Source: Acidobacteriota bacterium (GTDB taxonomy: Bacteria > Acidobacteriota > UBA890 > WLXD01). Taken from it: DNA of 64,000 nt. Position 1 is the stretch's first letter, and each line of letters starts with the position of its first letter. Shown piece by piece: positions 1 to 64,000 of this stretch. The translations under genes were made by a program, and so were the position numbers. Location: positions 1,120,001 to 1,184,000 of the forward strand of contig CAXWPH010000015.1 in the NCBI GenBank assembly GCA_963666055.2, written 5' to 3'. The notes beneath the pieces are model-generated. The model saw nothing but the letters and a program-made list of their open reading frames with translations. It did no database searches and was not told the origin of the DNA.

Positions 1-2
1 CC

Positions 3-362
3 TCCAATGAGACCGGTGTTCTCGAGGTATACGTTGCGGCTTTTCCCGAGATGGGCAGGCGCCAGCGCATTTCCGTCGCGGGGGGAACCGATCCTGTTTG
101 GGCGCGAGACGGCACGGAGCTCTTCTACAGCAACGACGGCCAGCTATGGGTGGTCCCCCTCGATGCCGGGCCTGCTCTCACGGCGGGCATTCCGGAGGTG
201 CTCTTCGACTGGCCACACGGCATCAGCCAGACGTTCGATGTCTTCCCTGACGGCCGCTCGTTCGTGATGGTGAAGACCGATCCCGAGTCGGCTCCCGACC
301 GCTTCTACGTCGTGCTGAACTGGTTCGACGAGCTGACGCGGCTCGCGCCGACGGACCCCTAG
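3..362 (+). CDS. C-terminal part of a TolB/PD40 beta-propeller protein (often the C-terminus of acidobacterial Ser/Thr kinases); partial at window edge
   Basis: The frame is open from base 3: SNETGVLEVYVAAFP...ISVAGGTDPVWARDGTELFY...FDVFPDGRSF...VVLNWFDEL, the typical PD40-propeller ending. The stop TAG lies within CTAG at 359-362. Confidence 0.75.
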   Translation, partial: SNETGVLEVYVAAFPEMGRRQRISVAGGTDPVWARDGTELFYSNDGQLWVVPLDAGPALTAGIPEVLFDWPHGISQTFDVFPDGRSFVMVKTDPESAPDRFYVVLNWFDELTRLAPTDP

Positions 363-505
363 CAGGGCGTGGTGGAAGTGTGGCGGGCCTGGCGACAGGG
401 TCTTGCGAGGCGGAGGCAAGGAGAAAGGAGGAGGCGATGGTTACCCCATCGTTAACGACGAACGACACAGCATACGCGCGCAACCCCCTATCGCGCATAG
501 GGGGG
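359..505 (+). mobile_element. Truncated (left-half) copy of the CTAG-bounded MITE
   Basis: ctagcagggcgtggtggaagtgtggcgggcctggcgacaggg...caaccccct aligns with the first ~130 bp of the 6471-6749 element. It ends in the hairpin ccccctat-cgcgc-ataggggg (484-504). Confidence 0.85.
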
Positions 506-532
506 CACTTGGAACAGAAGTGTTGACCTGTA

Positions 533-1789
533 ATGAATCCCGAGAGTGACCTACAAGTACTCGACCTCGACTTCGTTCGCCTCCAGTTTCCTTTCTTTGA
601 AACGGAGTTGTCGAAGCATTGGGCCTTCTTTGAAAATTCCGGAGGGACGTTTCCGTGCGGCGCGGTGGTCGACCGGCTGACGCGTTTCTATCGCGAGAAC
701 AAGGTTCAGCCCTACACCCACAACGCGTTGGCCGCTGCCGCGAGCGAACAGATGGGCGCGGGCCGAAGCGTTATTGCGGCGCTCTTGGGCGTTCCCGAAG
801 CAACGCTCACGCTGGGCCCTTCGACGACCCAAAACTTCAACACGCTGAGCACCGCCTGTGCCGCCTTCCTCGAGCAAGGCGACGAGATTCTCGTCTCCGG
901 ACAAGATCACGAGGCGAATATCGGCGGGTGGGATCGACTTGCGCAACGTACCGGAGCGGTGTTGCGTTTTTGGCCCGTCAATCCGGAAACGGGCGAACTG
1001 GAGCTGGCGGCGTTTGAAAAGTGCCTCAACGCCAAAACGAAGATCGTCAGCGTGACGCACAGCTCAAACATCATCGGAACGGTCAATCCGATCCGCGACA
1101 TCGTTCGGGCGGGGCATCGTGTCGGCGCGAGAGTGGTGATCGACGGTGTCTCGTATGCGCCGCACGCGTGGCCTGATGTGCTGTTGACCGAGGCGGATGC
1201 CTACGCGTTTAGCACCTACAAGACGTTCGCGACGCATCTGGGGGTGCTGTATGTCGCGCCGGACTTCATGGCGCAGCTTGCGCCACAGTGCCACTTTTAC
1301 AATGTGGGAAACCCTTCGGCCCATTTGGATGCCGCCGGCCCGGACCACGCTTCCATCGCCGCCCTCGCCGGGCTCGGCGAGTTCTTCGAGACGCTGCACG
1401 ATCATCATTTCGAGGCATCCGCGCGATCGCTCGATCAAAAGGCGCGCGCCATCTCGAGGCTGATGCACCAACACGAACAATCGCTGTGCGCCCTGTTGCT
1501 CGACGCGCTCGACCGCTTGCCGGTCCGAATCGTCGGGAAAGCGACGATGGACGGCCGCGAAGCGAACGTTGCGTTGTTGGCCGACACGCATCCGGCGCCC
1601 GCCCTCGCCAAGCTGCTCGCCGAAAAAGGCATCGTCGCCAGCCGCAGTCATTTTGACGGTTGCCGCCTGCTCGAGAAATTGGGCATCGACACGGACGACG
1701 GCGTCCTCCGCATCAGCTTCGCCCACTACAACACGAAGGAAGAAACCCTGCGTCTGATCGCCGCGCTGGAAGGCATCTTCGGTTCGTAG
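533..1789 (+). CDS. Class V PLP-dependent aminotransferase / cysteine desulfurase-like protein
   Basis: Motifs ENSGGT, DHEANI, HSSNIIGTVNP, IDGVSYAPH, FSTYK (PLP Lys) and LRISFAHYNT. SHFDG occupies the position where desulfurases carry the catalytic Cys. Confidence 0.9.
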   Translation: MNPESDLQVLDLDFVRLQFPFFETELSKHWAFFENSGGTFPCGAVVDRLTRFYRENKVQPYTHNALAAAASEQMGAGRSVIAALLGVPEATLTLGPSTTQNFNTLSTACAAFLEQGDEILVSGQDHEANIGGWDRLAQRTGAVLRFWPVNPETGELELAAFEKCLNAKTKIVSVTHSSNIIGTVNPIRDIVRAGHRVGARVVIDGVSYAPHAWPDVLLTEADAYAFSTYKTFATHLGVLYVAPDFMAQLAPQCHFYNVGNPSAHLDAAGPDHASIAALAGLGEFFETLHDHHFEASARSLDQKARAISRLMHQHEQSLCALLLDALDRLPVRIVGKATMDGREANVALLADTHPAPALAKLLAEKGIVASRSHFDGCRLLEKLGIDTDDGVLRISFAHYNTKEETLRLIAALEGIFGS

Positions 1790-1807
1790 CGCACTTCGCA
1801 TTCCTAC

Positions 1808-1845
1808 GAAACTCTTGGCGCCCTCGTTCGTCTAACGTTGTTAGA
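1808..1845 (+). promoter_or_regulatory. Putative ECF-sigma promoter (GAAAC-N16-CGTCTAA) overlapped by the palindrome TCTAAC-N3-GTTAGA (candidate PadR operator)
   Basis: gaaac at 1808-1812, cgtctaa at 1829-1835, inverted repeat at 1831-1845, directly upstream of the PadR gene. Confidence 0.5.
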
Positions 1846-1905
1846 TGGATCGATCGGTGTAACGATCTGGTCACCCAACAACGCTAGTGCAACTAGGAGG
1901 AGCCT

Positions 1906-2238
1906 ATGGGCCGCGACGTGCTCGGCGGCTTCGAACATCAGATTCTGCTGTCGATCCTGCGGCTTGGTGACGACACCTACACGGTGCCGATCGTGCTCGA
2001 GCTTGAAGCGCAGACGGGTCGCGAGGCGGCGCCGGCGGCTGTGTACATCGCTCTGCGAAGACTCGAGAAGAAGGGCCTTGTCGCTTCACGCCTCGATGAT
2101 GCGGCGGGCGCGCGCGGGTCACGCACACGGCGCTTGGTCAGCATCACACCTGACGGCATCGACACGCTGAGCGAGTCGCGCAAAGCGCTGGTGACGCTCT
2201 GGGATGGCGTCGAAGAACGCCTGGATGGGGCGAAATGA
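1906..2238 (+). CDS. PadR-family transcriptional regulator
   Basis: LGGFEHQILLSILRL...AVYIALRRLEKKGLV wHTH. AGGAG RBS upstream; ATGA overlap with the downstream permease. Confidence 0.92.
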   Translation: MGRDVLGGFEHQILLSILRLGDDTYTVPIVLELEAQTGREAAPAAVYIALRRLEKKGLVASRLDDAAGARGSRTRRLVSITPDGIDTLSESRKALVTLWDGVEERLDGAK

Positions 2239-4994
2239 ATGCACGGCTCGCCCCACCCCGGCTGCTTGCCGGCATCCTCCGGCTGGCGCTGCCGCGACGC
2301 GACCGCGACGTGCTGCTCGCCGATATCGCCGAGCTGTTTCGCTACCGCGCTCGGCGCGACGGCAGGGTCCGCGCCATCGCCTGGTATGCGCGCCACGTCC
2401 TCGTCACCCCGGTTCGCCTTCTCCTGGCGCGCCATTCGAACCGGGTCGTTCTTCCTCTCAAGCAACTTTCTGGCAGGCCGTACCTTCCGAATCCCCCCCG
2501 AGACGCCTTCATGATGGAAACAATCTGGCAAGACATGCGGTTCGCGGTTCGCACGCTCGGGCGCAGCCCGATGTATGTCGCCGTTGTGGTGCTCACCCTG
2601 ACGATCGGGGTCGGGATCAACGCCACGATCTTCATGATGGTCAACGCCTTGCTGCTGCGGCCACTGCCCGTCCTGGCGCCCGAAGAGCTGGTCGAGATCT
2701 ACTCGTTCAATGCCGAGTTCGACGTTCCGATCACGAGCTCCTACCCGGACTATCTGAGCATCAGCGAATCGGCCACCACGATCAGCGGTGTCGCGGGCCA
2801 TTCCATGCTCGCCGCGAGCATGACGTCGAACGGCCGCGCCGAGTTGGTCTACGGCGAGTTCATCACCGGCAACTTCTTCGAGCTCCTGGGTATCACGCCG
2901 CAGATGGGGCGGCTGATCGGCGCCGATGACGACCGCGTGCCCGGCGGCCATTCAGTCGTAGTGCTAGGGCACGGCTTCTGGCGCGACCGTTTCGCGGGCG
3001 ATGCGTCGATCATCGGGGAGGCGCTGATTTTGAACGGGCGACCCTACACGGTGATCGGCATCGCGCCACCCGAGTTCAACGGCCTCGTCCACGTGTTCGA
3101 CGCTCAACTTTGGCTCCCGGCAACGATGGCCGAAGAGATCGACCCGTTCGGCATCCTTTCCTTCCAGCCTTCGCCGGGCGAGACGCGCCCCGAACAGCGC
3201 GGCAGCCGTTGGATGATGCTCAAGGGGCGCCTCGCCGAAGGTATGAGCGTGGCGCAGGTGCAAGCAGAGATGGACGCGATCTTCGCGCGGCTTGCAGTCG
3301 AGTACCCCGATTCCAATGAGGGATGGGGAGCCCACGTGCTGCCTGCTGCCAGCGTGCGGGTGCACCCGATGGCCGACGGCTATCTGGCCCCGGTCGCGGC
3401 ACTCCTGCTCGGCATGGTTGGCCTTGTACTGGTCAGCGCCTGTACGAATATCGCTGCGATGACCCTATCGCGCGCGTCGGCGCGAAGCCGCGAGATCGCC
3501 GTTCGTTTTGCCCTTGGCGCCGGCAAAGCGCGCCTCGTGCGCCAGCTGCTGACCGAGAGCCTGGTGCTCGCATTTCTTGGCGGTATCGGTGGTGTCGGCC
3601 TGACATTCTGGCTGCGCGGGTTGCTGCTGAGCTTCCGGCCGCCAAGCGCGATTCCCATGAGTTGGAACCTCCCGGTGGACGGCAGAGTCATCGCCTTCAC
3701 CTTCGCCCTGGCGGTAGCCGCCGGCCTGGTCTTCGGCCTCGCGCCGGCGCTCCGCGGTTCCCGAACCGACCTGGTCGCCGCGCTCAAGGACGGCGCGCGT
3801 GGAAGCGAGGGGTCCGGCCGCAAACACGGACTCCGCGGCGCGCTGGTCGTGGTGCAGGTCGCTGTCTGCATCGTGCTGCTCGTCGGCGCGGCATTGATGG
3901 TGCGTAGTGTCCAATCAGCGACCAAGGTGGATCTGGGGTTTGATCCCAACGGCCTCCTCGCTTACACGATAGATCTGGACCTGCTCGACTACTCCAGCGA
4001 GGATGCCGATCAGTTCTTCGACGTTGCCGCAGCGCGTATCGGCGCCCTGCCCGGCGTGCGTGCGGTAGGACGCACCAGCCGGATGCCACTGAGTCTGGGG
4101 CTCAACCAGAACGGGATCTACATCGAGGGTCGGCAGGTGGCCTCCAACGACCCGGCCATCGCGGTCGACACCACGACCGTCGACGGCGGCTACTTCGACG
4201 CTCTCGGTGTGCCGCTGCTGCGCGGGCGCACCTTTGGGGCACAGGATACGCCGGAGTCACTCGCCGTCGCGATGGTCTCCATGGCTCTCGCGGAACGCGA
4301 TTTCCCTGGCGGGGCGGTGGGCCAGAGTTTCCACACCGGGGGTCTCGACGGACCGACCTACGAGATCATCGGTGTGGTGGCCGACACGAAGGTCCGCACT
4401 GTCGGCGAGGAACCCATCCCGTATCTCTACTTTGCGGATGAGCAGAACTCGCGTTCGAACGGGACCATTGCCGTGCGGCTCGACCACGATACGCCACAGC
4501 TGCGCGCCACGGTACGGCAGGAGTTGCTCGCCATAGAGCCTGAGCTTGTCTTCACGAACGACAGCGACATGCTCGGAATCTTGGCGATGGCACTGTTCCC
4601 GGTCCGCTTCGGCGCGGCCATGCTGATTTCCGCCGGCGTGATCGCGCTCCTGCTGGTGTCGGTGGGTCTATACGGTGTGATCGCATACTCCGTGGCGCGA
4701 CGGTCCAAGGAGATCGGCGTGCGGATGGCGCTCGGCGCCGCCAGCACGGACGTCGTGCAGTTGGTCTTGCGACGCGGTCTCGGGCTGGTAGCGATCGGCG
4801 CGGCCGTCGGGGGCGTGGCCTCGGCACTACTGTCCCGAGCACTCGCATCCGTTCTCTACGGCGTCGGCGCCCTCGATCCACTGGCGTTCGCAGCGGCGTT
4901 CCTGCTCCTGCTGCTGGTCTCCGGCCTGGCCAACTGGCTGCCGGCCCGCCGCGCCGCGCGGCTGGATCCCGTGCAAGCATTGCGCGCCGACTGA
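2235..4994 (+). CDS. ADOP-family duplicated MacB/FtsX ABC permease with N-terminal prefix domain
   Basis: WQDMRFAVRTL, IGINATIF, REIAVRFALGA, KEIGVRMALGA and PARRAARLDPVQALRAD; two MacB_PCD/FtsX halves. Confidence 0.95.
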   Translation: MNARLAPPRLLAGILRLALPRRDRDVLLADIAELFRYRARRDGRVRAIAWYARHVLVTPVRLLLARHSNRVVLPLKQLSGRPYLPNPPRDAFMMETIWQDMRFAVRTLGRSPMYVAVVVLTLTIGVGINATIFMMVNALLLRPLPVLAPEELVEIYSFNAEFDVPITSSYPDYLSISESATTISGVAGHSMLAASMTSNGRAELVYGEFITGNFFELLGITPQMGRLIGADDDRVPGGHSVVVLGHGFWRDRFAGDASIIGEALILNGRPYTVIGIAPPEFNGLVHVFDAQLWLPATMAEEIDPFGILSFQPSPGETRPEQRGSRWMMLKGRLAEGMSVAQVQAEMDAIFARLAVEYPDSNEGWGAHVLPAASVRVHPMADGYLAPVAALLLGMVGLVLVSACTNIAAMTLSRASARSREIAVRFALGAGKARLVRQLLTESLVLAFLGGIGGVGLTFWLRGLLLSFRPPSAIPMSWNLPVDGRVIAFTFALAVAAGLVFGLAPALRGSRTDLVAALKDGARGSEGSGRKHGLRGALVVVQVAVCIVLLVGAALMVRSVQSATKVDLGFDPNGLLAYTIDLDLLDYSSEDADQFFDVAAARIGALPGVRAVGRTSRMPLSLGLNQNGIYIEGRQVASNDPAIAVDTTTVDGGYFDALGVPLLRGRTFGAQDTPESLAVAMVSMALAERDFPGGAVGQSFHTGGLDGPTYEIIGVVADTKVRTVGEEPIPYLYFADEQNSRSNGTIAVRLDHDTPQLRATVRQELLAIEPELVFTNDSDMLGILAMALFPVRFGAAMLISAGVIALLLVSVGLYGVIAYSVARRSKEIGVRMALGAASTDVVQLVLRRGLGLVAIGAAVGGVASALLSRALASVLYGVGALDPLAFAAAFLLLLLVSGLANWLPARRAARLDPVQALRAD

Positions 4995-5056
4995 GCTACG
5001 CCGGTACACAACAAGCCCGCCACCCCCCGACATGCGCCGCGGAGCGCCGCGCTCAG

Positions 5057-5383
5057 TCGGTCACCGCGTACCCCGACCGATTCGGTTGGGTCGAGCCCGA
5101 GGGCGGTCTGGTCGCATTCCCTTGGATCGTCGGCGAACCCGCCGCATTGCCGCTCTGTGAGAAGCTGGCGGCGGGAATCCTGCTGTCTCCTGGTGACTGC
5201 TTTGGCCACCCCAAGCACTTCCGCCTCGGCTTCGGCTCCACCGAGCCCCAGGCCTTTGTGCAAGCGCTCGCCGCGATCGAGGAAGTCATCGTCGCGGCGC
5301 CGAGCGCGCACACCGCAGTAAGATGGGAGCCGCTTGACCCGACCGCCCCGGGCGGAGCCCGACACCCAGCAGGAGCAGAATGA
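5057..5383 (+). pseudogene. C-terminal remnant of a class I/II aminotransferase
   Basis: In-frame YPDRFGWVEPEGGLVAFPW...GILLSPGDCFGHPKHFRLGFG matches the C-terminal small domain. There is no room upstream for the PLP domain. Confidence 0.7.
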
Positions 5384-6474
5384 CATTCTCGAAGCCGGCT
5401 GCATCGTTCTTGGTTACAGTCGTCGCCGCGCTGATCGTGTCGACGCCTGCGGTCGCCCATGCCCAGGTCCTCGAACGCCTGCCGAACATCTACCCTCTGA
5501 ATGGCCTGCCGGATCCCTACACCGGTGAGGAGTGGGTGACCCTACCCGATGGCAGGACTTGGGGCTCGACGGCGGGCGTCGATATCGATCCCGACGGCCG
5601 GCACATTTGGGCGATCGATCGATGCGGAGCCAACTCCTGCGCCGGGTCCGATCTCGATCCGATCCTCAAGATCGATCCTCAAGGCAACGTCGTCGCTAGC
5701 ATGGGCGGCGGGCTGTTTCTTTTCCCGCACGGGATCCATGTGGATCGTGACGGCAACGTTTGGGTCACCGACGCGCAGGGGCCGGACCCCACCAATCCGG
5801 CGAGCGCGGGCAAGGGTCATGTGGTCATCAAGTTGAGTCCCGATGGCGACATCCTCCTCACGCTCGGTCGACCCGGCGCGCCCGGAGATGGCCGGGGCCC
5901 GCTTCTCAACACGCCCAACGACGTGGTAACCGACGCGGATGGCAATGCCTACGTCGGAGACGGCCACGGGGGCCAGAATCTCAACGCCCCGCCGGAGACG
6001 GTCGCCCGCATCGCCAAGTTCGACCGTGACGGCAACTTCATCACCTCATGGGGCAGGCTCGGTTCCGGTCCCGGCGAGATGCGCACCCCTCACGCCCTGG
6101 ACATCGACTCACAAGGCCGGCTGATCGTCGGCGACCGTGGAAACAACCGCTTGCAGATCTTCGAGCTCGATGGCACGTACATCGGTGAGCTCAGGCAGTT
6201 TGGACGCCCGAGTGGCATCTACATCACCGCCGACGACACGATTTACGTGGCCGACTCCGAGTCCCTGTTCGCCAACTCTCAGAACCCGGGTTGGATCACC
6301 GGCATTCGCGTCGGAAGCCTGAGGACCGGCATCGTCGATTATTTAATCAACGGCAAGGTTTCTAGGTACCCCAACGGCTCGAACCCGGAAGGCGTGGCCG
6401 TCGATGCCGCAGGCAACGTCTACGGCACGGTGGTATCGCAGGGCGGCGCGTTCATTCGGTCGACCCGGCGCTAG
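5380..6474 (+). CDS. Secreted NHL-repeat beta-propeller protein (peptidyl-alpha-hydroxyglycine alpha-amidating lyase-like)
   Basis: Signal peptide ending AHA-Q; repeats FPHGIHVDRDGNVWVTD, PNDVVTDADGNAYVGDGH and PHALDIDSQGRLIVGDRGNNRLQIF. Confidence 0.88.
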   Translation: MTFSKPAASFLVTVVAALIVSTPAVAHAQVLERLPNIYPLNGLPDPYTGEEWVTLPDGRTWGSTAGVDIDPDGRHIWAIDRCGANSCAGSDLDPILKIDPQGNVVASMGGGLFLFPHGIHVDRDGNVWVTDAQGPDPTNPASAGKGHVVIKLSPDGDILLTLGRPGAPGDGRGPLLNTPNDVVTDADGNAYVGDGHGGQNLNAPPETVARIAKFDRDGNFITSWGRLGSGPGEMRTPHALDIDSQGRLIVGDRGNNRLQIFELDGTYIGELRQFGRPSGIYITADDTIYVADSESLFANSQNPGWITGIRVGSLRTGIVDYLINGKVSRYPNGSNPEGVAVDAAGNVYGTVVSQGGAFIRSTRR

Positions 6475-6749
6475 CAGGCCGTGGTGAAAGTGTGGTGGGT
6501 CTGGCGACAGGGACTTGCGAAGTGGAGGCAAGGAGAGAGGAGGAGGCGATGGTTACCCCATCGTTGACGAGGAACGACGCAGGATACGCGCGCAACCCCC
6601 TGTCGCCCGAAGGGTTACGGCGATTTGGGGCCATTTGCGGCGTTGGCCTTCCTCGACGATGGCTAGGGCATCGCCTGTGTCAGGCCGCCTTGCATCTGGC
6701 CCCAACTCGCCGTAACCAGACCCACCACACTTTCACCACGGCCTGCTAG
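6471..6749 (+). mobile_element. Full-length MITE, 279 bp including terminal CTAGs, perfect 34-bp terminal inverted repeats
   Basis: ctagcaggccgtggtgaaagtgtggtgggtctgg (6471-6504) and its exact reverse complement (6716-6749). Near-identical inverted copy at 34505-34784. No transposase inside. Confidence 0.92.
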
Positions 6750-6861
6750 CTCCGGATAGGTCGGCGCGGGCACCTCGACGCACAGGGTTGGCACCGCCTC
6801 GGGATCACACGCGTACTCCGGCGTGTGCATCTCCAACAGCGTTCTGATGATGTGGCCGCCG

Positions 6862-6885
6862 TGTATACATTACGCAATGATTACA
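6862..6885. promoter_or_regulatory. Imperfect AT-rich palindrome upstream of the MFS gene (candidate operator)
   Basis: tgtatacatt-acgc-aatgattaca, 45 bp before the MFS start. Confidence 0.3.
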
Positions 6886-6930
6886 GCGGACCAATTCATA
6901 CGAAGAGGCTGAACAACCGCGGGTGAAACG

Positions 6931-8124
6931 ATGGCACTCAGAATCATCTCAATCCTCTTCATCAGCATGGCGGTGAACATCTATATTGCGGTTGCGCCGT
7001 CTATTCTTGGGGCCCTTGTTGATTATCAAGGCCTGTCCACCGACGTGGCAGGTCGTCTGATTTCATACAATTTCTGGGGTGCAACGGTATCGACGATATT
7101 CGCAATTTTCTTCCTTCACCGGCCCGGATGGAATTTGGGCTTGACGATGCTCGCCTGCCTGTTGCTGGTCACGCTGACCAGCCTGGCCTCGGTGTGGTTT
7201 GTTGGTAGCGTTGCGGCGTTAGGCCTTGTTCGCTTCGTCAACGGATTGGGCGCTGGCCTGGGATATACGGTCGCCTGCGTTGCGATTGTAGGTACCCCGC
7301 GCATTGAACGATCGTACGCCATCCTGTTCGGCGCGCCATACTTGATTGGTGGTGCAGGGCTATGGCTATTGCCCTACGTCTATCACTCGAGCGGCATTGA
7401 GGGTGCCTTCTACGGAATGGGTGCGATCAACCTGATCGCGTGCGGTCTCCTGCCGTTCTTCCCAACCACGGTCGCCGGCACGGCGGAGACCAACAGCAAC
7501 CCGCCGAGCCATCTGGACCGCGGCCTGCTCGCCTTGTCCAGCCTGGTCCTCGCCGCCCTCTTTCTGCACTATGTTCTCAATACTGGCGTTTGGACGTATT
7601 TCGAGCGGCTTGGCGTGGCGTTCGGTATGTCGCCAGAAGGAGCAGGCGCGCTATTGGGCCCAAGCATGTCTGCTGCAATTGTAGGGATGATGGCGGCATG
7701 GCTTCTTGGCGATCGGATCGGATACCTACGACCTATCTACATCGGTACGGTCGCGATCGCTGTCTCGACACTCTCGTTGTTACTGTCATCTTCCGAAATT
7801 GTTTTCGGGGTCGGAACAGCGGTGTTCAACGCCAGTATTACCCTGGTTACGCCCTACTTCATAGCAATCCTGGCTACACTCATCCCGTCTGGTCGCGGCG
7901 TAACTGCTGCCAATATCGTAACGATTGCAGGATTTTCCATCGGCCCGTTTCTCTTGTCGTTCATGATCGCGAACGATGATTTCAGGCCGTCTATCGTGCT
8001 GACTGCCGCCGGCTTCGTCGTCGTGATTGCTTTGCTCTGGTGTTTCGCGAGCAAGCTCGAGCACATGGCTATTGCCCATGCGCAACTGAAGAGGAAGTGC
8101 GGTATTTGTGTACCACCCGGATGA
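6931..8124 (+). CDS. MFS transporter
   Basis: About 12 hydrophobic segments, RFVNGLGAG and LGDRIG loop motifs. Confidence 0.88.
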   Translation: MALRIISILFISMAVNIYIAVAPSILGALVDYQGLSTDVAGRLISYNFWGATVSTIFAIFFLHRPGWNLGLTMLACLLLVTLTSLASVWFVGSVAALGLVRFVNGLGAGLGYTVACVAIVGTPRIERSYAILFGAPYLIGGAGLWLLPYVYHSSGIEGAFYGMGAINLIACGLLPFFPTTVAGTAETNSNPPSHLDRGLLALSSLVLAALFLHYVLNTGVWTYFERLGVAFGMSPEGAGALLGPSMSAAIVGMMAAWLLGDRIGYLRPIYIGTVAIAVSTLSLLLSSSEIVFGVGTAVFNASITLVTPYFIAILATLIPSGRGVTAANIVTIAGFSIGPFLLSFMIANDDFRPSIVLTAAGFVVVIALLWCFASKLEHMAIAHAQLKRKCGICVPPG

Positions 8125-8142
8125 TCTTGGAGGACCTGAACG

Positions 8143-9249
8143 ATGTCTGAGACAACCGACGTAAGTACCGATCTAAAACCCGAATTTCTTGTCGTTGTCG
8201 ACAAGATCTACCGGGATATGTGCAACCTGCAGCCAGGAACCAAGGTCCTGATCATCACCGATTCTCGTACGCCGCGACACGTCGTCTCGGTTTTTATGGG
8301 CGCGGCCATGGCGATGGGTGCCGACGTGTCAGTGTCGGAGAATCCTTTGCCCCCGCCGCCAACGCTACAACCAGGATATGAGTGGAATTCGATGGTCAAA
8401 GCCGCTTCGAGGGAAGCCGACTTGATTCTCGACTTGGCTGTCGGCTATGCGGACTTCATAGCGGAAGCCGTGGAACGTGGCGCTCGCGTGATGTGCCCCG
8501 GGGACGGTACCGGTGGACATCACATCGAGGACACACTCATTCGCACAATGCTCGCTGCCGATATTCACGAACTGCGGAGGGAGTCTATTGAGATTGCCGC
8601 GCTCTTCACAGAAGCCGAAACGCTCCGTATGACGTCCGAAGAAGGGACGGATTTCGAGCTGTTCATTGGCGGCCTCGAAGGCGCAGATGGTGACGAGTTT
8701 CTATGGGACCGGGACAAGAATCAGATGACCCCTGCGGCATGGGCCACCCTGCCGCCTGCAGGACCTGGAATTGTACTCCCGAAGGGCCGCGGCGATGGTG
8801 TTATAGCCGTAGATGGCGTTCTATTGTATGAACCGGCCTGGGATCATGAAAAGCTCACCGGCCCGGTGTTTCTGACCTTCGAGAAAGGCAAGATAGTAGA
8901 TGTTCAGGGCGAGCCATTGTTCGCGGGCCGACTAAGTCACTGGCTTGCCGAACAGCCTGACGATTCCGCCGCGTACGGTCCGGTACATTTGAATCTGGGG
9001 TTGAATTCGCGCGCCATGCTTACACAGCATCAGGAGTTCGAGAAACTGCGTGGTACCGTCGTTTGTGGATTTGGTGACAGCAGCCTGATGGCGCGTATAT
9101 GGCATGGCTCCGATCTGGAGCCCAATGTATCGCACATACATTGGGGTATTTTGTTGATGCGACCCACGGTTCGACTGGACGATCTGACCATTTGCAAGGA
9201 TGGTTTCATCGTGGACCAGGCCCGCCACACTTCCACCACGGCCTGCTAG
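8143..9249 (+). CDS. Thermophilic metalloprotease M29 / leucyl-aminopeptidase-like fold protein (NicX-like superfamily)
   Basis: LQPGTKVLIITD, LRMTSEEGTDF, GVIAVDG, VFLTFEKGKIVDV, HLNLGLN, HIHW...PTVRLDD. The last ~11 codons derive from a MITE end. Confidence 0.7.
   Translation: MSETTDVSTDLKPEFLVVVDKIYRDMCNLQPGTKVLIITDSRTPRHVVSVFMGAAMAMGADVSVSENPLPPPPTLQPGYEWNSMVKAASREADLILDLAVGYADFIAEAVERGARVMCPGDGTGGHHIEDTLIRTMLAADIHELRRESIEIAALFTEAETLRMTSEEGTDFELFIGGLEGADGDEFLWDRDKNQMTPAAWATLPPAGPGIVLPKGRGDGVIAVDGVLLYEPAWDHEKLTGPVFLTFEKGKIVDVQGEPLFAGRLSHWLAEQPDDSAAYGPVHLNLGLNSRAMLTQHQEFEKLRGTVVCGFGDSSLMARIWHGSDLEPNVSHIHWGILLMRPTVRLDDLTICKDGFIVDQARHTSTTAC
9216..9249. repeat. Isolated MITE terminal inverted repeat (right-end orientation)
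   Basis: ccaggcccgccacacttccaccacggcctgctag is the reverse complement of 359-392 with one mismatch. Confidence 0.85.
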
Positions 9250-9272
9250 AACATCGGGACGAGCAACATTAG

Positions 9273-10601
9273 ATGGCCGTGTTCGAGTGGTTGCTGGGCA
9301 AGTCGACGCTGTCATCGTTTCGGCGGCCAGGCTTCGTGTGGTTGTGGCTGGCACTGGCGTTGAGTGGCTTCACCCACAGCGTCGCCGCCATTGCGTTCGG
9401 CTGGCTGGCGCTCGAGATCACCGGCTCGCCAGTGGCTGTAGGAACGGTCTTCGCGGTGCGCTACGTGCCGCGTCTGCTGTTCGGCGTGCCCGTTGGGGCG
9501 CTCTCGGACCGCATGGATCGACGTCGAATGCTGCAGCGCGTGGACCTGCTCGGCGCGGTGATGGCTCTGGGCGCTGCCGGATTGGGGCTCACGGGTAACC
9601 TGACGTTTGTGAGTCTGCTGCTCGTTGCCTTTCTGGAGGGCGCTGTCGACACCGTCGAGACGACGCTCGGACGCACCCTCGTCTACGACCTCGTGGGTCG
9701 CTCCGAGGCAGTCAACGGCATGGCGCTGGAGCAGCTCGGCAACCGCGGCATGGGTGCCGTCGGGGCGGTTGGCGCCGGTGTGTTGCTGGCGTGGTATGGG
9801 TCGGCTGCCCCGTTCCTGTCGATGACGATCTCCCTTGGCGCTGCCGTAGCATTGCTGTCTCGGGTACCTCGAGGCCGTCGCTCGCCTCCGCTCGACAACG
9901 TCTCACCCGCCGAGATCGACCCGCGTGGAGACGAGGCCAGCGCGCAAGTGCCTGAAGCTCGCGCCTCGGGGGCAACGGCGCCCCGCCGCAGGCGGAACCT
10001 CGCGGTCGTTCTCGAGGGCTTCGCCGTGCTGTGGCGCAACCCGGCCGTGTTGCTGCTCGCCGCGATCGGCGCCGCGGCGGAGATTTTCGCCTTCTCCAGT
10101 GATGCGCTGCTGTCGTCATTCGCGCGCGACATCCTGGAGGTCGGTGCGACCGGGCTGGGCAACCTGACCGCCGCTCGGCAAGTCGGCGGCGTCGCCGGCT
10201 TACTGACGCTCGCCGCGCTCTCGACGCGGTTGCGGCCGGGTACGCTGCTATTCTGGATGTGCGGGCTGTTCTCGATGTCGCTGATAGCCTTCGCCGGCTC
10301 CACCTCCTACTCCCTATCGATACTCCTGATGCTGGGGATCGGCGTTGCCTGGGCGGCTCTCGATGTGCTGTTGCCGAAGCTGGTCCAGGACCGCGTCCCT
10401 GACGACGAGCGGGGCGCCGCCGTCGGCGTTTGGAACCTCAGCCGCGGTGCCGGCCCGCTCGGCAACCTCGAGACCGGGGCGGTCGCTGGGGCGCTTGGGA
10501 CACCGATGGCACAGGTGATCAACGCCGGCGCCTTGCTGATAGTGGTGGCGGCCGCCGCGTGGTTGCAACGGTTCCCGCGTTGGCGGATATCGTCAACATG
10601 A
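9273..10601 (+). CDS. MFS transporter (MFS_3/EntS-like)
   Basis: GWLALEITGSPVAVG, GALSDRMDRRRML, VQDRVPDDERG; 12-TM pattern. Confidence 0.88.
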   Translation: MAVFEWLLGKSTLSSFRRPGFVWLWLALALSGFTHSVAAIAFGWLALEITGSPVAVGTVFAVRYVPRLLFGVPVGALSDRMDRRRMLQRVDLLGAVMALGAAGLGLTGNLTFVSLLLVAFLEGAVDTVETTLGRTLVYDLVGRSEAVNGMALEQLGNRGMGAVGAVGAGVLLAWYGSAAPFLSMTISLGAAVALLSRVPRGRRSPPLDNVSPAEIDPRGDEASAQVPEARASGATAPRRRRNLAVVLEGFAVLWRNPAVLLLAAIGAAAEIFAFSSDALLSSFARDILEVGATGLGNLTAARQVGGVAGLLTLAALSTRLRPGTLLFWMCGLFSMSLIAFAGSTSYSLSILLMLGIGVAWAALDVLLPKLVQDRVPDDERGAAVGVWNLSRGAGPLGNLETGAVAGALGTPMAQVINAGALLIVVAAAAWLQRFPRWRISST

Positions 10602-10622
10602 CGCCCCTGTTGCCACGGCCTG

Positions 10623-11663
10623 CTAGGCGCCAACCGACATCTTCATCCAGCCGGAGGTGTTGTGGAAGTCCGCCACGGCAGAGCCAGGGGGCACCAGCGC
10701 ATCGCAGGCGGCACGCGTCTCGTCGTCGAGCTTCATCTCGGCGACGGGCAGCGCATCTTCGAGGTGCTCCATCGTGCGCGGCCCCATCAGAGGGGCGGTC
10801 ACGCCCGGCTGGTCCTTGGTCCACAGCAGGGCGAGCTGCGCCGAGGAGATGCCGAGCTCGCGAGCGATTGCGCCGAAGCGTCGCCCGATCTCCACGCCCC
10901 GAGGCGTGACGCGATCCCGGTAGAAACCACCTCGGTATACGGCTCGCGAATCCTGCGGCAGATCTTCCGCATCGTCGTAGCGGCCCGCTAGCACGCCCAT
11001 TCCCATCGGCGCCCAGGTGATGAGACCGATGCCGTGCTTCTGAGCCAACGGAATCAGCTCGTTCTCGATGCGCCGATCCAGCAGGTTGTAGGGCGATTGC
11101 TCCGTGACGATGCGCTGATAACCGAGCTCCCTGCTGATCGCCAGCGCCTCCATCACCACCCATGCGGGATGGGTCGACGTGCCTACGTAGCGGACCTTGC
11201 CGGACCGCACGAGATAGTCGAGCGCGCCGAGCGTCTCGTCGAGCGGGATCTCGGGCGAGTGGCGGTGCGCGTAGTAGACGTCGATGTAGTCGGTCTGGAA
11301 GCTGCGCAGCGAGGTTTCCCAGGCGCGGATCACGTTGTACTTGGAGAGGCCGTGGGTGTTGGGCTTGGAGACCGGCGTGTGCTCGTCGAGAGACTGGCCA
11401 GGAATGCTCATGCAATGGTCGACCTTCGTCGACAGCAGCACCTCGTGCCGGCGGCCGTTCTCCTTGAGGGCTCGACCGATCATCCGCTCCGCTTCGCCGG
11501 CCGCGTACACGTCTCCCGTGTCCAGGAAGTTCACGCCGGCATCGAGTGCCACGTTGAGCATGCGCTTCGACTCGTCCTCGGGGGTTGGATCGAGAAAGTT
11601 GTCCGTGCCGAAGGCGATGCAGGAGACCTGCAAGCCGGTCCTACCCAGGGTGCGATATTCCAA
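10623..11663 (-). CDS. Aldo/keto reductase
   Basis: [54 protein letters not shown] start with AGGAG upstream. Confidence 0.95.
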
Positions 11664-11736
11664 GAGCGGCTCCTGGTGCGTTGGGAGCGTTGCCGACGCT
11701 CCGTTTGGATGGGTTCGGTCCCCTTCGGATCGGAAC

Positions 11737-14170
11737 TCAGTTCCGCATGCGGGCGCCCGCCGGGTCGAAGAGCGGCTCCTTCAGGAGCGTGGCGTTCCTG
11801 CGAATGCCGAGGATCTCGATCTCCAAGCTCTCGCCGACGTCGGCCAGCTCGGATGGCACGTAGCCGAGGGCGACCGACTGCTGCGACCAATGGGCGTAGC
11901 CGCCCGAGGTGACCCAGCCCACCACCTCGTCGTCGTGCCAGATCGGTTCGTCGCCGATCACGTCGGCATCGACGGCGTCGACCGCGAACGTGACCAGCCG
12001 TCGCTTCGGGCCCGAGTCTCGCTCGGCAACGGCCGCGTCGCGCCCGACGAACTCGCCCTTGTCGGGTTTGACGAACACACCGAAGCCGGCCTCGTATGGT
12101 CCGTAGGTCGGGCGGTACTCACGGGCCCATGATCCGAAGCCCTTGTCGAGGCGCAGAGAATCGAGGGCGCGAAGCCCGAAGAGCCGCAGCCCATGGGGCT
12201 CGCCGGCCGCCCGGAGGGTACAGAACAACGTTCGTAGGTACTCGGGCCTGACCCAGATCTCGTAGCCCAGGTCTCCCGTGAAGGTGATGCGGCCGACCAT
12301 GGCCGGGATCATGGCGACGTCCAACCGACGGAAGTCGAGGAAACCGAAGGCCTCGGCCGACACGTCGGTTGACGCTAGATCCTGCAACACGGCCCGCGAC
12401 GCCGGGCCGGCGATCGAGAGTCCGACGAGGCCGACCCCCTCGGCTCGGAGCTGCACGCTGTCGTCGTCGGGGAGGTGCCGGGCGAACCACCGCATGTGGT
12501 ACTGCTCGGCGATGCCCGACCCGAACACGTAGTACGAGTCGGCATCGAGCGCCGCCACAGTGAAATCGCCGATCAGCCGTCCTTGCTCGTTCAGCATGGG
12601 GCTCAGCACCATGCGCCCTGGCGGCGGGATCCGGTTGGTGAGCAGCCCCGACAGCCATCGGCTGGCGCCCGGGCCGGTGACCGCGTACTTGGCGAAATTC
12701 GAGATCTCGGTCAGCCCCACCTGTTCGCGGACAGCTCGGCTCTCCTCGCCCACCGCGTCGAACGCATTCGAGCGCTTGAACGTGATCTCTTCGACCGGGT
12801 CGAGGCCGGGACGCTGAAACCAGAGCGGATATTCCAGGCCGAAGGCCGCGCCCCACACCGCGTTGGCCGCGGTCTGCTCGTCGTAGATGGCCGTGGTCTG
12901 GAGCGGCCGGCCGGCCGGGAGCTCCTCGTTGGGGAAGGCGATCTTGAATCGGCGCGAGTAGAACTCTCGCACCTTGGCGTCGGTGTAGGCCGGCGTGGCC
13001 CAATTGCCGAACCGGGTCGAGTCCATGCCCCAAACGTCCATGCCTGGGTCGCCATCAGTCATCCACCCCGCCAGTGCCAAGCCGACTCCGCCGCCCTGGC
13101 TGAATCCGGCCATCACGCCGCACGCCAACCAGTAGTTGGGGAGATCGCGGACAGGCCCGACGAGTGGGTTGCCGTCGGGGGTGAATGTGAACGGGCCGTT
13201 GATGATCTGCTTGATCGGGGCGTCGGCGAAGGCGGGGAAGTGGGCGAAGCCGACCTTGAGCGAGTCGGTGATTCGATCGAGGTCGGGTGGAAGCAGCTCA
13301 GTGTCGAAGTCCCAGGGCGTGTCCGCGTGGTGCCCACGGCCTGCCGCCCTGCTCGTAGGTGCCGATCAACATGCCCTCACCCTCCTGGCGCAGATACAGC
13401 TCACCGCCGAAATCGAGCGCTCCGACGAGCTCACGGCCGTCGTTGGCCGAGTTGTACGCCACGACCTCGGGCAGCGCATCGGTCACCAGGTACTGATGTT
13501 CCATCGCCAGCACCGGCAGCTCGAGACCGACCATGCGCCCCACTTCGCGCGCCCACAGGCCGGCGGCGTTGACGACGTGCTCGGCGTGGATGACTCCGGC
13601 CTCGGTCACGACGTCCCACGTCGAGTCCGTGCACTGCACCAGATCGGTGACCATGGTGTGAAGGTGGACCTCGGCGCCCGCCTTCTGCGCCGCCCCGGCG
13701 TAGGCTTTGGGAACTCCCACGGTGTCGACGTGGCCCTCGAGCGGGTCGTAGACCGCGCCGACGAAGTACGACGGGTCCATCATGGGGAACAAACTCTCGG
13801 CTTCCGCCATCGAGATGATCTCGGTCTCCATCCCCAGGTACCGGCCGCGTCCGTGGACCATCTTCAGCCAGTCGAGTCGCTCTTCGCTGTCGGCCAGAAT
13901 CACGCCACCGGTGAGGTGCAGGCCGCAGTCCTGGCCCGAGACCTCCTCGATCTCGCGATACAGCTCGATCGTGTATTTCTGCAGGCTGGCGACGTTGGGG
14001 TCGCCGTTCAGGGTGTGGAACGCCCCGGCGGCGTGCCAGGTCGACCCAGAGGTCAGCTCCCGCCGTTCGAGCAGGACGACATCGGTCCATCCCGCCTTGG
14101 TGAGGTGGTACAGCACGCTGCACCCGACCACGCCACCGCCGATCACCACCACCTGGGCGGTGTCCTTCAT
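11737..14170 (-). pseudogene. GcvT-family FAD-dependent oxidoreductase (dimethylglycine/sarcosine dehydrogenase-like), split by a 1-bp frameshift near 13324
   Basis: N-half VVVIGGGVVG...TSGSTWHAAG. Removing one base at 13323-13324 joins PWAPR to DTPWDFDTELL...INGPFTFTPDGNPLVG...ACGVMAGFSQGGG and the GcvT domains (ITFTGDLGYE, LDSLRLDKG, VTSGGYAH). Confidence 0.88.
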
Positions 14171-14191
14171 CTTGGGCCTCTCACAACTCCC

Positions 14192-16321
14192 CTACTGGTA
14201 GTCTCGCTGGACGGTGTCTTCCCAGGTGCGCTCGCGTACCAGCACGCCGTCACGCAGCAATCGTCGTGTGTACGTGTAGTAGAAGTTCTCGTAGTCGCTG
14301 CGGAACGAGAGCTCGGCTTCCCAGACTAGGGTGTGGCCCCCGATCTCGAGCTCGATCGTGTGGTCGCCGGTCATCGAGCTCACCTCGGGGCTGTCGTCCC
14401 CTACCTCGTGGGCGATCTGTTCGAGATACCGGTAGGTGCCCCACGGGTACTCGGTGCCGCCGGTGTTCCTGGCCTCGACCCGAGTCGTGTGACTCGCCGT
14501 GTCGTACTTGATGGAACCGATCTCTCCGTAGCCCGAAGCATTGCCGGTATCGAGCTTTCGGAAGCCCGGATACACCGGATCCGCCTGCGGAGCTTGGAAG
14601 GGTGGCACGGGCCGCTCCTCGTACGGAATCACCGGAAGTACGACCCGCGCCGGGCTATCGCCGCCGATTGCGAGCGTCGTGGTCATGGCGTCACGGCTGG
14701 GCCAGGCCATCGGCCACTGCGAGTTGCTCACCGACAGCCGGATCCGATGTCCTTTGGGGAACACCCACGAGGTGAAGTGCATCTCGATGTCCAGCGGAAA
14801 CACCTCTCCGGGAACGACGTCCTGCGGGTCTCGCGCCGAGTTCCGATGCGTGCCGTTGAATCCGGCCCCCGCCACCAGCGTCACGGTGCCGTCGGGTGCC
14901 ACGTCGTTGAGGCGCGCGAACCAGTTGGCCCGTCGTGCCGACGCCGAGACACTCAGGAGGGCGTGTGGCAGCCCGAGGATCTCGGTGTCTTCGGCCAACG
15001 GTGCCGTGTCGTAGACCAGACTGTAGGCGTCGGTCGGTTTCTGGTCGGGCGCCACGTCGCTCCAGTACATCGTCGGTCCGCCCGCCTCGATTCCGGCGGC
15101 CGGCGCATAACGCATCTGATGCACCGCGCCGGCCGGGACCGACTCGTCCAAGGTATGGTTCGGCTGCGCATGCAGGATCCAGTCGCGGGTACGCTCGATC
15201 GGCCAGCCCTCTTCCCACCGCCAGGTGCCCGGCGCCTCGACGAGCACCGGACCCGGCGGGTGCCAGTTGCGCACGTACACCGCGAACGCCGGCTCGTCCA
15301 TGATTCCGGTGTCGCGACCGCGGAGCCAGTGGTCGAACCAGCGCACCGCCTCTCGGCGCCACTCGATCTGCGGCAACGGGTAGGCGTTGTGCGGGTAGTA
15401 GTGTGACCAGGGCCCGATAATCCCCTTCACCGGAGCCTCGAGGTTCTCGAGCATGCGCGGCACGGTGTCGCGATAACCGTCGTACCAACCGCCGATCACG
15501 AATGTGGGGATACGGATGCGTTCGTACTGACGAACCAATGATGATCGGTCCCAGAAAGGGCTTTCCCGCTGGTGGTGGATGTACGTCATCATCGACGGAG
15601 CAACGTCGAAGCGGTCGCGGAAGTAGGCCTCGTCGATGGTGTACTCGGGCGCTGCCGGCCTGGCCTGTTGGAGGTCGTGGCTCATCTGCCACGACTCGGC
15701 CAGGCGCGGGATGCCGTCGATGTAGTGCACATCGTCCTGATATAGATCGTCGGTGGCGGCCACCGCGATAATCGCCCTGAGCGCCGGCGGGTTTCGCATC
15801 GCCATATGGATGGCGTTGAAGCCGCCCCACGAGATGCCGAACATCCCCACGTTGCCGCTCGAATACGACTGTCTCGAGAGCCAGTCGATCACCACGTCGC
15901 CGTCTTCCTGCTCGATCTCGCTGTACTCGTAGGGGATCGTCCGGCCCTCGCTGTTGCCGGTGCCGCGGATGTCGACCCTGGCGACCACGAAGCCGCGCTC
16001 GACGAAGTAGGAATACAGCGAGTAGTTCCGATCCCGTCTCTCGTTCTTGCGGTACGGGAGGTACTCGAGCAGTACCGGGAACTTCTCCCCGGCCTCACCG
16101 CCGGTGGGCATGTACATGTCGGCCGACAGCCGCACACCGTCGGGCATCGGAATCCACGCCTCCTGGAGCGCGATCTCGTAGGTGGGCTGCGAGACCGAGC
16201 CCGCGGCGAGGGAACTGGTTGCCGGCGGCGCGGCGCCGGATGTCGCCGCAAGCGGGAGGACGGCGAGGGCCGCCAGCAGGCTTGCTGAGAACGTCGCTCG
16301 TCGAGTTGCCGTGAATCGCAT
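14192..16321 (-). CDS. Secreted CocE/NonD-family hydrolase (peptidase S15)
   Basis: Signal peptide; IPMPDGVRLSAD, LEYLPYRK, VDIRGTGNSEG, nucleophile GISWGG, GGWYDGY, IGPWSH; PepX_C-like domain. Confidence 0.93.
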   Translation of the reverse strand: MRFTATRRATFSASLLAALAVLPLAATSGAAPPATSSLAAGSVSQPTYEIALQEAWIPMPDGVRLSADMYMPTGGEAGEKFPVLLEYLPYRKNERRDRNYSLYSYFVERGFVVARVDIRGTGNSEGRTIPYEYSEIEQEDGDVVIDWLSRQSYSSGNVGMFGISWGGFNAIHMAMRNPPALRAIIAVAATDDLYQDDVHYIDGIPRLAESWQMSHDLQQARPAAPEYTIDEAYFRDRFDVAPSMMTYIHHQRESPFWDRSSLVRQYERIRIPTFVIGGWYDGYRDTVPRMLENLEAPVKGIIGPWSHYYPHNAYPLPQIEWRREAVRWFDHWLRGRDTGIMDEPAFAVYVRNWHPPGPVLVEAPGTWRWEEGWPIERTRDWILHAQPNHTLDESVPAGAVHQMRYAPAAGIEAGGPTMYWSDVAPDQKPTDAYSLVYDTAPLAEDTEILGLPHALLSVSASARRANWFARLNDVAPDGTVTLVAGAGFNGTHRNSARDPQDVVPGEVFPLDIEMHFTSWVFPKGHRIRLSVSNSQWPMAWPSRDAMTTTLAIGGDSPARVVLPVIPYEERPVPPFQAPQADPVYPGFRKLDTGNASGYGEIGSIKYDTASHTTRVEARNTGGTEYPWGTYRYLEQIAHEVGDDSPEVSSMTGDHTIELEIGGHTLVWEAELSFRSDYENFYYTYTRRLLRDGVLVRERTWEDTVQRDYQ

Positions 16322-16533
16322 TCGGCGTTCCTCCTGCGCCCAGCTTCACCGGATCATCAGAGCGCCAGTGACCTCCCCGGTCCCAGGGGCCGATCCCTGT
16401 CACTGAGGGGCGCGATGCTACCATCGTCGCGCGTAGCCGATCCAGACCGAACGGGTATCGGAAGTTGGGCCACCGGGATTCGAAACTGGGACCCTGCTAG
16501 AGCGGTTCAGTGGTCCCAAAGCTCGCAAGGGCG

Positions 16534-17646
16534 CTATCTGCCCGAGCGAGCGACCTGCCTCTCGGGGATACGCACCGTCCACATGCCGAACGCGTAGTCA
16601 CCGAGCTCGAGGCGGGCGACCTCTCGTTCTTCGGCGAGCGAGATGATCGAGACGCTGTCGTCGTAGCGCGCGCTGGCGTAGCAGTACTTGCTGTCGAGGC
16701 TCGCGGTCATCCAGTAGGGCTCGCTACCGATCGGAATCGTGGCTAGCAGATCCAGCCCCTCCACCGAGACGATCCCGACGTAGTCCCCTGCTGTGCCCGC
16801 TACGCAGAGCCGGGTCTCGTCGGGCGTCAGCGCCAGACCATGGTGTGCCGTGTGAGGCCAGGTCTTCATGTGCTCCACACCGTCCGGTACTGGTAGATGG
16901 ATGGTCTTGACGACGCGATCGGTTTTCAGGTCGAGCACGACGAAGCCGTGCAGCTTGGAGAGCTGAATGAACATCGTCTGTTCATCGGCCGTGATCGCGA
17001 ACGGCCGCACGCCCTCATCGAACTGAATCGTCCGGATAACCTCGAACGTGCCGGCATCGGCGATGGTGATCTGATCGCACAGGATGCAACCGTTGTAGAC
17101 ACGCTTGCCGTCGGGCGACATATGCATGCTGTGCGGGCCGATGCCGGTATTGATCTTGCCGACGACTGCGGGCTCGACGGTGTCGATCACGACCGCATGG
17201 CTCTCGCTGATCACCGAGACGAACAGATAGCGCCCGTCGTGCGAGAGAGCCATGTGATCGGCGATTCCGCCGACCGGCAGCCGCCACAGCAGCTCCTCGG
17301 TCGCCGTGCTGAATGCCACGACGTCGCGAACCTCGTCGCGAGCCAGGTACAACACCTGGCCCGTGCTCGGCGCCACCAGGTCGTACGCCAGCCCGCCTTC
17401 TGGTCGCTGGTCGGCCGGGATGTCGGGCAGGGCGTCGAACTTGCCGATCACCTCGAAGCTCGGCACCTCGATAACGGAGATCGTCCCCTCCATCCGGTTA
17501 GCGACGTAGAGGATCTCGATGTCGTCGCTCGCTTCGACCGCGCCACTATCCTGGTTCGGCGCCGACCCCCACCAGAGCAGGGGCAGGCATGCCACGAGCA
17601 ACCACGGTTTGCGAGAGAAGGGTCTTTGCGGGTGTGCGGGTCCCAA
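16534..17646 (-). CDS. YncE/YVTN-type beta-propeller protein, probably exported
   Basis: LYVANRMEGTISVI, DHMALSHDGRYLFVS, PHSMHMSPDGKRVY, HGLALTPDETRLCV. Start codon uncertain. Confidence 0.82.
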   Translation of the reverse strand: MGPAHPQRPFSRKPWLLVACLPLLWWGSAPNQDSGAVEASDDIEILYVANRMEGTISVIEVPSFEVIGKFDALPDIPADQRPEGGLAYDLVAPSTGQVLYLARDEVRDVVAFSTATEELLWRLPVGGIADHMALSHDGRYLFVSVISESHAVVIDTVEPAVVGKINTGIGPHSMHMSPDGKRVYNGCILCDQITIADAGTFEVIRTIQFDEGVRPFAITADEQTMFIQLSKLHGFVVLDLKTDRVVKTIHLPVPDGVEHMKTWPHTAHHGLALTPDETRLCVAGTAGDYVGIVSVEGLDLLATIPIGSEPYWMTASLDSKYCYASARYDDSVSIISLAEEREVARLELGDYAFGMWTVRIPERQVARSGR

Positions 17647-18073
17647 GTTCGGGTCCTCCTCTTACTCTACGGAGACACTACCCGGTTCCCACCGTGTAGG
17701 TAACGACTCGGAATCTATGACATGCAGAAGCCGCCGAAGGATCGGAAGGCGCGTAGGGTCGACGACTCCATCGGTGCCGCCAAAACGGCCAGCCCCGACT
17801 CGCAACCAGGGAGCAAGTCGACAAGGAAGCGAAGGAGCAAAGACCTACGCTCTCACGAGCCAGTACGGCCCAGAGAAGGACCCCCGGAGATTAAGATGGA
17901 GAGGCACGCGCGAGTCTAGGTTCGACACACTTCCAGAGCAGTAGAGGGATAGCCATGGCCACCGATTACAAGCCCCTGGCTGTAGTAGAGGACATGAGTC
18001 CTCTCAGCATGGAGAGCGTGACGCTAGGTCAACGCTTTGAGCCTCGGTACGCGAACTTACGCACGGTGACCCC

Positions 18074-19681
18074 ATGAAGGCATCGGCGCGCAGGGCGACT
18101 GCCATGGCGGTGCTGGTGGCCGCTACGGCCCTCGCGGTGCCCGCGGTCTCGGCACAAAACCCGGCGGCACCCGATCGAACCGTCGGGGAAGGGCCGTTCC
18201 AGCGCCTGATCCTGCGCACGGCGACCTTGATCGACGGTACCGGGGCGCCGCCCCGAGGGCCGGTCGACATTGTTGTCGAGGGCAACCGCATCGTCGATAT
18301 CCGCAACGTCGGCGTGCCGGGGGCGGCCATCGACGAGTCGCGGCGGCCGCAGGCGAACGCCAGCGACCGCGTGCTCGAGCTCGGTGGCGCCTATGTGCTC
18401 CCGGGCTTCGTCGACCTGCACGGCCACCTCGCGGGGCCGGAAACTCCCGCCGAGTACATCCTCAAGCTCTGGATGGGGCACGGCATCACGACGAGCTCAG
18501 ACCCTGGCAGCGAAAACGGCATCCGCTGGATGCTCGAGCATCAGGCGCGCAGCCAGGCGAACGAGATCACCGCGCCGCGGCTCTACCCGTCGGTCTCATT
18601 CGGGCAGGGACACGACGGTCCCATCGCGACGCCGCAGCAGGCGAGCGCCTGGGTTGCGGAGATGGCAGACATGGGCGCGCACGGGATCAAGTTCTTCGGG
18701 GCCCGGCCCGACATCATGGGAGCGGCGCTCGACGAGGCTCGCCGACGAGGGCTGTACTCCACGATGCACCACGCCCAGCTCGACGTGGCGTGGATGAACG
18801 TGCTCGACTCGGCGCGGCTCGGGCTCACCTCGATGCAGCATTGGTACGGCCTGCCGGAGGCGCTGTTCAAGGATCGCGCCATCCAGGACTTCCGCCTCGA
18901 CTACAACTACAACGACGAGCAGCATCGCTTCAGCGAAGCCGGGAGACTCTGGCAGCAGGCGGCGGCGCCGTACACGCCGCACTGGAACGCAGTGATGGAT
19001 GAGCTTCTCGAGCTCGACTTCACGATCGTGCCGACTTTCGTTGCCTACGAGACGACGCGTGATTTCATGCGCATGGCGCGCGCCGAATGGCACGAGGAAC
19101 ATACGCTGCCTTCGCTGTGGCGGTTCTACCTGCCCAACCGGGTCGCCCACGCCTCGTATTGGTTCTACTGGGGCACCGAGGAGGAGGTGTCGTGGAAACG
19201 CAACTACCAGCTGTGGATGACGTTCATCAACGAATACAAGAACCGTGGCGGCCGGGTAGCCATCGGCACCGACTCCGGCTACTCATACAACCTCTACGGC
19301 TTTTCGTTCGTGCGTGAGATGGAGCTCTTCCGCGAGGCAGGGTTTCATCCCCTCGAGGTGATCCGCGCCGCCACCCTCGATGGTGCGCACGCCCTGGGGG
19401 TGGCCGACGAGGTCGGGTCGATCGAGGTCGGCAAGATGGCCGACTTCGTAATCGTGGAGGAGAACCCACTGCAGAACCTGAAGGTCCTCTACGGCATCGG
19501 TGCGATTAAGCTGCTAGAGGACAACAGCATTACCCGCGTCGGCGCGATCAGGTACACGATCAAAGACGGCGTTATCTTCGACGCGCCGGCCTTGCTCGCC
19601 GATGTTCGCCGCATGGTGCGCGCCGCAAAGGATCGCGAGGGCTTCGAGATCACCCAGCCTGGCCGGGGCCCGTTCCAATGA
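18074..19681 (+). CDS. Secreted metal-dependent amidohydrolase
   Basis: Signal peptide; LIDGTGAPP, VLPGFVDLHGH, AIGTDSG, GSIEVGKMADFVIV. Confidence 0.92.
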   Translation: MKASARRATAMAVLVAATALAVPAVSAQNPAAPDRTVGEGPFQRLILRTATLIDGTGAPPRGPVDIVVEGNRIVDIRNVGVPGAAIDESRRPQANASDRVLELGGAYVLPGFVDLHGHLAGPETPAEYILKLWMGHGITTSSDPGSENGIRWMLEHQARSQANEITAPRLYPSVSFGQGHDGPIATPQQASAWVAEMADMGAHGIKFFGARPDIMGAALDEARRRGLYSTMHHAQLDVAWMNVLDSARLGLTSMQHWYGLPEALFKDRAIQDFRLDYNYNDEQHRFSEAGRLWQQAAAPYTPHWNAVMDELLELDFTIVPTFVAYETTRDFMRMARAEWHEEHTLPSLWRFYLPNRVAHASYWFYWGTEEEVSWKRNYQLWMTFINEYKNRGGRVAIGTDSGYSYNLYGFSFVREMELFREAGFHPLEVIRAATLDGAHALGVADEVGSIEVGKMADFVIVEENPLQNLKVLYGIGAIKLLEDNSITRVGAIRYTIKDGVIFDAPALLADVRRMVRAAKDREGFEITQPGRGPFQ

Positions 19682-20150
19682 ATAGCATCCATGATCTGGG
19701 CGGGATGACGATCTGGGCGGGATGACCTGTTTTGGCCCGGTCGCGCGGGAGCACGGCGAGCCGGTCTTTTGCGCCGAGTGGGGAAGACGTGTCTTCGCGA
19801 TGAATCTCGCCGCCGGCGGGCCCGGGCCGATCGACGCGGCGCGCCACGCCAGTGAGCGAATGGACCCATTGCTCTATCTCACCGTCTCGTACTACGAACG
19901 GTGGCTGGCCGGCATGGAGGCGCGAGCCAAGGAGGTAGGCGTGCTCTCCGAGGAGGAGATCGCCAGCGGCGTCTCCACGACGAAACCGCCCGCTGGGGAT
20001 CCACCCCCGAACGCAGAGATCATCGAGGCGATCGTGCGCGGCGGAATGGCATCCAGCCCGCAACATCGGGTGGCTCCAACCACGATTCGACGTCGGCGAT
20101 CGGACCCCTGGGAGGACTACCTGGATCCGGTAGCGACGGGTGTCGAATGA
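19678..20150 (+). pseudogene. nthB: Nitrile hydratase beta subunit, frameshifted and internally deleted
   Basis: ATG at 19678 gives MNSIHDLGGM. A 17-bp tandem duplication gatctgggcgggatgac (19693-19709, 19710-19726) shifts the frame. Removing it gives MNSIHDLGGMTCFGPV...W...RVF...RHASERMDP..YL..SYYERWL. It ends DPWEDYLDP but lacks most of the SH3-like domain. Confidence 0.85.
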
Positions 20151-20374
20151 GTGACGATCCCCAGCATGACCATGATCACGATCACGACCACCCCCACGAC
20201 CACCCCCACGACCACCCCCACAGTGCTCCGCCGAACCCGTATCTAGAGCCGCGGCGAACCGCCGACGAGACCGCCGCCCTCGAGCAGCGTGCGCAAGCGA
20301 TCGAAGCGTTGCTGATCGACAAGGGCCTGGTGTCGAAAGACGTACCTGAGCGACCTCGTCCCGGTCGTCAGTGA
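20147..20374 (+). pseudogene. nthA: Nitrile hydratase alpha subunit, N-terminal fragment only
   Basis: ATGA-coupled to the beta gene. His-rich MSDDPQHDHDHDHDHPHDHPHDHPH, then EQRAQAIEALLIDKGLV. It breaks off before the CxxCSC metal site. Confidence 0.78.
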
Positions 20375-20951
20375 CGGTGACTTCATGACTGTCCACTTCA
20401 AGCAAGAAGGGACAGATCATGGTGGGTTTCGTCGATGGTGGGGACTATCCACAGGACACCCGCGAGATTCGCATCGGTCTGCTGAAGTTCAAGCGCAACG
20501 ACAACGCTTGTGCCAATGCACGGCAACGTCGCCCGACGCGCAGCATCATCGATACGTTTCGCTAGCTCGCCCCAGGTCCTGAGTTTGACGGCAGTCGCAA
20601 CGATTTGACGCCGTTCGAACCCGAAATGTCACCGGAATTGTCACAGCGTTGGTGGCACCGCGTGTCGCGGACCGATCCGGTGACGCTCGTCCGGGTTGCG
20701 GCCGTTCTCGATCAGTCAGCATCGTTGGCGGGTGGAGTGCCGGCGTAGCGAGCTCAACGGCGTGTAGGTCCATAGATCGAGTGCTCTGAGGCGTGCTATA
20801 AGGAAGAGCACGGTGACCTACGCCGACAAATCCCGATAGTCGAGGCCTTCTTGCTCCCAGGAACCAGCGATCGACATGATGCGCTCGCGCGCGCGGCGTT
20901 GACTCGGTACCGAGGGCATCGCGCACGCATTCGCAGGCTGCGGGCCAGGAC

Positions 20952-22058
20952 TTGGTAGGAGTAATCATGACCGTACAAGAAGAAGCCGCCGGAACCATTC
21001 TCGGCCCGTTCACCGACATGGTTCAGCGCGTCGGGAGCGTCGTTTGGGATACCGCCGCGTCCAATGTGCCCGGCGTTCTCCGCCCCCGCACTCTCATGCT
21101 CACTGCCTTCATCGGGATCCTGATTTTTCTGGTTCGTCGTGGTCACGGCTCGAAAGGCGCCGATGGTCGAGAGAGAAAAACCGGCCTCTTGAAGTTCTTG
21201 TTGCCTAAAGATATTTACACCCACAAGTCGGCTCGCGTCGATGTATCACTTTGGGTGTTTGAGCGTTCGTTGCGTCCTCTCTGGGCGGTGTCGTTGTTTG
21301 CGACCGTGGCGCCGTTCACTGAACAGTCTGTAATCGGCTCACTGCAATTCATTTTCGGTGAGACCCCGGCATTGCAGTCCAATCTTGCGTGGATGGTGCT
21401 CTATGCTGCGGTTTCACTCCTTTGCTATGACTTTATGTTCTACGCTATTCACTGGTGCATGCACAAATATCCCGTGCTGTGGGCGATTCATAAGGTGCAT
21501 CATTCGGCGGAGGTTCTGACACCACTGACACGGTCCCGTGAGCATTTCCTCTCTGGCCCTATCTGGGCGGCCGGGTCGGCGTTCGGCTATGCGTTTGCCG
21601 GAGGGATATTTGCCTATCTCTTTAACGGTGGCATTACCCAGGCAACCATAATGAACATCGGCATGTTCTCGCTGCTGTTCGGTTTCAACGGGATGTTCCG
21701 CCACTATCACATAGGTTTCCATTATCCGCGCTGGCTTGAGAGATGGATACAAAGCCCCGCCATGCATCATACGCACCACAGTTACCTGAAGAAGCATTGG
21801 AATACGAACATGGCGGCGGTCACCAGTATCTTTGACCGGATGTTCGGTACCCTGTATATACCCGAGCTGGATGAATATACGCCTTGGGGCATTGGCCCGG
21901 CGACGCAGGCGGAGTACCGAGGTTTCTGGCAAAACACCACCGGACCTTTCCGCGACTGGTACAAGATGCTGTCGCGTGGAAGCTCCCCACAGGCAGGTGC
22001 GGCCAAATCACAGGATCTCGTGCCGACCACAGACTTCAGCAAGAGCCAGATTCGGTAA
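20952..22058 (+). CDS. Sterol desaturase / fatty acid hydroxylase family membrane protein
   Basis: His boxes HWCMH, HKVHH, HHTHH plus FDRMFGT. Start may be the ATG at 20967. Confidence 0.88.
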   Translation: MVGVIMTVQEEAAGTILGPFTDMVQRVGSVVWDTAASNVPGVLRPRTLMLTAFIGILIFLVRRGHGSKGADGRERKTGLLKFLLPKDIYTHKSARVDVSLWVFERSLRPLWAVSLFATVAPFTEQSVIGSLQFIFGETPALQSNLAWMVLYAAVSLLCYDFMFYAIHWCMHKYPVLWAIHKVHHSAEVLTPLTRSREHFLSGPIWAAGSAFGYAFAGGIFAYLFNGGITQATIMNIGMFSLLFGFNGMFRHYHIGFHYPRWLERWIQSPAMHHTHHSYLKKHWNTNMAAVTSIFDRMFGTLYIPELDEYTPWGIGPATQAEYRGFWQNTTGPFRDWYKMLSRGSSPQAGAAKSQDLVPTTDFSKSQIR

Positions 22059-22172
22059 TTCAGTTACTGGTCTCAAACACACGCGGGGAGACGCAAGTTC
22101 TCCCGAGAAGCGCTCGCATCATTGATGCCGCCGCTTCATCGCTAAGAAACCGATCGGAGCGATGCATTGCCC

Positions 22173-23024
22173 ATGCCCATTCCCGTTCGCGAGCGCGACT
22201 ACGCTCATCCGGAGCTGCTGGCCGAGACCGATTGGCTCGCCAGTCGTCTGTCCGATCCGACGGTTCGTGTTGTCGATGCTCGTTCTGACGAAGACTACGC
22301 CGGCGACCATATTCCCGGTGCTGTTCACATCAACGGCTTCACGCTTGGCGGGATACGCCCTGAATCCGAGATGCCAGAGCCCGAGGCCTTCGCTCACCTG
22401 GTCGGGGCGCTTGGAATCGACGAGCGCACACCGGTCGTCGTCTACGACGCGGGGGGGCGGTCGCAATTGTCCCAGTTGGCGGGGATGACCGCCTGGACGT
22501 TCCTTTACTACGGCCATCCCGATGTTCGTTACCTCGATGGTGGGTTGACGAAGTGGACCGCCGAGGGGCGGCCGCTTTCCAGCGACCCCCCGGCCCACGA
22601 ACCGCGGAGGTTCGCAGCGCGCCCGGTAGAGGGCGTCTACTGCTCCCTGAACCAGGCGAAAGCCTCCATCGATGACGCCGGCGTCGTCTTCTGGGACGTG
22701 CGCAGTCTCGGCGAGTTCGAGGGGACGACGAAAGGGTGGAATGCTCCGCCCCGGCTCGGGCACCTGCCGGGCGCTGTCCATTTGGACTACCGCGAGCTGT
22801 TCGATGCCGACAACGGGACGTTGAAGCCTGCCGCCGAGCTCAGCACGCTTCTGGGGGACAAAGGGATTACACCGGAGGCCGCGGTCACTACCTACTGAGG
22901 GGGTGGTGCGCGCGCGGGTCTCGCAGCGCTCGTCCTGAAGATCCTCGGTTATGGCCGGGCATCGAACTACGCTGGATCCTTCAACGAATGGGCCAATCAG
23001 CCCGACACCGATGTGGATCGCTGA
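22173..23024 (+). CDS. Two-domain rhodanese / 3-mercaptopyruvate sulfurtransferase, probable selenoprotein (UGA=Sec at 22896-22898)
   Basis: VVDARS..Y..DHIPGAV, LDGGLTKW, WDVRS..EF.G, GHLPGAV. The frame continues through TGA as VTTY-U-GGGARAGLAALVLKILGY...NYAGSFNEW...* to 23024. The TGA sits at the catalytic Cys position. Alternative start TTG at 22167. Confidence 0.88.
22908..22929 (+). promoter_or_regulatory. Putative bacterial SECIS hairpin
   Basis: GCGC-GCG-[CGGGUCU]-CGC-A-GCGC begins 9 nt after the UGA and has GGU in the apical loop. Confidence 0.65.
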
Positions 23025-23158
23025 CGGCCGCCCGACGGGCTAGCCGTGCTTTGTCGACCGGAGGCACTCGGGTTCCTGCCTCGCCCCCTATTGCGGGGTG
23101 GCAACCTAGCAGGCTACTAATGCGTCCACTTCCGACTTCCCACTATGCCTGGCGACGA

Positions 23159-24076
23159 ATGAGACTCGCATCGCTGATTCTTCTCTGCTTCGTGGCCGGA
23201 CCTGTTGCCGCGCAAGACGCAGATTCGGACCTCTTCCGTGACCGACTCAAGGAGGTTCCCCAACTGCCGATGGACCGCGTCGAATTGGCGGTTGGCCCGT
23301 CGCTGGTTCTCGAGGGGATCTCAGCGGTGTCGATAGACGGGCAAGGCAATATCTACGTGCTTCATCGGCCGACCGCTGGAGATCCCGTGGTTGTGCTCGA
23401 TCCGATGGGACGCTTTCTGCGGTCCTGGGGCGCGGGTTTGTTCAACATCCCGCACGGCATTCGCGTCGATCCGGCCGGCAACGTATGGACCGTAGACTCC
23501 AACACATCCAAGGTCTACAAGTTCACCTCGGAAGGAGCCCTGCTTCTCGAAATACAGATCGAGCTGCCAGAGTCAGGTAGGGGGTTCTGCGGCGCTGCCG
23601 ACATCGCTTTCGCGGCGAACGATCACGTGCTCGTCGCTGACGGGTATTGCAACGGACGCGTGCTGGAGTTCGACGCGCTCGGACACCAGGTAAACGAATG
23701 GGGCAATCGCGGGACTGGTCCAGGTGAGTTCGTCGTCGCCCACTCCATAGCTGTCGGTCCCCAAGGACTCGTGTACGTCGCCGATCGCGAGAACGGCCGC
23801 CTGCACTCGTTTGACCAAGAGGGGCAGTTCCTCGACCTGTGGGAGTACGCAGCACAGCTTTACAGCGTGGCATTCAGTCCAACCGGAGAGCTCTACATCT
23901 CGGTGTCCTTAGGCGGAGATCCGGAAGAGGCCTACCTGATCAAGATCGATCCCGCTACCGGTGAGATGCTTGGACATACAGTGGGCTATGGCCATGAACT
24001 GGCGTTCTCGCCAGATGGCACTCTTTGGCCGGCCACGAGCTCTAGTGAGCTGCTGCTGTTTCGATCTCGCGACTGA
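23159..24076 (+). CDS. Secreted NHL-repeat protein (PAL-like)
   Basis: Signal MRLASLILLCFVAGPVAA; FNIPHGIRVDPAGNVWTVD, VADGYCNGRV, HSIAVG...YVADRENGR. The ORF-track start at 22736 is over-extended. Confidence 0.85.
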   Translation: MRLASLILLCFVAGPVAAQDADSDLFRDRLKEVPQLPMDRVELAVGPSLVLEGISAVSIDGQGNIYVLHRPTAGDPVVVLDPMGRFLRSWGAGLFNIPHGIRVDPAGNVWTVDSNTSKVYKFTSEGALLLEIQIELPESGRGFCGAADIAFAANDHVLVADGYCNGRVLEFDALGHQVNEWGNRGTGPGEFVVAHSIAVGPQGLVYVADRENGRLHSFDQEGQFLDLWEYAAQLYSVAFSPTGELYISVSLGGDPEEAYLIKIDPATGEMLGHTVGYGHELAFSPDGTLWPATSSSELLLFRSRD

Positions 24077-24112
24077 GAGAGAGAGCCGCTTCAATCGCCA
24101 TCACGGCCGCGC

Positions 24113-25090
24113 TTAGTTGGTGACCCGGAGCACCACGTTCCCGCGCTTCCGCCCGGTGTCGACGTAGGCGTGCGCGTCGGCGACCTCATGAAACGCGTAG
24201 CACCGGTCGATGAGAGGTTCATACGCTTCTGCTTCAACGAGCTCCTTGAGGAACAGTAGGTCTTCTACCCGCCCGGCAGTGTCCCCCGCAAACACGCGCT
24301 TGGTACTGGTCATGGACGCCCAGGGGATGTGCAACAGTTGGGGCAGGCCGGCGACCACGCGCAGCAGGCGCCCGCCCTCGCTCAGGGAGTTGCGGCAACT
24401 CGGGAAGTCGGCATGTCCCACAGCATCGAAGATGAGGTCATAGGTGCGGCCGTTGTTGGTGAAGTCCTCCCGCGTGTAGTCGATGACATCGTCTGCCCCG
24501 AGCGCCCGCACGAGCTCGAGGTTGATTGTGCTGCACACGCCGGTGACCTCGGTGCCGAAGTGCTTGGCCAGCTGTACCGCCGCCGACCCCACGGAGCCCG
24601 ACGCCCCGATGATCAACACGCTCTCGCCGGCCTGGATGCGCCCTTGGTGGCGCAGGAAATTCAGCGCGGTCGACGCGCCGAACGAGAGCGCCGCTGCCTT
24701 CTCGTAGGACAATCCCTCGGGGATCGGCGCCAGCTTGCCATCCTCTGACATCGTGCGGTACTCGACGTAGCACCCGAGAGCCGAGCCGGGGTAGGCGAAG
24801 ATGCGGTCACCGACCTGGAACTTCGTGACGTCTTCGCCGATGGCGACGATCTCGCCGGCGAGCTCACCCCCGAGGACCCTCCGCCTGGGCCTGAACACCC
24901 CAAGGGCAAGCCGAGCCGGGATCGCGAATCCTGTCGGGAACGTCGCGCTGCGCAGCCGCCAGTCCGCCGACGAGACGGTGGTCGCGTGCACCTTGATCAG
25001 CACCTCGTGCGCCTTGGCCGTAGGCTGCTCGACCTCTCGAAGCTGGAGGACGTCAGGGCCGCCATACTGTTCGATGACGATGGCTTTCAT
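24113..25090 (-). CDS. MDR-superfamily NAD(P)-dependent alcohol dehydrogenase / quinone oxidoreductase
   Basis: MKAIVIEQYGGPDVL, VLIIGASGSVGSAAVQLAK, LGADDVIDYT, GRKRGNVV. Confidence 0.93.
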   Translation of the reverse strand: MKAIVIEQYGGPDVLQLREVEQPTAKAHEVLIKVHATTVSSADWRLRSATFPTGFAIPARLALGVFRPRRRVLGGELAGEIVAIGEDVTKFQVGDRIFAYPGSALGCYVEYRTMSEDGKLAPIPEGLSYEKAAALSFGASTALNFLRHQGRIQAGESVLIIGASGSVGSAAVQLAKHFGTEVTGVCSTINLELVRALGADDVIDYTREDFTNNGRTYDLIFDAVGHADFPSCRNSLSEGGRLLRVVAGLPQLLHIPWASMTSTKRVFAGDTAGRVEDLLFLKELVEAEAYEPLIDRCYAFHEVADAHAYVDTGRKRGNVVLRVTN

Positions 25091-25136
25091 AGCTTCTTCC
25101 CGGTTTCTCGCGGCCCTGGAGATCGCGTGGCGTCGT

Positions 25137-25189
25137 CATACGTACACCGTACGTATGCCTTTACTATACACCATCGCGTACGCTGTACG
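25137..25189. promoter_or_regulatory. Two TetR-type operators (CGTAC-N3-GTACG) in the divergent intergenic region
   Basis: Perfect palindrome catacgtac-acc-gtacgtatg (25137-25157) and second site cgtac-gct-gtacg (25177-25189). Confidence 0.75.
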
Positions 25190-25190
25190 T

Positions 25191-25838
25191 ATGTCGACCC
25201 CAGCCCCACGCGTCCCGCTTAGCCGTGAGCGCGTACTACGGGCCGCCCTGGAGCTCTCCGACAGGTCCGGCGTGTCGTCCCTGTCGATGCGCGAGATCGC
25301 CCGTACCCTCGGGGTAGGCGTGATGTCGCTCTACAACCATGTCGCCAACAAGGACGACGTCCTGTCTGGTATCACCGACCTGGTCGCGAGTGAGTTCGCG
25401 TTGCCCTCTGGATCTGACTGGAAGCTCGCCCTCCGCAACAGCGCGATCTCGGCCCACGACGCGCTGCTACGGCACCCCTGGGCCTGCACGACCATGTCCT
25501 CGGGCATGACGACGCTCGGCCCCGAGCGATTGGCGTTCTACGACGCGCTCATCGGCACGCTGAGGAAGGCGGGATTCTCCCCCGGGATGGCCCGGCAAGG
25601 CTTCCTCGCGCTCGACGGCCACATCCTCGGGTTCACCCAGCAGGAGGCTGCCCTTCCGCAGGATCTTGGCGATCGCGCCGACCTGACCCGGAGCTTCCTG
25701 CACAGTCTGCCCACGGACGCCCATCCGTACATGCACGAGATGGTGAGCGACCTGCTCGCCAGCGGTCAGTACGAGTTCCCGTACGACTTCGTCCTCGACC
25801 TGATCCTGGACGGCCTGGAGCGGGCCCTTGGGGTCTGA
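25191..25838 (+). CDS. TetR/AcrR-family regulator with TetR_C domain
   Basis: LSRERVLRAAL...LSMREIARTLGVGVMSLYNHVANKDDVL HTH; LLRHPW; ends LDLILDGLE. Confidence 0.93.
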   Translation: MSTPAPRVPLSRERVLRAALELSDRSGVSSLSMREIARTLGVGVMSLYNHVANKDDVLSGITDLVASEFALPSGSDWKLALRNSAISAHDALLRHPWACTTMSSGMTTLGPERLAFYDALIGTLRKAGFSPGMARQGFLALDGHILGFTQQEAALPQDLGDRADLTRSFLHSLPTDAHPYMHEMVSDLLASGQYEFPYDFVLDLILDGLERALGV

Positions 25839-25871
25839 ACGGCAGGGGATGGTGCGACCATTGGACGCACC

Positions 25872-25902
25872 GGCCCGCCACACTTCCACCACGGCCTGCT
25901 AG
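25872..25902. repeat. Isolated MITE terminal inverted repeat
   Basis: ggcccgccacacttccaccacggcctgctag, the same variant as 9219-9249. Its CTAG overlaps the stop codon of the minus-strand MFS gene. Confidence 0.85.
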
Positions 25903-27191
25903 CGCGCTATGACCACAAAGCGGAGGGACAGCGCAACCGTCGCCAGGATCAGAATTGCCGGTGCCAGGAACATCGTCGGGCCAACAGCTCCGTATAGCAG
26001 ACCACCGCTGATCAGGCCGATAATGCTGGCAAGACTTCCGACGCTGCTCGAGAGTCCCTGTACGGCGCCCTGGTACCGATCGCCCGCGTACTTGGATAGA
26101 AGCGCCAGGAACGAGGGCCACATGAGCCCGTTGCCGACGGAGAAGAGGGCAGCGCCGCAGTAGAGCACCGCGGTTGCCGACGACAGGAACGCCGTGAAGC
26201 CGCTAGCGAGGAGTATGCCTCCGGCGATGATCAACGAGGTCTCTTTGAACTTCCCGGACACCCGGGCAAGCAACGGCCCCTGAGTCAGCACCGTCACGAA
26301 GCCGAGAAAGGAGAAGAAAATACCGATGCCGCGTGCCGACCAGCCCAGGCCCTGAGTGGCGTGCATCGGAAACGCCGTGTAGAAGAAGTTGAAGGCAAGG
26401 AAGATCAGGAAGTTGAGCATCAGCAGGTACGGCACACACCGCAGCGCGAGAATTTGGCGCAGCCCGGTGCCTGCGGGTTTCTCGAGCCGATAGCAGTCGC
26501 GCTGCTCCTGGCCGAAGATTTTGCGCACGCTGTTTGTCTCGGGGTTGCGCCGTAGCACGCAGGGGCGCGACTCCGGCAGATAACGTGCGCTCAGCAGTGC
26601 CGCGACGCACGAGATCAACGCCGCGGCGATCACGACTGGAATTTCGCCCGCCGCGGTCGACCCGAGCAACCCCCCTAGCACCGGTCCGACTATGAACCCG
26701 AGATTACCCGCGACGGCCATGCGGCCGAAGCTCCGCTGTCGCTCGTTTTCCGGCGTCACGTCGGCCAGATAGGCGTTCGCCACCGAGACATTTCCCCCGG
26801 TCAGACCGTCGAGCGCGCGGGCCAGGTAGAGAACGGCGAGCGGAACCGTGATGGCGAATAGCCCGAGCCACGGGGAGTCGACCTCGAGCAACGCAGTATT
26901 CGGAAGATAGAGCGCAACGAGGAAGACGAGCCATGAGATCAGCGTGCCGACCTGGCTGACCAACAGCACGAGGCGACGGCCGCGGGCGTCGGACCAACGA
27001 CCCAAGATAGGTGCGCCGACTAGCTGGAAAGCGGCGTAGGTCGCCCCGAGGCTGCCGTACACCAGAGCGTTGCCGCCAAGCCTTCCGACCAGGACGGCGA
27101 GAAACGGCAGCACGATGCTGAAGCCGAGCGTGCCGATGAAGTTCACCAGCAGGATCGGAAACAACCGCCTTGTCGCGCTGGCACTCGGCAT
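25899..27191 (-). CDS. MFS transporter (DHA1/TetA-like)
   Basis: LGFSIVLPFL, GAPILGRWSDARGRR, ARALDGLTGGNVSVANAYLADVT, GFIVGPVLGG. Confidence 0.9.
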   Translation of the reverse strand: MPSASATRRLFPILLVNFIGTLGFSIVLPFLAVLVGRLGGNALVYGSLGATYAAFQLVGAPILGRWSDARGRRLVLLVSQVGTLISWLVFLVALYLPNTALLEVDSPWLGLFAITVPLAVLYLARALDGLTGGNVSVANAYLADVTPENERQRSFGRMAVAGNLGFIVGPVLGGLLGSTAAGEIPVVIAAALISCVAALLSARYLPESRPCVLRRNPETNSVRKIFGQEQRDCYRLEKPAGTGLRQILALRCVPYLLMLNFLIFLAFNFFYTAFPMHATQGLGWSARGIGIFFSFLGFVTVLTQGPLLARVSGKFKETSLIIAGGILLASGFTAFLSSATAVLYCGAALFSVGNGLMWPSFLALLSKYAGDRYQGAVQGLSSSVGSLASIIGLISGGLLYGAVGPTMFLAPAILILATVALSLRFVVIAR

Positions 27192-27432
27192 GGCCGCCAA
27201 GTGTACTCGCCGTGCAACACAATCCCCCCAACGAGCCCGACAGCGACGACACCGGGGTGGAGCCGGCCGTACCCCTGCCTGCTAGAATTCCACTGACACG
27301 AAGTGGAAGTTGTGATTGGCGCCGAGCGCAGATTGGCGCTCGCGACGCTCAAGTCAGAGCATGCTGTGCCGGTGGTCGGCACCGCCTCCGTCAAGGCAAC
27401 ACCCACCATGTTCCTTCGAAGGGGGAGACGCC

Positions 27433-27633
27433 ATGGCCACAGGCACCGTGAAGTGGTTCAACGACGCCAAGGGCTTCGGTTTCATTGCCCAGGAAGAGGG
27501 CCCGGACGTGTTCGTACACCAGAGCGCGATCGTTGCTGAGGGCCACCGCACGCTGGGCGAAGACCAGAAGGTAGAGTTCGATGTGACGGAAGGGCCCAAG
27601 GGGCCCGCGGCGGCTAACGTTCGCGCCCTCTAG
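27433..27633 (+). CDS. cspA: Cold-shock protein
   Basis: [18 protein letters not shown]...DVFVHQSAI...[10 protein letters not shown] (RNP1/RNP2 motifs); GGGGAG RBS. Confidence 0.97.
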
Positions 27634-27780
27634 CCTCATCGCGGGCATCCGTCGGTATCGAGGCCCGTTTCGACACTACCGTCGCGCCGCCCGTGCTCTA
27701 ATGGGCGTCGCGCTTTCTTTCGTTGACGCTCGGCAAGGCGGCAACGACGCCTTTGATTCCAGACAACGATTGCAGGGGTT

Positions 27781-28047
27781 ATGGCCAGACGAAGTAGAAC
27801 ATCGGTACTGAAGCGGCAGCGAGAGGCTGCCAAGCGGCAACGTGAGCGTCGGAAGGCCGAGAAGCAAGCCCTCAAGCGCGAGCGTCGTCATGGCAAGAAG
27901 CCAGGAACGCAGATGGCGTCTCATGATGACCTCGTCGGTCTCGGCATCGTCACGGAGCTCGAGGAGCTCGAGGAGCCCGAGGAGTCCAAGGAGTCCGAGG
28001 AGACCAAGGGAGCCGAGGAGACCAGGGAAGCCGGCACGAGCGAATAA
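27781..28047 (+). CDS. Small hypothetical protein, basic N-half and acidic low-complexity C-half
   Basis: AGGGG RBS; KRQREAAKRQRERRKAEK followed by EELEELEEPEESKESEET. Confidence 0.65.
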   Translation: MARRSRTSVLKRQREAAKRQRERRKAEKQALKRERRHGKKPGTQMASHDDLVGLGIVTELEELEEPEESKESEETKGAEETREAGTSE

Positions 28048-28138
28048 GGCGGGGAGAGCCCGCATGGTCGCCGCGCCCGCTCCCGGCTGACGGCGGTCGC
28101 GTACACTAGGCGCCGGGTTCCCTGGCGAGGCACCGACA

Positions 28139-29482
28139 TTGCGCGAAACCTGGGCCAGTCGTTTCGGGTTCATCATGGCGACGGCGGGATTCGCCATTGG
28201 TCTGGGGAACATCTGGCGGTTCCCTTACCTCACCGGGACCAATGGCGGCGGTGCCTTCCTGCTCATCTACGTCCTGTTCAGCATCCTCATCGGCATCCCG
28301 CTGATGAGCGCCGAGATGAGCCTGGGTCGCAAGACGCAATTGACCCCGCTGGCGGGGATGATCAGCCTCACCGGATCGGTCTGGAGCCCCTGGAACCTCA
28401 TCGCCTGGCTGGGCGTGACCGCCGCAATACTGATTCAGTCGTACTACTTGATGCTGATCGGGTGGATTCTCGGCTATTTCCGCATGATCGTCACCGGGCA
28501 GCTCGCGACCGTGCCGCCGGACCGACTCATCGCCACCTACGAGACGTTTATCGGCACCCCCGGCCCGGTGATCGCGTACACGATGCTGGTGATCGTGGTG
28601 CTGGCGTTGATTGCTAGCCGTGGGCTGCGGCGTGGTCTCGAGCGCGTGAGCATGTACGCGATGCCGGTGCTGTTCGTCTTGCTACTACTGTTGGCGATCC
28701 GATCGGTGACTTACCCGGGTGCCTGGCAGGGTCTCGTCTGGTACCTCATGCCCGACTTCTCGGCTATCAATGGCCGTATCGTGCTGGAGGCCCTCGGTCA
28801 CGCTTTCTACTCGATCGGTATCGGGATGGCCACGGCCTTCGGTCTCGGCAGTTACCTGCACCGACAGAAGAGCGATGTTCCTGGCAGCGTCGCGTTGGTG
28901 GTGGCGTGTGACACGTTTGTGGCCTTTCTCGCCGGCCTGGTGATCTTTCCGGCGCTGTTCGCTTTTGGACTCGAGCCCGATACCGGCCCGGGCTTGCTGT
29001 TTGTCACCATGACGAACATGTTCGCGCGCATGCCCGCCGGCAACCTCTTCGGCGGCGCCTTCTTCTTCCTATTGATTCTGGCCGCGATAACCTCTGCGGC
29101 AGCGCTGTTCGAGGTGCTGACGACGACGCTCACCGACTTGACCAGGCTGCGCCGTGCCACCGCCACGTGGTTGCTGGCCGGCGTGTTTGGCCTGTTGTCC
29201 ACCCCGGTGATCTTGTCGTTGGCGCCTGGCTCGGGCCTGCGCTTGTTCGGCATGGACCTGTTCGCGTTTGCCGACGTAACCTCGGGGCGCTACCTGCTTC
29301 CCCTCGGCGGTTTGACGCTAGCCCTGTACGTTGCCCTCGTCTGGGGATTCGATCGTTTTCGTGACGAGACCAACGTCGGCGCCGGCCGGGTGCGCGTTAC
29401 CGCCGCCTGGAAGCCGTTGATGGTATTTCTCATTCCGGTGGCAGTGGCTCTCGTGCTGCTGGTGGGCGCCGGGATCCTGTAG
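28139..29482 (+). CDS. Sodium-dependent transporter, neurotransmitter:sodium symporter (SNF/NSS) family
   Basis: RETWASRFGFIMATAGFAIGLGNIWRFPY...NGGGAFL, AFYSIGIG, GPGLLFVTM. Confidence 0.95.
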   Translation: MRETWASRFGFIMATAGFAIGLGNIWRFPYLTGTNGGGAFLLIYVLFSILIGIPLMSAEMSLGRKTQLTPLAGMISLTGSVWSPWNLIAWLGVTAAILIQSYYLMLIGWILGYFRMIVTGQLATVPPDRLIATYETFIGTPGPVIAYTMLVIVVLALIASRGLRRGLERVSMYAMPVLFVLLLLLAIRSVTYPGAWQGLVWYLMPDFSAINGRIVLEALGHAFYSIGIGMATAFGLGSYLHRQKSDVPGSVALVVACDTFVAFLAGLVIFPALFAFGLEPDTGPGLLFVTMTNMFARMPAGNLFGGAFFFLLILAAITSAAALFEVLTTTLTDLTRLRRATATWLLAGVFGLLSTPVILSLAPGSGLRLFGMDLFAFADVTSGRYLLPLGGLTLALYVALVWGFDRFRDETNVGAGRVRVTAAWKPLMVFLIPVAVALVLLVGAGIL

Positions 29483-29530
29483 TCGGCGGGCGCCGGCCGA
29501 GCCAGGCGCAGCCGGACAAGCGGCGGCTCC

Positions 29531-30433
29531 TCAAGCGTTGCTCGGCGCCCGGTGCCTACGGCGGCGCTCCAATTGTATGCGGCGGGCGGGTGCCAGCATC
29601 ACAGCGCCGATGATCATGCCGGCCCCAAGCCACTGTATCGGCGAGAGCCGCTCACCGAGAAACAAGGCCGCCCAGGCCAGGCTCATGATCGCCTCGATCG
29701 GCATGAGCAGCGCGGTCTGACCACCGCCCAGCAAGCGTACGCCCTGGATCGTCGCGACGCGGGCTATGGCGGTGCCGATGACAGCCGACCACAGCACCAC
29801 CGCCCAGCCGACGCTCGACAGCGGTTCGCCCGGCGCCTCCAGCGGTATCAACAGATACGCCAGCAGCCCCATGGTGCCGGTGATCCAGAGCGCTGTGCTG
29901 GTGGCCGGATAGGCCACCAGGCGCGTATGGATGATGAGCATGTAAAGGGCGTAGAAGCTGGCGCACACAACCGCGAAGAAGATGCCCAGCGGATCAACGT
30001 CGCCGGTCACGTCTGAGACGAGCGCAATGCCCAGCAGTGCCATCGCCAGGCGCGTCCAGTCGAGCCGTGTGATGGTCTCGCCGCGTAGCGCCAGCACACC
30101 GAGCAACAGCGCCGGATAGGTGGAGAACACCAACATGCCGATGGCGGCATCGATTCGCCGCAGAGCCCAGTAAAAGAACAGCAGGGCCAAGAGGTTGAAG
30201 ACGCCGGCCAGCGCACAGCTCTGGCGCCCGCGGCGATCGATCAGCATCCCCCCGGACCGCCTCAGCAACAGATACAGCCCGATGAAGCAGCTGCCGATCA
30301 CCATCCGCGGTGCTAGCAACTGCAGCGGTGTCGCAGCGCCTACGGTGAGCCCGATCTTGACGGCGGTTGGCAGGGTGCTGAGGCAGGCGCTGGCCACGAA
30401 CACCACCAGGAAGCCGCGGTTGTGCGCCCGCAC
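29531..30433 (-). CDS. DMT/EamA-family transporter
   Basis: Two EamA halves (TYPALL...LRGE; PIEAI...LFLGERLSPIQWLG). Start uncertain (GTG at 30433 or 30493). Confidence 0.85.
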   Translation of the reverse strand: MRAHNRGFLVVFVASACLSTLPTAVKIGLTVGAATPLQLLAPRMVIGSCFIGLYLLLRRSGGMLIDRRGRQSCALAGVFNLLALLFFYWALRRIDAAIGMLVFSTYPALLLGVLALRGETITRLDWTRLAMALLGIALVSDVTGDVDPLGIFFAVVCASFYALYMLIIHTRLVAYPATSTALWITGTMGLLAYLLIPLEAPGEPLSSVGWAVVLWSAVIGTAIARVATIQGVRLLGGGQTALLMPIEAIMSLAWAALFLGERLSPIQWLGAGMIIGAVMLAPARRIQLERRRRHRAPSNA

Positions 30434-30712
30434 GGAGCCCCTCTGTGTTGCGGGAGAGAATCGCCGGCCGATTGGGGCAGCCGCGAAAGGCACGCATGGT
30501 ATCGTGCCGCGCCGCCGCCAGTGCCTCCCGAGGGGGGCGGTGTTGGTGTACCGCGCTCCCTTGCGGCTATCGTTCGGCGTGCACTAGCGTGCATCATCTG
30601 CGGCAGCTGCGGCCATCACCGCGCCGGCCGGGCTCCACCGGAGGTTTCATGCACACGCCGCATCGACCCACCCGTCAGCGGCTCGCGCTGACCTTCGTGC
30701 GGTGGTAGCTCG

Positions 30713-33631
30713 GTGAACGTCGACGAGGCGCCCGTGAGCTTTGATGCTGGGGTCGTGCAAGACGAGCTCCGCCACGCTATCCGCGGCGAGGTGCTCACCG
30801 ACGAGGTTTCGCTAGGCCTGTACGCTACCGACGCGAGCAACTACCAGATCCTGCCCGTGGTGGTGGTGCTTCCGCGCGACGCCAGCGATGTGGAGAGTGC
30901 GGTGGCGATCGCGGCGCGTCATCGGCTGCCCATCCTCCCGCGTGGGGGTGGTACGAGCCTGGCCGGGCAGACGGTAGCGGCGGCGATGGTGCTCGATTTG
31001 TCGAAGCACATGAACCGCATCCTCGAGCTCGACGTCGAGGCACGGACCGTACGGGTCGAGCCGGGCTTGGTGCGCGACGAGCTCAACGCCGCTGTCGCCG
31101 AGCACGGCCTGCACTTTGCTCCCGACCCGGCGACCGCCAATCGAGCCAACGTCGGCGGCATGATTGGCAATAATTCGTCCGGAACCAAGAGCATCCTCTT
31201 CGGCAAGACCATCGACCACGTCGAAGAGCTGAGAGTGCTGTTAGCCGATGGCACAACCTTGGATCTGCGTCAGCTGTCGTCCGACGAGCTTGCAGCCCGG
31301 ACAGTAGGGAGCGGCCGCGAGGCGGAGATCTACCGTGGTCTGCGACGCATCGTGGCTGACAATCGCGACGAGATTGCGGCGCGCTACCCGAAGGTCATGC
31401 GCCGAGTAGGCGGTTACCCGCTCGACGAGCTGGTCTCGGACGATGGCTGGAACCCGGCCAAGATCCTGGTGGGTAGCGAGGGGACGCTCGCTGTGACGCT
31501 AGAGGCGAAGCTTCGCCTGGAGCCGTTGCCGCGCCACACCTCCATCTGCGTGGCGCACTTTGCCGACCTGCTGGAGACGATACGCGCCGTCGAGCATATC
31601 CTGCCTTTCGGCCCGTCGGCGGTGGAGATCCTCGACCACACCGTGCTTCGGCTGGCGCGCCACAATCGGCAGGCAGCGCAGCTCTGCGACTTCCTGGAAG
31701 GCGATCCAGCGGCGGTGCTCATCGTCGAGTTCTACGGAGACACGGCGGCCGACGTTGCCGATCGGGCTCATCGGATAGCCGCCGACCTGGCCGCCCGCGG
31801 CCTCGGCTACGCCTTCCCGATCTTGCTCGATAGAGCTGGGCAGGCGCGTGTCTGGGAGGTTCGCAAGAGCGGACTCGGTCTGATGCTGGGGATGAAGGGC
31901 GATCGCAAGCCGCTGCCCTTTATCGAGGATGCAGCTGTCCCCATCCCGGTGCTTCCGGAATACATCGCCGGAGTACTCGACATCTGCCGTGGCCTCGGCG
32001 TTGACGCGGCGATGTATGCGCACGCCAGCGTCGGCGTTATCCACGTTCGCCCGATCCTCGACCTGCGGCGCAGCGACGACATCGAGAAGATGCGACAGAT
32101 CGCCGAGCGCACGTTCAAGCTCGTTGTTCGATACGGCGGAGCGTGGTCGGGGGAACACGGCGACGGTCTGGTGCGCAGCCCGTTTAACGAACGCTACTTC
32201 GGGCCTCGACTCTATCGCGCCTTCGGTGAGGTCAAGCAACTCTTCGATCCCCAGAACCTGATGAACCCCGGCAAGATCGTCGATGCGCCGCCGATGCACC
32301 ACAACCTGCGGTACGGCGAGACGTATCGCGTTGACGCGGGCGACTCGGTGTTCCAGTACCGTGCTGACGGCAGCTTCGCGGCTGCGGTCGAGATGTGCAG
32401 CGGCGTCGGCGCCTGTCGTAAGACGCTGGGCGGCACGATGTGCCCCAGCTATATGGCGACGCGCGACGAGGAGCACTCGACACGCGGCCGCGCCAACGCG
32501 CTGCGCCTGGCGATGTCGGGACAGCTCGGTGCCGAGGGGCTCACCAGCCGCCGCCTCCGCGAGGCGCTCGATCTCTGCCTCTCCTGCAAGGCGTGCAAGA
32601 CCGAGTGTCCTTCGAACGTCGATATGGCAACGCTCAAGAGCGAGGTTTTGCAAAAGGTCTATGACCGTCACGGCGCGACGTTGCGCGATCGGCTGATTCG
32701 TGACTCGTCCATGGTGGCGCGCCGGCTCGCTGGCCGCTGGGCGCCGGTGGTGAACTCGTTGCAAGCGAGCTTCGTCTTCCGGTACTTGCTGGAGACCATG
32801 GCCGGCATCGATCGGCGCCGCACGTTGCCCGCACTCGCCGCCGAGCCGTTGCATCGCTGGATGGGTGGGCAGGCAGCAACGGACGGTGGTCGCGAGGTGG
32901 CACTGTTTGCCGACACATACATGGATTGTCACGAGCCCGGCAACGGCAAAGCGGCCGTCGAGTTGCTGACCGCGTGTGGTTATCGGGTCGTGCTGGTGTC
33001 CGGCGGCTGTTGCCAACGTCCGCGCATCTCGCACGGCTTCCTGCGCCTGGCCCGTGAGGACGGCGAAGCTACGCTCCGGCAGCTCGACGCCTACGTCCAG
33101 CGCGGTGTCCCGGTGCTGGTGTGCGAGCCCAGCTGTGCCTCGGCGCTGACCGATGACCTGCCCGATTTGGTTGGCGATCACGAACTGGCGGATCGCGTTG
33201 CCGCCGGCGTGACGATGATCGACGTGTTCCTCGACGCCGAGATCACGGCGGGACGGATCGAGCCCGGTTTCAAGCCGAGCACCGACCGTGTGTTGATCCA
33301 CGGTCACTGTCACCAGAAGGCCCTGTACGGCACCGATGCCATGAAGCGCGTGCTGAGCCAGGTACCGGGACTCGTGGTCGACGAAGTCGACTCCGGGTGC
33401 TGTGGCATGGCCGGCTCCTTCGGTTATGAGAGGGAGCACTACGAGATCTCGCGCAAGATCGGTGAGGATCGGTTGTTCCCGGCGATTCGGGCGCTCGACG
33501 AGGCCACCGAGATCGTCGCCTGCGGGTTCAGTTGCCGTCACCAGATCGAGCACTTCACCGGTCGCCGGGCACGACACTGGGTCGAAGCTGTTCGCGACCA
33601 GCTGCGGTCGCAACCCGTGGCGCGCCTTTGA
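30713..33631 (+). CDS. FAD-linked oxidase fused to an Fe-S/CCG domain (GlcD/GlcF-like D-2-hydroxyacid dehydrogenase)
   Basis: PRGGGTSLAGQ, GGMIGNNSSG, GSEGTL, SGEHGDG, CSGVGAC, CLSCKACKTECP, HGHCHQ, CCGMAGSFG. Confidence 0.95.
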   Translation: MNVDEAPVSFDAGVVQDELRHAIRGEVLTDEVSLGLYATDASNYQILPVVVVLPRDASDVESAVAIAARHRLPILPRGGGTSLAGQTVAAAMVLDLSKHMNRILELDVEARTVRVEPGLVRDELNAAVAEHGLHFAPDPATANRANVGGMIGNNSSGTKSILFGKTIDHVEELRVLLADGTTLDLRQLSSDELAARTVGSGREAEIYRGLRRIVADNRDEIAARYPKVMRRVGGYPLDELVSDDGWNPAKILVGSEGTLAVTLEAKLRLEPLPRHTSICVAHFADLLETIRAVEHILPFGPSAVEILDHTVLRLARHNRQAAQLCDFLEGDPAAVLIVEFYGDTAADVADRAHRIAADLAARGLGYAFPILLDRAGQARVWEVRKSGLGLMLGMKGDRKPLPFIEDAAVPIPVLPEYIAGVLDICRGLGVDAAMYAHASVGVIHVRPILDLRRSDDIEKMRQIAERTFKLVVRYGGAWSGEHGDGLVRSPFNERYFGPRLYRAFGEVKQLFDPQNLMNPGKIVDAPPMHHNLRYGETYRVDAGDSVFQYRADGSFAAAVEMCSGVGACRKTLGGTMCPSYMATRDEEHSTRGRANALRLAMSGQLGAEGLTSRRLREALDLCLSCKACKTECPSNVDMATLKSEVLQKVYDRHGATLRDRLIRDSSMVARRLAGRWAPVVNSLQASFVFRYLLETMAGIDRRRTLPALAAEPLHRWMGGQAATDGGREVALFADTYMDCHEPGNGKAAVELLTACGYRVVLVSGGCCQRPRISHGFLRLAREDGEATLRQLDAYVQRGVPVLVCEPSCASALTDDLPDLVGDHELADRVAAGVTMIDVFLDAEITAGRIEPGFKPSTDRVLIHGHCHQKALYGTDAMKRVLSQVPGLVVDEVDSGCCGMAGSFGYEREHYEISRKIGEDRLFPAIRALDEATEIVACGFSCRHQIEHFTGRRARHWVEAVRDQLRSQPVARL

Positions 33632-33715
33632 CGTCGTCGTTGCGCCGCTAACCCTCCGGCGCTAGAGTCTCGGCTACCAATCGTCCGCGATCGACGGCAG
33701 CCAGGGAGGCGTGCC

Positions 33716-33994
33716 ATGCGCTTCATGATGACCTACCAAATTCCCTCGGACGCCTGGGAGACCGCTGTCGAGCGCTTTCTCGACAACGGTGGTGTGGCTC
33801 CTGATGGGGTGACGATGGTTGATCGCTGGCACGCAGCCGCCGGTCGACACGGCTTCATTCTGCTCGAGACCGACGACCCGACGGCGATTTATCAGTTCGC
33901 GGCCGAGTGGAGCGACGTGTGTGACCTTGCAGTCACGCCGGTGCTCGACGACGACGAGGCAGCGGCGGTGCTCGCGCTACGTGCCGACGACTAG
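33716..33994 (+). CDS. DUF3303-like small protein
   Basis: AVERF...PDGVTMVDRWH...GFILLETDD...W.D...VTPVLDD; GGAGG RBS. Confidence 0.8.
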   Translation: MRFMMTYQIPSDAWETAVERFLDNGGVAPDGVTMVDRWHAAAGRHGFILLETDDPTAIYQFAAEWSDVCDLAVTPVLDDDEAAAVLALRADD

Positions 33995-34018
33995 CAGGAT
34001 TCTGAAGAGTCCTGCTAG
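33991..34018. repeat. 28-bp hairpin made of the outer MITE ends only
   Basis: ctagcaggattc-tgaa-gagtcctgctag, overlapping the TAG stop at 33992-33994. Confidence 0.7.
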
Positions 34019-34136
34019 AGCGACGTCCGCACGGATGCTGTAGCGAACCGATCCTGAGAACGGCATGACCGGGCGGACCGTCATGACGAACCGGTGCGAA
34101 CTCGCCGAATCGGCGACCGGCCGACGGAGGGTTTTC

Positions 34137-34508
34137 ATGGGACGACGGATCGTTGCGGTAGTTGCCGGTGTGCTGGTCTGGGGCGTGCTCTGGGCGTTGG
34201 GCAACCAGGTACTGCTTTCTCGTCTGCCTGACGTGGCGCAAGACCTCGCGGCAATCGGCGAGCATCCGGGCGTGTTGTTCGGGTTGATCGTGTGGAGCGT
34301 CGTGCTGTCGGTCCTGGCCGGCTACGTGACCGCGGCGGTCGCCAGCGTAGAGCGAATGAAGGCCGTGTGGGCGCTGGCGATCTTCCAGCTGGCGCTCGGG
34401 GTGTTCTTCCAGGTCTCCAGTTGGGACGTCATGCCGATCTGGTATCACGTGATCTTCTTGGGGCTGATTGTCCCGGCGACACTGTACGGTGGCCGCATGC
34501 GGTCCTAG
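34137..34508 (+). CDS. Small 4-TM membrane protein
   Basis: GGAGG RBS; four hydrophobic segments; MPIWYH motif. Confidence 0.75.
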   Translation: MGRRIVAVVAGVLVWGVLWALGNQVLLSRLPDVAQDLAAIGEHPGVLFGLIVWSVVLSVLAGYVTAAVASVERMKAVWALAIFQLALGVFFQVSSWDVMPIWYHVIFLGLIVPATLYGGRMRS

Positions 34509-34784
34509 CAGGCCGTGGTGAAAGTGTGGTGGGTCTGGTTACGGCGAGTTGGGGCCAGATGCAAGGCGGCCTGACACAGGCGATGCCCCGGCCATCGTCG
34601 AGGAAGGCCAACGCCGCAAATGGCCCCAAATCGCCGTAACCCTTCGGGCGACAGGGGGTTGCGCGCGCAGGCTGCGTCGTTCCTCGTCAACGATGGGCTA
34701 ACCATCGCCTCCTCCTCTCTCCTTGGCTCCGCCCCGCAAGACCCTGTCGCCAGACCCACCACACTTTCCACCACGGGCTGCTAG
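34505..34784 (-). mobile_element. Full-length MITE, inverted copy of 6471-6749
   Basis: Same TIRs (one end with small changes, ...ccacactttccaccacgggctgctag) and near-identical interior in reverse orientation. Starts on the TAG stop at 34506-34508. Confidence 0.92.
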
Positions 34785-34825
34785 CAGGCGGACTTGCCGC
34801 CATCCACCCGGTGTCGCTAAAGTAG

Positions 34826-34850
34826 TCGATGTCTAGTAACCAGACATCGA
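34826..34850. promoter_or_regulatory. Perfect palindrome immediately upstream of padR (candidate autoregulatory operator)
   Basis: tcgatgtct-agtaacc-agacatcga. Confidence 0.6.
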
Positions 34851-34859
34851 GAGGCAGAC

Positions 34860-35189
34860 ATGGGTGGTGCAGGGTTCCTGGGAGAATTCGAGCATCTGGT
34901 ATTGCTCGCGGTAATGCAGCTCGGCGAGGCGGCGCATGCGATCAGCGTGCGACGCCGCATTGAGAAGCGCGCCGGACGATCGGTGGCGCGCGGTGCGCTG
35001 TACGGGACGCTGGCGCGGCTGGAAGACAAAGGCTTCCTCGACTGGCAGGTCGAGGAGGCGACTCCGGCGCGTGGCGGGATTCCACGGCGACGCTTCACTG
35101 TCACAGACGACGGGCTGGGCGCGCTGCGGATGTCGCAGCGGGCGATCGCTAGCCTCTCGGAAGGCCTCGAGAGCGCGCTCGAGCAATGA
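34860..35189 (+). CDS. PadR-family transcriptional regulator
   Basis: [12 protein letters not shown]...[16 protein letters not shown]...[12 protein letters not shown]. Confidence 0.92.
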
Positions 35190-37898
35190 GCTCACGACGT
35201 CGCCCAGCCGACGCTTCACCGCCGCGGATTGCCGAGGCTTGGCTGCTGCGGCGACTCGCCGCATCTCCGGCGGCGCAGGTCGTCATCGGCGATCTTCGCG
35301 AGGAGTACGTTGAGCTGCGCGCACGTCGCTCGCCGCTTGTCGCCGGGCTCTGGTACTGGGTGCAAGCGTTGCGCCTGGCGTTCTCGCGTCGCGCCGGCGC
35401 ACTGCGCCGTCCTCCTGTCACTCGAACCGGATCCCCGCATCGGTTGGGCTACGTCGAGATGATCACGTCGATTCTGCAAGACCTACGCTACGGACTGCGA
35501 GCGCTGGCCAAGAGCCCGGCGTTCACCATTGCCGCGGTGTTGACGCTGGCGCTGGGAATTGGTGCCAACGCTGCCATCTTCAGCATCGTCAACGCGGTGC
35601 TACTCCGGCCGCTGCCGTTCCCGCAGCCCGATCGGCTGGTGCGGATCTACTTCGGCCTATCCGGAGCGTGACTCGTGGGGCGGCAACGTCTCGCCCGACG
35701 ATCTGCGCGACTGGCGCGAGCAAGGCTCCTCGTTCGAGCAGATCTCCGCTTTCCCCTACGTCTCGCTCGCCGGCTTCGTGTTGACGGGTGGAGATCGGCC
35801 CGAGTCGTTACAGGCGCACTTCGTTGAGGAGATGTTCTTCGAGACGCTCGGTACGCCGCCGTTGCGCGGGCGCACGCTGCAGCTCGGCGACCACGTGGAC
35901 GGCAAGAATGCCGTCGCCGTGCTGTCGTATCGGAGCTGGCAGGGGCGTTTCCACGGCGATGTATCCATCGTTGGGGCGACGATTACGCTGAGCGACAGCC
36001 CCTTCACAGTCATCGGTATCATGCCGCCGGGCTTCGATTACCCGTCGGCAGATGCGGAGATCTGGGTGCCCTTGTCGCTCATTCCGGAGAGGGGCATCCC
36101 CCGCCAGCGCGGCGTTCGCTTCCTCGCCGCGGTCGGCCGTATGAGTCCTGGAGTGAGCCTCGCGGCGGCGCAGGCCGAGCTCACGACGGTGGCGCGCCGC
36201 CTGGCGGCCGAGTACCCGGAATCCAACGATCAGCTCACCGAGGTGCGGCTCGTGCCGCTGCATGATCAACTGACGGCGGGCGCCCGAGCCGGCTTGCTGA
36301 TGCTTCTCGGTGCGGTGGGCACGGTGCTGCTGATCTGCTGCGCTAATGTTGCCAACCTGATGCTAGTGTGAGCGCAGGCGCGCACGCGGGAGTTCGCCGT
36401 GCGCGCGGCGCTGGGCGCCAGTCGAACTCGCCTGGCCCGGCAGCTGCTGACCGAGGCGGTGCTGCTAGCGGCGGTCGGGGGCGCGGCTGGCACGGCACTG
36501 GGCTCACTGGTGCTGCGTTAGCTCATAGCCGTGGCGCCGGCGGCGGTTCCGCGGCTCCGTGAGGTGGGTCTCGATCCGGCGACGCTGCTTTTTACCTCGC
36601 TGGTGTCCTTGGCTACGGGGGCGCTGTTCGGACTCGCCCCCGCCTGGCGCGCCTGGCGGGGCGATCTTCAGGCCGAGATCCGCATGGCGGGCGGCAGCGG
36701 CGCGGAGACCCGCGGCCACAGCCGCATGCGCGGCGCGCTCATCGTCGCCGAAGCGGCGCTCGTGGTGGTTCTGGCGATCGGAGCCGGCCTACTGCTCCGT
36801 AGCCTCGACAATCTGCTCAGCGTCGACCCGGGTTTCGACGCCGAGCGTGCTGTATCGATGCAGGTAACGGTGCCCGGCTACAAGTACACCACCAGCGAGG
36901 AGATCCAGCAGTTCTTCCTCGAGGTGCTCGAGAGCGTTCGCCAGGTTCCCGGCGTAGCCGCCGCGGGTCTCGTGCGACCCATGCCGTTGGCACCAGATAC
37001 GTTCCAGGGGGAGGACTTCCGATTTACCGTGGTCGGGCAACCGCCGCCGGTCGAGGGGCAGGAGCCGGCCGCGGTGCTGCGCTTCGCGTCCGCGGGTGTC
37101 TTCGAAGCCATGGGGGTACCGTGGATCGCCGGGCGTGACTTCACCGCGGCCGATGATCGCTCACTTGACCGGTTGATGGGCGTTATCAACCAGAGTATGG
37201 CCGACCGATTCTGGCCCGACGAGAACCCGGTCGGGCAGCGGATTGCCAACGACTACATCGAGCTCGAGGTCATCGGCGTGGTCGGCGACGTGCGCCAGTC
37301 CAGTCTGGACGAGGAGATCCGCAACGTTGTCTACACCTCGCTCCGGCAAGTCACACGAGTCGGCATGACGCTTGTCGTGCGCACCGAAAGCGATCCTGTG
37401 CCGCTGCTACCGAACATTCACGCGGCAATCTGGGAGATCAACTCGGATCAGACGATCGAGGGTGTTACGACGCTCGGCGGGCTCGTGGGGCGGTCGGTGT
37501 CGCAACCGCGGTTCTCGGCGTTGCTCGTCGGCCTGTTCGCCGGCCTGGCGCTGCTCCTCGCGGGCATTGGCGTATACGGGGTGGTGTCAAACGCGGTGGC
37601 GCAACGGGCTCGCGAGATCGGCATCCGAATGGCGCTCGGTGCTCGCGGTATCGACGTCGCGCGCTGGGTAGTTGGACAGGGTATGGCATGGGTCGGTCTC
37701 GGGATCGTCCTCGGCCTGGTGGCTTCGATGGGCCTCAGCCGGCTGGTTTCGTCGCTGCTGTTCGGTGTGGGCGCCATGGATCCGCTGACCTATTCCGGAG
37801 CAGCGGCGGTTCTCGGCACCGTCGCCCTGATCGCGAGCCTGCTGCCTGCCCGGCGCGCTATCGCCTTGGATCCGGTCAAGTCTCTGCGAGCCGAATAG
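35186..37898 (+). pseudogene. ADOP-family ABC permease pseudogene
   Basis: Intact permease motifs but a frameshift near 35651 and in-frame stops TGA (36369-36371) and TAG (36519-36521). Confidence 0.9.
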
Positions 37899-37920
37899 GA
37901 GAGGCGTTGCTAGTAGTTTT

Positions 37921-40536
37921 TCAGGGCGCCTGTTGGCCCCCTGAGCCGTCGTCATTTCGAGCGTGGCTGAGACCGAACTCAACACGCTGAACGAGCCCGG
38001 CGGCGCCGATCGTGACCGTCGTTGGCCAGCAGTTGACGCCGTAGCGTCCGGAGATCGATCTGTCGGGGTCGGGCACGAGGCGAAGCGTCAGCTCATGCTC
38101 TCGCGCGAAACGGGTCACCTGCTCGGGATCCTCTCCGTCGCCGACCGCGAGAATCACCGGTGCGTCCTCGTCGGCCCGATCGTGCAGGGCTTGCAGCTGC
38201 CGTAACTGAGCCAGGCAAGGTGCCGAGAACCCTTTCCAGAAGCTCAGCAATACGGAGCGGCCGCGCAGCCGTCGCAGGGCAATCGGTTGGTCCCCGATGG
38301 GCTCGATCAGAAAGTCCAGGGCGCGGCGCCCCGGCGTCACCGTCAGGCGCAGCGGGCTGGAGGTCGGTGGTGGTCCGGTGATCGCGTGCTCCTTGAGTGC
38401 CCGTGCCAGCGCGTCTGTATCCAGCGCGCCCGCCTTGTCCCACACGAACTCACCATGGGCGTTCATCAGGAACGTCGCCGGTGCCGTCTCGACGCCGAAG
38501 GCGCGCGACCAGGCGCCGCCGTAGTCCTCGGTGATCTCCAGGGAGGCGGTGAAGCCGCGACCGGGGGAGCCGAGCCCGCGTTCCACCGCCGAGCGCGACT
38601 CGCCAAAGGACCCCGCCGGCATCACCAGGTACATTGCCACGTGAGTATCCTCGCCGACCCCCGCGAAGGCTTCCCCGAGGCCCTCCAGCGGCGCCGACCC
38701 AGGCGCGGCGAAGTGAAACAGCACGTTGGGGCCGGAGCTACCGGCGCGCTTCGAATGGGCGAGCACGTTGACGTGTGCCGTGATCGCCTCGTCGAGGATG
38801 AGTTCGGGCGGCGGATCGGGCAGCCAAATGGGCGCCATGATGGTCTCCCACCACGACGGCATCGCCCACACGAACTCCTTGCCGTTGACTGAGCAGGTCT
38901 CTCCGCCGTCGACGGCCTGCTCGAACCCCGTCTCATGCACCTGCGTGCCGACGACGCGCAGGCAGAGCTTCTTGCCGGTGGGCACGTCCTTCTCGAGCAG
39001 CACGAAACGGTGCTCGTCGGCGTGTACTTTGGTCTCGGCCTCCCACGGGATCCAGGCGTGTCCTTCGGTCCAGGACCATTCGAACCGGTCCGTCGCACCG
39101 GCCGGCACCCAGCTCTGGAGCGCCGTGTAGCCGTCATCGTTGGCTCGCGGCGTGAACTCCACGAACACGTCGGAGCGCCCACCCGCCGTGATATCGCCGT
39201 GCAGGACGATACCGTCGGGAACGATATCGAGCGACGAGTAGCGTGCGGTGGCGCCGTTGTCGAACGACTTGACGATGTCCTGCATCGACACACCGTCGAT
39301 CAGCGCCTCTTTCATCGCCGTCTCCGCCTGGGCGAGCGCCGGGCCTTGCTGTGCCTGTACCGCGCTCTTGACGGTGCCGATGGCCGCCGACGGCAGGCCG
39401 GACACAGAAAGGCCGCCGGCTTGCAACGACACGGTCTGGGTCGCCGCATCCAGGGAGGCGGTGATCGTCTCGGTGATGGTGAAGTTGTAGTTCGGAAGTA
39501 TCGACCCGGTGACCGCGCTTCCCTGCACCGTCACCTTGATCGAGCCCGTCTGCCAGGTAAGAGACACGCTCGAGATCGAGACGTTGTAGGTCACGGTGAA
39601 AACCCACCAGCCGATCTCGTAGGAGACGCTGAACCCGTTGATCGTGTCCTTGAAGCTTTGCATCTCCGACTCGACGTGCTCACGCCTCACGGCCACCCCG
39701 TACTCGTCGCCGGAGCTCAGGAACAAGTTGTTGACGCTGCCGAGCGCGCTCGCCGCCGGCGCCTCACCCCCCAGAGTCACAGGCAGCGCCACGACCTGAT
39801 TCGAGCCGCTTCCGAGCGGCTTGAAGTTGTCGAAAGGAATGTCGTCCGGTACTTCCACGGTGGTCGGCTCGAAGCCGCTCTTCACGACCTTGCGGACCTG
39901 CGTGGTGATCTTGCCAGCGTCCTCGGAGCTGAGGGTGCCGCTGGCGGGGTGAAACTCGATGTCGTTGTCAGAGTCGATGCTGGCCTCGACGACCGTCTTG
40001 CCCTCCACGAGCTTCGTCCCGATGGCAAAGGTGATCCGCACTTCGCCGTGGATGGGATCGGGGAGCGACAGGGTGTCAGGATCCGGAATGTAGTTGGCGC
40101 GCACCGGGTAATGGGCGGTCACGCTGGAGCCGACCCCGCCGGAAAAGCTGAGCTTCGGCGCGCCGAGCTGCACCTGCGCCAGCCCGCGTACCGTTCCCGG
40201 CGTGGTCATCGCGTCCTGCAGATCGTTGATCTCCTTCCACAGGTCGTCCTTGGCTCTGGACGCCCCTGGAGGCTGTTTCTTGGAGCTGCCGCCCGGTTGC
40301 CCGCCGCCACCGGAGCCAAAGCTGCCGAAGATGGAGCTCGAGTTCCAGTCGATGAACTTCGCCAGCAGGACGGATAGCTTGGTGGGGTCGCCGACCCGCA
40401 GCGCGAAGCTGTGCGGGATGCTCGGCGACACCTCGTCGTGGGCGCCGTTCTGATGCACGCTCGCCAGGATCGTGTTGACAGTCTTGACGCGGACGAGTGC
40501 AACGGCGTCGAAGTCGCCCGTGAGTCCGTTGGCCAT
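37921..40536 (-). CDS. 871-aa multidomain protein: beta-rich N-terminal region plus two C-terminal thioredoxin-fold (TlpA/AhpC-TSA-like) domains
   Basis: C-terminal LRRLRGRSVLLSFWKGFSAPCLAQL...DPDRSISGRYGVNCWPTTVTIG. An upstream degenerate copy has WSRAFGVETAPATFLMNAHGEFVW. GAGG RBS; no obvious signal peptide. Confidence 0.8.
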   Translation of the reverse strand: MANGLTGDFDAVALVRVKTVNTILASVHQNGAHDEVSPSIPHSFALRVGDPTKLSVLLAKFIDWNSSSIFGSFGSGGGGQPGGSSKKQPPGASRAKDDLWKEINDLQDAMTTPGTVRGLAQVQLGAPKLSFSGGVGSSVTAHYPVRANYIPDPDTLSLPDPIHGEVRITFAIGTKLVEGKTVVEASIDSDNDIEFHPASGTLSSEDAGKITTQVRKVVKSGFEPTTVEVPDDIPFDNFKPLGSGSNQVVALPVTLGGEAPAASALGSVNNLFLSSGDEYGVAVRREHVESEMQSFKDTINGFSVSYEIGWWVFTVTYNVSISSVSLTWQTGSIKVTVQGSAVTGSILPNYNFTITETITASLDAATQTVSLQAGGLSVSGLPSAAIGTVKSAVQAQQGPALAQAETAMKEALIDGVSMQDIVKSFDNGATARYSSLDIVPDGIVLHGDITAGGRSDVFVEFTPRANDDGYTALQSWVPAGATDRFEWSWTEGHAWIPWEAETKVHADEHRFVLLEKDVPTGKKLCLRVVGTQVHETGFEQAVDGGETCSVNGKEFVWAMPSWWETIMAPIWLPDPPPELILDEAITAHVNVLAHSKRAGSSGPNVLFHFAAPGSAPLEGLGEAFAGVGEDTHVAMYLVMPAGSFGESRSAVERGLGSPGRGFTASLEITEDYGGAWSRAFGVETAPATFLMNAHGEFVWDKAGALDTDALARALKEHAITGPPPTSSPLRLTVTPGRRALDFLIEPIGDQPIALRRLRGRSVLLSFWKGFSAPCLAQLRQLQALHDRADEDAPVILAVGDGEDPEQVTRFAREHELTLRLVPDPDRSISGRYGVNCWPTTVTIGAAGLVQRVEFGLSHARNDDGSGGQQAP

Positions 40537-40583
40537 AGGATTACCTCGTTTTTCGGGCTGCCGGCCTTAGCCGGTACGCGGGC

Positions 40584-40982
40584 TCAGATGAGCGTGAAGC
40601 CGGACGTCAATTCGAACTGCGGGGAGGGCTCGCACTCGATCTTCGGCTTGGACAAGGAGACAGGGGGGGCACCCGGCGGGGTGAAACTACAGGAGCAGGT
40701 GACGGTACCCGCGATATTGATTCCTGCACTGCCGACGTATGCAGGGTTCGCGGAGGCTGCTGTGACCGGCGTGTTTTTAGGAGACGACAGCGTGGTGGAA
40801 CCTTCCTCGTCCACCTTTAGCGAGACGTTGATGGTGCTCACCGTGCCGAAGATTGTGCCGGGAAAGCGGAGATCGATCGGTGAGGCCCCTCCCGCTCTGT
40901 CCAGAACGCACCCCACGTATCCGAACAACAGGATGATGGGCAACAGCACCAATGGAATGAGCAGCACGAACCAGTCGACCAT
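40584..40982 (-). CDS. Small putative lipoprotein (132 aa) with atypical signal peptide
   Basis: GGAG RBS; MVDWFVLLIPLVLLPIILLFGYVG-C25, then a beta-rich region with three more Cys. Confidence 0.72.
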   Translation of the reverse strand: MVDWFVLLIPLVLLPIILLFGYVGCVLDRAGGASPIDLRFPGTIFGTVSTINVSLKVDEEGSTTLSSPKNTPVTAASANPAYVGSAGINIAGTVTCSCSFTPPGAPPVSLSKPKIECEPSPQFELTSGFTLI

Positions 40983-40999
40983 CGGCCGGACTCCAGAGC

Positions 41000-41743
41000 T
41001 CAGTGGGTGTCGATCCACCCGGTGAACAAGACCGCCAGAGCGATGAGCGCAAAGGCGACGGAAAGCGCGCGCTGCACATTGAGCGCGCCGAAGTGTTCTT
41101 GGGTGGCGCGGGTGGACTGCAGCGCGTATCGACCGAGCATGTAGCCGACGGTGGCAGTCCAGAACACGGCCCCTGGGAAGAGGCGCGCACGCCACATCAT
41201 GACCGCGCCGAGCAGCAAAACGACCGCAAGCCCCGCCTCGAGTAGCTGGCTGGGAATGCGTCGTTGCCACCTGCCCGCCTCATCGGGGAGGTACAACGCG
41301 AGCGGCCCAGCGCTCGCTCGTCCGCAGCAACAGCCGTGCAGCAGACAGCCGATCCTCGTGAACACCATGGTGATGAGGATCGTGAAGATCGTCACGTCCC
41401 AGAACTGGCCGAAGGGGACCCGTAGTACCGCCAGCAGGGGAACGGACCCGGCGATGATCAGCGGCAGCCCGCCTAGCAACGACATGCCCCCTTCCGTTCG
41501 CCGCCAAATACGCTTCGGTTCGCTGCGGTACTGGTGCCATTCAGTAGCGACGAACAACAGGCGCGCGCCGATCAGCGCCGGGGCGATCAACAGCAGCATC
41601 ACCACCAGGACGCGCGCGCTATCGAGGCCGGCCAGGTTTGCGGCATAGTTCCCTGCGGTCATTCCAACCACCAGGCCCAGGTACAGCATGGCCGGGTAGC
41701 TGTGTATCCGGATATCACGCCAGGTGAACAGCACGCGTCGCAT
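41000..41743 (-). CDS. lgt: Prolipoprotein diacylglyceryl transferase family protein (divergent)
   Basis: IHSYPAM, LIGARLLFV, IW...GGMSLLGG, RIGCLLHGCCCG, PSQLLEA, Y..GR..LQ..R. Confidence 0.85.
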   Translation of the reverse strand: MRRVLFTWRDIRIHSYPAMLYLGLVVGMTAGNYAANLAGLDSARVLVVMLLLIAPALIGARLLFVATEWHQYRSEPKRIWRRTEGGMSLLGGLPLIIAGSVPLLAVLRVPFGQFWDVTIFTILITMVFTRIGCLLHGCCCGRASAGPLALYLPDEAGRWQRRIPSQLLEAGLAVVLLLGAVMMWRARLFPGAVFWTATVGYMLGRYALQSTRATQEHFGALNVQRALSVAFALIALAVLFTGWIDTH

Positions 41744-41778
41744 CGGCAACCTAACTAGAAAGGGCGTTGGTTCCCTTC

Positions 41779-42216
41779 TTACGAGGGTGTGACGAACATG
41801 GCGAGTCGCCAAAGTGTGGCGCCACCACCCAGGACGATGGCCAGATCTGCCAGGTTGAAAACCGGCCAGATGCGCAAGTCGATGAAGTCGACGACCGCGC
41901 CTCTGAGCGCAATGTCCATGAGGTTGCTGGCGGCGCCACCCAGGGCAGCCCCAATCCCCAGCTGCGCTGCGGGGGCTCGCAGAGCCGCGAGTTGATCGAC
42001 CAGCACCGCGATTCCCAACAGCGAGACCACCCACAGGATGCACAACATGCGCCTGCTACCAAGGAGGCCGTGCCCAAGTCGCGAATTCCGTAGCGGCCGG
42101 ATCCGTGGCGCCCACCAGGCGTCCGAGCCACAACCCGGGCCGGCTCGGCGGATTACGAGCCGCTTGCTTTGTTGGTCGAGCGCCAGCACCACGCCAGCCG
42201 CTAGTAGCCAGATCAT
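41779..42216 (-). CDS. lspA: Lipoprotein signal peptidase II (peptidase A8)
   Basis: [34 protein letters not shown]; both catalytic Asp positions are present. Confidence 0.88.
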
Positions 42217-42248
42217 GAGTCACAATCCTCATGGTTACCGGGGCGCGC

Positions 42249-42278
42249 AGTCTATGGCGGTGCCTCGCGGCGCGTCAA
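42249..42278 (-). promoter_or_regulatory. Putative sigma70 promoter for the lspA-lgt operon
   Basis: Minus strand TTGACG-N18-TAGACT, about 30 bp upstream of the lspA start. Confidence 0.5.
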
Positions 42279-42335
42279 AGGAATGGCGATCGTACGGGTG
42301 CGGTAGGCGAGGGCCGCTAGTAGTAGGCTACGCCG

Positions 42336-43625
42336 ATGCGAAACACTCCTGATCGAAATGCGCTCGTCCCACGGGTCGTCGTTCTGTTGGTTGCGTCCGC
42401 ATTGGTGCTGTCGTGCGGCGGGGCGGAGGTCCCACAACCAGGCACTGCCTGGGGACAGTTCCGCGGTCCGAACCGTGACGGCGTGGCGCCGGACTTCTCG
42501 GGGCCGGATGAATGGCCCGATGCTCCCTCGGCAGTTTGGAATACGAACGTCGGCGCTGGCTACGCGTCGCCGATAACGGACGGTACGGCGGTCTATATGC
42601 ACAGTCGCGTCGACCAGCGCGAGGTGGTCTCGGCGCTCGATTTTGCCACCGGCGACCTCGTGTGGAGTGACCAGTACGACGCTCCTACGACGAAGGCGCC
42701 GGAGTTCGCGGCGAGCGAGGGGGAGGGGCCCTATGCGACACCGGTACTGCATGAGGGTGGTCTGTATACCTTCGGAGTTCACGGCATCGCTTCGGCGTAC
42801 GACGCCGAGTCGGGTGATCTGCGCTGGCGGCGTGATTTTGGTGATCGCATCGTCGAGGTCGAACGATCCTGCGGTGCCTCGTCGTCGCCGCTGATCGTCG
42901 ACGATCGGGTCGTCCTGCAGATCGGTGACGACGACTCCGGCGAGGTGCTTGCGTTGAGCCTCGAGAGCGGCGAGACGGTGTGGGCCTGGACCGGCCCTGC
43001 GGCGGGCAATGCTTCGCCGGTGCTGGCGACGATCGACAGCGTTCGGCAGATCATCACGATGACCGATGAGGCTGCTGTGGCGTTCGACGCGGCCGATGGC
43101 AAGCTCCTCTGGAGGCACCCCTTGCAGGGGGTGCCGGGATCGTGCTCGACGAACATCCCGTCGCCCGTCGTCGCTGAGCAGGTGGTGATCATTGCCGGGA
43201 TCCAGCACGGGACGGAGGCCGTCGCACCGATGAACGGCGCCGGCGGCTGGACAGTGGACACCGTATGGAAGAACGACGAGATCAAGCCCTTCTGGAGTAA
43301 CTTCGTGCTCGAGGGCGCCGAGCTGTTCGGTGTTTCCGGCCAGCGGAAGGGTCAGCTGTTCGCACTCGACCCAGCTACCGGGGAAGCACTTTGGACGACC
43401 GACGGGCGTGCGGGCGAAAATGGCTCGGTGCTGGCGGCCGGCGACTACGTCTTCTTCGTCATGAACGAGGGGGACCTCCACGTTGCGCGCCGCACGAGGC
43501 CGGGCCTCGAGCTCATCGCCGAGTACACCATTGCCGACGCCGCGGTCTGGGCTTACCCGCTTATCCACGACGGCGACCTGCTGGTGAAGGCCGGCGACAC
43601 GCTGACACGCTGGTCGTTCGACTAG
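42336..43625 (+). CDS. PQQ-binding-like (BamB-type) beta-propeller lipoprotein
   Basis: Lipobox LVLSC; WGQFRGPNRDG, GYASP, GPYATP, SSSPLIV, ALD..TG...W repeats. Confidence 0.9.
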   Translation: MRNTPDRNALVPRVVVLLVASALVLSCGGAEVPQPGTAWGQFRGPNRDGVAPDFSGPDEWPDAPSAVWNTNVGAGYASPITDGTAVYMHSRVDQREVVSALDFATGDLVWSDQYDAPTTKAPEFAASEGEGPYATPVLHEGGLYTFGVHGIASAYDAESGDLRWRRDFGDRIVEVERSCGASSSPLIVDDRVVLQIGDDDSGEVLALSLESGETVWAWTGPAAGNASPVLATIDSVRQIITMTDEAAVAFDAADGKLLWRHPLQGVPGSCSTNIPSPVVAEQVVIIAGIQHGTEAVAPMNGAGGWTVDTVWKNDEIKPFWSNFVLEGAELFGVSGQRKGQLFALDPATGEALWTTDGRAGENGSVLAAGDYVFFVMNEGDLHVARRTRPGLELIAEYTIADAAVWAYPLIHDGDLLVKAGDTLTRWSFD

Positions 43626-43643
43626 CGGCTCGCGATCGTCGCC

Positions 43644-44354
43644 TCAGCCGCCGGCGCGCTCGAGGGATTCCTGCAACCAATCGGATCCGGCCTTCGACCC
43701 CACGGCGCGGGCGAGGAACCCCGTTGCGTTGGCTACCGCGAAGCTGATGCCGCGCACATTGCGCTCTGGGGGCACCCCGGGGATCGGCCGTGGTAGCGGC
43801 GACGCCCGCAGCGTCAGGCCGGCGCCGGGCGCAGCACTGTCTACGATGATCTCGTCGCGGGCACACTCAGCGTCGGCGACGACGCCGACGACCTCGGGCA
43901 GGCTTCCCGGCCACCAGCGCACGGCGCGGTGACTCCGTGCGGAGACCACCAGCAGGCCTGCGTCGCGAGCCCGGAGCACGGCGCCGCGCAGCAGCTCGGC
44001 ATGCTCGCGACGGGGCGTGCCGAGGCTGAGGTTGGCGATCTGCAGGCGTTGCGTTGCGGCCCAGTCGATGGCGCGGGCCAGGTTGGCGGCGCTGGTCGAC
44101 AACGAGGTCTCGAACACCTTCACAACGTGCAGCTCCGCACCGGGCGCCTTTTCCTGGATTGCCGCCGCCACGGCGGTTCCGTGGCCGAGTCGGTCGAGCA
44201 CGTCATCGTGTTCGACGCCGCCTGGGTCAATCGCCACACCGGACGCATACGCTCTGATATGTGGGTTGTCGGTGTTGATGCCGCTGTCGATGATCGCTAC
44301 TCGGACACCGTCTCCGTTGCTGTCAAACGGAGGCTCGTCGAGGCGCCACCTCAC
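43644..44354 (-). CDS. qhpE: Subtilisin-like (S8) QhpC leader peptidase
   Basis: VAIIDSG, GHGT, ANLSLG, GISFA triad; last gene of the qhp cluster. Confidence 0.88.
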   Translation of the reverse strand: MRWRLDEPPFDSNGDGVRVAIIDSGINTDNPHIRAYASGVAIDPGGVEHDDVLDRLGHGTAVAAAIQEKAPGAELHVVKVFETSLSTSAANLARAIDWAATQRLQIANLSLGTPRREHAELLRGAVLRARDAGLLVVSARSHRAVRWWPGSLPEVVGVVADAECARDEIIVDSAAPGAGLTLRASPLPRPIPGVPPERNVRGISFAVANATGFLARAVGSKAGSDWLQESLERAGG

Positions 44355-46147
44355 GTGAGAGAGCGGTCTTGCGGGGGCGCCGCATCGTCGACCGGCTTGG
44401 CGGCCGACCGTTCGACGTCGGTTCCGAACAGTGCCGAGAACGCCCCTGCTCTTGCGGCCAGGGTCTCGGGTGCACCCTGTTCGACGATACGCGCGCCGTC
44501 CACTACCACCACACGGTCTGCACGGCGGGCCATCTCGTAGCGGTGCGAGATCAGCAGTGTGGTACGTCCGCGCATGATCGCCTCGTAGCTGTCGATGACG
44601 TGCCGCTCCGATACTGGATCGAGCGATGCGGTGGCCTCGTCCAGCACCAGCACCGCCGGATCGGCGAGAAACGCGCGAGCGATGGCAATGCGCTGACGCT
44701 CGCCGGCCGATATGGCCGTGCCGCGCTCACCGACCACTGTGTCGTAGCCGTCGGGTAGGCCGTCGATAAACGCCGCGATGCCCGCTGATCGAGCCGCGTC
44801 GCGCACCTGATCGTCGCTGGCGTCGGGCCGCGCGTAGCGGATGTTCTCCGCGATGGAGGTGTTGAACAGGAACGGCTCCTGCTCCACCGCCACGACGTGG
44901 CGGCGCACGTCGTCGAGACGAAGATCGCGTAGCCGGTGGCCATCGAGGCGCACGTCTCCCTCATCAGGGTCGAGATGGCGCAGCAGCAGGTCGACGACGG
45001 TCGACTTGCCACCGCCGCTCGGTCCGACGATGGCGACCACCTCGCCGGGCCTCACCGACAGCGTCACGTCGTCGAGCACCGCGCCACCACGGTCGAACGT
45101 GAAGCTCACCCCTTCGAGCTCGACCTCACCGCGCGCCTCACGTAGAGCAATGGCGTCCTCACGCTCGGTCACCTCGATCGGCGTGTCGAGAATCTCGTGC
45201 ACGCGACCCAGCGATACCCGCGCCGTCGCCAGGTTCGTGTACAAGCCCATCAAGCCCTGCACCGGCGAGAGCAGCCGCGTTTGATAGGCCATGAACGCGA
45301 CCAGATCTCCCATCGTGATGGCGCCGGCGATAACCCGGCTGCCCCCATACAGGAAGACGACCGCAGTGCCGGCGGAGAGGATCAGCCCGGGCAGGCCGCC
45401 GGCCAGGTAGCTGAGTCGCCGCATGCCCATGAGCGCCTCGATGAAGGCATCGTTCTTGCCACGGAACCGACCCTCTTCCCGCAACTGTGCGTTGGACGAG
45501 ACGATGAGCTTCATGCCTTGCAGCGTCTCGATCAGAAAGCTGCCGATGTCGGCGCTGCGCTCGCGCATCGTCAGTACCCTCGACTCGAGCCGCCGGCGAT
45601 AGTAGACCAGCGCCACCATGCTGATCGGCATCAGGATCACGCTCACCGCGAACAGCCGCGCGTCGAGCCAGATCATCACCGCCACGGTGCCAACGAGAAA
45701 CAGGATGTTGCCAACCCAGGCGAGTGCCGTTTCGGCGGCGATGCGCTGGATCTCACCGATATCGTTGTTGATACGCGACACGACGTCACCGAGCTTGGCA
45801 TGGGCGTAGAAGCGTGGTGACAGCCGCTGCATGTGGCGGTACAGATCGAGCCGCATGTCGAAGAGGATCTCGGCCGACACGCGTGTGTAGCGCAGTCCAC
45901 TGACCACGTTGATCGCGAAGCCCAGCAACGTGGCGATGCCGAACAGCGCGATGATGCGCACCAGCGCGCCCATGTTCTGTCCCAGGAGGGCGTTGTCGAC
46001 GAGGTCTTTAGACAGGTAGGGCACATAGAGCGACACCAGCGTGCTGGCGAAGCTGAGCACGATGACCAGAACCAGGCGATGCCAGTACGGCACCACGTAG
46101 GCCAACGCCCAACGGAGCTCGCCGCGGCGCGGCACCCGGGCGGTCAT
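44351..46147 (-). CDS. qhpF: ABC exporter, permease-ATPase fusion
   Basis: Six TM segments, GPSGGGKST, ISAGERQR, LVLDEAT; located in the qhp cluster. Confidence 0.88.
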   Translation of the reverse strand: MTARVPRRGELRWALAYVVPYWHRLVLVIVLSFASTLVSLYVPYLSKDLVDNALLGQNMGALVRIIALFGIATLLGFAINVVSGLRYTRVSAEILFDMRLDLYRHMQRLSPRFYAHAKLGDVVSRINNDIGEIQRIAAETALAWVGNILFLVGTVAVMIWLDARLFAVSVILMPISMVALVYYRRRLESRVLTMRERSADIGSFLIETLQGMKLIVSSNAQLREEGRFRGKNDAFIEALMGMRRLSYLAGGLPGLILSAGTAVVFLYGGSRVIAGAITMGDLVAFMAYQTRLLSPVQGLMGLYTNLATARVSLGRVHEILDTPIEVTEREDAIALREARGEVELEGVSFTFDRGGAVLDDVTLSVRPGEVVAIVGPSGGGKSTVVDLLLRHLDPDEGDVRLDGHRLRDLRLDDVRRHVVAVEQEPFLFNTSIAENIRYARPDASDDQVRDAARSAGIAAFIDGLPDGYDTVVGERGTAISAGERQRIAIARAFLADPAVLVLDEATASLDPVSERHVIDSYEAIMRGRTTLLISHRYEMARRADRVVVVDGARIVEQGAPETLAARAGAFSALFGTDVERSAAKPVDDAAPPQDRSLT

Positions 46148-46163
46148 GTCGAGGAGGCTGCTC

Positions 46164-47306
46164 TCAGGGGCGCCCGGAATCTGTTGCTGGAACCACGATC
46201 AGATCGGTGGTGGTATCGCCGTCTAGCGTCAGCGTACGCTGGTAGCGGTAGTCGGCGGCGCTGTAGATATCGACCGTGTTGCCGGCGTTGAATACGTATA
46301 GCAACTTGCCGTTCGAGCTCGGCATGACGCGCATGCGCGGACGCCCCTCAAAGGTCTGGCGGCTCTCTACTCGCCGACCTTCCAGGTCGAAGGTCCAGAA
46401 CTCGTAGTGGCCGATGCTCTGGAACAGGCCGTACGCCTTCTTGCCATCCGGGGCAAGCGAGAAGCTCACCCCCATGGACGGGCCAAGCGTGTAGTAGTCG
46501 ACGCTCTTGTCCGGCAGGTTGACCCGTGCCACCCCCATCAGACGCCTTCCGTTGATCGGATCGGTGGTGCGGAACAGCCCCGTGAAGAACCCGGGCTCGT
46601 CGTAGATGTTGGGGCTGATACCGAAGTTCAGCGCCCCCATCCCCGACTCCATCGGACGGGAGATCTCCCACGTGTCGACTTCCTCGAAGCTCTCGGTCTC
46701 GAGGATCGTCACCTCCTCGGTCATGATGTACAGCAGGTCGCCGTCGGGCGAGAACATCATCTGGCTGAACTCGCGTTCCACGCCGCCCGGCCAGGGGATA
46801 TCGCGCATGACCTCGCGCGTCTCGAGGTTGTACTGCTGCAACACCGGCGGTCCGATCTCGAAGCGATCAATGAGCTTCGTATCCGTGCTGGTGTGCAGAA
46901 TGAGGTACTCCTCGCTGGGATGGATGGCGACTCGCCAGATCCGCACCTTCGAGTTGTCGTGGCTCAGCGAGTGGACGTCGATGGACTCACGGCTGGCGAC
47001 ATCGAAGATCTCGATGTACTCGAAGTCCGCGCTGGTGGAATAGAGCCGCTGGCGATCGCGCGTCAGCTGCAGGTTACGAGGGATCCCCGCGGTGGCCTCG
47101 ATGCGGTCGACGACCGCCATCGTGGCCTCGTCGATGACCATGATGGCGTGTTCGTAGGTGCCGACGTACATCGTCGCGTTGCCGCCGCTGGGGTGCTGCT
47201 GCGCTGTCGCGCCGCCCAGCAAGAGGCCCAGAACACACAACGTGACGGCGCTCGACAAGACCACCCGCCGGCCAGCGCCGGCTGCGAAGACCCGCGTCGA
47301 GCTCAC
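46164..47306 (-). CDS. qhpB: Quinohemoprotein amine dehydrogenase beta subunit (beta-propeller)
   Basis: GTGA overlap with qhpC; signal peptide; propeller repeats (FSPDGDLLY, LAPDGKKAY, SSNGKLLY); position in the cluster. Confidence 0.78.
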   Translation of the reverse strand: MSSTRVFAAGAGRRVVLSSAVTLCVLGLLLGGATAQQHPSGGNATMYVGTYEHAIMVIDEATMAVVDRIEATAGIPRNLQLTRDRQRLYSTSADFEYIEIFDVASRESIDVHSLSHDNSKVRIWRVAIHPSEEYLILHTSTDTKLIDRFEIGPPVLQQYNLETREVMRDIPWPGGVEREFSQMMFSPDGDLLYIMTEEVTILETESFEEVDTWEISRPMESGMGALNFGISPNIYDEPGFFTGLFRTTDPINGRRLMGVARVNLPDKSVDYYTLGPSMGVSFSLAPDGKKAYGLFQSIGHYEFWTFDLEGRRVESRQTFEGRPRMRVMPSSNGKLLYVFNAGNTVDIYSAADYRYQRTLTLDGDTTTDLIVVPATDSGRP

Positions 47307-47650
47307 GGGAAGATCAGGTCGATCTTGCGCCAATCCTTCTGTGCCGCGGCGCAGGTCTTTGTCCAATCGGGCGTGTAGTTGAGCTGGTCGGGTACCTGTG
47401 CCGGCCAGAAGCAGCCCAGGTAGCAATCGAACAGGTCGCGCTCCACTGGCGAACAAAGGCCCGCGGTCCCGCCGCTGCTGTCGACTTCCCAACCGGGCTG
47501 GAACACCAGCGAGCAGCCGAGCGGAATGTGTGGCTCGTCGGGTTGCTGCGGGACAGCTTGCCCTTGCGGGTCGCTCAAGGCCACCACATCGCGTGCCAGG
47601 TGCTGCTCGATGCGCCCGGCCTTCATGTTGACTGGCTTCAGGTGCTTCAT
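47303..47650 (-). CDS. qhpC: Quinohemoprotein amine dehydrogenase gamma subunit precursor (CTQ-bearing)
   Basis: MKHLKPVN leader; GC....PGWEVD, LC.P.E.DL..C...C.WPAQVPD, DWRK. Confidence 0.95.
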   Translation of the reverse strand: MKHLKPVNMKAGRIEQHLARDVVALSDPQGQAVPQQPDEPHIPLGCSLVFQPGWEVDSSGGTAGLCSPVERDLFDCYLGCFWPAQVPDQLNYTPDWTKTCAAAQKDWRKIDLIFP

Positions 47651-49098
47651 TGGTCCCTACCTTCGAAGATAGCGAGGTAGCCAGGATTGTGCTCGGCTAT
47701 TTCACCATAGACGCGCAAACAGGTGTCGGTCCAGGCGCGGATCCAGTCGCAATAGTGGAGGTTCGGTCCGCGGGTAGTCCCGTAGCGGGTGTGCGCCTCG
47801 TGGTAACAGCCCCCGGCGCATAGGGGTCGTGCCCAGCATTTCTGGCAATCGGTCTTGTCGTCGACGTGATGAGTCTCGAGGAAGTGCAGCTGCTGGCTGC
47901 GATCGATGCCGTCCTCGACGGTGCCGAGCTTGTGCTCATCGGATCCCGCGAAACGGTGGCAGAGCGCGACGTCGCCGCCGGTAGCCACGCCGAGCAGCCC
48001 GAGCCCGGCGCCACAGGGATAGGCCTTGCTTATGCCTTTGTGGATTTCCTCGATGGTGTCCTTGACGTTCGAGAAGCCGTGATGACGGTTCTCGAGCGCT
48101 GCCTCGAGAAACTCCTCGGCGAGCTCGTCGAAGCCTGAGAGCATGGTGTCGAAGCCGTTGTTACCGATCGCCCAGTCGCGACCCCATGACGTGGTGACGG
48201 GGGCGAATCCGACTTCCCTGAAGCCGATATCGTCGCGCAGGTGATGGTAGATACGCTTCACGTCCAGGTTGTTCTTGGTCAGCGTGACCCTGGCACCGAT
48301 CGGCCGCGTCGTATGGCGCTTCAGCAGCTCACGCACCTTGGGAACGATGATGTCGTAGGTACCGCCGCCCCCCTTGAAGACGCGAAGCTCGTCCTGCATC
48401 TCCTTGGGCCCGTCGATCGACACGGTGACACCGATCTCGTTTTCGGTGAGCCACTCGATAATGTCGGGTCGCAACAGGGTGGCGTTGGTGGTGAGGCTGA
48501 ACTCGATGCCCTTGCCGAGCTGCTCGGCGCGCTGGCGCGCGTAGCCAACTGTCTTCTTCAAGACGGGGAAGTTCATCAGCGTCTCACCGCCGAAGAACGT
48601 CAGGTGTACGGTCTCGATCTCGGCCGATTCCTCCAGCATGAAGTCGACGCTCTGTTGTGCCGTCTCCTCGCTCATGAACTTGGGCTGGCGACCGTTCTCG
48701 GTGTCGACGATCTTGTCGTCGCTGTACTCGTAGCAGTAGCCGCAGCTCAGATTGCACTGGTTGGTGACGTTCAGGACCAGCGTGGTCAGCGGGAACGGTG
48801 TCGGCGGCATCTGCTTGGGTAGCGGCTGCGGTGCGGCGCCGGCCTCGCCGACGGCGCGCACTTGCATGAGCTCGTTGACGCTGTGGTAGACGGCTTCCGG
48901 GTCGAAGCGCTCGGCGAGCTGGTCGACCAGCTCGGACGCCGCCATCGGCTTTTCGTCGAGACGCTCGAGGACCGCCGCTGACGTCTCGTCGAGACCGAAT
49001 ACCGCGGCACTGGGAACCATGTAGAGGAACTGCCGGCCGGCCGCCTCGAAGGCGTGGTACTCGCCCACCGACAGCGCTACTTCCGTACGCATGTTCAT
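47647..49098 (-). CDS. qhpD: Radical SAM/SPASM thioether-forming maturase
   Basis: N-terminal RRE-like region; CNLSCGYC; FFGGE; SPASM CGAG...CH...CQKC...CAGGC...C. ATGA overlap with qhpA. Confidence 0.95.
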   Translation of the reverse strand: MNMRTEVALSVGEYHAFEAAGRQFLYMVPSAAVFGLDETSAAVLERLDEKPMAASELVDQLAERFDPEAVYHSVNELMQVRAVGEAGAAPQPLPKQMPPTPFPLTTLVLNVTNQCNLSCGYCYEYSDDKIVDTENGRQPKFMSEETAQQSVDFMLEESAEIETVHLTFFGGETLMNFPVLKKTVGYARQRAEQLGKGIEFSLTTNATLLRPDIIEWLTENEIGVTVSIDGPKEMQDELRVFKGGGGTYDIIVPKVRELLKRHTTRPIGARVTLTKNNLDVKRIYHHLRDDIGFREVGFAPVTTSWGRDWAIGNNGFDTMLSGFDELAEEFLEAALENRHHGFSNVKDTIEEIHKGISKAYPCGAGLGLLGVATGGDVALCHRFAGSDEHKLGTVEDGIDRSQQLHFLETHHVDDKTDCQKCWARPLCAGGCYHEAHTRYGTTRGPNLHYCDWIRAWTDTCLRVYGEIAEHNPGYLAIFEGRDQ

Positions 49099-50840
49099 TC
49101 GCCTGCCTCCCATCCTCTCCAGTTGAGATAAAGCGGCACGGTCACCACAAGGTGCGATCGGCCGCGTAGCGGGTGCTCTTGTCCAATCTCGTCGTAGGCG
49201 GCCACCACCCAGACGTCGCCGATGTTATTGCGGTTGCCGACGCGCTCAGGGTTCGGTCCGTCGACCGCGGGGGTGAAGAGCCCATTGTCGTCGAGAGTAC
49301 CGACATACTCCAGGTCCTCGTCGTTGAACGTCGCGGCGTACTCCTCGAGGCTCCAGTCCACCTCGACGACGCCCAGGTCGAGGTCGTCTGCTGTTCCGGG
49401 CTCACCGTCGGGCCCGTTGGAAGTGCCGAAGGCCTCGAACTGCGCCAGTTGCTTGGGCGCGACCTCGCCGCCGAGACGCGCCATGCCCCATTCGGGCGAG
49501 ACGCGGATGGAGTCGACCTGTTCGTACACCACCAGGCCTTCCGGTCGGCTTATGTCGCGCACGAAGACATCGCGCAACCCGACCGCAGCGTCGTCGGCAG
49601 CGCTGGCGCGAACGCGAATCGCGCTGTCGCTCGCCTCGATTACCTCGGTGACCTCGACCCCTGGGCCGAGATCGATATCCGCTGTGGTCACATCGGCCGG
49701 CAGATTGGCGCCGAAGATCGTTACTTCGCTGGACCCACCGTCGCTGCGGAGCGCTACTGGGTAGACGCCCGCGATCAACGGAACGTCAGCACGGTACAGC
49801 GTCACGTCGATGCCGATCTCGTCGTACGCGCCGGTGAACCAGCGGCCTTCCATCGTGCGCCAGTCGCGCTCGACGAACATCACCTCACGTAGAGATCCCA
49901 TGAGGTTGCCTTCAGTGCTCGAGCGGCCGCGCCACTGGAAGCCGGTATAGACGATGGCCCGGCCGCTGCGTCGCCTGGTGATCCCGGTGCGCGGGTTGGT
50001 GAGCGCTGCCTCGGTGCGGAACTGGCTGTCGCTGTCGTTCACCGCGCTGATCTCGACCGTGCCATAGACCGGACCATGACCCGGCGAATGGCCGGCAACC
50101 GCCCAGCGGCCGGCGAGACGCGCCGGTCGACGGTTCGCCGACCATGCCGACCACTCGGGAGTGTCGAGCGGGAAGGCCTCGGAGAGGTGCGCGATCGCCT
50201 TGTCCATCGGATGTCCGGAGTCGGCGTCGTCTGCGGCGGGGCCAGATCGCTGCGTACGCCGGAACGCTTGAAAGTCAACGTACGGGAAGTAGCCGCGGTG
50301 CATGGCGATAAGCAGCCCCCACTCGTCCTTGGTGCGGCGCTCGGTGATCACCCGGCCCATCGAATGGCATTGGATGCAGGTCGTCTCGGTGTCGTCGTCG
50401 GCGGTGTAGTCGTGGTCGATCAGCCGCCGCTCAGCCTCGAAGGCGCCCGGCTTGGCCTCCTCGGGAGCCAGCCCGTGGTTGTCGGACAGGTAGCGCACGA
50501 TGTCGCGGGCCATGGCGGGATCGAGCTCGACCCCGTTGAGCATCACCATACGTCGCAGCGTCTGTTGCCATCCTTCAGGTGACTTACGGATGTAGGAGAT
50601 CCGCGTCATATGCCCGTCGTCGTCGACGGCGTGACAAGAGGCGCAGTTGGACACGGTAGCTTCGTCGGTGACCGGGATACCGGCGGCCTTCGAATCGTCG
50701 TCAGAGTCGTTCGAGGTGCCTTCCGACTGCAGTAGTGCGGCGCTCGAGAACGGCGGGGCGGCAAACCCCAGGCTCATGACGACGACAAGCGAAGCCAACA
50801 GGCGGATTCGCGCCGGCGGAAAAACTATTCCTCTGATCAT
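49095..50840 (-). CDS. qhpA: Quinohemoprotein amine dehydrogenase alpha subunit (diheme c)
   Basis: Signal peptide; CASCH and CIQCH; RIS..RKSPEGW, GRAIVYTGFQWR, GPNPER...NNIGD, HLVVTVP. Confidence 0.95.
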   Translation of the reverse strand: MIRGIVFPPARIRLLASLVVVMSLGFAAPPFSSAALLQSEGTSNDSDDDSKAAGIPVTDEATVSNCASCHAVDDDGHMTRISYIRKSPEGWQQTLRRMVMLNGVELDPAMARDIVRYLSDNHGLAPEEAKPGAFEAERRLIDHDYTADDDTETTCIQCHSMGRVITERRTKDEWGLLIAMHRGYFPYVDFQAFRRTQRSGPAADDADSGHPMDKAIAHLSEAFPLDTPEWSAWSANRRPARLAGRWAVAGHSPGHGPVYGTVEISAVNDSDSQFRTEAALTNPRTGITRRRSGRAIVYTGFQWRGRSSTEGNLMGSLREVMFVERDWRTMEGRWFTGAYDEIGIDVTLYRADVPLIAGVYPVALRSDGGSSEVTIFGANLPADVTTADIDLGPGVEVTEVIEASDSAIRVRASAADDAAVGLRDVFVRDISRPEGLVVYEQVDSIRVSPEWGMARLGGEVAPKQLAQFEAFGTSNGPDGEPGTADDLDLGVVEVDWSLEEYAATFNDEDLEYVGTLDDNGLFTPAVDGPNPERVGNRNNIGDVWVVAAYDEIGQEHPLRGRSHLVVTVPLYLNWRGWEAGE

Positions 50841-50897
50841 CGAGTCCTCAGGCAGGAGGGCGAAGGTCAGGCGGGAGCGGCTGCCCGGAAGTTTCTA

Positions 50898-52391
50898 TCA
50901 CGCAGCGCCGTTTCTGAGGAACCCCTTGGCCAAAAGCACCGATAAAGCTCCGACGAAGTCGGGTAGAGCGACTGCTGGGTAGTGCTCGTTGTATGCGGCG
51001 AACAGGTCGGGTACCTGCTCGTGGTCTGGAGCCAGCGCCATCAGGTGTCGTACGTCGATCCCGCGGAGGAAGCGGAGCCCGCCGGGAATGGCAGGTGTCG
51101 CCAGGCGCTGTTCCATTACCACGCGCCGATCGCCGATCGCGGGCGCCTCGATTACCTGCACGGTCGGCTCGACCACCAGCTGGATCGACGTGCCTGCCTT
51201 GAGTGCTTCGAATGCCGACAGAACCTCGCGATCGGCGCGGAGCGCGTCGACATCGTCGGGCGCGGCTTGCTGATCGTCGCCAATGGAGCGGCCGGTCCAG
51301 AACGGGTGATGGTGATCCTCCGCTACCGCCTCAAAGAAACGTGAGGCCTGCGAGCGGAAGCTGTCGTACATCTGTCGCTCGCGATCGGCAAAGAGCGCCG
51401 CGGCCGCATCGTGCAGCGCTGGCTCTCGCAGCCACGTATTGCTCACGATCGCCGCCAGCCAGCCCGACGCCAGGGCCTTCTTAACCCCAAACGACGATAG
51501 CGGATCGATGCACGAAGCGGCGTCGCCGAGCAGCAGAAAGTGCTCGCCGAACACCTGCTCGGCACGATACCAGGAGGCATCGCAGCCCCAGGGCTCGGAG
51601 TCGAGATTGGCGCCGTGGAGCAAACGTTTGAACGCCGCGGTGCGCTCTAGCGCTTCTAGGTAGCGCTGCTTCACCGTCCCGCGCGACAGCTCCGATACCT
51701 GTGGATCGAGCATGCACGTGAAATAGCGGTGGCCGGTGCCGACCGGAACGGACCATGCCCAGCCTTCGGCGAACGATTCCACCAGGGTGTGGGTATCATC
51801 TGCCAGGTCCCAGGGGTCGTCGCGCTGCCAGGTTCCGATCAACGCCACGGTGCGAGATGGCTCGGGCTCCGGGTGCCATCCCATGGACCGAGCAACCACG
51901 CCCTGTCGTCCGGATGCGTCGAGCAGGTAGCGCGCCGACACTTCGCCCGCACCGTTTTCTGTGGCGTAGCGGACTCGTGCGGGCTCGATCTCGACGGCGA
52001 CGTCGACCACGGTGGCGTCGCGAACCACTGTCGCGCCGGCGGTCTCTGCCGCGGCGAGGAGCAAGCCGTCGAACTCCGCGTGCCGCACCTGGTAGCCGGT
52101 CTCACCGCCGGCAAAGCACTCGGAGCGCGGTGCACCGCCGCCCCACCAGACGGTGTTGCCAGTCGAGCGCACGAACCCCGCGATGTCGACGGCGTCGAGC
52201 ACGCCGATCTCACGCAGGAGCTTGCGAACGCTTGGCGGCAACGATACCGCCAGACTGCGCTCCGGGTCCTCGGGGCGGGTCATCACCACGACGTCGTACC
52301 CCCAGAGCGCCAGCAGCCGCCCGGCGGCGGCTCCCGCCGGCCCGCCGCCGACGATGGCCACGTCGTACACGCGCCCGTCGCGGGTTACCAC
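50898..52391 (-). CDS. qhpG: FAD-dependent monooxygenase for CTQ tryptophan hydroxylation
   Basis: DVAIVGGGPAG, DASGR, GWAWSVP, LGDAASCIDPLSSFGV; directly upstream of qhpA. Confidence 0.8.
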   Translation of the reverse strand: MVTRDGRVYDVAIVGGGPAGAAAGRLLALWGYDVVVMTRPEDPERSLAVSLPPSVRKLLREIGVLDAVDIAGFVRSTGNTVWWGGGAPRSECFAGGETGYQVRHAEFDGLLLAAAETAGATVVRDATVVDVAVEIEPARVRYATENGAGEVSARYLLDASGRQGVVARSMGWHPEPEPSRTVALIGTWQRDDPWDLADDTHTLVESFAEGWAWSVPVGTGHRYFTCMLDPQVSELSRGTVKQRYLEALERTAAFKRLLHGANLDSEPWGCDASWYRAEQVFGEHFLLLGDAASCIDPLSSFGVKKALASGWLAAIVSNTWLREPALHDAAAALFADRERQMYDSFRSQASRFFEAVAEDHHHPFWTGRSIGDDQQAAPDDVDALRADREVLSAFEALKAGTSIQLVVEPTVQVIEAPAIGDRRVVMEQRLATPAIPGGLRFLRGIDVRHLMALAPDHEQVPDLFAAYNEHYPAVALPDFVGALSVLLAKGFLRNGAA

Positions 52392-52448
52392 CGGATCGCC
52401 GCCGATGCCCCGTGCCCGTCGATCGAATCAGCGACCGGCACAGCCGCT

Positions 52449-53684
52449 TCAGACGGTTTCGGGAGTGCGGGGGGGCGGCGCGCCACTGGCTCTCAGAACG
52501 ATGAAGGCGCCGGCGCCGAGCAGAGCCGCGAAAGCAAACGAGACACCAGGGAAGCTCACCACTGCGTCGGCCGCCGTGAAGCGGCGAAACAGCTGCGTCA
52601 TCAACGGCGGCCCGATAATGGCCGAGACACTGAACAGGCTCGCCACCGCCCCTTGCAGTTCACCCTGTGCATCCGGTGGGACCCGCTGCGACAACAGGGA
52701 CTGGGTCGAGGGCATCACCAGCGCGCCGAGCAGCCAGGTGAGCTGAAGCGCGAACATCATCCAGCCGTGTGACGCGAAGGCATACCCGACGAACCCCACG
52801 CCACCGACGATCAAACCAAGCGAAGCGGTGAGATGCTCGCCCAACTTTGGAACCACGATGCGCGGCAGCGTGCTCTGGCCGACCACCATGATGATCCCGA
52901 AGGACGCCAGTGAGGCGCCGATCATGGCCTCCGACCAGCCGAACTTGAGCATCGTGTAGTAGGTCCAGACGCTCGGCATCACCTGGTGTGCGACCTGCCA
53001 CAGAAAGAGTGCCGCCAGCATGCCGAGCACCGCCGGATAGCGTCGAATCTGCAGCAAAGTACCGACCGGGTTAGCGCGCCGCCATTTGAACTGTCGCCGC
53101 TTGTCGTCGGCAAGCGTTTCCGGCAGCACGAACATACCGTAGACGAAGTTGGCCAAGCTCAGCCCGGCGGCGACGAAGAACGGAGTTCGCGGGCCGTAGG
53201 CACCCAGCAGGCCACCGATTGCCGGGCCGAGAATGAACCCGGCACCGAAAGCGGCGCCAATCATGCCGAAGTTCTGTGCCCGCTTCTCCGGCGGACTGAT
53301 GTCGGTGATGTACGCGTACGCGGTGGTAAACGAGGCTCCCGCGATTCCCGCCAGCGCACGCCCGACGAACAGCCAGGCAATCGTCGGCGCCATGGCCATC
53401 ACCAGGTAGTCGATGCCGAGGGAGGCAACCGAGTACAGCAATATGGGTCGCCGCCCGAATCGATCGCTCAGGTTGCCGAGGATCGGAGCGCACACGAACT
53501 GCATCATGGCGTAGGAGAACGCCAACCAGCCGCCGAAGATGGAGGCGCGGCTGAGCCCTTCCCCGGTCAGCTCCATGATGAGCTCCGGGGTGACCGGGAT
53601 GATGATCCCCAGTCCGACGGTATCCATCAGCACGGTCAGCAGCACGAAGACGAGCGCCAGCTTTCCAGGAGCTCGAGGGGACAT
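52449..53684 (-). CDS. TCR/Tet-family MFS efflux transporter
   Basis: [55 protein letters not shown]. Confidence 0.92.
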
Positions 53685-53897
53685 GACCGCCCTTTCCGCC
53701 GGTTGAGACCGACCTCTATGAGGTTGGCCAGTACGCCGAGCACCGACCACGTTGGCCTACTCTGCCATGTGTCGCTGCCGAGTGTCCCACCACCGACCAG
53801 GCTCGCAGCAAGGTCACGCCGCGGTCGCGCAGCCGCGACTGTCAGCGCAGCATCGCGGTGTGAGACGCCACCGACCGGGTCTTGTAAGGTGGCAGCA

Positions 53898-54719
53898 ATG
53901 CCTGATCGAGCCGCGCGCTGCGTACCCGACACCCTGGTACAGGACTACGCTCGAGATGGCGCCGTCGTGGTGCGCGGTCTGTTTTCCGCTGACGAGATCG
54001 AGCTGTTGCGCGAGGGCATCGACGCCAATATCGCCTCGCCGAGCCCACGCTCGCTCGTCGCCAGCCGGCCCGATGACCCCGGTTGGTTCATGGAGGACTT
54101 CTGCAACTGGCAGGACAACCCTGCATATCGCCGCTTCATCGAGGAGACGGCGGTCGCGCCCGCCGCGGCGCGGCTGATGCAGTCGCGCCAGGTGCGTCTC
54201 TTCCACGACCACATGCTGGTGAAAGAGCCCGGCACCGCGCAACGCACTGCGTGGCACCAGGATCAGCCGTTCTACAACGTCGACGGGCGCCAGAACGTCA
54301 GCTTCTGGATTCCCGTCGATCCGGTTCCCGAGGAGTGGACGCTCGAGTTCGTGGCCGGCTCGCACACGGGTCCTTGGCTCATGCCGCGCACCTTCATGAC
54401 GGCCGAGGCCCGGTGGTTTCCCGCCGGCTCACTCCAAGAGGTCCCCGATATCGAGGCCGATCGCGACGCCTACCGCATCCTCCGTTGGGCCATCGAGCCC
54501 GGCGATGCCGTCGCCTTCCACATGCTGACGTTGCACGGGGCGGCCGGAGTGCAAGGAACACAACGACGACGCGTTTTCTCCGTGCGCCTGTTGGGCGACG
54601 ATATAGTCCACGCACCGCGGCCGTGGAAGACGTCGCCCGAGTTCCCCGGCATTGACGAGGAGCTGCCCGCCGGTAGCCCGATGGACCACTCGCTCTTCCC
54701 GGTGCTGGCGCAGAGTTAG
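53898..54719 (+). CDS. Phytanoyl-CoA dioxygenase (PhyH) family Fe(II)/2-OG dioxygenase
   Basis: YARDGAVV.RG, FHDHMLVKEPG, WHQD, PGDAVAFH..TLHGA, RRR.FS.R. Confidence 0.92.
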   Translation: MPDRAARCVPDTLVQDYARDGAVVVRGLFSADEIELLREGIDANIASPSPRSLVASRPDDPGWFMEDFCNWQDNPAYRRFIEETAVAPAAARLMQSRQVRLFHDHMLVKEPGTAQRTAWHQDQPFYNVDGRQNVSFWIPVDPVPEEWTLEFVAGSHTGPWLMPRTFMTAEARWFPAGSLQEVPDIEADRDAYRILRWAIEPGDAVAFHMLTLHGAAGVQGTQRRRVFSVRLLGDDIVHAPRPWKTSPEFPGIDEELPAGSPMDHSLFPVLAQS

Positions 54720-54823
54720 CGCCCCGGCGCGCCGGCCAGGGGATCCCGTTCGTAGCGCCGGGCCGCTTGCTGCCGATAGAATGCTCGAGGCATAGAGGAC
54801 ACTAACTCCCCAAGGAGAACGGC

Positions 54824-55924
54824 ATGAACAAGCGCGTCCTTACCTGGTGCATTGCTGCCGCGATCGCGGTGTCGCTGGGCTGGATCTACCTGGATGAGGA
54901 AGGCACGCTGGTCGATCCGCCGATGCGGTCGATTGGTGCGCTCGAGTTCGCCGACGGCGTGCTCTTCGCTGGCGACTCGGTCGGCGGCACGCTCTACGCG
55001 CTGGAGGTTGGCAGCGCCGGCACGGCGCCGGATGAATTCCAAGCGGTGAGCAACCTCGACGCCAAGATTGCCGAGATGCTCGGGACCACGTCGTCCGAGA
55101 TCTTCGTCAAGGACATGGCGGCCGACAGCAAGTCGGGGGTCGCGTACCTGTCGATCATGCGGGGTGGCGGCAACGATGCGGCACCCGCGTTGATGAAGGT
55201 CACGCCAGACGGACAGGTGCACCACGTCGACCTGGCGCAGGTAGCCTATACGAGGCACGACCTGACCAACGCCCCGGACGACGACCCGAGTGAGCGTCGA
55301 AACCCGCGCTCGATGACGATCACCGACATCGAATTGCTCGGCGACGAGCTGTTCGTGGCGGGTCTGTCGAACGAGGAGTTCGCTTCGGTCATGCGGCGGG
55401 TTCGCTGGCCGTTCGCGTCTGCTTCCAAGGCTACCGGGCTCGAGATCTACCACGGTGCGCACGCCCAGTACGAGACTCACGCGCCGATCTACACGTTCCT
55501 GCCGCTCGTGCTGGACGGCGAGCAGCACCTGCTCGCCGGTTATCTGTGCACGCCGCTGGCGACCTTCTCGGTCGAGGAGATGCGCGGCGCCGACCGCATG
55601 CGCGGCAAGACGATTGCCGAGCTCGGCTTCGGTAACGTGCCGATCGACATGGTGTTGCTCGAACAGAACGGCGAGCAGTACGTCCTGATGACCAACTCCC
55701 GTCGTGGCACGATGAAGATCCCGATGAGCGACATCCGCGCGGCGCAGAGCAAGCCGAGCATCGAGCAAGAGGTCGGCCCGCGCACCGGCGTCGACTACGA
55801 GGGTGCGCCGCTGGGTCTGGTGGTGCAGATCGACAAGCTACGTGCCGACACGTTGTTGATACTCGAGCGCATGCCCGAGAACGGGGCGCTGAGGCTTTCC
55901 GCGCGCCCTTCCGAGTGGATCTGA
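54824..55924 (+). CDS. Hypothetical exported beta-rich protein
   Basis: AAGGAG RBS; N-terminal hydrophobic segment; motifs AGLSNEEFAS, EIYHGAHAQYETHAP, YLCTPL, KTIAELGFGN.P.DM. Confidence 0.75.
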   Translation: MNKRVLTWCIAAAIAVSLGWIYLDEEGTLVDPPMRSIGALEFADGVLFAGDSVGGTLYALEVGSAGTAPDEFQAVSNLDAKIAEMLGTTSSEIFVKDMAADSKSGVAYLSIMRGGGNDAAPALMKVTPDGQVHHVDLAQVAYTRHDLTNAPDDDPSERRNPRSMTITDIELLGDELFVAGLSNEEFASVMRRVRWPFASASKATGLEIYHGAHAQYETHAPIYTFLPLVLDGEQHLLAGYLCTPLATFSVEEMRGADRMRGKTIAELGFGNVPIDMVLLEQNGEQYVLMTNSRRGTMKIPMSDIRAAQSKPSIEQEVGPRTGVDYEGAPLGLVVQIDKLRADTLLILERMPENGALRLSARPSEWI

Positions 55925-55940
55925 GCTGAACAAGATTCGG

Positions 55941-57041
55941 TTGACCGCGGCCGCGACGCTGATCGCGGCCGCGGTGTCAACCGGGTGTGCGGATCCGCCT
56001 GCTGACAAGCCTGAGCTGCGCTTCGTCGGTGATTCCGAGACCGGTTGGTATGTCGAGTTGACCGGAGTCGGCGCCGGTGAGCCGAATCTGGAGATCTACA
56101 CGGGTACGCCCGAGCAGCTCGATGGCCAACGGCTGCCTGTCATCGGTCGCCTGACACTGGATCGCGGCGTCGCCCGTTGGCGGCCTCGCTACCGGCTCGC
56201 CGCCGGTCAGACCTACACTGCGGTTTGGTGGCGCGACGATGACGAGAGGCTGGTGCGCGCGTTCACCGCGCCGCGCCGAGACGGCGCGGCCACGACGGTG
56301 GTGCGCGCCGTGTACCCGGCTGTGGAGACGGTTCCAGAGAACCTCTTGCGTCTGTACGTGCAATTCTCGGCGCCGATGAGCCGCGGTCGCGCGCGCCAGT
56401 TTCTCGAGCTGGTAGACGCCGATGGCAACGTTGTCAGCGGCGCCTTCGTGGTTCCCGAACAGGAGCTCTGGAGTCCGGATGGCGACCGCCTGACGCTGTT
56501 CTTCGACCCGGGCCGCATCAAGCAGGACGTCGGGCCGAACCTGGCCCTGGGAGCGCCGCTGCGCGCCGGGCAGACGATCACGCTACGTGTTTCTGCCGAC
56601 TGGCCCGACGGCGACAGCGCCCCCCTTGCCGAGGGTTTTGAACGCACCTGGATCGTCGGTCCGGCCGATCGGTCTCGTCCTGAGGCCGCCGACTGGACTC
56701 TATCCGCCCCGGCGGTGCCGGAGGCGCCGGTCGAGCTGTGGCTCGCTGAACCGCTCGATCACGCGCTGCTCGAACGCCTCATCACCGTCGAGTCATCGAG
56801 TGGGGAGCGGGTTCACGGCCGGTCGCTGGTATCCGACGGGGATCGACGCTGGGCGTTTACGCCCGACGAGCCGTGGTTGCCGGGTGCCTACCTCCTCCGT
56901 GTGGACCCGGCTCTGGAGGACCTTGCCGGCAACAGCCTGTCGCGGCTATTCGACCAGCCTTTCGATGCGGAGCGCGTCGGAACGCCAGCGATGGCGCCGC
57001 TACAGCTGCCTTTCGAGCTCGACGCTGGCGCGGCACGCTAG
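55941..57041 (+). CDS. Hypothetical lipoprotein with Ig-like (SbsA/Big_5-like) domains
   Basis: Lipobox-like STGC; VYP...VPENLLRLYVQFSAPM, LTLFFDPGRIK, W.FTP..PW..G.Y, LEDLAGN. Confidence 0.7.
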   Translation: MTAAATLIAAAVSTGCADPPADKPELRFVGDSETGWYVELTGVGAGEPNLEIYTGTPEQLDGQRLPVIGRLTLDRGVARWRPRYRLAAGQTYTAVWWRDDDERLVRAFTAPRRDGAATTVVRAVYPAVETVPENLLRLYVQFSAPMSRGRARQFLELVDADGNVVSGAFVVPEQELWSPDGDRLTLFFDPGRIKQDVGPNLALGAPLRAGQTITLRVSADWPDGDSAPLAEGFERTWIVGPADRSRPEAADWTLSAPAVPEAPVELWLAEPLDHALLERLITVESSSGERVHGRSLVSDGDRRWAFTPDEPWLPGAYLLRVDPALEDLAGNSLSRLFDQPFDAERVGTPAMAPLQLPFELDAGAAR

Positions 57042-57183
57042 TGTTTCTCGGCTGGCGCCCGCTCCGCTAGCTTCTGCGTGTAAGGTTGGCGTTCGCGAGC
57101 GCGGTTAACCGACGATCTTCCCGGAGATCGCCCGGGCGATCGATATTACGTGCTGATCCGCGACACCGACGATTGGAGCAGCG

Positions 57184-59079
57184 ATGGAGAGCCGCCAGTC
57201 AGACCTCCACAGACGATCGTTGCAGGACCCGGCCGAGTTCTGGGCCGAGGCTGCCGAGGACGTTCACTGGTATCGCCGCTGGGATCGCGTGCTAGATGAC
57301 TCCAACCCGCCCTTCTACCGATGGTTTCCCGGCGCTCTAGTCAACACGTGCTACAACGCCGTCGATCGGCACGTCGAGTCGGGGCGCGCCGAGCAGCTGG
57401 CGCTGGTGCACGATAGCCCGGTCACCGGTACGACCGCGAGCCTGACGTATGCCGAGCTCCAGGATCGGGTAGCGAGATTCGCCGGGGGGTTGGCGGCGCG
57501 TGGGGTCGAGAAGGGCGACCGCGTGATCATTTACATGCCAGCGGTGCCAGAGGCGATCGTCGCGATGCTGGCGTGCGGTCGTATCGGCGCGATCCACTCG
57601 GTGGTTTTCGGGGGCTTCGCGTCAAACGAGCTCGCCACTCGCATCGACGACGCCAAACCCAAGGTGATCGTGTCAGCCTCCTGCGGCATCGAGGTCACTC
57701 GCGTCATCGAGTACAAGCCGCTCCTCGATAAGGCGATCGAGATGGCGTTGTTCAAGCCTGATTGCTGCATCATCCTGCAGCGCCCACAGGCCTTGGCAAC
57801 AATGGTGAATGAGCGCGACGTCGATTGGCTGGAGGTGGCCGACGAGGAGCCCGTCGATTGTCTGCCGGTGGCGGCCACCGACCCGCTGTACATCCTCTAT
57901 ACGTCGGGAACCACCGGCGTCCCCAAGGGCGTGGTACGCGACCACGGAGGTCATCTGGTGGCCCTCAAGTGGACGATGAAGAACGTCTACGACGTCGACC
58001 CCGGTGAGGTGTACTGGGCTGCCTCCGACGTTGGCTGGATTGTCGGCCACTCCTACATCGTCTATGCGCCTCTGTTCCATGGCTGTACCACTGTGCTGTA
58101 CGAGGGCAAGCCGGTGGGCACGCCGGATCCCGGCGCGTTTTGGCGGGTCATCTCCGACCACAAGGTCAACGTGATGTTCACGGCGCCCACTGCATTTCGG
58201 GCCATCAAGCGCGAGGATCCGGAGGGCGAGTTCATGCAGCGCTACGATCTGAGTTGCTTCCGGGCTCTGTTCCTCGCCGGCGAGCGCTGCGATGCCGACA
58301 CCCTCGAGTGGGCGCAGCGGCGGCTCGGTGTCCAGGTGGTCGATCACTGGTGGCAGACGGAAACCAGCTGGGCGATCGGTGCCAACTGTGCTGGGTTAGG
58401 TGATCTGCCCGTCAAACCGGGCTCGTGCGGCCTGGCCGTCCCCGGCTACGACGTGCGGGTGCTCGACGACGCCGGCAACGAGGTCGCAGTCGGCGAGACC
58501 GGTAGCATCGCCATCAAGACGCCGTTGCCGCCCGGCTGCCTACCCACCCTGTGGAACAACGATGACGGTTTCGTCGACACCTACCTCAGCGCCTTTCCCG
58601 GTTACTACTCGACCGCCGACGCCGGCTTCAAGGACGAGGACGGCTACTTGTGGATCATGAGCCGCACCGACGACATCATCAACGTCGCCGGCCATCGGCT
58701 CTCGACCGGCGGTATGGAGGAAGTTCTCGCCGCGCACCAGGACGTAGCCGAGTGCGCCGTGATGGGCGTGCCCGATGCCATCAAGGGCGAGATTCCTGTC
58801 GGAATGATCGTGCTCAAGGCCAACGTCGAGCGGGCCGATGACGAGATCATCGGCGAGCTCGTGCAGATGATCCGCTCGCAGATCGGACCGGTGGCCTCGT
58901 TCAAGGTCGCAACGATCGTCCGGCGTCTTCCCAAGACTCGCTCCGGCAAGATACTGCGCGGAACCATGCGCAAGATCGCTGCTGGTGAGGAGTTCAAGAT
59001 ACCGGCAACGATCGACGAGCCGGCGATCCTGGATGAGATCGCCGATTCCCTAGGTCGGCTCGGATACCCGGCCAGCTGA
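57184..59079 (+). CDS. prpE: Propionyl-CoA synthetase (acetate/propionate-CoA ligase family)
   Basis: DPAEFW, NTCYNAVDRH, HSVVFGGFA, YILYTSGTTGVPKG, DHWWQTET, LPKTRSGKILR. Confidence 0.9.
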   Translation: MESRQSDLHRRSLQDPAEFWAEAAEDVHWYRRWDRVLDDSNPPFYRWFPGALVNTCYNAVDRHVESGRAEQLALVHDSPVTGTTASLTYAELQDRVARFAGGLAARGVEKGDRVIIYMPAVPEAIVAMLACGRIGAIHSVVFGGFASNELATRIDDAKPKVIVSASCGIEVTRVIEYKPLLDKAIEMALFKPDCCIILQRPQALATMVNERDVDWLEVADEEPVDCLPVAATDPLYILYTSGTTGVPKGVVRDHGGHLVALKWTMKNVYDVDPGEVYWAASDVGWIVGHSYIVYAPLFHGCTTVLYEGKPVGTPDPGAFWRVISDHKVNVMFTAPTAFRAIKREDPEGEFMQRYDLSCFRALFLAGERCDADTLEWAQRRLGVQVVDHWWQTETSWAIGANCAGLGDLPVKPGSCGLAVPGYDVRVLDDAGNEVAVGETGSIAIKTPLPPGCLPTLWNNDDGFVDTYLSAFPGYYSTADAGFKDEDGYLWIMSRTDDIINVAGHRLSTGGMEEVLAAHQDVAECAVMGVPDAIKGEIPVGMIVLKANVERADDEIIGELVQMIRSQIGPVASFKVATIVRRLPKTRSGKILRGTMRKIAAGEEFKIPATIDEPAILDEIADSLGRLGYPAS

Positions 59080-59118
59080 CCACGGCCTGCTGGACCACAG
59101 TTCTCGAGAGGGAGATCC

Positions 59119-62100
59119 ATGAAGCTGGCTCCGTTCCGTTCGCGTCCACGCTGCCTTTCGTTCGCCTTTGCCGCCCTCGGCGCCCTGATCGTCGCGGCGT
59201 CGGTGGCGAGCGCCCAACAAGGCTCGGCCGGCGGTGACGATGGGCTGCCCTTGGAGCCCGACGGCAAGCTCGAGTTCACTACGGACGAGGGAACGTGGTT
59301 GTCGCTCGACGTGTTCCCCGACGGCCAGTCTCTGGTGTTCGACCTGCTCGGCGACCTCTACACGCTTCCGATCGGTGGCGGTACAGCGACGCGGATCACC
59401 GAGGGAATGGGTTTCGACAGCCAGCCGCGTGTATCGCCGGACGGCCAGCGGATCGCCTTCATCAGCGATCGGAACGGCAGCAACAACCTGTGGATTGCCC
59501 GCGCCGATGGCACGCAGCCACGCAAGCTGTCGTCGGAGCGCCGAGCGGCAATGATCTCGCCGGCGTGGACGCCCGACAGCCAGTACGTGATCGTGACGCG
59601 GCGCGAGACGCGATCCGAGCTGCGCATGTATCACGTCAACGGCGGCTCGGGCCTGACCCTGGGTAAACCGAGGCAGCCCGGCGAAGCGACCCCTGGTCCC
59701 GGTCGTGGCCCCACCGGGCCAGCGCAATTGGGAGCGGCGATGTCACCTGACGGTCGCTACCTGTACTTTTCCCAATCCGGTACCCGTAGCGCCGCCAACT
59801 TCCCGAGTTGGCAAATCGCGCGTATGGACATGCGCAGCGGCGACATCGATGTGCTAACCCAGGCGGAGTACAGTGCCGTGCGGCCGGCGCTGTCGCCCGA
59901 TGGAAGTCAACTCGTATACGCCACGCGCCACGAAACCCGCACCGGGCTTCGAGTTCGGAATCTCGAAACTGGTGCTGATCGCTGGTTGATATGGCCGGTG
60001 CAGCGCGACGAGATGGAGAGCGGCGCCGCGCCGAGCCGCGACACATTCCCAGGCTACGCGTTTACTCCTGATGGTGAGTCGGTGGTCGTAACCGCCGGCG
60101 GCAAGCTGTGGCGCGTGAACGTCGCCGACGGAGCTCCTTCGGCCATTCCGTTCATTGCCGACGTGGCCCTCGATATCGGCCCCGAGCTGGAGTTTCCCTA
60201 CCGACTGGAACAGGGGCCGGTGCGCGCCCGACTCATCCAGGATCCACAACAGTCGCCCGACGGCCAGCGGATCGCCATGTCGGTGCTCACCAAGATCTAC
60301 GTGATGGATCTTGCCGCCGCCGCCCCGCGACGGCTGACGGCCGGCGATGCCTGGGAGTTCAAACCCGCCTGGTCGCCGGACGGCGAGTGGATCGCCTACG
60401 TGACGTGGTCGATGAACGATGGCGGGCAGATCTGGCGTATGCGCGCCGACGGCGGCGGTTCACCTCAGCAGCTCAGCGAGCACCCGGCCTTCTATACCGA
60501 CATCGCCTACTCGCCTGAGGGCACGCGCATCGTCGGCCTGCGGGGCAACGAGTACGTGCGCCATCAGACCTTCAGCGAGTTCGGTGGCCTGCGGCTGCCG
60601 CTGGATCTGGTTTGGTTACCGGCCGAGGGAGGGAATGTGGAGCTGGTAGTGCCGGCGCGCGGTGTCGGCGCACCACATTTCTCCGGCGATCCGGAGCGCA
60701 TCTTCGTCTACTCCGACGACGGGCTGATCTCGCTTCGATACGACGGTACGGATCGTCAGGTTCACCTGAAGGTCACCGGCCCGTCTCGAGGTCCGCGCCC
60801 TGCTGCGGCGAACCGTGTGCTGATGCGCCCCAGCGGTGACTGGGCGCTCGCCTCGGTGAACAACCAACTCTGGGTCGTCGCCGTGCCACGGATCGCCGCT
60901 GAGCCGGAGGTTTCCGTTCGCGACGCGTCAGTGCCGGCTGAGCAGATTACCGACATCGGTGCCGACTACTTCGCATGGGCCGATGGTGGCGACACGATCA
61001 CCTGGGCGATCGGCTCGACGTTTTACCGGCGTGCCTTCGATACGATCGATTTCACCCCCGAGGCGACGGATGCCGACGAGGCGGAGGACGATTCTGCGGC
61101 CACCCAAGCCGACGCCAGCGATGAGCGCGGTGCCGGCGACGCGGACGAAGACCAGGAACCCGACGCCGATGACGACGAGCCGCACGCGCCGCGCGATGAT
61201 GCGGAGCACGTCGACTCGATCGAGGTCGTCCTCGAGTTCCCGCGCGCCACGCCGAAGGGGACGATCGTGCTGCGCGGTGGTACCGCCATCACCATGGCCG
61301 GCGACGCGATCATCGCCGACGCCGACATCGTGGTCACCGACAACCGCATCGTAGCGGTGGGGCAACGCGGGCAGGTGGAGATTCCGAATGGCGCCCGTCA
61401 GTTCGATATCACCGGCAAGTACGTCGTACCCGGCTTTATCGACACTCACGCGCATTGGGAGTTTCGCACCCACGACGTGCTAGAGCCGCAGAACTGGAGC
61501 CTGGTCGCCAACCTTGCATACGGCGTTACCGCTGGGCTCGACGTGCAGACATCGACCAACGACTACCTCGCCTATCAGGATCTGGTGGACACCGGGCAAT
61601 CGCTGGGCCAGCGCGCCCTGATGACCGGTGTCGGCATCTTTTCCAACAACGACTTCCAGAGCTACGAGGCAACGCTCGACTACTTGCGTCGCTATGTGCG
61701 CCACTATCGCATCAGGAACATCAAGTCGTACATGGTAGGTAATCGGCGACAGCGACAGTGGGTGGTGAAAGCATCGAAGGAGCTCGGGCTCATCCCCACA
61801 ACCGAGGGCGGCCGCAACTTGGCCCTCGACCTCACCCACGCCATCGACGGCATGCACGGAAACGAGCACACGCTTCCGGTCACGCCGCTGTTCAAGGACG
61901 TCGTGGAGCTTTTCGCGCGAACCCTGACGGCGTACACGCCAACCCTGCTGGTGCAGTACGGCGGGACGATCGCCGAAGAGTATTTCTACTCGCGTACCGA
62001 GGTACACGACGACCCGAAGCTCAATCGCTTCTACCCGCACAATCGGCTCGACGAGATGTCACGCCGCCGTCGTGGCTGGGTTCGCGACGACGAGTTCAGC

Positions 62101-62517
62101 TTCGATGAAGCGGCCGCCGACGCTGCCAAGATCCAGCGTGCCGGCGGCCTGGTCGGCGTCGGTGGCCACGGTCAATTACAGGGTCTTGGCTACCACTGGG
62201 AGATGTGGGCCCTCGCTATGGGTGGCATGACGTCGCGCGAGGTGCTGCAGGCGGCGACCATCGACGGCGCCCGCATCATCGGCATCGAGCAGGACCTCGG
62301 CAGCCTCGTAGCCGGCAAGCTGGCGGATCTCGTGGTACTCGACGCCAACCCGCTCGACGACATACACAACACCAACACGGTGCATTGGGTGATGAAGAAC
62401 GGCGAGCTATTTGATGGCGACACGCTGAATCAGCTGTGGCCGGTGGAAAAGGAGCTGCCGCGCTTCTGGTGGTGGGACGCCGAGCCCGAGGACGCGAGGC
62501 TAACGAAGCCGGAATGA
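59119..62517 (+). CDS. Secreted PD40/TolB-propeller plus amidohydrolase fusion protein
   Basis: EGTWLSLDVFPDG, several SPDG repeats, VPGFIDTHAH, GGHGQLQGLG, GSLVAGKLADLVVL. Confidence 0.92.
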   Translation: MKLAPFRSRPRCLSFAFAALGALIVAASVASAQQGSAGGDDGLPLEPDGKLEFTTDEGTWLSLDVFPDGQSLVFDLLGDLYTLPIGGGTATRITEGMGFDSQPRVSPDGQRIAFISDRNGSNNLWIARADGTQPRKLSSERRAAMISPAWTPDSQYVIVTRRETRSELRMYHVNGGSGLTLGKPRQPGEATPGPGRGPTGPAQLGAAMSPDGRYLYFSQSGTRSAANFPSWQIARMDMRSGDIDVLTQAEYSAVRPALSPDGSQLVYATRHETRTGLRVRNLETGADRWLIWPVQRDEMESGAAPSRDTFPGYAFTPDGESVVVTAGGKLWRVNVADGAPSAIPFIADVALDIGPELEFPYRLEQGPVRARLIQDPQQSPDGQRIAMSVLTKIYVMDLAAAAPRRLTAGDAWEFKPAWSPDGEWIAYVTWSMNDGGQIWRMRADGGGSPQQLSEHPAFYTDIAYSPEGTRIVGLRGNEYVRHQTFSEFGGLRLPLDLVWLPAEGGNVELVVPARGVGAPHFSGDPERIFVYSDDGLISLRYDGTDRQVHLKVTGPSRGPRPAAANRVLMRPSGDWALASVNNQLWVVAVPRIAAEPEVSVRDASVPAEQITDIGADYFAWADGGDTITWAIGSTFYRRAFDTIDFTPEATDADEAEDDSAATQADASDERGAGDADEDQEPDADDDEPHAPRDDAEHVDSIEVVLEFPRATPKGTIVLRGGTAITMAGDAIIADADIVVTDNRIVAVGQRGQVEIPNGARQFDITGKYVVPGFIDTHAHWEFRTHDVLEPQNWSLVANLAYGVTAGLDVQTSTNDYLAYQDLVDTGQSLGQRALMTGVGIFSNNDFQSYEATLDYLRRYVRHYRIRNIKSYMVGNRRQRQWVVKASKELGLIPTTEGGRNLALDLTHAIDGMHGNEHTLPVTPLFKDVVELFARTLTAYTPTLLVQYGGTIAEEYFYSRTEVHDDPKLNRFYPHNRLDEMSRRRRGWVRDDEFSFDEAAADAAKIQRAGGLVGVGGHGQLQGLGYHWEMWALAMGGMTSREVLQAATIDGARIIGIEQDLGSLVAGKLADLVVLDANPLDDIHNTNTVHWVMKNGELFDGDTLNQLWPVEKELPRFWWWDAEPEDARLTKPE

Positions 62518-62525
62518 ACGATTGT

Positions 62526-62557
62526 GCAAACTCTTCGTGTCCGCGGACCGTCTAACG
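62526..62557 (+). promoter_or_regulatory. Putative ECF-sigma promoter (CAAAC-N17-CGTCTAA)
   Basis: aaactctt and cgtctaacg blocks identical to those at 1809-1837, upstream of another ADOP permease. Confidence 0.45.
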
Positions 62558-62615
62558 AGGCGATGGTCCTGAAGGCCTTGCGGCACCCCTGTGCGAATCC
62601 CCCAACCGAGTTCCG

Positions 62616-64000
62616 ATGACTGCCTTCAAGTTCGCCTTCCGAACGCTTGCCCACACGCCCTTCGTTACCGCTGTTGCGATTCTCTCACTGGCGCTCGGCA
62701 TCGGCGCCAACGCGGCGATCTTCTCGCTGTTCGATCAGCTGTTGCTCAAGTCTCTGCCGGTGCAAGACCCGGGCACCCTCGTAAATTTCGCCAACCCGGG
62801 GCCGAAGCCCGGATCGCAGTCGTGCGGTGGCGCGGGTGATTGCAGCGAGGTGTTCAGCTACCCGATGTTCAAGGATCTGGAGGCCGCAGAAAGCGGCTTT
62901 TCGGGCATCGCCGCGCACATGGCCTTCGGCGCCAATCTGGCTCAGGACGGAGAGACGGTACACGGGCGCGGCATGCTGGTGTCGGGCTCCTATTTCGGTG
63001 TGCTCGGTGTACGCCCGGCGCTGGGACGGCTGCTCGGCCCCGCCGACGACCAGAACATCGGCGAGCACTTCGTCGCCGTCTTGAGCCACGACTACTGGCG
63101 TAATCGCCTGGGCGGCGATCCGGGTGTGCTCAACGAGACGATCATCGCCAACGGCAAGTCGATGACGATCGTCGGCGTTGCACAGGAGGGGTTTCGCGGC
63201 ACGACGTTCGGCGGCGAGCCCGACATCTTCATCCCGCTCGTCATGCGCAACGCCATGTTTCCTACTTGGCCGGGATTCGAAAGTCGCCGCGGTTACTGGG
63301 CATACCTGTTCGGTCGCCTCGAGCCGGGCGTGTCGATCGAGCGCGCCGGGGCGGAGCTCAACAACCTTTACGCGGCCGTCCTCAATGACGTGGAGGCCGA
63401 GCTACAGACGAGCATGAGCGACGCGACGATGGAACGATTCCGCGCCAGGGAGCTGGTCTTCGAGCCGGGCCACAGAGGACAGAGCGAGTTCTACGATGAG
63501 GCGCGCATGCCTCTCTTGCTGCTGTTCGGGATCACCGGCACGGTGCTGCTGATCGCTTGCGCCAACATCGCCAACCTCTTGCTGGCGCGAGGCGCCCAGC
63601 GCGAACAGGAGATCGCCATCCGCGGCTCGATTGGCGCCAGTCGCTGGCAGCTCCTGCGCCAGCTGCTGCTGGAATCGTGCCTCTTGGCGATGCTCGGCGG
63701 CATCGCCAGCCTGTTGGTTGCCCAGTGGACGCTGGCGGCAATCGGGGCGGCAGTGCCGGCGGATGGGCTCGCCACCATCACGCTCGAGCTGCGCCCAGCT
63801 GTGGTGGCGTTCGCCGCCATCCTGGCGCTCGGTACCGGCCTCGTTTTCGGGCTCTACCCAGCGTTGCACAGCACACGGTCCGATTTGTCCACGGTGCTGC
63901 GATCCAACGCCGGGCAAGCGGCGGGCGATATCGATGCGGCGCGTTTTCGCCGGTCGCTGGTGATCGCGCAGATTGCCCTGTCGACGGCGCTCCTGGTGGT
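62616..64000 (+). CDS. ADOP-family ABC permease, partial (runs off window)
   Basis: MTAFKFAFRTL...[63 protein letters not shown]; open to the window end. Confidence 0.93.
   Translation, partial: MTAFKFAFRTLAHTPFVTAVAILSLALGIGANAAIFSLFDQLLLKSLPVQDPGTLVNFANPGPKPGSQSCGGAGDCSEVFSYPMFKDLEAAESGFSGIAAHMAFGANLAQDGETVHGRGMLVSGSYFGVLGVRPALGRLLGPADDQNIGEHFVAVLSHDYWRNRLGGDPGVLNETIIANGKSMTIVGVAQEGFRGTTFGGEPDIFIPLVMRNAMFPTWPGFESRRGYWAYLFGRLEPGVSIERAGAELNNLYAAVLNDVEAELQTSMSDATMERFRARELVFEPGHRGQSEFYDEARMPLLLLFGITGTVLLIACANIANLLLARGAQREQEIAIRGSIGASRWQLLRQLLLESCLLAMLGGIASLLVAQWTLAAIGAAVPADGLATITLELRPAVVAFAAILALGTGLVFGLYPALHSTRSDLSTVLRSNAGQAAGDIDAARFRRSLVIAQIALSTALLV

Follow-up and report, generated by a model that had tools for sequence, protein, structure and literature searches.

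A predicted selenocysteine-containing tandem rhodanese in an Acidobacteriota genome

The locus and the encoded protein

The window, by which we mean the whole 64,000-nucleotide stretch that was analysed, encodes a sulfurtransferase on its forward strand (22173..23024, +). From the ATG at 22173 the frame runs through 241 codons to a TGA at 22896–22898, continues for 41 sense codons and ends at a second TGA (23022–23024), giving a protein of 283 amino acids with a predicted Sec at position 242. The ORF caller terminates the gene at 22898; an earlier sequence-only reading had noted that the frame stays open for 41 more codons, and this is read directly from the DNA. The resulting 41-residue tail contains GGGARAG...LGY...NYAGSFNEW, and the predicted Sec codon (22896..22898, +) opens the catalytic loop U-G-G-G-A-R (22896-22913). 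The true start may instead be an in-frame TTG at 22167, which would add two residues, since it lies 7 nt after a GGAG Shine-Dalgarno sequence (22156-22159) and the window copy carries a 7-nt insertion in the start region relative to nine of ten aligned relatives. Upstream lies a 5′ leader of about 80 nt (22094..22171, +) that accompanies the gene in part of the family and is about 80% identical to 17 other loci; no second copy was found in the host genome, referred to below as G000. A structured RNA in the leader was considered and rejected, as no convincing conserved structure emerged (covariation term +0.16). A scan for promoters and terminators around the gene gave nothing above shuffled sequences.

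A Pfam search with the read-through protein detected two rhodanese stretches (E 2e-36). The N-terminal rhodanese domain (22227..22565, +; PF00581, residues 19-131) is predicted to be inactive, with Asp92 (22446-22448, +) aligned at the catalytic position; this residue is an Asp in 26 of 27 Sec rows and in all 12 Cys rows of the family alignment. The active C-terminal domain has approximate limits of 22647..23003 (+), drawn from alignments to 1e0c, 1uar and 3aax and from a structural model. An inactive N-terminal domain and a C-terminal one that is active are described for two-domain rhodaneses in the accessible text of PMC10135228, and the class 2 layout is found here, with Asp92 in the N-domain and a C-x4-R-type loop, U242-GGGA-R247, in the C-domain. 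The claim that the TGA sits at the catalytic Cys was borne out: position 242 aligns with the catalytic Cys of Thermus thermophilus rhodanese, Azotobacter vinelandii RhdA, CysA, TST and others. An AlphaFold2 model built from a 13-row alignment had a pLDDT of 86.8 and a pTM of 0.88, and Foldseek returned TM-scores of 0.84-0.89 to RhdA (1e0c), 1uar and mycobacterial CysA. By tblastn, this is the only tandem sulfurtransferase in the host genome.

The protein shares the tandem fold, 29-34% sequence identity and a C-x4-R loop closing with Arg with RhdA (1e0c), the T. thermophilus enzyme (1uar) and mycobacterial CysA/SseA (3aax, 3hwi, 3hzu). These proteins differ in having Cys, not Sec, and loops such as CQTHHR and CRIAER where UGGGAR is found here. 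TST and MPST/SseA likewise combine an inactive N-terminal with an active C-terminal domain and give TM-scores of about 0.8, but neither the TST loop CRKGVT nor the MPST loop CGSGVT is present. Assignment to TST (rhodanese proper) thus finds no match at the loop, and the NCBIfam MPST model NF008557 scored 102 bits against a cut-off of 250.

Decoding of the in-frame TGA

A protein search gave 2012 matches at E <= 1e-30 among 7998 scored candidates, and the best 120 of the 2012 were inspected. The proteins end exactly at residue 241 in 106 cases (one being the window's own cluster), have Cys242 in 13 and end elsewhere in one, as judged from the protein sequences rather than their DNA. This count, together with published catalogues that list Sec-rhodaneses, agrees with the earlier statement that such enzymes are known and routinely truncated. 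Among distant representatives clustered at 50% identity, 14 of 150 likewise end at 241. At the DNA level we assembled 49 loci, some of them duplicates: the window, one in the related genome G002, nine further genome loci and 38 metagenome loci. The TGA is kept in 47 of the 48 loci that cover the site, window included, and the exception is a contig frameshifted there. Two metagenome copies (L086 and L073) are frameshifted at or just after the TGA and are either assembly errors or dead copies. In a sample of 401 Dehalococcoidia genomes, 19 matched at E <= 1e-60, with TGA at the aligned codon in 15 and TGC in four; TGA was seen down to 40% identity. The expected Cys/TGA pairs at this site were therefore seen in both the DNA and the protein comparisons. 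At residue +6 after the TGA the close Sec rows have Ala, and each of the 13 Cys homologues among the best 120 has Gly.

The prediction that the organism encodes SelABCD also stood. In G000 (95.7% complete), selA, selB and selD all score over curated cut-offs, and two tRNA-Sec(UCA) genes, one base apart, lie inside a 2-kb duplicate. The two outcomes named beforehand as evidence for a plain nonsense mutation, a genome without Sec machinery and homologues without the TGA, were not encountered. The tRNA-Sec repeat (G000:C6:7932-8029 and C13:66090-66187; 2 kb, 99.9%) is accompanied by a second case of doubling, an identical DsrE-type Sec gene at C14:289437 and C15:433226, and both pairs may be real duplications or the assembly of strain variants. 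The selD gene of G000 (C2:114268-115182, +) occupies the end of an open frame of 758 codons and appears to be fused to a domain upstream. Its product appears to be a Cys form, with Cys and not Sec in the N-terminal motif, and so it supplies no SECIS reference. ARAGORN also reported a CUA-anticodon tRNA (G000:C5:65608-65685, -) with two anticodon-stem mismatches that may be degenerate.

Sec genes were also found in the other hosts. The nine genome hosts have tRNA-Sec in 9/9 and selA in 8/9, G002 has both, and 13 further TGA hosts have selA in 12 and tRNA-Sec in 12; across all sets, selB is present in each of the three hosts where one of these is missing. Among hosts of Cys forms, G229 and G143 do have selA, tRNA-Sec and selD, while in G156 and G096, genomes of unstated completeness, no selA, selB, tRNA-Sec or over-cut-off selD was found.

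These comparisons bear on the reading of the TGA as a true stop, by nonsense mutation or regulated truncation, in which case the gene would be dead or would encode a 241-residue non-catalytic protein. The databases hold only truncated products and the hairpin described below is weak, as this reading would have it. Against it, the same TGA is kept over 40-95% identity, and the frame downstream is not only open but better conserved than the frame upstream, with a mean protein identity of 88% after the TGA and 76% before it. (These values come from 38 distinct coding sequences, from which two frameshifted rows, four short rows, locus L055 and duplicates had been dropped.) Furthermore, the stop at codon 242 never becomes TAA or TAG, whereas the terminal stop varies, and no TGA form was met in a host without Sec genes: all 23 tested besides G000 have tRNA-Sec or selA. 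We consider a true stop effectively refuted and very improbable. That an altered genetic code makes TGA a codon for Trp, Cys or Gly has a probability close to nil, and no point in its favour was found. The gene itself ends at TGA, the conserved Trp at +31 is TGG in 38/38 rows, the only UCA-anticodon tRNAs that ARAGORN detects in G000 are the two tRNA-Sec genes, and the residue aligned in homologues is Cys.

Decoding as Sec would also call for a SECIS element, and a GGU-looped hairpin had been reported soon after the TGA. A GGUCU loop is present at 22917-22921, but its folding energy is not above chance. In the predicted bacterial SECIS (22908..22929, +), the upper stem pairs 22914-16 with 22922-24 and the lower stem pairs 22908-11 with 22926-29; the structure can be extended to 22900-22936. 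The GGUCU-loop hairpin starts 19 nt after the TGA (18-nt spacer) and has a folding energy of -16.8 kcal/mol. The bSECIS criteria given in the accessible text of PMC13188914 are a loop of 3-9 nt, a G in its first two positions, a spacing of 16-37 nt, an MFE <= -7.5 and an upper stem of 4-16 bp. Loop, spacing and MFE fall within these limits, and the upper stem is borderline, having three Watson-Crick pairs (four with a G-U) and a predicted probability of 0.41 in the window. A 50-nt fold gave z = +0.96, with 164 of 200 shuffles folding as well. Folding energy was accordingly rejected as proof of a SECIS: of four folds, three gave z values from +0.96 to +2.1 and one gave -0.1. With an energy no better than that of shuffles, the hairpin proves nothing by itself, and the evidence is comparative.

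Across the 38 coding sequences, silent changes average 4.05 over 86 four-fold sites; codons +6 and +7 have none, and +4 and +8 have one each. Outside +1..+12, only 2 of 77 four-fold sites have zero silent changes. Codon +10 has none among 31 Ala rows, and Gly +7 is GGT in 38/38 rows, a codon that makes up 16% of Gly codons in G000. Ranked by silent-site freezing over stretches of seven sites, the SECIS region comes only 5th of 80. Pairing in the family seems to follow one of two registers, with a silent position, the third base of Arg +5, as the switch between them. Of 17 distinct rows with C there, as in the window, 15 have the GGUCU-loop register at a predicted probability above 0.4. Of 11 rows with G or A, 9 have a register whose loop G lies at +18, at a predicted probability of >= 0.75, and 9 of 13 distant Sec rows are likewise predicted to use the latter. 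All four Cys loci form neither hairpin. In the window's own register no compensatory change was found, there being no double change in 26 rows. The +18-loop register covaries (91% paired, 22 double-change cells, 0/500 shuffles), based on 19 rows and a structure that were chosen after the folds had been seen; it would represent the older pairing across distant relatives. Two other arrangements were rejected. The only other consensus hairpin (+92..+105), a candidate displaced SECIS, lacks a G in the first loop position and is dictated by the encoded amino acids, and a candidate long-range helix (+9/+63) is mismatched in 4 of 38 rows, with a pair scan giving scattered chance pairs only.

Taken from comparative sequence evidence, the TGA at 22896-22898 is almost certainly decoded as Sec, and the recoded gene is likely intact, not broken. 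With near certainty, SelB–tRNA-Sec would bind the hairpin 19 nt downstream and insert Sec. Where insertion fails, translation would stop and leave a 241-residue product without the active site.

By its predicted gene content the host organism is a heavy Sec user. We scanned G000 for coding potential on both sides of TGA codons and ran family searches with 16 hand-picked candidates, of which one matched no family. TGA at Cys-type motifs was found in SelW-, Grx-, DsrE-, AhpD-, Prx/TlpA-, DUF3179-, deiodinase- and PrdB-like genes. A 295-residue ORF (G000:C14:448171-449055, +, = L120:672-1556) has a signal-peptide-like start and a GGUC-loop hairpin after each of its two in-frame TGA codons. It has no Pfam or NCBIfam match, and it may be MerB-like. 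A second Sec-rhodanese candidate (G000:C5:31814-32431, -, = L115:4815-5432) has a single domain, a lipoprotein-like leader and the loop U-N-G-G-G-R. A third gene encodes a metallo-beta-lactamase/persulfide-dioxygenase fused to two rhodanese domains (G000:C7:331085-332521, +, = L114:4086-5522), with 3tp9 (E 7e-67) and 3r2u as best PDB matches. Its in-frame TGA aligns to a Cys kept in 4/4 relatives and is followed by a hairpin, and the same TGA occurs in G002 at 90% identity; no TGA form was found in 26 other hosts of the sulfurtransferase gene. In a word search of the accessible texts, 'lactamase', 'MBL' and 'persulfide' were absent from the 2026 catalogue (PMC13188914), and 'lactamase' and 'dioxygenase' from that of 2022 (PMC9312934). 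The fusion is possibly an unlisted selenoprotein, a prediction supported by two related genomes.

Evolution and genomic setting

We built a tree from 43 rows with a Cys outgroup, masking the catalytic codon together with 12 SECIS codons; a 109-row quick tree agrees with it. The tree needs four changes between Sec and Cys, all forced by starred branches. Since the outgroup has Cys, as does a basal row, the most economical reading would be one gain of Sec from Cys and three reversions. Holding all Sec rows together was rejected (p-AU 2e-20), as was holding the 20 Dehalococcoidia rows together (p-AU 5e-4), with both groups named after the trees had been seen. The close clade, at 70-95% identity, contains records labelled Myxococcota, Acidobacteriota, Gemmatimonadota and Chloroflexota, of which two are whole chromosomes; deep genome sampling covered one class, the Dehalococcoidia. 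Two N-terminal fusions (P0066 and P0068) look like over-extended starts and were set aside. As far as the tree can tell, Sec would be an exchangeable improvement on Cys that arose a single time, reverted on three occasions and passed from phylum to phylum with the one gene.

The surroundings of the gene are variable. No conserved neighbour of the sulfurtransferase was found, neighbours in the cluster table being common only to near-identical contigs, and no sel gene recurs beside it. Flanks differ even between G000 and G002, and a small divergent ORF near the gene is common to few loci only. Four public sequencing runs contain many variants on the gene and unrelated sequence beyond 22172 and 23026. 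A close match is present in only one of four same-genus genomes; the other three have selA and tRNA-Sec without a close match. Elsewhere in the window, 19722-20374 (+) encodes an N-terminal fragment of nitrile hydratase beta (PF21006), and a His/Asp-rich 75-codon ORF from 20147, with no Pfam match, presumably resembles the start of the alpha chain. The 19722-20374 region is apparently a truncated operon remnant.

Relation to known Sec-rhodaneses and proposed chemistry

By fold type and motif, a comparison made with the published description rather than with its representatives, the predicted protein matches the catalogued form 4 selenoprotein, the COG2897 'rhodanese-related sulfurtransferase'. 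It is a PF00581 SseA-type tandem rhodanese with one Sec in a UxxG motif (U-G-G-G). In the accessible descriptions the likeness to form 4 covers the SseA/COG2897 type, Sec in place of Cys, UxxG, a downstream SECIS and widespread Cys homologues; these same passages make no mention of Cys157 (see below), reversions or SECIS registers. The form-4 representatives MCY3690685.1, MQG53192.1 and AACY01016424 are not among the accessions of the matches listed, and the present family may be either their clade or a parallel gain of Sec. According to the accessible texts, the COG2897 rhodanese selenoprotein was reported with three sequences in the Sargasso Sea study (PMC1088965) and with 8 plus 1 sequences in GOS (PMC2398784), is repeated in a 2022 review (PMC9312934) and appears in a 2026 review as form 4, UxxG, 'predicted with high confidence' (PMC13188914). 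No Sec-rhodanese is listed as experimentally verified in the available part of the latter catalogue. The other Sec-rhodaneses, forms 1, 2, 3 (NF041203) and 5 (TsoB), are alike in having Sec in a rhodanese domain. Forms 1, 3 and 5 differ in motif (UxxS, CxU and UxxxxU), and form 2 shares UxxG but is described there as COG0607/PspE-type. With the TsoB model our protein scores 22 bits against 805. A literature search, with most subscription journals outside its coverage, found no biochemical study of a Sec tandem rhodanese; PMC1794560 and PMC13510729 have rhodanese in their reference lists only. The Sec sulfurtransferase family has thus been predicted since 2005, and the present protein is a well supported putative selenoprotein. 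The known picture of Sec decoding is unchanged.

A selenolate is a better nucleophile than a thiolate and resists over-oxidation. We consider it reasonably probable, by analogy with the family, that the enzyme passes sulfane sulfur on to thiol acceptors by way of a Sec-bound sulfur (E-Se-SH). With about the same moderate confidence, the selenolate would take sulfane sulfur from a persulfide, polysulfide or thiosulfate donor. The donor is the weakest step, because the loop is neither of the TST nor of the MPST type. The bound sulfur would then pass to a thioredoxin-type or small thiol, and a stand-alone enzyme of this kind would buffer or detoxify reactive sulfur. In two-domain rhodaneses the C-terminal loop's Cys is the carrier of sulfur, specificity is guided by the loop sequence and thioredoxin is a favoured acceptor, according to the accessible text of PMC10135228. 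Many predicted thioredoxin-fold selenoproteins in G000 are possible acceptors. Several observations speak against the proposal: no conserved neighbour points to a pathway, two hosts of Cys forms (G229 and G143) do have Sec machinery, and an invariant second cysteine, Cys157 (22641..22643, +), is unexplained by simple one-residue transfer.

Cys157, one of 18 near-invariant columns, is present in 27/27 Sec rows, 12/12 Cys rows and 120/120 database proteins (159/159 family rows) and is Ala in 4/4 outgroup rows. Among the distant 50% representatives, whose rows are related rather than independent, it is found in 11 of 14 that end at 241, compared with 14 of 123 with Cys242. A second way to use a genuine Sec would be a two-centre redox catalyst, in which Sec242 reacts with a persulfide, thiosulfonate, peroxide or oxyanion and Cys157 either resolves the intermediate as a selenosulfide or serves as a second site of a sulfur relay, recycled by thioredoxin. 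The invariance of Cys157 and its enrichment among presumed Sec forms would fit, as would the statement, in the part of PMC13188914 available, that most characterised selenoproteins are redox enzymes. On the other hand, Cys157 is older than Sec, since the basal Cys row and every revertant have it. In the AlphaFold2 model it sits in the C-terminal domain's short first strand, a place taken in solved homologues by small residues, Ala in RhdA and 1uar for example, so it may be core packing. We regard a two-centre redox role as unlikely, though deserving of attention.

A third proposal makes the enzyme a selenium carrier or detoxifier that would bind, in a diselenide-type adduct, Se arising from selenite/thiol chemistry and would feed SelD or export Se. 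In vitro, Se binding by Cys rhodaneses is 1:1 and takes the form of a perselenide (accessible text of PMC9369223), the hosts are heavy Sec users, and ExtH, the rhodanese of a selenite operon, is matched weakly (46 bits, with the cut-off at 200). Three of the findings above argue the other way: the lack of a sel gene among conserved neighbours, the three same-genus genomes that have selA and tRNA-Sec but no close match, and the Cys orthologues kept in G156 and G096, genomes of unstated completeness in which selA-D were not found, which tilt the evidence to a sulfur role and against Se supply. Selenium delivery is less likely than sulfane-sulfur transfer, and we rate it improbable. At a similarly low level of credence, a broader picture can be drawn. 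A Sec/Cys two-centre rhodanese, with Cys157 as the partner of Sec242, and the putative Sec persulfide-dioxygenase-rhodanese fusion of G000 and G002 would together form a selenium-catalysed sulfane-sulfur route in marine bacteria, and a silent Arg-codon change would have slid the SECIS loop by one to two bases with the recoded codon kept.

For the family, the leads are the invariant Cys157, the putative Sec dioxygenase fusion and the natural Sec/Cys pairs. The latter, at 75-80% identity (P0004 and P0005), would offer a ready test of the role of selenium in persulfide chemistry. The scale of mis-annotation matters as well: with 106 of the best 120 homologues recorded without their active site, marine hosts of four phyla would have a hidden and probably intact sulfurtransferase.

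What the first reader, a model, noticed from the sequence alone, without database searches (positions are those of the whole stretch)
37921..40536. 871-aa protein with a possible two-lobed lipid-binding region fused to non-CxxC redoxin domains
Seen: the first ~450 aa are rich in amphipathic beta strands and appear internally duplicated (GDFDAVALVRVKTVNTIL versus GDEYGVAVRREHVESEM), ending LDIVPDGIVLHG. A Trp-rich beta domain follows, then a Cys-less thioredoxin fold and a second fold with SAPC in place of CxxC plus a Cys beside the cis-Pro (NCWP). No signal peptide. Inference: a TULIP/BPI-like lipid tunnel joined to a monothiol redox module, an architecture I do not recognise.
Basis: inference. 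Interest (0 to 1): 0.7.

Follow-up and report, generated by a model that had tools for sequence, protein, structure and literature searches.

The report
Inside-out lipoprotein cassette with TULIP carrier
This 871-residue protein is predicted to start with a tube-shaped lipid-binding fold, and it sits in a four-gene cassette whose two lipid-anchoring enzymes have a reversed charge pattern, so they likely face the cell's interior and would attach lipid anchors to proteins on the inner side of the membrane, the opposite side from the textbook bacterial pathway.

Summary
The ORF is real (37921-40536, minus strand, 871 aa). Its model matches the two-lobed TULIP proteins P47/OrfX3/BPI over residues 1-450 (Z 14.8), followed by an Ig-like sandwich and two ResA-like thioredoxin folds. 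Its 'monothiol redox module' is not family-wide: 39 of 102 homologs lack both cysteines.

The context matters more. The gene ends an lspA-lgt-lipoprotein-TULIP cassette scattered over many phyla (24 of 30 well-flanked genome loci carry all partners), in addition to the housekeeping lgt/lspA.

The cassette's Lgt (55 of 55) and LspA (77 of 77) keep most catalytic residues but have a reversed Lys/Arg bias. Housekeeping copies from the same genomes have the normal bias (25 of 26; 24 of 26). The lipoprotein signal peptides start acidic, without K/R, and the TULIP protein has no export signal.

Best reading: a cytoplasm-facing Lgt/LspA pathway, with the TULIP protein as cytoplasmic holder of the lipid anchor. 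Orientation is inferred from charge alone and reflects one Lgt clade; binding is untested. Nine of 39 loci add PlsA/Ger-like (ether-lipid) genes. My paper searches found no description; an unchecked note of this scan reports the same idea.

The parts
37921..40536 (-). 871-aa TULIP-Ig-Trx-Trx protein (P0001), no export signal; predicted cytoplasmic holder/carrier of the lipoprotein's lipid anchor
39184..40536 (-). Residues 1-451: two-lobed TULIP fold of P47/OrfX3/BPI type, with a variable low-confidence insert at about 50-115
   Evidence: P47 6ekt Z 14.8 (345 aligned, rmsd 4.9); OrfX3 8fbd Z 14.4 (364 aligned, rmsd 6.4); Foldseek E 5e-10 to 1e-8; no Pfam hit
38881..39183 (-). Residues 452-552: Trp-rich Ig/FN3-like beta sandwich with near-invariant C525 (38962-38964) and C548 (38893-38895) on neighbouring hairpin strands; a disulfide is inferred, not measured
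   Evidence: 2c4x Z 8.4, rmsd 2.8, 79 aligned; FN3 modules Z 7.6-7.9; strands; both Cys in 100 of 102
38371..38874 (-). Residues 555-722: ResA-like thioredoxin fold without active-site Cys
   Evidence: ResA 2f9s Z 10.2; Cys at the site equivalent in 3 of 102
37957..38349 (-). Residues 730-860: ResA/TlpA-like thioredoxin fold with SAPC (C774) and CWP (C836, P838)
   Evidence: Pfam PF00578 E 1.6e-15; Z 18.9-19.7; P838 in 101 of 102, C774 in 54, C836 in 57
40584..40982 (-). 132-aa prolipoprotein with acidic start, no basic n-region, long Pro-containing hydrophobic stretch and lipobox YVGC (Cys25); the predicted substrate
   Evidence: only peptide of this type in the genome
41000..41743 (-). Lgt paralog (247 aa) with reversed K+R bias: 4 in canonical-cytoplasmic loops, 14 in canonical-periplasmic loops; keeps Y26, R73, R143, G154, Y235, R239, R246 equivalents; H103->L, H196->I, E243->Q
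   Evidence: Pfam PF01790 E 1.6e-31; housekeeping copy lies elsewhere
41779..42216 (-). LspA paralog (145 aa) with both catalytic Asp equivalents and reversed K+R bias (1 vs 10)
   Evidence: Pfam PF01252 E 1.2e-19; housekeeping copy lies elsewhere

Best explanation
The gene is the last of a four-gene cassette (lspA, lgt, lipoprotein, TULIP protein) whose Lgt and LspA have a reversed charge pattern and so likely sit upside down in the membrane, where they would lipidate and trim their own lipoprotein on the cytoplasmic face, and the signal-less 871-aa protein is predicted to hold that lipid anchor in its TULIP lobes as a cytoplasmic carrier. Steps: (1, shown) the four genes travel together across phyla, beside a separate housekeeping pair. 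(2, inferred from the positive-inside rule) the enzymes' active sites face the cytoplasm. (3, inferred) the prolipoprotein inserts N-out by its acidic, K/R-free start, leaving the lipobox Cys inside; Lgt adds diacylglyceryl and LspA cuts off the signal. (4, inferred from fold and lack of an export signal) the TULIP protein takes up the diacylglyceryl tail, as LolA does in the periplasm; its Ig and thioredoxin folds act mainly as binding scaffolds, with a C774/C836 redox pair in about half of the family. (5, speculative) the carried lipoproteins, whose FN3, LamG and similar domains look like surface binders, are placed on an inner membrane or released with the carrier, perhaps on lysis; where PlsA/Ger-like genes are present the anchor may be an ether or vinyl-ether lipid.
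For: Cassette: of 30 genome loci with at least 2.5 kb on both sides, 27 have lspA, 25 lgt, 27 the lipoprotein and 24 all three; of 5 such metagenome loci, 5/4/5. In 401 genomes of the window's phylum the TULIP part and the cassette-type Lgt occur in exactly the same 3 genomes, even where they lie on different contigs (G358). Distances co-vary: TULIP vs cassette Lgt rho 0.58 (n 21), cassette Lgt vs LspA 0.86 (n 48); TULIP vs housekeeping Lgt 0.18 (n 14). Charge, with E. coli Lgt/LspA as ruler and the canonical sides taken from passages of PMC4728403 and PMC8689077: cassette Lgt bias is negative in 55 of 55 (mean -10.7), housekeeping positive in 25 of 26 (mean +7.5). Cassette LspA is negative in 77 of 77 (mean -7.3), housekeeping positive in 24 of 26 (mean +3.5). 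Total loop K+R is similar for Lgt (0.139 vs 0.133), so the charge has moved sides rather than risen. The result holds when only 8 residues next to each helix are counted. Five of five other extra Lgt paralogs keep the normal bias. Biases of 6-7 mark known oppositely oriented homologs (YdgE/F, YdgQ/L; passage of PMC3962082). All helices stay hydrophobic. Catalytic residues are kept: Lgt R143 53/55, R239 54/55, Y26 50/55, G154 55/55; LspA Asp123 77/77, Asp141 76/77. 0 of 90 signal peptides have K/R in the first six residues and 82 have D/E, while 11 of 11 ordinary lipoprotein-like ORFs of the same genome have K/R. The TULIP fold has no export signal in 0 of 102.
Against: Orientation rests on sequence charge only. 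The cassette Lgts form one clade (27 rows, SH-aLRT 99, quick tree), so 55 of 55 is one event, not 55. The acidic start is partly built in: the profile was trained on peptides picked with a D/E/Q-W pattern, although the first look used the lipobox alone. In 10 of 90 cases an upstream in-frame Met would add K/R (6 of them from three closely related loci). The 15 residues after the Cys are not basic (mean 0.68 K/R, 1.94 D/E), so the substrate lacks a positive-inside signal on its C-side. The mature domains (FN3, LamG, Cys-rich modules in some) and the conserved C525/C548 pair look extracellular. H103 is never His in cassette Lgt (0 of 55; His in 12 of 26 housekeeping) and H196 is lost (His in 26 of 26 housekeeping), so activity is not assured. 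L024 has no lgt/lspA and L028 no lgt within 10 kb. No tunnel was measured.
Confidence: 0.5

Rival explanations
1. The enzymes are inverted as above, but the TULIP protein acts before lipidation: it shields the long hydrophobic, n-region-less signal of the prolipoprotein in the cytosol, or shuttles a special (ether) phospholipid donor to Lgt, rather than carrying the finished lipoprotein.
For: The signal peptide is unusually conserved across phyla (W, two Pro, FAGC lipobox in 67 of 90) while the mature parts vary. The lipoprotein gene usually lies directly before the TULIP gene, often with abutting stop and start. PlsA/Ger-like genes (2x BcrAD_BadFG + DUF2229; same BBD start as Ger in passages of PMC13159169) lie in 9 of 39 genome loci and 8 of 79 metagenome loci.
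Against: The window's genome has no plsA/plsR-like gene, yet has the TULIP gene. Canonical Lgt needs no soluble lipid donor carrier (established knowledge). In G358 the TULIP gene travels with a lipoprotein and away from lgt, which ties it to the cargo more than to the enzyme.
Confidence: 0.2
2. A dedicated but normally oriented lipoprotein pathway: the Arg-rich loops bind the acidic cargo, the lipoprotein is exported despite its odd signal, and the TULIP protein reaches the outside without a signal (hitch-hiking or lysis) and works there.
For: Mature cargo is net acidic in 75 of 84 and made of surface-type domains. The C525/C548 pair would fit an oxidising compartment. Second lgt copies serving particular lipoproteins are known (section 13 of PMC13251419). 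The 15 residues after the Cys are not basic.
Against: It does not explain the loss of K/R from the canonical-cytoplasmic loops (Lgt 12.8 to 2.5; LspA 6.6 to 1.1) in two unrelated enzymes, nor the K/R-free signal starts. Other extra Lgt paralogs keep the normal bias (5 of 5). The cargo shows no even-cysteine bias (19 even, 37 odd, 28 none).
Confidence: 0.18
3. One reading: a lipid tunnel joined to a monothiol redox enzyme, for example one that reduces oxidised lipids held in the TULIP lobes.
For: TULIP fold. S-x-x-C resembles the T/S-x-x-C of peroxidatic sites (motif recalled). C774 and C836 co-vary (48 both, 39 neither of 102) and may form a pair.
Against: 39 of 102 homologs lack both cysteines and 18 have none in that domain, while the fold, Trp and cis-Pro stay. 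Position 767 is Trp/Val rather than the peroxiredoxin Pro, and a cis-Pro stands where peroxiredoxins have Arg (recalled). It does not explain the fixed link to lgt, lspA and a lipoprotein.
Confidence: 0.07
4. A toxin accessory like P47/OrfX: the TULIP protein escorts a toxin or effector, and the variable lipoproteins are its receptor-binding or immunity parts.
For: The closest structures are P47 and OrfX3, whose genes consistently neighbour toxin genes (passages of PMC7020563). The cargo is variable, comes in 1-3 copies and has binding-type domains.
Against: No toxin or secretion-system family among 117 flanking ORFs scanned against Pfam (141 were picked, and about 30 had no family). No conserved neighbour other than the core and the PlsA-like pair. 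No PADLOC match for 8 cassette proteins. No sequence link to P47/OrfX.
Confidence: 0.05

Closest known systems
Canonical bacterial lipoprotein pathway (Lgt, LspA, then Lnt/Lol; E. coli Lgt, PMC4728403; LspA structures reviewed in PMC8689077)
   Same: Homologous Lgt (PF01790) and LspA (PF01252) with most catalytic residues; substrates with a hydrophobic stretch ending in a lipobox Cys.
   Different: K+R bias reversed in both enzymes; substrates without a basic n-region; an extra set beside the housekeeping pair; LspA N53/G55/R115 and Lgt H103/H196 equivalents lost; no lnt or lol gene seen in the cassette; a TULIP protein as fixed partner.
P47 / OrfX2 / OrfX3 (bacterial two-lobed TULIP proteins of orfX-p47 clusters; 6ekt, 5wix, 8fbd, 8bgm)
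   Same: Two-lobed TULIP fold of about 450 aa (Z 14.4-14.8); P47 is reported to bind lipids in vitro (passages of PMC7020563, PMC13030710).
   Different: About 10% identity, no Pfam or profile link; fused to an Ig and two thioredoxin folds; neighbours are lgt, lspA and lipoproteins, not toxins.
BPI / LBP / CETP
   Same: Two-lobed TULIP topology (Foldseek E 1e-8 to 3e-7).
   Different: Eukaryotic secreted proteins; TM-scores on the target only 0.31-0.34; no fused redoxin.
LolA (periplasmic lipoprotein carrier; recalled)
   Same: Proposed role: soluble holder of a lipoprotein's acyl anchor.
   Different: Unrelated fold; periplasmic; works with LolCDE, which has no counterpart in this cassette.
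ResA / TlpA / CcmG thioredoxin-like proteins
   Same: Fold (Z up to 19.7) and cis-Pro loop.
   Different: No CxxC (0 of 102), tandem copies, no membrane anchor; databases name these proteins 'peroxiredoxin', 'redoxin domain-containing' or 'TlpA family' from this tail alone.
Skillet-1 Lipocone with serine-lipobox partner (bioRxiv 10.1101/2025.01.14.632903, passage)
   Same: An operon-encoded private lipidation enzyme beside a lipobox-like protein with variable binding domains.
   Different: Different enzyme family and a Ser acceptor; no inverted orientation or TULIP-redoxin partner in the passages seen.
PlsA/Ger ether-lipid synthases (passages of PMC13159169)
   Same: The optional neighbour has the two-activator + DUF2229 (BBD) architecture.
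   Different: Split into two genes; the second subunit has no Pfam/NCBIfam hit; activity untested; absent from the window's genome.

Membership tests
TULIP superfamily, P47/OrfX type | Two TULIP lobes (long helix wrapped by a twisted antiparallel sheet) | tested here: met
   P47 Z 14.8, rmsd 4.9, 345 of 419 aligned; OrfX3 Z 14.4; Foldseek E 5e-10; predicted model, mean pLDDT 76, pTM 0.51
TULIP superfamily, P47/OrfX type | Sequence match to the P47 family | tested here: not met
   No Pfam family for residues 1-730 at E <= 0.1; profile of the TULIP part finds 0 PDB sequences at E <= 10
TULIP superfamily, P47/OrfX type | Hydrophobic cavity that binds lipid | not testable with these tools
   Model coordinates not on hand; the conserved alternating hydrophobic pattern of the strands is compatible only
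orfX-p47 toxin clusters | Neighbouring toxin gene | tested here: not met
   No toxin family among 117 of 141 picked flanking ORFs scanned; unnamed ORFs remain
TlpA/ResA disulfide reductases | Thioredoxin fold with cis-Pro | tested here: met
   Z 18.9-19.7; P838 in 101 of 102
TlpA/ResA disulfide reductases | CxxC active site | tested here: not met
   0 of 102; NCBIfam ResA score 68.8 against cut-off 170
Peroxiredoxins | P-x-x-x-T/S-x-x-C motif and catalytic Arg (recalled) | tested here: not met
   Position 767 is W in 66, V in 17 of 102; C774 in 54 of 102; cis-Pro kept
Lgt (PF01790) | Seven helices and catalytic Y26, R143, G154, R239 | tested here: met
   Pfam 109.9 bits, cut-off 24.9; residues kept in 50, 53, 55 and 54 of 55; helices hydrophobic
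Lgt (PF01790) | H103 and N146 of the E. coli enzyme | tested here: inconclusive
   H103 is F/L/Y/V and N146 is C in cassette Lgt; Y/W/F and C substitutions also occur in other Lgt (PMC13251419 section 13)
Canonical lipoprotein pathway | Cationic cytoplasmic side, active site on the extracytoplasmic side | tested here: not met
   By K+R bias only: reversed in 55 of 55 Lgt and 77 of 77 LspA; the real orientation needs an experiment
LspA (PF01252) | Two catalytic aspartates | tested here: met
   Asp123 77 of 77, Asp141 76 of 77
Sec/SPII lipoprotein signal peptide | Basic n-region | tested here: not met
   0 of 90 with K/R in the first six residues, by the nearest start; 10 of 90 have an upstream Met that would add K/R
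Sec/SPII lipoprotein signal peptide | Hydrophobic stretch ending in a lipobox Cys | tested here: met
   FAGC 67, FVGC 11, FTGC 4 of 90
PlsA/Ger (optional neighbour) | Two BcrAD_BadFG domains, DUF2229, then HGD-D parts | tested here: inconclusive
   BBD part found in 3 of 3 large proteins scanned; no HGD-D hit in the partner subunit

The most novel reading that the evidence does not exclude
Bacteria from many phyla share a mobile cassette that runs the lipoprotein pathway inside out. A flipped Lgt and LspA make diacylglyceryl-cysteine proteins on the cytoplasmic leaflet, at times with an ether-lipid anchor from a PlsA/Ger-like pair. A P47/OrfX-type TULIP protein serves as a cytoplasmic LolA, packing the lipoproteins into soluble carrier-cargo particles that bypass Sec.
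Probability: 0.4. Interest if true: 0.95.

Novelty: categorically new. Interest (0 to 1): 0.85.

Why it matters
In the sources read here (PMC4728403, PMC8689077) Lgt and LspA work on the outer side of the cytoplasmic membrane. A flipped pair would mean a class of cytoplasm-facing thioether lipoproteins, with signal peptides that predictors trained on basic n-regions would likely misread. It would also be a case of two enzymes and their substrate reversing orientation together, whereas the precedents read are transporter subunit pairs. It would give the first concrete cargo for a P47/OrfX-type TULIP fold, whose role is open, and perhaps a tool to lipid-anchor proteins inside bacteria. The inversion can be tested cheaply with reporter fusions in E. 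coli K-12, and cultured carriers exist (Smaragdicoccus niigatensis; Roseimicrobium gellanilyticum Lgt; Streptomyces chartreusis TULIP protein). The family is sizeable: 656 representatives at E <= 0.001.

Tried and rejected
Sequence evidence for the internal duplication: not found. Profile of the TULIP part against PDB sequences: 0 hits. The two VIA-align lists of the whole model were filled by the thioredoxin tail. In one search only P47 and OrfX3 represent the N-terminal part, and none does within the 50 rows; this says nothing against other TULIP families. Plasmids: no match. PADLOC: none for 8 proteins. Other genomic copies of the signal peptide, or plsA/plsR, in the window's genome: none. 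Expression: no RNA holder listed, which is no evidence either way. The complex prediction (TULIP protein with the prolipoprotein) and the protein atlas were not available, so binding stays untested. The P47 structure paper PMC5902665 is not held. Even-cysteine bias in cargo as a sign of export: none. Paper searches listed no paper that, by title or abstract start, describes a TULIP-redoxin fusion, a TULIP gene with lgt/lspA, or an inverted Lgt/LspA. I saw listings only for most of them (all rows in 29, 34, 35, 73, 80, 112; the top 15-25 rows of 63, 29, 114 and 37 papers in 56, 82, 117, 118). Subscription papers and supplements were not searched; Table S2 and Fig. S8 of PMC13251419 (multi-copy lgt genomes) may list some of these paralogs. 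Rows dropped before counts: one cassette Lgt for low coverage (L067), fragments under 225 aa (Lgt) or 125 aa (LspA), duplicates, three housekeeping Lgt loci not recovered by the script (L153, L156, L163), and the second lgt/lspA pair of L095 (its Lgt was scored and is also reversed, 6 vs 13). The 39 genome loci include one match to the redoxin tail only (L044) and partial or frameshifted genes.
Full report
Observation. The ORF at 37921-40536 (minus strand) encodes 871 aa. Pfam covers only the tail (AhpC-TSA 736-851), and PDB sequence hits are ResA-type proteins on the same stretch. A first search gave 12 full-length homologs at 27-49% identity. A profile of the first 451 residues finds 656 representatives at E <= 0.001 and 325 at 1e-30 among 1.84 billion; the full-length hits among the best 150 are mostly 830-950 aa.

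Anatomy. AlphaFold2 on 13 sequences gave mean pLDDT 76 and pTM 0.51. Residues 1-450 match two-lobed TULIP proteins: OrfX3 (E 5e-10), BPI (1e-8) and P47 (1.5e-8) by Foldseek, and P47 at Z 14.8 (rmsd 4.9, 345 aligned) and OrfX3 at Z 14.4 by VIA-align. Residues 452-722, folded alone (pLDDT 83), give an Ig/FN3-like sandwich (Z 7.6-8.4, a middling score) and a ResA-like fold (Z 10.2). The last domain is ResA-like at Z 18.9-19.7. The two TULIP lobes show no real sequence likeness (probability 4%); the two thioredoxin folds do (88%). In 102 full-length homologs the invariant positions are structural (G7, H28, G118, Q123, W476, W487, P838) plus C525 and C548 (both in 100). C774 is kept in 54 and C836 in 57; 48 have both and 39 neither. 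So redox chemistry may exist in about half of the family but is not its core. None of the 102 has a signal-like N-terminus or a twin-arginine motif, and 101 begin directly with the first TULIP motif.

Neighbours. Upstream on the same strand lie a 132-aa protein with a lipobox, an Lgt and an LspA. The genome has a second, housekeeping lspA-lgt pair elsewhere. Thirty-nine genome loci come from records titled Rokubacteria, Alpha-, Gamma- and Deltaproteobacteria, Planctomycetota, Verrucomicrobiota, Acidobacteriota, Actinomycetota, Gemmatimonadales and others. Of these 35 carry lspA, 33 lgt and 33 the lipoprotein signal. Among the 30 with 2.5 kb on both sides, 24 carry all three; the profiles were built from cassette members, so this shows recurrence, not independent identity. 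Seventy-nine metagenome loci (the best of 151), mostly short, repeat the pattern in several gene orders, and so do two loci of the distant clade. In 401 genomes of the window's phylum the TULIP part is in 3 and the cassette-type Lgt in the same 3; none of 10 sampled relatives in the window's family has either. Distances of the cassette proteins track each other, and not the housekeeping Lgt. Together this points to a unit that moves sideways. Besides the core, only a PlsA/Ger-like pair recurs across phyla (9 of 39 and 8 of 79 loci). No toxin, secretion or defence family appeared.

The reversed charge. Reading the alignments, I noticed Arg-rich loops where E. coli Lgt and LspA are periplasmic. 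I fetched E. coli lgt and lspA as rulers and the best-scoring Lgt and LspA of 27 cassette-bearing genomes as controls. Canonical sides came from passages of PMC4728403 (head and arms periplasmic and acidic, cytoplasmic side basic) and PMC8689077 (LspA termini cytoplasmic, beta-cradle outside); helix limits I set from the E. coli sequences. K+R in canonical-inside minus canonical-outside loops is +9 for E. coli Lgt, positive in 25 of 26 housekeeping copies (mean +7.5; one zero) and negative in 55 of 55 cassette copies (mean -10.7; window 4 vs 14). For LspA it is +6 in E. coli, positive in 24 of 26 housekeeping (mean +3.5) and negative in 77 of 77 cassette copies (mean -7.3; window 1 vs 10). Every inside loop loses charge and every outside loop gains it. 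The total stays similar for Lgt (0.139 vs 0.133; LspA 0.136 vs 0.109), the aligned helices stay hydrophobic, and five unrelated extra Lgt paralogs keep the normal bias. Known oppositely oriented homologs differ by biases of 6-7 (passage of PMC3962082). The cassette Lgts are one side of a branch (SH-aLRT 99, quick tree, midpoint drawing, 59 rows, 25 cassette rows subsampled plus 2), so this is one event seen in two enzymes, not dozens of independent cases.

Substrates. Ninety signal peptides share M-x(0-1)-D/E-W, a long Pro-containing hydrophobic stretch and F-[AVT]-G-C. None has K/R in its first six residues and 82 have D/E, whereas all 11 ordinary lipoprotein-like ORFs picked from the same genome without any demand on the n-region have K/R. 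This fits N-out insertion with the Cys inside. There are three limits: the profile was trained on acidic-start examples; 10 of 90 have an upstream Met that adds K/R; and the residues after the Cys are not basic. Mature parts vary (FN3, LamG, repeats, an unnamed C-terminal domain in 56 of 84), are mostly acidic and show no even-cysteine bias.

Mechanism. Shown: the cassette, the folds as predicted, the retained catalytic residues, the reversed charge and the missing export signal. Inferred: inverted enzymes (about 0.75), cytoplasm-facing lipidation, and the TULIP protein holding the anchor (about 0.5 jointly). Speculative: where the cargo ends up. Its surface-type domains and the C525/C548 pair suggest an outside destination, which would need release without Sec, and no exporter is encoded. 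The ether-lipid link rests on domain architecture only. The Lgt may be altered in chemistry, as His103 and His196 are lost; substitutions at H103 occur in other Lgt (section 13 and passages of PMC13251419). Binding between TULIP protein and cargo is untested.

What is known. I read passages of PMC6791001 (bacterial TULIPs; no mention of thioredoxin), PMC7020563 (no mention of lipoprotein or redoxin), PMC13030710, PMC13159169 and the Lipocone preprint (a private Ser-lipobox system and a periplasmic TULIP fusion, both different). Ten searches listed nothing on this cassette or on an inverted Lgt/LspA; their limits are given under Tried and rejected. Three look-ups in this scan's notes were empty. 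A fourth, made after my charge test, returned an unchecked AI note on another genome with the same inside-out reading; it is not counted as support.

Verdict. The real finding is a widespread four-gene cassette whose sequence features all point to a lipoprotein pathway facing the cytoplasm, with a P47/OrfX-type TULIP protein as fixed partner. Interest 0.85; categorically new if the orientation is confirmed, otherwise a new variant of a dedicated lipoprotein pathway.

Noticed in passing
L009, L010, L013, L022, L025, L026, L039, L040, L042; L050, L063, L071/L075, L076, L096, L097, L099: A PlsA/Ger-like pair (about 1255 aa with 2x BcrAD_BadFG + DUF2229, and about 500 aa without Pfam hit) lies inside or beside the cassette in varied order and orientation; it is absent from the window's genome.
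   Followed up: partly
L020:9385-9996 and 55 other cargo proteins: 56 of 84 mature lipoproteins cluster by a C-terminal stretch of about 150-170 aa that had no NCBIfam hit in the examples scanned; it was not folded.
   Followed up: partly
L197 (G358:C4) and L134 (G358:C1): The cassette is split in this genome: reversed-type lgt, two acidic-start lipoproteins and lspA on one contig, TULIP plus one lipoprotein on another.
   Followed up: yes
L010, L011, L039, L071/L075, L095: Loci with two or more TULIP genes, or a second reversed-type lgt/lspA pair; L011 has three TULIP genes, partly frameshifted or fragmentary.
   Followed up: no
window 44351-50840 (-): ABC transporter, beta-propeller, small ORF and PqqD-radical SAM protein next to an S8 protease (43644-44354); looks like a quinohemoprotein amine dehydrogenase-type gene cluster (label recalled; Pfam domains).
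   Followed up: no
window 34860-37898 (+): PadR-like gene followed by a MacB/FtsX-type permease that is split over three frames (35186-35671, 35559-36371, 36531-37898); frameshifts or sequence errors.
   Followed up: no
L045 (G000:C15:941043-941954): The housekeeping Lgt of the window's genome has Tyr at the H103 position, Cys at N146 and E151, and a long insert in arm-2.
   Followed up: no
L104, L120, L123: Cargo lipoproteins made of repeats with a GDIPVPGDY-type motif (FG-GAP-like, label recalled).
   Followed up: no
L025:293-2190: Dyp peroxidase plus encapsulin next to the PlsA-like pair; seen in one locus only.
   Followed up: no
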